Positions 1 through 20,000 of a DNA stretch of 20,000 nt are shown here, piece after piece. The stretch covers positions 8,722-28,721 of the forward strand of contig JAFNFQ010000047.1 of assembly GCA_017885655.1 (NCBI GenBank), written 5' to 3'. The position numbers and the translations under genes are program-made. The stretch comes from Methanobacteriota archaeon (GTDB lineage: Archaea > Thermoplasmatota > Thermoplasmata > RBG-16-68-12 > JAFNFQ01). Below the pieces are notes generated by a model. The model did no database searches. It was not told where the DNA came from and worked only from the letters and a program-made list of their open reading frames with translations. The number at the start of each line of letters is the position of its first letter. The stretch's first letter is position 1.

Positions 1-108
1 CATCAGAATCTCGTCAGGAAGGGGGTTCGGGATCGGCACCTTCTTGACGACCGTGCTCTTCGGCGCAGACTTCTCTTTGACGGCTGCCTTCATCATCTTA
101 TCGGCCAT
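1..108 (-). CDS. N-terminal fragment of a protein continuing beyond the window; product unknown
   Basis: Reading the minus strand from ATG at 108..106 gives an open frame MADKMMKAAVKEKSAPKSTVVKKVPIPNPLPDEILM to the window edge. It sits directly downstream of the NAD kinase gene on the same strand. Confidence 0.5.
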   Translation of the reverse strand, partial: MADKMMKAAVKEKSAPKSTVVKKVPIPNPLPDEILM

Positions 109-154
109 GCCAGTCCTCCTCGGAGTGGTGAAAGGAGGGAAACTCAAGTTCTAC

Positions 155-1288
155 TTAAACCTGTAGGGGATGCATCCTCATCGTTCTATAGCCGACTATT
201 ACCCGTAGATACTCTTTCTTGGCGAACTCCGAGTCGAGCTTCGCATCGCCCGTGTCCACGCGGAGGGTCGGCGTCACCTGAAGCTTCGATGGCGTCGCGA
301 ATACAATGATATTGGAAATACCGATCCTTCGCACCACCTTCGGGCTCAGCTGCAGGTTGCCACGCCCCAGGATGAAGCCCTGAGCACCGATCGGGCTCAC
401 GGCGAGATAGGCGGGTTCATGCTTGTCGAGAAGCCCGAGCAGGCTCCGCTCGTCGAGATCCTTTCCTACCTGCTTGCCATCGACGACCGCGTCTATTCCC
501 AAGAGCGTCTTGTCGATCTTGAGGCTCTTGCTGAGTCTGGAAATCGTCGAACCTGGGCCCAGAATGAAAAGCGCCTTGGGCTCCTTCTCGATCAGTTCAG
601 AGAGGTACTCCCCCATCTCGTCTTTGATCGCCTCATCAGCAACTTCCGCGACCATCATCTTGCCCGCCTGAACGAGGTTCGGCTCCTGCAATGTCGTGGC
701 GGTGCCGAAGAGGCGGACGACCCATTTGCCTTTCCGATACTTCTCCTCGTCGAGGTCGAGAATCTCCGCTTCTCCCGGTCCGATGCGACCGTTGATGAAA
801 CCCTGGAGCAGGAAAGCGACATTCTCCGGTCGGGTGCAGAAAACTCCTGAATGCATCTTAACTCCGGCCGGGATGCCGACCACGGGGAACTTCTTCCCGA
901 CCACCTTCACGATATCTCTTGCGGTTCCATCCCCGCCGCAGAAGAGAATCACATCCACTCCCCGCTCTGCAAATGCCTTCGCGGCGGACTCCGTGTCTTT
1001 CGCCGAGGTGTGCTTTGGCGGGCGGTGAACAATCTCGATGCCGCTCTGAGGAACTCCCGCCCGAATCAACTCCGATTCCCCCATCACTCCCGCACATGTG
1101 AGGAATCGCACATCCTTGACTGAACTGCCGATCAGCGAGACGAGCTTGGTCAGAGCTTCTTTCGCGCGGTCAGGAGAGATCGGCTTGGCTCCCCGACGCC
1201 GCGCTTCCTCCTCGACGTTGTCTGAACCCTTCAGCCCGACTCTCCCGCCAATCCCGGCTATCGGGTTCACCAGGAAACCTATGCGCAT
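155..1288 (-). CDS. ATP-NAD kinase family protein (COG3199-like)
   Basis: ORF protein has MRIGFLVNPIAGIGGRVGLKGS at the N-terminus and the diacylglycerol/NAD-kinase-type motif VILFCGGDGTARDI. The track ORF starts at 1342, but the internal Met at 1288 gives the family-typical N-terminus. Confidence 0.85.
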   Translation of the reverse strand: MRIGFLVNPIAGIGGRVGLKGSDNVEEEARRRGAKPISPDRAKEALTKLVSLIGSSVKDVRFLTCAGVMGESELIRAGVPQSGIEIVHRPPKHTSAKDTESAAKAFAERGVDVILFCGGDGTARDIVKVVGKKFPVVGIPAGVKMHSGVFCTRPENVAFLLQGFINGRIGPGEAEILDLDEEKYRKGKWVVRLFGTATTLQEPNLVQAGKMMVAEVADEAIKDEMGEYLSELIEKEPKALFILGPGSTISRLSKSLKIDKTLLGIDAVVDGKQVGKDLDERSLLGLLDKHEPAYLAVSPIGAQGFILGRGNLQLSPKVVRRIGISNIIVFATPSKLQVTPTLRVDTGDAKLDSEFAKKEYLRVIVGYRTMRMHPLQV

Positions 1289-1345
1289 CAAGCCGACTAT
1301 ATGTGAGCGGTATTTCAAAATGCCCCTCGAAGCGCGATGCAACCG

Positions 1346-2779
1346 TCAGTGCTCAATGCCCGCCAACTTTCTCGCGAGCTCCTTCTTGCTCTCGAGCTCC
1401 GAGAGTTGTCTGATCGTCATCTGAGCGGCCGCGGGAGAACCGCCGCCGTGCAGGCATAATGCCCCGAGCCGCCCGGGCCCAGCCACCATGCTCTCGACGA
1501 GCTTTGCCACGCGGAGCTTCTTTTCTGCAGTCACTCCGTGAGTCCCGCGGTAGTACTTCTCAACGAGCGGACCGATCTTCGGACTCTTCAGGTCGAGCTC
1601 TGAAGGCATCGCGGAGATCATCCCGCCGCCGATATCCTCGGCGAGCCTCTGCACCTCATATGGAAGGCGGGTGACGCTGGTCTTCGTGACGTTCGCGAGA
1701 AGCTGATCGGGGAACCATGCGCCCGATGGAGATGCCTTTCCCTCGTACGCTGCGCCGATTGCCTGCGCATATAATGCCTCAGAGAGATAGGTCATCTCGG
1801 TCAGCCGGTCCTGCATCTGCCTCGACAAACCGTTGTATTCCGCGAGGAGTGCGGCGGCTCCGGTGAGCACATCACCGCATCCCGCCAAGCATCCGCCGAG
1901 CACCATGCGGTGCAGCAGGACGAACCTCGAGACGACCTCTGCGGCGTAGTCGTTCTCGCCGCACATGAAGACGCGCTCCTTTGGGACGAACACATCGTTG
2001 AAGATGACGAGCGCTTCTGAGGATCCGAAGCGGACATTGCCCTTGTCGAAGCTGTCCTTGAGCTTCGCCTCCCCGCCAGGCTGGGCGTTGACCACCTGGA
2101 CCACGCCCTCCGAGTTGAGCGGCACCGCAAAGGCGACAGCGTGGTCTCTCTCGTCCTCGGAGAAACCGGTTCCCGGCTGCACGATGATCTCGTGCGAGCC
2201 CACAGCACCGCCGATCATCGACTTGGCACCGCGGACGACGATTCCCTTCCTGTCCTCCTCGACTACGCGCAGGTAGACGTCCTTGTCGGGCTGCTGCCTC
2301 GGTTTCAGCGCGCGGTTCCCTTTCGGGTCTGTCAGCGCGCCCGCGCACGCGAGGTCCTTGCCCTGCACCATCGTGGCGTACTTCGCCAGTCTCTTATGAT
2401 AGTCAGTCCCGAGACGGGAGTCCATCTCAAAGGTGGTGTGCCAGAGGGCGTTCAACGCATCCCAGCCGCAGCACCTGCTTCCAGTACACACCCCGGTATT
2501 CTGGCAGACGAGGCGGGCAACCCGCACGCGGTTGACCAGATCCTCGCGCGATCGGTGTATCGAGCAATAGACGTTGAACCTCCCGCTGCCCTCACCCCTC
2601 GTGAGCATCTCCGCATTCCTCTCGTCTCTCGAGAGGTCGTAGATTTGGCCGATGCCCTCGAGCGCGAGGCGGGTGAAACCGTTCTTCGTCACATCGGGGA
2701 TGCGCTTGCCGAGCATGTACGCCTCGGTCTTCATCTTCCCAATGCTCTCGATGTATTGCTCCTTTGACTTCAGCGTCAT
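1346..2779 (-). CDS. 4-hydroxybutyryl-CoA dehydratase / 4-hydroxyphenylacetate 3-hydroxylase family protein
   Basis: 477-aa ORF. It carries CTGSRCCGWDALNALW and HRMVLGGCLAGCGD (His-x6-Cys), resembling the Fe-S ligand regions of 4-hydroxybutyryl-CoA dehydratase (AbfD), plus family-typical RGAKSMIGGAVGSHEIIVQPG. Confidence 0.8.
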   Translation of the reverse strand: MTLKSKEQYIESIGKMKTEAYMLGKRIPDVTKNGFTRLALEGIGQIYDLSRDERNAEMLTRGEGSGRFNVYCSIHRSREDLVNRVRVARLVCQNTGVCTGSRCCGWDALNALWHTTFEMDSRLGTDYHKRLAKYATMVQGKDLACAGALTDPKGNRALKPRQQPDKDVYLRVVEEDRKGIVVRGAKSMIGGAVGSHEIIVQPGTGFSEDERDHAVAFAVPLNSEGVVQVVNAQPGGEAKLKDSFDKGNVRFGSSEALVIFNDVFVPKERVFMCGENDYAAEVVSRFVLLHRMVLGGCLAGCGDVLTGAAALLAEYNGLSRQMQDRLTEMTYLSEALYAQAIGAAYEGKASPSGAWFPDQLLANVTKTSVTRLPYEVQRLAEDIGGGMISAMPSELDLKSPKIGPLVEKYYRGTHGVTAEKKLRVAKLVESMVAGPGRLGALCLHGGGSPAAAQMTIRQLSELESKKELARKLAGIEH

Positions 2780-2788
2780 GCCTGCACC

Positions 2789-3925
2789 TCAGAGTAGGTC
2801 GTTCGAGATGACCAGCCGCTGTATTTCCGACGTCCCCTCATAAATCTCTGTTATTTTCGCGTCCCTATAGTACCGCTCAAGAGGCAAATCGGTCATGTAT
2901 CCATAGCCGCCGTGGATCTGCAGCGCCTTGCGAGCTGCTTCCACCGCGGTCGACGCCGCGAACAGTTTCGCCATCGCAGCCTCCTTCGTGTGCCGCTTTC
3001 CGATGTCCGTGATCCGCGCGGCCTTATGGGTCAGAAGTCTGGCGGCTTCGATGTCTGTGGCCATGTCCGCGATCATCCATCTGAGGGCTTGCTGGTCCGC
3101 GATCGGCCTGCCGAACTGCACCCTGGTCTTCGAGTACTGTATCGCAGCGTCGAGCGATGCCTGGGCGATGCCGCAAGCCTGGGCGGCGATGCTGATACGA
3201 CCGCAATCGAGCGCCTCCATCGCAATCTTGAACCCGTCCCCTGCCCGGCCGAGCATGCTCTCGGCAGGAACGCGCACGTCGTCGAAGATGACCTCGGACG
3301 CGAGCGAGGACCTGATGCCCATCTTGTCGAAGATCTTGCCAATCTTCACGCCAGGCATGTCCCGCTCGACTACGAAGCACGAGATTCCCCGGTGGGCCAT
3401 CGACCTGTCCGTCATGGCGAAAACGAGATACGTGCTCGCGAGCGGCGCGTTCATGATGAAGTATTTGCGGCCCTTGATGATGTAATGGTCTCCCTTCAAT
3501 GTCGCCTTGGATTCCATGGAGGCGACGTCGCTTCCCGCCACGGGCTCGGTTAGACAGAAGGAACCGAACTGTCTGCCCTGGGCCAGAGGCCTGAGGTAAT
3601 GCATCTTCTGCTGTTCGTTCCCGAACCAGAGGAGAGGCTGACTCACGAGCGAGGTGTGCACCGCCAGCGTCACGCCAAGAGCTGCGGAGCCTTTTGATAT
3701 CTCCTCGACCGCGAGCACATAGCTGACGACGTCGTGCCCGCCGCCGCCGTACTTGCGGGGAATCGGGATGCCTGTGAGGCCTGCCTTGGCAAGCTCCCGC
3801 CACGCGTCCATGGGGAACTTGTTCGTCTTGTCCCACTTGTCCGCCTTGGGCAGGACATGCTCCTCGACGAACCTCCTCGCTTTCCTCTTGACCTGCTCCT
3901 GGTTCTTGCTTGGCGAGAAATCCAT
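2789..3925 (-). CDS. acyl-CoA dehydrogenase
   Basis: Contains FCLTEPVAGSDVASMESKA, RVQFGRPIADQQALRWMIADMA, QIHGGYGYMTDLPLERYYRDAKITEIYEGTSEIQRLVI. The track ORF starts at 4132, but the family-typical N-terminus MDFSPSKNQEQVKRKARRFVEEHV begins at 3925. Confidence 0.93.
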   Translation of the reverse strand: MDFSPSKNQEQVKRKARRFVEEHVLPKADKWDKTNKFPMDAWRELAKAGLTGIPIPRKYGGGGHDVVSYVLAVEEISKGSAALGVTLAVHTSLVSQPLLWFGNEQQKMHYLRPLAQGRQFGSFCLTEPVAGSDVASMESKATLKGDHYIIKGRKYFIMNAPLASTYLVFAMTDRSMAHRGISCFVVERDMPGVKIGKIFDKMGIRSSLASEVIFDDVRVPAESMLGRAGDGFKIAMEALDCGRISIAAQACGIAQASLDAAIQYSKTRVQFGRPIADQQALRWMIADMATDIEAARLLTHKAARITDIGKRHTKEAAMAKLFAASTAVEAARKALQIHGGYGYMTDLPLERYYRDAKITEIYEGTSEIQRLVISNDLL

Positions 3926-4304
3926 TGTGATCGCCTGTCTCTCTCCGGACCGACCGGTAAGAACGTTGGCGGTGTATAGTCGTTGTGGGCGAGGCGGCGT
4001 TGTCAAATTCTTAGGGATGAAATGCCCGGGAAAGAAGGCTAACGGCATCTGGCTTATGGGGAAGACAAGACACGACAGGTCCGCTCCGCAGCCAGATATC
4101 CCTAACTTCTTGACAAACTCGGGCGAGGCCATGTGTCCGGGTCGAATTCCACTCAGTGAGCTACTCCGTGCTACCCGCGGTGATAATCATGGACGATAGG
4201 CACGACAAGTCCCTTGATGCCAGCTGATGTGAATACTATCTGATACGTTACTCAGAAAACAAGGCGAACTTGATGAGGACTGCAGGAGGATACTCCTCCT
4301 CGCC

Positions 4305-4532
4305 ATGAAGTCCCCCAAGACGCCGCCGCAGATCAGCAAATTGGCCGACATCCCGATAACGAGATGCTGGGAGAAGGTCCGCTACCTGGAATCACTCGGC
4401 TTGATCAGGCCCGTCCTCGCGTTCGTGAACAACAAGGGAAAGGCAGTAAGGTATTACGAGACCTCCATCCACACGGAACGCCTCGAGGAGAGGGGATTGG
4501 AGAATCTCGTGACCTCCCCCTACATGTTCTGA
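4305..4532 (+). CDS. small winged-helix DNA-binding protein (start uncertain, possibly 5'-truncated)
   Basis: 75-aa ORF with wHTH-like pattern PPQISKLADIPITRCWEKVRYLESLGLIRPVLAF and a charged wing. The coding-like frame extends upstream (QGELDEDCRRILLLAMKS) with no canonical start codon. Confidence 0.45.
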   Translation: MKSPKTPPQISKLADIPITRCWEKVRYLESLGLIRPVLAFVNNKGKAVRYYETSIHTERLEERGLENLVTSPYMF

Positions 4533-4590
4533 ACCGCCCCGCGAACGCACCTAGATCGGTTTGTCAAGCCCCTCGGCCCACCGTCCCAAG

Positions 4591-4600
4591 TTATAAATAG
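4591..4600 (+). promoter_or_regulatory. archaeal TATA box for the membrane-protein gene at 4661
   Basis: TTATAAATAG, an archaeal TATA-like hexamer core in otherwise GC-rich DNA, about 60-70 bp upstream of the ATG. Confidence 0.55.
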
Positions 4601-4660
4601 GCTGACAAGCATGCTCAAATTGTCCGACAAAGGTCGGACGTACGCACAAAGGGATGGGAC

Positions 4661-5560
4661 ATGGGCCTACGCCGAAAGTCCGGCAGGGCTCCTCAGGACC
4701 AAGCGACGAAGAGCTTGGTCAACCAAGGAGTCTACAGGATAGATGTCCAAGACCATGAGCTTGGCTTCTTTCACCGTCACAAAGCGGTTTTCTCTTTCTG
4801 GTCTGGCGTTCGATACATCCTGATCCTTTCAGTGCTGCTGTGGTGGCTCCCGACCGTCGGCCAGATGATCGCGGGTTACGTTGGCGGGAGGAGGACCGGT
4901 GCTCCATGGAAAGGCGTCATCGCGGCGGTCATCCCCATGGCGGTGATCTTCGGTGCGGCGTACGCGGTCGAGCATGGCTACATCGGGCTTGGGGCTGACT
5001 TCTTCGGTGCACTGCCTGCCTCGATCGTGCAGTCCGTCTCAAGCAGGGTCCCAGCACTCACTCCATATGTCGACTTCGTGGTGCAGTACATCGCCTCGTT
5101 CGTCATCGCGATGCGCACGACATTGTCCATGGGCTCGAACGGGTACATGGTTACAATCGTGTTCGCGTACATCGGCGGCGTCATGGCCGAGCAGGCTCGG
5201 CACGAGGTCGCGGCGTCAGGGGGACGCTCGGGCGCCAGTGTCTCAATCACTCAACCGATATTCCATCACGCTCAGGAGGATGGCGAGATGATCAGATCCA
5301 GACGAAAAGAACCAGTGGAATTGGCGACGATGAAGAAGATACCGGCATCGAATGTGGCTGCGGCACACGCTGCACCGGTTGCCAAGGCAGACGAAGAGCT
5401 GAGCAAGGAGAAGGTCTCAACCAGCTCCAAGGATGCCGAGAAGAAGCACACGAAGAGGCAGGTCGAACCAACGAAGACCAGGAGCGAGCAGCAGGAAGTC
5501 AGGTTGCAGCACTACGTTGACCAGGCGCTGAGCAGGTACCAGGAAAAGCACCATCACTGA
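4661..5560 (+). CDS. multi-pass membrane protein of unknown function with charged C-terminal tail
   Basis: 299-aa ORF with hydrophobic segments (YILILSVLLWWLPTVGQMIAGYV, GVIAAVIPMAVIFGAAYAV, YIASFVIAMRTTL, GYMVTIVFAYIGGVMAE) followed by a Lys/Glu-rich tail. Confidence 0.7.
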   Translation: MGLRRKSGRAPQDQATKSLVNQGVYRIDVQDHELGFFHRHKAVFSFWSGVRYILILSVLLWWLPTVGQMIAGYVGGRRTGAPWKGVIAAVIPMAVIFGAAYAVEHGYIGLGADFFGALPASIVQSVSSRVPALTPYVDFVVQYIASFVIAMRTTLSMGSNGYMVTIVFAYIGGVMAEQARHEVAASGGRSGASVSITQPIFHHAQEDGEMIRSRRKEPVELATMKKIPASNVAAAHAAPVAKADEELSKEKVSTSSKDAEKKHTKRQVEPTKTRSEQQEVRLQHYVDQALSRYQEKHHH

Positions 5561-5662
5561 GTGGAGGGTCGACGAGCAGAGTCGGCAGTGCCCCCGCTCC
5601 AAATAAGGTGCCGCCATGTGCCTACCGAATGTTTTTCTAGACGGTCTTGGCATTCCACGGGC

Positions 5663-6664
5663 GTGATCAAGCCCGCGGTTTCCCTCCCTGACTACCATTC
5701 AATCCTCCGTGGGCGGCGGCTTCCGGGATTCCTGCGCTGCGCACAGACCGGACTGCGAATCGACCTCTCCGCAGACGAACCGACGCTATGGCGGTGTCAT
5801 CGCGAGGGGATGAAGAGGCTCGATGCCGGACTGCGCGGCGACGGCCCTGTATCGTTGCTGCAGTTGAAGGCCGAGCTCGCGCGGAGACTTCTGAAGCCGT
5901 GCAGGCTCTGCGAAAGGCGGTGCAAGGTGGATAGACTGGCGGGGAAGACCGGCTACTGCGGTGTCGACAAGCCGAGGATATCGAATCGCTTCGTGCACAT
6001 GGGCGAGGAGCCCGACCTGATCCCCTCATACACGATATTCTTCTCGGGCTGCACTTTCGAGTGCCTCTTCTGCCAGAACTGGGACATTAGTCAGCGCGAG
6101 ACGGGGACGACTCTTCAGGCGGGCGCCGTGGCACGAGACATCGACGAGCACTTCGGCGATGTGAAGAACATCAACTGGGTGGGCGGCGAACCGACGCCAA
6201 ACCTGCCGTTCATCCTCGATGTTTTGACGATGGCCAAGGAGCCGACCCCGCAGATATGGAACAGCAACATGTACATGACTGAAGAGGCCATGGCTCTTCT
6301 TCACGGAGTCGCCGATGTCTACCTGGCCGATTTCAAATGGGGGCCGGGCGATTGCTCGAAGAAATATTCCAGAATCCACAATTACTGGGAAATCGTGACA
6401 CGCAATCATGTGCTCGCGAACGAGCACGCGGAGATCGTGCTGCGCCATCTGGTCATGCCGGGCCACGTAGACTGCTGCTCCCGCCCCGTCCTGGAATGGA
6501 TCGCCGGCAACCTCGATACGAGCAAGGTGATCGTGAATGTCATGGACCAGTACCGTCCCGAATACAAAGCGCCAGGAATCCCTGGCATCGATCAGAGGAT
6601 ATCGGAATCGGAGTTTTTTGAAGCTTACAAGCTCGCGAGGAATCTCGGGCTTAAGGTCACTTGA
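5663..6664 (+). CDS. radical SAM protein, PflX-like (COG1313-like)
   Basis: Contains CTFECLFCQNWDISQ (CxxxCxxC radical SAM motif), an N-terminal Cys cluster LLKPCRLCERRCKVDRLAGKTGYCGVD, and WVGGEPTPNLPFIL. The track ORF opens at 5561; GTG at 5663 (VIKPAVSLPDYHSILRGR) is a plausible alternative start. Confidence 0.85.
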   Translation: MIKPAVSLPDYHSILRGRRLPGFLRCAQTGLRIDLSADEPTLWRCHREGMKRLDAGLRGDGPVSLLQLKAELARRLLKPCRLCERRCKVDRLAGKTGYCGVDKPRISNRFVHMGEEPDLIPSYTIFFSGCTFECLFCQNWDISQRETGTTLQAGAVARDIDEHFGDVKNINWVGGEPTPNLPFILDVLTMAKEPTPQIWNSNMYMTEEAMALLHGVADVYLADFKWGPGDCSKKYSRIHNYWEIVTRNHVLANEHAEIVLRHLVMPGHVDCCSRPVLEWIAGNLDTSKVIVNVMDQYRPEYKAPGIPGIDQRISESEFFEAYKLARNLGLKVT

Positions 6665-7217
6665 CGGCCGCTTTCTTGCCGGAGGTCTTCTCAAAGAGAG
6701 CCTTGGACAGAGCCTGGAATGCCTCCTCGACGTTCTCGCCTTTCTTGGCGGAGGTGAAGAAATACGGGGCGTCGAACGCCTCCGTCGCCTGTTTGACCTC
6801 CTCCTCGCCGAATGCCGCCTTGTTCTTTAGGTCCATCTTGTTTATAGCGAACACCACGGGTATCTCGCCGACAGTCCTGAAAACCGACTCCACCCATCCA
6901 TCCAGGTCCCCGAGAGTCTCCTCGCGCGTCACATCGCAGACGGCCAGTATCCCCTGGGCCCCGTGGAAGTATGCCTCGCGGAGCAGCTCCCTGAACCCTT
7001 TCGAGCCCATTATGTCCCAAATGGTCATGTCCATGGACACTGGAGATTCGCCCTCCATGGAAATCTCGAACTCTTTCTTGGAGACCTTCGCACCGAGGGT
7101 CGTGATATACCTGTCATCGAACTCATCCAGAACGTATCTGCGGATCAGCGACGTCTTGCCGACCGCGTGCTCTCCAACCAAGCATATCTTCGACTTCATC
7201 AGTTGCGTTTCGGTCAA
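6657..7217 (-). CDS. Ras/Rab-like small GTP-binding protein
   Basis: 186 aa with G1 GEHAVGKTS, G3 WDIMG, G4 NKMD and G5 TSAK motifs. The 3' end overlaps the convergent radical SAM gene by 8 bp. Confidence 0.9.
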   Translation of the reverse strand: MTETQLMKSKICLVGEHAVGKTSLIRRYVLDEFDDRYITTLGAKVSKKEFEISMEGESPVSMDMTIWDIMGSKGFRELLREAYFHGAQGILAVCDVTREETLGDLDGWVESVFRTVGEIPVVFAINKMDLKNKAAFGEEEVKQATEAFDAPYFFTSAKKGENVEEAFQALSKALFEKTSGKKAAVK

Positions 7218-7309
7218 TTCGTCGGCCTCCGTGCTTCAAGCGAGACAAGGGCGGTCATTTCGGTTTCATTCATGCCGCGTCCACTCCCTGCATCGGATTC
7301 GGTACTCGA

Positions 7310-8353
7310 ATGACCTCCGAGTACTTAGCAATTTTGCAGTGGTTCTCTTCCGTGAATCGCGACGCGGCCAATCACCGGCCGGACTGGTCGGCCAATCGTT
7401 ATATAACGCCCCTCGAATGCAACCGCGTGGATGGCTTCGCGGCTTTCCGCTTCCTCACCGGTCTGGCTTTCCTCGGCTTCGCCTCATGCCGAGACTTGAA
7501 AACGCGCCGCGTTCCCGATGAGGTCTGGATCGTGATGGGCATCTTGGCCCTGGTTTTGCTCGAGGTCGAACTCGTCCAAGGGGGAGCCTCCTGGGAACAT
7601 CAGCTACTCCTTGTCCCGACTGCGATCATCTTTTTCGGCGTCTTCTTCGGGGAGGAGATGTGGACCGAGGAAGGATTCAGATTGAGACCCATCAGACTCC
7701 TCGTCTACGCAGTTGCAGGCCTGCTCTTGGCGTTCCTCGCGTATCATTTCTGGAGCACGAGCGGCAGCGATTCCAATGCGTTCTGGGGCCACCTGAGCAT
7801 GCCCATAATGCTCGTCCTCGCTCACGTGTTTTACCAGTTCGGGTTGCTTCGCGGCGGGGCGGATGCAAAGGCGTTCATGTCGATTGCCATCCTCGTGCCA
7901 ATCTATCCGAGCATTGGACCCGGACTACCGCTCGTCAGTCTCTCTCCGACCATCCAGCATGCCGTCGATCTGATGTTTCCTTTCGCGCTCGTCGCCCTCC
8001 TTGACGCTGCGCTCCTGCTTGTGTTCCTACCGCTGTTCTTCCTGGTATTCAATGCATTATGTGGAGACGTCAAGGGAATCCAAGCACTTTTCGGCTACCG
8101 AGTCGGCATCGACAAAGTGCCCAAGTTCGTCTGGCTGATGGACAGGGTGGAGAACGGCAAGCATCTCAGGATCCTTCTGCCTCGGAAGAGGGAGGACCGG
8201 AATGAACAGATCGCGAGGCTACGAGAGAAAGGCTTCGACCGCGTGTGGGTGACGCCGCAGATTCCATTCCTCGTGCCCATGACCTTCGGGTTTGCCGCGG
8301 CCTTCCTTGTGGGCAACTTCATCCTAGGCCTGACGCTGCTGTTCGGGCGGTGA
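7310..8353 (+). CDS. A24 family (prepilin/preflagellin) peptidase-like membrane protein
   Basis: Contains SCRDLKTRRVPDEVWIV (first catalytic Asp motif) and RGGADAKAFMSIAIL (G-x-x-D-x-K motif), with multiple hydrophobic helices. Confidence 0.75.
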   Translation: MTSEYLAILQWFSSVNRDAANHRPDWSANRYITPLECNRVDGFAAFRFLTGLAFLGFASCRDLKTRRVPDEVWIVMGILALVLLEVELVQGGASWEHQLLLVPTAIIFFGVFFGEEMWTEEGFRLRPIRLLVYAVAGLLLAFLAYHFWSTSGSDSNAFWGHLSMPIMLVLAHVFYQFGLLRGGADAKAFMSIAILVPIYPSIGPGLPLVSLSPTIQHAVDLMFPFALVALLDAALLLVFLPLFFLVFNALCGDVKGIQALFGYRVGIDKVPKFVWLMDRVENGKHLRILLPRKREDRNEQIARLREKGFDRVWVTPQIPFLVPMTFGFAAAFLVGNFILGLTLLFGR

Positions 8354-8380
8354 ATGAGCGGGATTCCGGAAAAAGAAGCC

Positions 8381-8388
8381 TTTTATAG
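8381..8388 (+). promoter_or_regulatory. TATA box for the 5S rRNA gene
   Basis: TTTTATAG inside AAAAAGAAGCCTTTTATAGG, about 29-36 bp upstream of the inferred 5S start. Confidence 0.6.
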
Positions 8389-8416
8389 GCCCGATGTTCT
8401 ACTTCCCGACAGCAGT

Positions 8417-8601
8417 GGTACGACGGTCAAAGCGGCGGTGATACACCCGGTCTCTTTCCGAACCCGGAAGTTAAGCCCGTCCACGTTCTCTGCTGTACTG
8501 TGGTGCGCGAGCACACGGGAAGCCTATCCCCGTAAGGGGCCTCCGGCAAGCGACCTAGGTACGCTAGCCGCCTACCCTTGTGGTAGGTGACGAAACGTAC
8601 C
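8417..8601 (+). rRNA. rrf: 5S ribosomal RNA with an apparent 3'-side insertion (3' boundary inferred)
   Basis: GGTACGACGGTCAAAGCGGCGGTGATACACCCGGTCTCTTTCCGAACCCGGAAGTTAAGCCCGTCC...TGTACTGTGGTGCGCGAGCACACGGGAAG matches the archaeal (Thermoplasma-like) 5S core. The terminal helix candidate is GGTACG 8417-8422 / CGTACC 8596-8601. Confidence 0.8.
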
Positions 8602-8604
8602 GCT

Positions 8605-11600
8605 TTAACGGCCGTTTGTCGCTGGAACGCTGTCGGCCACTGCCTCGCTCTTCTTTCTTTTTCTGCTGAGGAACCTCTGGCCCGCGAAGATGAACATGGG
8701 TATCGCGATCGGGATGATCACGTCCTGGAATTCAGGGATGATCACGGTTGCCGACGCCTTGCTTTCCGCCAATTTATACCCACTCTGCGAAGTGTAGTTC
8801 AGGAACACCCAGTTCACCAGTATCGAGTTCTGTGCAGGGTTCTTGATCCGCACCGTGATCGTGAAGCTGTGCGCGCCCGGACCCACGTTCGCGAAAATCC
8901 AACGGTACGTCTGACCGCTCCACGAAGAAGGCGCGACGCTCGCTCCGAGATACGTCACGTCGGTCGGCAGCGTGTCGTTGATCCACACCCTCAGGGCGTT
9001 GGCGCTGCCCGTGTTGTTGAAATAGATCGTGTAGGTGACGATCGCACCCGGGACCGTCACAGATGGCGATGCAGTTTTCTCAACCTTGATTGTCGGCCTC
9101 CGGCACGTGAAGTTCGCCCACGAAACGCTGCGCTCCATCCATCTGCCAAGCTGATCCGTGTAGTTGCCGAAGGCCGTGTTCACTTGGAGGATGCTGTCCT
9201 GGGCATTTGCGTTCACCTGAGCGATAATCGTGAACGACCTTAGGGCTCCAGCAGGGACATTGGCGAATCTCCACCTGTAGGTGTTCCCGCTCGAGGAAAA
9301 CGGCGGGACGCTGCTGGAGTGGTAATTCACTCCGGCGGGGAGGGTATCGTTAATCCAAACCACCCTCGACACTGCATCGCCCGTGTTGTTGTAGTAGACG
9401 GTGTATTGGACGTAGTCGCCCGGACCAGCGATCAACACATTCAGCGTCTTCACGACCCTGATGATTGGGCGATATCTGTCGTTGGGCCCACCTCTGGTCG
9501 GAATGCGGGACACATACCAATCTGAATTCGCATCCGTGTCGACTGGTTTGCCGTCGCTCGCCGCTTTGAATCGGGCCCAAGTCTGCGTCGTGCTGATCGA
9601 GGGATATGTAGTCGCATCGACGATCGTGTTGGCTGAATCCCTAAGGATAATGTCGCCGTTGGAACCTGGGAGGTCACCTGAGGGAACATTGACCGTGAGA
9701 TACTCGGCGCCGCTCAACCACGATCCGACAATCTCCGTCGTGAATGTGTAGATTGTGATGTACTTGTTCCCTTTGATGATCTGCAGTCTCCACCCACTGA
9801 GAGCGACCGGAGAGGATGTGGGGTTCGCGAGTTCCACCCACGCAGCTCCTTTTTGAGGATATATCTCGTTGATGACAACGTTGTCACCAGCAGGGGATCG
9901 CACGCCGTATCTCCCTCCCCTCGTGAGGAGAGGTGAGACTGAGTCGGTGTCGCGCAACCAGTCGGTCATGTAGACGATGACCCTGAAACCTGGCACGAGG
10001 CCGAACACGGTGGCATTCGCCGCCATCTCCAACCTGCCAGAGTCGATGGCAGCCGCGACATTTCCCATCCATTCGAACGGCACATTCGCGTTCGGGCGGT
10101 ACCTGAAAAGGCTCGCGTTGTTGAGCTGCCCCTGGCGTCCGTTAGCCACGAGCGCATAGTCGACACCATAGACCTGGCCTTCGATCTCCGTGTAGAGACC
10201 TGTCGCAGTGCTGTTGTCCGCGTCGACGTACGCAAATGCCGTGTCCATGCCGGTGGGGACGTTGTAGGAGAAAGGCCCCACGTATCGCGACACAATCCTC
10301 CCTGCGTAGGGAGCTGGGAAATAGCTAGGGATCGTCGCGTTGAGCCAGAAGTCCGAGCCTGCGGGATAATCGAGAACGCCGTCCGCGTCAACATCGCCAT
10401 TCGATTGACTGTCAGGGGTTCCGTCGTTGTTGAAGTCGTCCGGAAGAGAATCCATTGAGTCGGGCACCGTGTCCCCATCTGCATCCGTGAATTGCGCTGG
10501 AATCGGCCTTTCTCTGAGATTGGGTAGGTCCTCACCGCCAAGCATCCGACCCTGAACCTTCATGTAGAAAGCGAAATCGGCAGTGACATTCAGCCCGACC
10601 TCCGCGATGTCGACGTTCGTGTTGATCGATTCCAGGCCTCCGGAGGAGCGCACATCCCATAGTCCGTCCCTTTGAACCTTCGCCGCGTCCCAGTCCCCAA
10701 ACACCCCATCGATCGTCACCTTGGGCGCTTGGCGGTAGTAGGTCCCCGAGATAATCGAGTCCCTGAGATCCACGAGTGAGTTTGTGGATATGGCAGAGAC
10801 CTTCAGCGTCAGCGAGCTCGCATCCGGGGCGGTTGAGAGGTGCGCAACCACGAAGAGCGAGACGCTCTCCCCCTCTCTGATCGTCAGGTCGACTCCGAGA
10901 CTGCCGATCCCAGAGATGAACGAGGATGTGTTGAGCAGCGTGTCAGCAGGCTCGTACGTCCCATCGTTGTCGTCAAGATGAAGGCTCAGCACCACGGACT
11001 GGTCGGGCATCGAACCCTGCTTGGTGACGTTGACGGCATGGATTGTGCTCGAACCTGCCTCGGCCCGCAGGCGCACATAGAGGAAAGCCTGATCGTCAAC
11101 CATCATGATGTCGCTCACGAGAGTCCTCTGGGTCACTGCGAGCGTGGAATATGCCACACATGCGACGTCATCCGCGATGTCGATCACTCCCGTGGTGTTC
11201 GCAGTCAGAACGATGATATGGGCCTCGCTTGGTTCGGCCAACGGCATCATGAACTCGAGCATGCCTCCTGAAGCCGCTGCCGAGATCGCATCTCTGTGCG
11301 AGAACGCAGAGAGATTGTTCTGACCCCCGCCAAGCCCCGGATTCCAGTCCGAGACTCTCGAACCCGCCATCTTCCCATCATAGCCGCTGATCAGAACTTC
11401 CATATCGGCACCTATGCCGCCTATCGAATATCCGGTGGACGGTCGCCCGTCCGCGTCCACCATGATCAGGACATAGTCAATGAGGTCCGGCGCGGCGGGA
11501 GCACTCGGTGTGTCGAACATGACTCCATCGACCTCGACATAGACGGCGAGCTGCCCATCCTGCGAGGAGACCTTCGTGGATACGAGATCCAGGTCAGAGC

Positions 11601-13272
11601 GGTAGGAGACATTGGCTCCCCTCGTGTCCCCGACCGGGTCGTCATGCGGCGGGATTCCTGCCCAGTCTGAGAAGCTGCCATCGACTGTCAGGACTGTCGT
11701 TTTGGGCCCGCTTGGGATCAGAGTCGCTATCACCGGTGCAAGGAGGAGAATCGCGATTATGGCAGCGACTACGCCTGCGGACCTGAACCAGCCTCGTTCC
11801 GCACGGTAGATCGGCTGGAACCTGCCGCGCCTTCCGTTGGTGAAGCCGTTTCCGTTCACAAGGCCGTTCACATGGCCTATGCCGTTGACGAGACCGTTCA
11901 CCCTTCCCAAGCCGTTGACCAGGCCGTTGGTCCTCCCGATACCGTTGACAAGGCCATTCGTCCTGCCGAGACCGTTGACTAGGCCGTTTGTCCGACCGAT
12001 GCCGTTGACTAGACCGTTGGTTCTCCCGATCCCGTTTACGAGACCGTTGACGCGCCCTTCCCTCGGCGTACCTTTTGCGCGGGGAACGCCGACCGTCCTC
12101 AGACCTTCGAGGGCTTTCCGCTCGCCCTCCATCTTCATGCGGCGGACGTCTTTGGCGCGCGCCCTCGATGTGTCAGCCTCCTCGTTCCTGCCAAGCCTCT
12201 GCAAGAGCTCCGCCCTCGTCTCCCACGCGACATCGAGCCTCGAATCCGATCGAAGGAGGCGCTCGTAGTAGCTGAGCGCTTTCTGGATCGCCGATATCTC
12301 CGCGGCAGGTTTCTCCGGCGGCGCCATCGCCGACCATCGTGGCGGTATCAAGGACGAGTCGGCCAAGGTCTCGGCCAGGTTCAGGACCTGCAGTCTGTAC
12401 TCCTCATCCCTGGCGGGATTGATCTTCGCTGCCCTCTCGAGGCATTGCGCCGCCTCCTTGGGCCGCCCGAGCTCGCGGAGAACGTGCGACTTCAGTACCC
12501 AAGCCCTTTCGAGCTTCGGGTCAACTTCCAGCAGTTCGTCGTAGTGTCTCAACTCCTCGCCGAGCTGGTCCTCTCTTGTCGGGGTCTTCTCGGCGACCCT
12601 CTGCCAGCGGGCGAGGAAGTCTTGGGAAACGCCTTTGCTTTCCTTGATCTCTGGGGCCTGGATTCCCCCAGGAACGATTTCCTCGGCGGATGAATAGCCG
12701 CAGATACCGCATCTCTCTGCCCCGGGAGCGAGGAAGGCTCCGCAATGGGGGCAGACCTTGACCTCCTCCTTCTCAACCTGTGTGACGACTTCCCTGGGGA
12801 GCTCCTCCTCCACCGCCTCAGCCCCTTCGATCACCTGATGGCATGTGGGACAACTTTCGGCATCCTTGGACAGGAATGCGCCGCAATTGGAGCAAATGTA
12901 GAGCTCGGGCTGCTCGGAGACCTCCTTGGCGGGTTCAGCCGCTGGAGCAGGCGCCGCTTCCTCTTCCTCTTCGAACTCTGTGCCGCATTGAGGGCAGGTC
13001 TTCGAGCCTGCGCTGGCGAATGCACCGCAGGATGGACAGATGAAGAATTCCGACTTCTTGGAATACCAACTGTCGCCTATGGAGAGGGACTCGGAGGCCT
13101 TCGCCCTCACCAAGGCGGCCTCCTCCAAGGAGAGCCCGCATGATTCCGCGATCGCCTCCGGAGTGGCATCGGCAAGGTCATCGATCCGAGGGTACCTTGC
13201 GCGGACTCTCGCCGCCTCCTCGCGGTCGAGGTCGCAGGTCGTTAGTAGCCACTCTTCGTACAGCTCATCCAT
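8605..13272 (-). CDS. giant membrane-anchored multidomain protein: N-terminal helix-hairpin-helix-like segment, three zinc ribbons, TPR-like repeats, Gly/Asn-rich decapeptide repeats, TM, outer domains with Ca-binding-like, lamin-tail-like and two DUF11-like segments, C-terminal TM
   Basis: 1555-aa ORF. Zinc ribbons CPSCGAF..CPQCG, CSNCGAF..CPTC and CPHCGAF..CGICG. TM-like AGVVAAIIAILLLAPVIATLI. DVDADGVLDYP-type Asp repeats. VVINEIYPQKGAAWVELANPTSSPVALSGW (lamin-tail-like). YTVYYNNTGDAVSRVVWINDTLPAGVNY and YTIYFNNTGSANALRVWINDTLPTDVTY (DUF11-like). C-terminal IPIAIPMFIFAGQRFLSRKRKK. Confidence 0.85.
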   Translation of the reverse strand: MDELYEEWLLTTCDLDREEAARVRARYPRIDDLADATPEAIAESCGLSLEEAALVRAKASESLSIGDSWYSKKSEFFICPSCGAFASAGSKTCPQCGTEFEEEEEAAPAPAAEPAKEVSEQPELYICSNCGAFLSKDAESCPTCHQVIEGAEAVEEELPREVVTQVEKEEVKVCPHCGAFLAPGAERCGICGYSSAEEIVPGGIQAPEIKESKGVSQDFLARWQRVAEKTPTREDQLGEELRHYDELLEVDPKLERAWVLKSHVLRELGRPKEAAQCLERAAKINPARDEEYRLQVLNLAETLADSSLIPPRWSAMAPPEKPAAEISAIQKALSYYERLLRSDSRLDVAWETRAELLQRLGRNEEADTSRARAKDVRRMKMEGERKALEGLRTVGVPRAKGTPREGRVNGLVNGIGRTNGLVNGIGRTNGLVNGLGRTNGLVNGIGRTNGLVNGLGRVNGLVNGIGHVNGLVNGNGFTNGRRGRFQPIYRAERGWFRSAGVVAAIIAILLLAPVIATLIPSGPKTTVLTVDGSFSDWAGIPPHDDPVGDTRGANVSYRSDLDLVSTKVSSQDGQLAVYVEVDGVMFDTPSAPAAPDLIDYVLIMVDADGRPSTGYSIGGIGADMEVLISGYDGKMAGSRVSDWNPGLGGGQNNLSAFSHRDAISAAASGGMLEFMMPLAEPSEAHIIVLTANTTGVIDIADDVACVAYSTLAVTQRTLVSDIMMVDDQAFLYVRLRAEAGSSTIHAVNVTKQGSMPDQSVVLSLHLDDNDGTYEPADTLLNTSSFISGIGSLGVDLTIREGESVSLFVVAHLSTAPDASSLTLKVSAISTNSLVDLRDSIISGTYYRQAPKVTIDGVFGDWDAAKVQRDGLWDVRSSGGLESINTNVDIAEVGLNVTADFAFYMKVQGRMLGGEDLPNLRERPIPAQFTDADGDTVPDSMDSLPDDFNNDGTPDSQSNGDVDADGVLDYPAGSDFWLNATIPSYFPAPYAGRIVSRYVGPFSYNVPTGMDTAFAYVDADNSTATGLYTEIEGQVYGVDYALVANGRQGQLNNASLFRYRPNANVPFEWMGNVAAAIDSGRLEMAANATVFGLVPGFRVIVYMTDWLRDTDSVSPLLTRGGRYGVRSPAGDNVVINEIYPQKGAAWVELANPTSSPVALSGWRLQIIKGNKYITIYTFTTEIVGSWLSGAEYLTVNVPSGDLPGSNGDIILRDSANTIVDATTYPSISTTQTWARFKAASDGKPVDTDANSDWYVSRIPTRGGPNDRYRPIIRVVKTLNVLIAGPGDYVQYTVYYNNTGDAVSRVVWINDTLPAGVNYHSSSVPPFSSSGNTYRWRFANVPAGALRSFTIIAQVNANAQDSILQVNTAFGNYTDQLGRWMERSVSWANFTCRRPTIKVEKTASPSVTVPGAIVTYTIYFNNTGSANALRVWINDTLPTDVTYLGASVAPSSWSGQTYRWIFANVGPGAHSFTITVRIKNPAQNSILVNWVFLNYTSQSGYKLAESKASATVIIPEFQDVIIPIAIPMFIFAGQRFLSRKRKKSEAVADSVPATNGR
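11839..12048 (-). repeat. in-frame tandem repeat, 30-bp unit, 7 copies, encoding NGLVNG(I/L)GRT
   Basis: The protein segment reads NGLVNGIGRT NGLVNGIGRT NGLVNGLGRT NGLVNGIGRT NGLVNGLGRV NGLVNGIGHV NGLVNGNGFT. The DNA shows CCGTTGACNAGRCCGTTNGTCC-like units every 30 bp. Confidence 0.95.
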
Positions 13273-13366
13273 CTGAGGATACGATTATCGCCGGTATTCA
13301 AGCCATGTGTGGAAGCGCATAGGGCAAATATGGAAGCGTATTTTACCTTGCTAGAACATTATATTG

Positions 13367-14059
13367 TCAATTCACAAGGGTACCGTAGGGATCCAGGGGG
13401 ATTGACAACACCCCTTTTCCCCTCCCTTTCCCGATCCTGAGCTGGAGCTCCGTTTCCGTCCGTCTGAGGACCTGCGGCGACTGCCTTTCGTCCTCGAGGC
13501 GCGTCAAAATCCGCTCGACATATGCCCTCGCCCTCAGATGCTGCTTTTCCTGCTTGTCCTTGAGCACATTGGTCGGATACAATCTCGTGAACCTTCCATC
13601 TATCGCGACCGTGACGAGACCGAGCTTCTCCAGTTCTGACGCGACCTTGCTGGCGGTCTGCCTGCTCGCGTTCATCGCCCCAGACAACTCGACCTTGGAG
13701 ATGCCTGGCGACTCTACGATACTCCTCAGGGCATCACGCCTTTTCGAGGTACGAAGGGTGATGAAAAGATCCGCATCCGCCGGGTCAACGAAGTCCTTGG
13801 GGTAGTAGACCTTTTCGTCATGGCGGTGAACCACATATCCTCCGGAGACGAGACTCCGCAGATGCCAGACGACCGAGCTGGACGACATCTTTAGGTCGCT
13901 CGCAATCTTGCCGCCTGTCGTGAAGGGTCTTAGACTGAGATATTCCAGAATCCGGCGCCTGTGAGCGTTGAGGAGCGGTGACGTGGCGGGAGCGGGAGAC
14001 GCCGCTGTCTCTTTCCCGTCAAGGGCGTCTTGCAGCGCCTTGCCAATCCCTTTGAGCAT
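13367..14059 (-). CDS. double winged-helix transcriptional regulator
   Basis: Two wHTH-like segments: RRRILEYLSLRPFTTGGKIASDLKMSSSSVVWHLRSLVSGGYVV and RRDALRSIVESPGISKVELSGAMNASRQTASKVASELEKLGLV. It starts immediately after the KaiC-like stop codon. Confidence 0.8.
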   Translation of the reverse strand: MLKGIGKALQDALDGKETAASPAPATSPLLNAHRRRILEYLSLRPFTTGGKIASDLKMSSSSVVWHLRSLVSGGYVVHRHDEKVYYPKDFVDPADADLFITLRTSKRRDALRSIVESPGISKVELSGAMNASRQTASKVASELEKLGLVTVAIDGRFTRLYPTNVLKDKQEKQHLRARAYVERILTRLEDERQSPQVLRRTETELQLRIGKGRGKGVLSIPLDPYGTLVN

Positions 14060-14060
14060 C

Positions 14061-14930
14061 CTATCCCTCTGAGTACTCCGCCAGAATGCTTTCTATGATG
14101 TGTTCAGCCTTCAGCGTCTTGAAATCCTCGTCGCTGAGACCCTCGAGAGCCTTCTGCACGCTCTCTTGGATCCCCTTGGGGAGAGGTTTCTTCTGCTGCA
14201 GCACAGCTCTAATCTGCGACGGTATCTTCGTTGTCAACTCGCGCTTGTAGGCGTTCGAGTCGACTATCAGCCCGAGGCCTTTCATGATCTTGTAAGGATG
14301 CGAGAGTTCGCTGTGCCTCGTCGAACGGGCCTTGATGATCTTCAGCAATCGTATCACACCTCCCTCTGCCGCCTTGTACTTGAGGTGTATGACACAATCC
14401 GCGAGGTACATCGGTATGATGGTCTCAGGGCCGGTCAGCTCGCCCGGGCCGTGCTCCTCGAGCGTGCACAGGACTGTTCCGACCCTGCGGGTCTCCTTCA
14501 ACATGAAACCTATGAGGTCCCTCTGCTCATACTGGTCCTTGGTCGACCAGAGCACAGGAGTGAGAGGGTCGACGGCAATCCTCGTGTTGGCGCCTTTCCA
14601 GTCCGCCACGAATGCGGGAAGCTCCTTGCGGATGAAGTTGCTGAACTCCCGCCCGGACGCGTCGATGAACACGAGCAGCCCGTCCTCGAGATAGTCCAGG
14701 ATGTCCGACCAGCCCATCTCGATGGCCTCGCGGATTATCTGCTCCTTGTTCTCGTCGAGGGAGACGAAGATGCCCTCCTGCCCTTCCTGGAGCCCGCGCC
14801 TGATGAACTGAGTCGCGCAGGTGGTCTTCCCGGCCCCGGACGAACCGATGACGACCGTCGTGCTGTTCTCGTTGAAGCCGCCGTCCAAGAGAGGATTGAG
14901 GCCGAAAATCCCACTTTTGATTTTGCGCAC
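14061..14930 (-). CDS. KaiC/RadA-like RecA-superfamily ATPase
   Basis: GTG start. Walker A VVIGSSGAGKTTCATQFI, followed by GIFVSLDENKEQIIREAIEMGWSD and TRIAVDPLTPVLW (Walker B region), typical of archaeal KaiC-domain proteins. Confidence 0.85.
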   Translation of the reverse strand: MRKIKSGIFGLNPLLDGGFNENSTTVVIGSSGAGKTTCATQFIRRGLQEGQEGIFVSLDENKEQIIREAIEMGWSDILDYLEDGLLVFIDASGREFSNFIRKELPAFVADWKGANTRIAVDPLTPVLWSTKDQYEQRDLIGFMLKETRRVGTVLCTLEEHGPGELTGPETIIPMYLADCVIHLKYKAAEGGVIRLLKIIKARSTRHSELSHPYKIMKGLGLIVDSNAYKRELTTKIPSQIRAVLQQKKPLPKGIQESVQKALEGLSDEDFKTLKAEHIIESILAEYSEG

Positions 14931-14950
14931 GGCTGAATTATCCGGCCCTC

Positions 14951-14960
14951 TCTATATATC
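14951..14960 (-). promoter_or_regulatory. TATA box for the KaiC-like/wHTH operon
   Basis: Minus strand GAAAAGTGATATATAGAGAG; the TATA centre is about 25 bp from the GTG start codon. Confidence 0.6.
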
Positions 14961-15061
14961 ACTTTTCCCGCGGGAATCTACTTCGCGACCAAGTCGAGTC
15001 GCGGCAAGATCCAGCAGAAGTTGGATGGAATGTGGCGGGGAAGAGAGGAAATCGCTCGCCA

Positions 15062-15406
15062 TCAGCTCTTGGACGCCGCTCCACTTCTGATGTATTCCCG
15101 GAGGCGCTCGATATCCTTCTCGCCGAGACCAACTCCGAGGATGCCGTCCAACTTGAAAACGGGCCGACCCGATTCGAAGACCGCCAACGTCGGGACGACG
15201 TCGATGGAGTAGATGTCCCACAGGGAATCGTCCATGTCATCGAGGAGCACCGCAGTGATTGACCATGGGAATTCATCCTGGTGTCGCTCCATTATCGGCC
15301 TGAACGCGCGGCAGAAAGGGCACCAGTTCGCGTCGAACAATACTATCACCGGATCCCTTGCGCGAAGAACCTCCATCTCGAATCTGTCTGGCGTGATCGT
15401 CCTCAT
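15062..15406 (-). CDS. thioredoxin-fold protein
   Basis: 114 aa with PVIVLFDANWCPFCRAFRPIMERHQ (CxxC) and VVPTLAVFESG (cis-Pro region). Confidence 0.88.
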   Translation of the reverse strand: MRTITPDRFEMEVLRARDPVIVLFDANWCPFCRAFRPIMERHQDEFPWSITAVLLDDMDDSLWDIYSIDVVPTLAVFESGRPVFKLDGILGVGLGEKDIERLREYIRSGAASKS

Positions 15407-15524
15407 CGTCGTCGAATGCAGTCATCACGCAACATGGTCATTAACCTGCTTCGACGCAGTATCACGCAAGGTTTTAGTGCATGTCGCGCATTCCCCGCCG
15501 CTCCTCAATTTTAGAAGGGATGGT

Positions 15525-18500
15525 ATGGCCAACTGGGTTTGCAGCAGCGACATCGAGGCGTACTTCGCCAGTCTCCAGAAGGAGGCGGACCGCTGCTACG
15601 AAGTCGGAAGGCTCGCGAGGGCGAAGGGGTTCGACCCGGAGCTGGACATAGAGACGCCTCAGACGAAAGACCTCGCGTCCCGCGTGGAGAGGCTCCTCAA
15701 GGATTATGGCGTCGATGACGTCGCCGACATCATCCGGGAGCACAGCAAGAAGCATGACAGGGAGACGGTATCCATCATGGTCGCCAAGGATGTCGCGAGG
15801 CGCGGCAACGGCTCCAAGGAGAAGGCCGTCGAGAGGGCCGTCCGCGTCGGGCTGGCGATACTCACGGAAGGCATCCTTGTCGCCCCGCTCGAGGGTCTCG
15901 CCGATGTCAAGGTCAAGAAGAACAGGGACGGGACATCATATGTCGACCTCCTCTACGCAGGTCCGATACGCTCCGCGGGAGGCACTGCCCAAGCGCTGAG
16001 CGTCCTCATAGCGGACGTCGTAAGAAGAGAACTGGGCATAGGCAGATATCAGCCGACGCAACAGGAGGTGGACCGCCTCAAGGAAGAGATACCGCTCTAC
16101 AAGCAGGTTCAGCACCTCCAGTACAATCCGACGGCAGAGGAGATCGAGCTCATGGCGAGCAACTGCCCCGTGAGTATCAACGGCGAAGCGACGGAGGAGA
16201 TGGAGATCTCCGGGCACAGGGATCTGCCGCGCGTGGAGACGAACCGCCTGCGCGGCGGGATGTGTCTCGTCATCTCCGACGGCTTGTGCCTCAAGGCTCC
16301 GAAGATCCAGAAGCATGTGAAGCGGCTGAAGATAGACGGCTGGGAGTTCATCGACAATTACATCAAGGGGAAGACCGAGGAGACTTCGGACCGCCAGGAC
16401 GAGGATATCGTCGTGGAGGCCAGCGACAAGTTCATTCAGAATATTCTGGCGGGGAGACCGGTGCTCTGTCACCCGAGCCGCGCCGGCGGCTTCAGGCTGA
16501 GGTACGGAAGGACGAGAGCGACCGGATTGGCGGCTGTCGCAATCCATCCCGCCGCAATGGCGGTGCTCGACAACTTCATCGCCGTCGGGACTCAGATAAA
16601 GACGGAGCGACCCGGGAAAGCCGCTGCCGCGACGCCCTGCGACACCATCGAGCCGCCAATCGTCCTGCTCAAGGACGAGAGTCTCGTGACGCTCAGCTCG
16701 CTTGACGAGGTGGAGGAGGCGCGGGAATCCATCAAGACCATCGTCGACCTCGGCGAGATACTCATACCCTTCGGCGAGTTCCTGGAGAATAACCACGTCC
16801 TCATGCCAGGAGCGTTCGGGCTCGATTGGTATCACGAGGAGATGGTGCATGCCGCGGTCAGGCCGCCCGATGACTTGGGCGATCTGCCATTCCAGGATGC
16901 CTTGAACTTGAGCAGGAAGCACAAATTTCCGCTGCATCCGCGGTACAACCTGTTCTGGCATGACCTGACCGCGAACGAGATTCTTTCGTTGCGCGACTTC
17001 GTCGAGAAGAATGGTCATGTTGATGGCGAGGTGCTCAGGCTTCCGAACGACCAGAGATTCAAAGACATGCTCTGCGTGCTCGGCGCACTCCATCGACTGA
17101 ATGACGGGAATATCGTCATTGACACCTACGGGCCTCCGCTCGTCCTCTGCCTCGGGCTCGAGGATCGCGGCGGGAAGCTCGAGAGGGTGCGAGACTCGCA
17201 GGCGAAGGATAGCCTCGCCCTGGTCTCCGCGTTGGCGGGAATCGAGGTGAGGGCCAGAGGCCCCACGAGGATTGGCGCACGCATGGGCAGACCGGAGAAG
17301 GCGGCGCCGCGCAAGATGAAACCCGCCCCGCACGCCCTCTTCCCGATCGGCAGGGAGGGAGGGCAGCAGAGGCTCTTGAGGGAGGCCTTGGCAAACGATG
17401 TCGTCGAGCTGGAGGTCGGGCTGAGGATCTGCACGACGTGCGGCAAGAGGTGGTTCCTCCCGAAGTGCCCGTGCGGCGGCCACACTGTGCTCAGGGACGC
17501 TAGATCCCCTCAGAAGATACCGCTCAGGGAGGTCTACGAAGAGGCCGCAGCGAGGACGGGGCTGAGAGGGAAGAACATGGACGTGAAATGCGTCCAGGGC
17601 ATGATCTCAAAGACCAAGACTCCGGAACCGCTCGAGAAAGGTCTCCTTCGCGCCAAGCACGAGGTCTTCGTGTTCAAGGACGGCACAACCAGGTTCGACA
17701 TGACGAACCTGCCCCTCACTCACTTCAGGCTCTCGGACGCCGACATGACGCCAGAGGTGGCGAAGAAGCTGGGATACGAAAGGGACATCCAGGGCCAGCC
17801 AATCGTGGACGAGGGACAGCTCGTCGAACTGCGCGTCCACGACATAATCGTCTCTCGCGACTGCGGGGAGTATCTCGTGCGAGTCTCCCATTTCATCGAC
17901 GATCTGCTTGAGAAGCTCTACGGTCTCCCTACGTTCTATGACGCCGCCGGGCCGGAGGACCTCGTGGGGCAGATGGCGGTCGGCCTCGCGCCGCACACTT
18001 CTGGAGGCGTCCTCGCACGGATCATAGGCTTCACTCCCGTCAAGGCCTGCCTGGCGCATCCCTATTTCCACGCCGCGAAGCGGAGGAACTGCGACGGCGA
18101 CGAGGACTCCGTGATCCTCCTGCTCGACTGCCTGATCAATTTCAGCAGGGCGTTCCTTCCTGAGAAAAGGGGGGGTTTGATGGACGCGCCTCTGGTCCTC
18201 TCGACTCACATCGACCCGAACGAGATTGACAAGGAAGCTCACAACATCGACTTGAGGTCGCGATACCCGTTGGAATTCTTCCAGGCCACGATGAAGCACG
18301 CGGAGCCGAGGAAACTCGAGACAATGATGGACATCGCGGGCAAGAGGATCGGCAGCGTGCTGCAATACGAAGGCTTCGGCTTCACTCATGACGTCACGAG
18401 CATCGCCGATGCCCCTCTCACCTCTGCCTATGGCGAGGGCGGCATGGTGGAGAAACTCGAGGCGCAGCTCAACCTCGCATCGAAGATCAGGGCGGTGGAT

Positions 18501-18860
18501 GTGCCCGATGTCGTCACGAGGATCGTCGTCCACCACTTCCTCCCTGACCTGATAGGCAACCTCAAGGCTTTCTCCAGCCAGCAGGTTCGGTGCACCAAGT
18601 GCAACGCGAAGTTTAGGAGGATGCCGCTTAAGGGGCAATGTACCGTCCTCACAAACAAGGGACGCGAGTGCGGCGGGAATCTCATGCTCACCGTGCATAA
18701 GAGCTCCGTCAAGAAATATCTCGAGGTCTCGAAGCGCATCGCGGAGCAGTATGGTGTCTCGAATTACCTGCGGCAGCGCCTCGACTTGGCCGAGGAGGCT
18801 ATCGCCTCGCTGTTCACCAACGAGAAGGTCAAGGGCCTCAAGATCGACGATTTCCTGTGA
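15525..18860 (+). CDS. polC: DNA polymerase II (family D) large subunit DP2
   Basis: Contains AGPIRSAGGTAQALSVLIADVVRRELGIGRYQPT, CPCGGHT, and the uninterrupted catalytic region RRNCDGDEDSVILLLDCLINFSRAFLPEKRGGLMDAPLVL. A C-terminal zinc-binding CTKCNAKFRRMP...CGG is also present. The track ORF opens at 15213, but ATG 15525 (MANWVCSSDIEAYFASLQ) is the family-typical start. Confidence 0.96.
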   Translation: MANWVCSSDIEAYFASLQKEADRCYEVGRLARAKGFDPELDIETPQTKDLASRVERLLKDYGVDDVADIIREHSKKHDRETVSIMVAKDVARRGNGSKEKAVERAVRVGLAILTEGILVAPLEGLADVKVKKNRDGTSYVDLLYAGPIRSAGGTAQALSVLIADVVRRELGIGRYQPTQQEVDRLKEEIPLYKQVQHLQYNPTAEEIELMASNCPVSINGEATEEMEISGHRDLPRVETNRLRGGMCLVISDGLCLKAPKIQKHVKRLKIDGWEFIDNYIKGKTEETSDRQDEDIVVEASDKFIQNILAGRPVLCHPSRAGGFRLRYGRTRATGLAAVAIHPAAMAVLDNFIAVGTQIKTERPGKAAAATPCDTIEPPIVLLKDESLVTLSSLDEVEEARESIKTIVDLGEILIPFGEFLENNHVLMPGAFGLDWYHEEMVHAAVRPPDDLGDLPFQDALNLSRKHKFPLHPRYNLFWHDLTANEILSLRDFVEKNGHVDGEVLRLPNDQRFKDMLCVLGALHRLNDGNIVIDTYGPPLVLCLGLEDRGGKLERVRDSQAKDSLALVSALAGIEVRARGPTRIGARMGRPEKAAPRKMKPAPHALFPIGREGGQQRLLREALANDVVELEVGLRICTTCGKRWFLPKCPCGGHTVLRDARSPQKIPLREVYEEAAARTGLRGKNMDVKCVQGMISKTKTPEPLEKGLLRAKHEVFVFKDGTTRFDMTNLPLTHFRLSDADMTPEVAKKLGYERDIQGQPIVDEGQLVELRVHDIIVSRDCGEYLVRVSHFIDDLLEKLYGLPTFYDAAGPEDLVGQMAVGLAPHTSGGVLARIIGFTPVKACLAHPYFHAAKRRNCDGDEDSVILLLDCLINFSRAFLPEKRGGLMDAPLVLSTHIDPNEIDKEAHNIDLRSRYPLEFFQATMKHAEPRKLETMMDIAGKRIGSVLQYEGFGFTHDVTSIADAPLTSAYGEGGMVEKLEAQLNLASKIRAVDVPDVVTRIVVHHFLPDLIGNLKAFSSQQVRCTKCNAKFRRMPLKGQCTVLTNKGRECGGNLMLTVHKSSVKKYLEVSKRIAEQYGVSNYLRQRLDLAEEAIASLFTNEKVKGLKIDDFL

Positions 18861-18958
18861 TGGCACGAGGGTGGAAAGGGCTCCGGGTAGAGGCCTTGGC
18901 AATGTGACGTGCTACCACATGTCCCGAAGGGTTATTGTCCATCGCCTCGATTCATGGA

Positions 18959-20000
18959 ATGATGTTCGCGTCTAGAGCCGGCCACGTCGAGGTATCTGGC
19001 ATACGGAAGATGTTCGAGTCCGCACCGCCGGGCGCAATAAACCTCGGGCTGGGAGAGCCGGACCTGCAGCCCCCGCCGAAGGTCATCGAGGCGCTCAAGA
19101 AGGCCATAGACAGCGGCATGAACAAGTACGGGCCGACCGGGGGCATACCCGAACTTCGGCAGGCGGTCGCGGAGAGACTGGCCAGGTTCGCGGATGTCAA
19201 GCCCGACACAGTGCTGATAACAGCGGGCGCAACAGAGGCGCTGTGCGTGACGATGCAGACCCTCATAGACAACGGGGATGAGGTCCTCATACCGGATCCC
19301 GGGTTCGTCCTCTTCGGACCGCAGGTCAGGCTCGCTGGCGGGGTCCCTGTCACCTACTCGCTTGCCGAGGATAACGGATTCATTCCAGGAATCGACGAGT
19401 TGAGGGCGCTCGTGACGCACAGGACCAAGGCGATAATCGTCAACAGCCCGGCGAACCCGACAGGTGCCGTGTTCGACAGGAAGACCGTCCAGGCCATCGC
19501 CGACTTCGCGAAGGAGGAGGGCCTCATAGTCATCAGCGACGAGGTGTACGACGCGATCGTGTACGAGGGCGCGCATGAGTCGTTCCTTGGCAAGTACGAG
19601 AACACGGTCTACGTGAATTCGTTTTCCAAGGTTTTCGCGATGACCGGGTGGAGGCTCGGGTACCTGACCGCACCCCCGGAGATGATCAAGCAGATGGCCA
19701 AGATCCACTACTACATGGTCGCGTGCCCGCCGACACCGACGCAATACGCGGTCCTCGCGGGCCTGAGGGAGCCGGAGGACTACGTGCCGAAGATGGTCAA
19801 GGAGTTCGGCATCAGGCGGGAGATCATAGTCAAGGAACTCGGCAAGATGCCGGGCTTCCACTGCCTCAAGCCGAAGGGCGCGTTCTACGCCTTCCCCACG
19901 TACGACTATGACATGGCCTCTGAGGAGATGGCCATGAGCCTTCTCAGCGGAGGGGTGATCTGCACGCCCGGCAGGGCATTCGGCGAGCAGGGGGAGAGGC
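18959..20000 (+). CDS. pyridoxal-phosphate-dependent aminotransferase class I/II (aspartate aminotransferase-like), partial
   Basis: Manual translation from ATG 18959/18962: MFASRAGHVEVSGIRKMFESAPPGAINLGLGEPDLQPP...NSPANPTGAVFDRK...SDEVYDAIVYEG...NSFSKVFAMTGWRLGYLTAP. Open to the window end; the ORF track omits it because it has no stop. Confidence 0.93.
   Translation, partial: MMFASRAGHVEVSGIRKMFESAPPGAINLGLGEPDLQPPPKVIEALKKAIDSGMNKYGPTGGIPELRQAVAERLARFADVKPDTVLITAGATEALCVTMQTLIDNGDEVLIPDPGFVLFGPQVRLAGGVPVTYSLAEDNGFIPGIDELRALVTHRTKAIIVNSPANPTGAVFDRKTVQAIADFAKEEGLIVISDEVYDAIVYEGAHESFLGKYENTVYVNSFSKVFAMTGWRLGYLTAPPEMIKQMAKIHYYMVACPPTPTQYAVLAGLREPEDYVPKMVKEFGIRREIIVKELGKMPGFHCLKPKGAFYAFPTYDYDMASEEMAMSLLSGGVICTPGRAFGEQGER

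Follow-up and report, generated by a model that had tools for sequence, protein, structure and literature searches.

Large insertions in 5S rRNA are known from a small group of archaea. Archaeal 5S expansion segments were listed by Stepanov and Fox in Halobacteriales only, and large archaeal 5S insertions were thought to be restricted to four haloarchaeal genera (PMC7812874). The 108-nt insertion in the 5S rRNA of Halococcus morrhuae was described by Luehrsen et al. in 1981 (as cited in PMC7812874), and insertions are also carried, besides Halococcus, by Halalkalicoccus, Halomarina and Halodesulfurarchaeum (PMC7812874; PMC7530397). The haloarchaeal insertion is located at site 104.1-105, next to loop E, and has the shape of an asymmetric V, one side being a short hairpin and the other a long unbranched arm (PMC7812874). 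In H. morrhuae, it is kept in the mature 231-nt 5S rRNA and forms a four-way junction in cryo-EM structures (PMC7812874, PMC7530397). Horizontal transfer has been invoked for the patchy distribution among haloarchaea (PMC7812874). Thermoplasma is mentioned in neither PMC7812874 nor PMC7530397, and our literature search found no report of a 5S expansion in Thermoplasmata, in line with the suggestion of the first-pass annotation that an example in this lineage may be undescribed.

The gene analyzed here lies in a 20-kb window (the whole stretch of DNA under study) from an archaeon of the Thermoplasmatota. It is the sole Rfam RNA gene in this window, in which no tRNA or further rRNA genes were found. 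The 5S rRNA model RF00001 matches positions 8419-8538 of the forward strand with 64.7 bits (gathering score 38, E = 8e-12). The core signatures CCGAACCCGGAAGUUAAGCC and GUACUG...GCGA...GGGAAG, representing loop C, helix III and loop E/helix IV, are aligned with high posterior probability, and the alignment is excellent through GGGAAG (8517-8522), the hit covering the 5' 105 nt of the gene. Beyond GGGAAG, the covariance model is unable to span the insertion and its 3' end is forced, the 3' strands of helix V and helix I being placed on CCUAUCCCCGUAAGGG, where the majority of pairs are marked non-standard. Since helices I and V are mispaired at the forced end (8538), their normal 3' strands are truly absent there. 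Both the intact core and the lack of normal 3' strands at the usual distance, as described in the first-pass annotation, are thus borne out. An ordinary 5S gene ending near 8540 was considered and rejected: the fold of 8417-8540 has a z-score of +0.38, and the 3' strands chosen by Rfam are mispaired. A permissive Rfam search of positions 8400-8660 returned, besides the 5S rRNA, only a meaningless match to a CRISPR repeat model, 12 nt long and at the GUAA hairpin. What RF00001 reports at 8419-8538 is therefore a complete-looking but wrong 120-nt gene, and with such a wrong 3' end, 5S genes in genomes with expanded 5S rRNA are probably mis-annotated as a rule.

Comparison with relatives reveals the true 3' end. 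Unexpanded relatives read GGGAAG-C-UC-GGAAC-G-CUGUCAGCC, and the window reads GGGAAG-C followed by 100 nt and then GGAAC. The canonical 3' end of the window is UGGAACG-CUGUCGGCCACUGC at 8623-8643, and the stretch GGAACG-CUGUCGGCC is located 98 nt farther downstream than in unexpanded relatives. GGAAC at 8624-8628 (forward strand, as for all features below unless stated) is homologous to the GGAAC or GGAAA directly 5' of the helix I 3' strand in these relatives; it is the proximal 3' strand of helix V and pairs with GUUCU at 8485-8489 (columns 72-76 / 248-252, 86% paired in 47 sequences). Given this normal 3' end at 8623-8643, helix I is formed by 8412-8427 and 8629-8643, which makes a gene of about 230 nt with the insertion at 8524-8623. 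The whole expanded gene extends from 8412 to 8643 (~229-232 nt, each end +/- ~3 nt). A structured insertion in the helix V 3' strand by loop E had been claimed at first pass, and the position of the 3' end in unexpanded relatives, 98 nt nearer, agrees with this; the accompanying estimates (gene end at 8601, insertion of 60-65 nt, total of 185 nt) were too small and should read ~8643, 98 nt and ~230 nt.

Helix I, whose strands are GCAGUGGUACGACGGU (8412-8427) and GCUGUCGGCCACUGC (8629-8643), has about 16 bp with one bulged A according to the MFE fold and the complementarity of the two strands. Its columns 4-13 / 254-262 are 98.1% paired in 47 sequences, with two-sided changes at pairs 5-261 (GC/AU) and 8-259 (UA/CG) in seven sequences each and at pair 4-262 (GC/AU) in three. 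The conserved core between the helix I 5' strand and the insertion (8428-8523, from the Rfam alignment) contains loop A, helices II-III, loop C, the helix V 5' strand (8485-8493) and loop E/helix IV. The distal helix V pairs 8492-8523 and 8493-8522 (RNAalifold columns 79-111 and 80-110) also covary, with GC in 39 sequences and CG in six. The MFE fold of 8412-8643 (-100.2 kcal/mol, z = -2.73) reproduces both helix I and the insertion structure obtained by comparison.

The gene is flanked by elements that, as judged from their sequence, probably serve as its promoter and terminator. A TATA-box-like element, TTTTATAG, is present at 8381-8388, about 27 nt 5' of the first helix I base (8412), and A/T-rich TATA-like boxes occur at a similar upstream distance in nearly all of the 46 related expanded 5S genes listed. 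Downstream, a T-rich tract that is likely the terminator, CTTCTTTCTTTTTCT, can be read at 8650-8664; in most expanded relatives, too, a pyrimidine- or T-rich tract is found past the extended 3' end. Runs of at least four T are absent between 8540 and 8643, the first one beginning at 8658. The upstream neighbor is an archaeal A24 peptidase gene (7310-8353), and an ORF for a 1555-aa surface protein on the reverse strand (8605-13272) faces the 5S gene with its 3' end.

The expansion segment (8524-8623) has 100 nt, two of which correspond to internal-loop residues of the unexpanded 5S rRNA, giving a net gain of 98 nt. It is inserted into the 3' strand of helix V, where a small internal loop separates loop E from the three-helix junction. 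Folded separately, the segment has an MFE of -41.4 kcal/mol (z = -2.75), and the MFE fold of the window sequence by itself yields the same hairpin A, P1, P2 and P3 as the alignment. Hairpin A (CCCC-GUAA-GGGG, 8528-8539) is the short arm of the V. The long arm is based on P1, in which CGGCAAGCGACC (8544-8555) pairs with GGCCGUUUGUCG (8610-8621). An internal loop, J1, follows, with UA (8556-8557) on its 5' side and GCUUUAAC (8602-8609) on its 3' side, and leads to P2, formed by GGUACG (8558-8563) and CGUACC (8596-8601). The second loop, J2, has CUA (8564-8566) on the 5' side, unpaired in the MFE fold, in which the next residue, G8567, pairs with C8591; its 3' side is GAAA (8592-8595). The sequence CUAG at J2 is conserved across most lineages. 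The arm ends in the distal hairpin P3 (8567-8591), which in the MFE fold consists of a G-C pair, a C.A mismatch and CGCCUACC-CUUGU-GGUAGGUG.

Covariation in this structure was examined in two alignments. The first, A1, was made with MAFFT from 47 distinct expanded genes (46 related loci listed plus the window) and folded with RNAalifold, which recovered hairpin A, P1, P2 and, of P3, the base alone. In the A1 structure, 93.5% of cells are paired versus 78.6% in column shuffles, none of 500 shuffles reaching the observed value, and controls with partners slid by 1-3 columns are 31-51% paired; 23 of the 35 pairs show two-sided changes. In the second alignment, A4, 46 insertions were realigned to an insertion-only covariance model, with 90.3% of cells paired versus 65.2% after shuffling and two-sided changes in 30 of 32 pairs. 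As A4 was fitted to its own model, A1 serves as the independent evidence. For individual helices, hairpin A (columns 115-119 / 128-132) is 96.9% paired with two-sided changes in all five pairs, and P2 (columns 150-155 / 217-223) is 96.8% paired with such changes in five of six. P1, which is present in the MFE fold, shows them throughout columns 136-141 / 240-245; its upper part covaries in the model-based alignment. For P3, eight of nine pairs in columns 53-62 / 86-97 of A4 have two-sided changes.

While the helices vary freely, the insertion positions that never change in A1 are the unpaired junction bases G8602 and A8608 in J1 and A8593 in J2. Three further junction residues, A8557, A8607 and A8594, are at least 90% conserved. 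This contrast between invariant junction purines and freely covarying helices suggests that a specific motif, either tertiary or partner-binding, is formed by the two internal loops, and the strictness of this conservation points to a function of the segment. Two known motifs were compared with these loops by eye, and neither was adopted: a kink-turn, whose consensus neither loop follows and for which no tandem GA is found in the window's clade, and a classical loop E (AGUA/GAA), to which CUAG/YGAAM bears a mere resemblance.

The same data bear on a smaller gene of 185 nt (8417-8601), in which an insertion of 60-65 nt made of three back-to-back hairpins would be closed by GGTACG/CGTACC, as the first-pass annotation had it. 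All sequence elements that it quoted are present at the positions it gave. Its first hairpin (8528-8539), our hairpin A, is 97.8% paired in relatives with two-sided changes in all four pairs, and its third (CCTACC/GGTAGG, 8571-8587) is the core of P3 and covaries in the model-based alignment. The second (8544-8552 with 8562-8570), by contrast, has just 51% of cells paired in 47 sequences and gives way to P1 and P2. The closing helix, 8417-8422 with 8596-8601, has a real 6-bp complementarity that can be formed in 80% of cells across relatives, and the MFE fold of 8417-8601 uses it (-73.4 kcal/mol), but this fold is unremarkable (z = -1.76). Moreover, the closing helix scarcely covaries, with two-sided changes in only two of six pairs and pair 8420-8598 broken in 28 of 47 sequences, and 8596-8601 covaries with 8558-8563 instead; the complementarity exists only because GGUACG is present twice in the window (8417 and 8558). 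A pairing of GACGAA with TTCTC, also proposed, links conserved segments and has no homology support from unexpanded 5S genes. By pair counts alone, it (88% paired) is not distinguishable from the helix V pairing with GGAAC (86%). There are two grounds for rejecting it: 8589-8594 lies within P3 and J2, and the place of the helix V strand of unexpanded genes is taken by GGAAC at 8624-8628, its positional homolog. In addition, the canonical 3' strands of helices V and I are located downstream at 8624-8643, as in all relatives, and 8601 is not directly followed by a T-rich terminator tract; four or more T in a row are first met at 8658. We therefore give a 185-nt gene next to no chance.

The expanded architecture is shared by many relatives. 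One genome per species was scanned with the helix IV/loop E signature GTACTG-N5-CGCGAG-N5-GGGAAG, with at least 120 stretches matched. At least 46 further expanded 5S genes were found in MAGs of different species of Thermoplasmata lineages, the insertion adding 95-113 nt at the same site and the genes being ~229-244 nt long. In the expanded genes (46 loci listed plus the window), the helix I 3' strand, identified as complementary to YGACGG in the helix I 5' core, begins 104-122 nt past GGGAAG, versus 8-9 nt in at least 45 ordinary 5S loci, and every expanded gene listed has GGAAC, GGAAA or GGUAA, the normal helix V strand, just 5' of it. Carriers of expanded genes include Ca. Saliniplasma, Ca. 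Sysuiplasma, UBA10834 and RBG_16_67_27, and taxa with ordinary 5S ends include Methanomassiliicoccaceae, Thermoplasmatales and Methanomicrobia.

This distribution is relevant to a further explanation, namely that the functional 5S gene is located elsewhere in the genome and that the locus is either a degenerate or pseudogenized copy or an artefact of assembly. The Rfam alignment does look damaged at its 3' end, and with 20 kb of the genome in view, further 5S copies are possible. Against this, the core is intact, the promoter and terminator signals are conserved, and the same architecture, every helix of which shows compensatory changes, was found in at least 46 MAG species assembled independently of one another. 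The window is also 97.3% identical over 6.4 kb to a Thermoplasmata MAG contig (JBGPQV010000002.1, locus L057), and the 5S genes of the two differ at 2 of 229 positions. In Ca. Sysuiplasma superficiale, both 5S copies found (L010 and L017) are expanded. A degenerate copy or an artefact is thus very unlikely.

On this evidence, we put at roughly 0.8 the probability that the locus encodes a ~230-nt 5S rRNA with a 98-nt V-shaped segment in helix V, which would be expressed from its own TATA promoter and would keep the segment, exposed to solvent. According to this model, a free-standing 5S rRNA of ~230 nt would be transcribed from the TATA promoter and end at the T-rich tract. The segment would fold on itself into a GNRA-capped short hairpin and a long unbranched arm (P1, an asymmetric loop of 2 nt/8 nt, the 6-bp P2, a second loop and P3), by which the insertion point would become a four-way junction and the canonical 5S core would stay intact. 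By analogy with H. morrhuae, we infer that the segment is kept in the mature Thermoplasmata 5S rRNA, where it may project into the solvent from the central protuberance.

Alternatively, the 98-nt module could be an intervening sequence that is either spliced out, leaving a ~122-nt 5S rRNA, or cut without ligation, leaving a 5S rRNA in two parts that helices I and V would keep joined. Stepanov and Fox caution that where an insertion is known only from the gene, it might be removed from the RNA in the manner of rRNA introns and intervening sequences (PMC7812874). As a self-contained folded domain at a junction, the module could be removed and a functional core would remain. With its 98 nt, it falls short of the size of a group I or group II intron. 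A bulge-helix-bulge motif, in which two 3-nt bulges are separated by a 4-bp helix, was searched for at the junctions. In its strict form, it was found in one of 47 sequences, compared with 3.8% of shuffles, and in a relaxed form in 25 of 47 (53%), compared with 66% of shuffles; the window has neither. With no such motif spanning the junction, splicing by the archaeal endonuclease is unlikely. The invariant junction purines and a structure conserved over many lineages also fit a retained functional domain, and at the same site, mature Halococcus 5S rRNA keeps its insertion. We regard excision in either form as improbable and retention of the segment as the better reading.

To compare the segment with its haloarchaeal counterparts, metagenomes were scanned with a gapped pattern, which gave nine haloarchaeal expanded 5S genes, eight of them complete at both ends. 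They read GGGAAA, then 111-114 nt (including ~3 nt of normal linker), then GGUUCGCC, and their insertions comprise seven distinct sequences of two sequence types. A search of a plasmid collection for Halococcus 5S returned only ordinary haloarchaeal and bacterial 5S fragments. Halococcus morrhuae, cited as a precedent in the first-pass annotation, proved an apt one, sharing the site, a similar size and the V shape. In both groups, the insertion lies in the helix V 3' strand, between GGGAAR plus 1-4 nt and GG(A/U)(A/U)C, and its size is comparable (95-113 nt in Thermoplasmata versus 108 nt; total ~230 versus 231 nt). The V is asymmetric in both, with a short tetraloop hairpin preceding a long unbranched arm, in which P1, an internal loop of 2 nt/8 nt and a 6-bp P2 follow one another. 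Hairpin A is CCCC-GUAA-GGGG in the window and UCUC-GCAA-GAGA or CCUGGC-UUCG-GCCGGG in haloarchaea, and the 6-bp P2 is GGUACG/CGUACC in the window and GGAUGG/CCGUCC or GGGGCG/CGUCCU in haloarchaea. The J1 residues are also alike, with NA on the 5' side (UA in the window; CA or GA in haloarchaea) and G...AC on the 3' side (GCUUUAAC in the window and GUUGAC in L029, L113 and L062; GUUACAAC or GUCGAC in haloarchaea).

A narrow covariance model built from eight seeds (R1) detected no haloarchaeal insertion, so a broader model, R2, was made with 46 insertions from Thermoplasmata, those of the window and of 45 related loci. R2 matches all eight complete haloarchaeal insertions end to end, although weakly (9.8-13.4 bits). 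E-values of these matches are 1-7 in a 98-kb search in which background matches have similar scores (shortened, rough calibration), and 0.003 and 0.011 within 281-nt haloarchaeal gene regions, where the location was known beforehand (likewise roughly calibrated). As the matches are weak and the background similar, this sequence evidence for homology between the Thermoplasmata and haloarchaeal segments is suggestive rather than demonstrative; we hold the two to be probably homologous.

With this finding, a Halococcus-like module is known from several uncultured lineages of Thermoplasmata, in which at least 46 species-level MAGs, mostly of non-saline habitats, carry it, and so the module is neither rare nor tied to high salt. 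It also raises the question of whether common ancestry or transfer between Thermoplasmata and haloarchaea accounts for its occurrence in both. A tentative proposal, which we hold possible but rather doubtful, is that the two segments are one module, related by descent or transfer and retained because its invariant loops dock a protein or rRNA at the central protuberance. If this were true, whole orders of uncultured archaea would normally have an expanded 5S rRNA, which would then be no peculiarity of halophiles.

Among other known systems, the 5S expansion segments of Thermoanaerobacterium and other Firmicutes (PMC7812874) resemble the one described here in having extra self-folding helices beside an intact core and in having been overlooked by standard annotation. 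However, their sites differ (among them helix IV and the bulge of helix III), as do their structures; they often occur beside normal copies, and some were judged sterically incompatible with the ribosome (PMC7812874). Archaeal bulge-helix-bulge introns of rRNA and tRNA are likewise insertions of ~100 nt in genes for stable RNAs, but the 5S segment has no conserved motif of that kind; its junction is a four-way one, in which the 5' boundary is immediately followed by a hairpin. The LSU rRNA expansion segments of eukaryotes and Asgard archaea (PMC7594248) are also lineage-specific helical outgrowths that leave the parent helix intact; they are found in 23S/28S rRNA, whereas the Thermoplasmata segment is in 5S rRNA and nearly doubles the molecule. 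There are also differences from the Halococcus type. The Thermoplasmata carriers belong to a different phylum (Thermoplasmatota) and are mostly non-hypersaline MAGs. The haloarchaeal distal arm is longer and has an extra helix with AGUAC...GGGAAC copying the core loop E signature, whereas the Thermoplasmata arm has CUAG/YGAAM right after P2. Retention in mature RNA was demonstrated for Halococcus, and the Thermoplasmata segments are known from genes. We conclude that the Thermoplasmata segment is of the same kind as the Halococcus-type expansion segment, and it is best filed as a lineage-wide member of that type.

When the Rfam 5S model was applied to the window, a full-length match that was flagged as not truncated was obtained at 8419-8538 (model positions 1-120). 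The end of this match falls within hairpin A (8528-8539) of the insertion. Because the match looks complete yet stops in this hairpin, automated annotation of genomes with expanded 5S genes will yield a 120-nt 5S gene that is plausible but wrong.

Two segments of the expansion resemble or complement parts of the 5S core. The first-pass annotation had proposed GACGAA (8589-8594) as the 3' partner of helix V. This seemed plausible because the segment at 8591-8597 (the 3' side of junction J2 and the start of P2; CGAAACG in the window and UGAACCG in most relatives) is similar to the 3' strand of core helix V (GGAACG, 8624-8629) and is able to pair with GUUCU, the 5' strand of that helix, in 88% of cells. 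A duplication origin of this segment or a competing conformer is possible. In addition, ACGACGGTCAAAGCGG at 8420-8435 (the 3' part of helix I, loop A and the start of helix II) shows 81% complementarity with CCGCTTTAACGGCCGT at 8600-8615 (the end of P2, junction J1 and the start of P1). Similar complementarity is present in the closest clade (locus L041), and none was seen in other lineages inspected by eye. It could represent an alternative or folding-intermediate pairing, or have arisen by chance.

An ORF on the opposite strand (8605-13272), which encodes a surface protein of 1555 aa with zinc ribbons, TPR, LTD and DUF11 domains, also overlaps the 5S gene at its 3' end. The last 13 codons of this ORF run antisense over window positions 8605-8643, and its basic tail RKRKK is encoded opposite the T-rich tract that follows the 5S gene. 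This C-terminal extension may be mere read-through to the first stop, located inside the 5S gene. Within the same ORF, tandem 9-residue repeats (GRTNGLVNG and variants) were found at approximately 11850-12060 (minus strand). In the BLAST comparison with the 97%-identical relative L057, two aligned segments overlap exactly at this region, which suggests that the repeat copy number differs between the two genomes. The immediate upstream neighbours of the peptidase/5S locus are genes for a radical SAM enzyme (5561-6664, plus strand) and a small Ras/Roc-family GTPase (6657-7217, minus strand; Pfam Ras, E = 6.5e-34), an ordinary context without an evident link to the 5S gene.

Another unusual 5S rRNA locus was observed in one contig of the Asgard MAG Candidatus Hodarchaeum mangrovi (JAEOUE010000244.1; L100:221-363). 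Judging from this single contig, the gene appears to be circularly permuted: the 3' part, from GUUAAG to the helix I 3' strand (~236-303), is placed first, followed by a 3-nt linker (AUU) and the 5' part, from the helix I 5' strand to CCGAAACCAGAA (~307-354). The Rfam search of this locus in genomic order gave no 5S match; once its sequence is un-permuted, a collinear alignment with normal archaeal 5S is obtained. The flanks can pair through a 9-bp stem (GAGAUUCUG/CAGAAUCUC) and a 4-bp helix (CUGG/CCAG) with two 3-nt bulges (ACG and AAA), an arrangement that resembles a bulge-helix-bulge motif. Cleavage past the second bulge base of both strands, followed by ligation, would join CCAGAA to GUUAAG, the canonical loop C junction. 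In the literature searched, permuted 5S genes were found for organelles only (PMC4267664).

Finally, the 5S insertions of haloarchaeal metagenome loci (L122:569-682, L124:10093-10203 and similar loci) contain AAGUAC...GGGAAC in the distal arm. This is the same signature as that of the core loop E/helix IV region (AGUACUGG...CUGGGAAA), and the similarity suggests that the distal arm either carries a second loop E-like motif or was derived by partial duplication of the loop E/helix IV arm.
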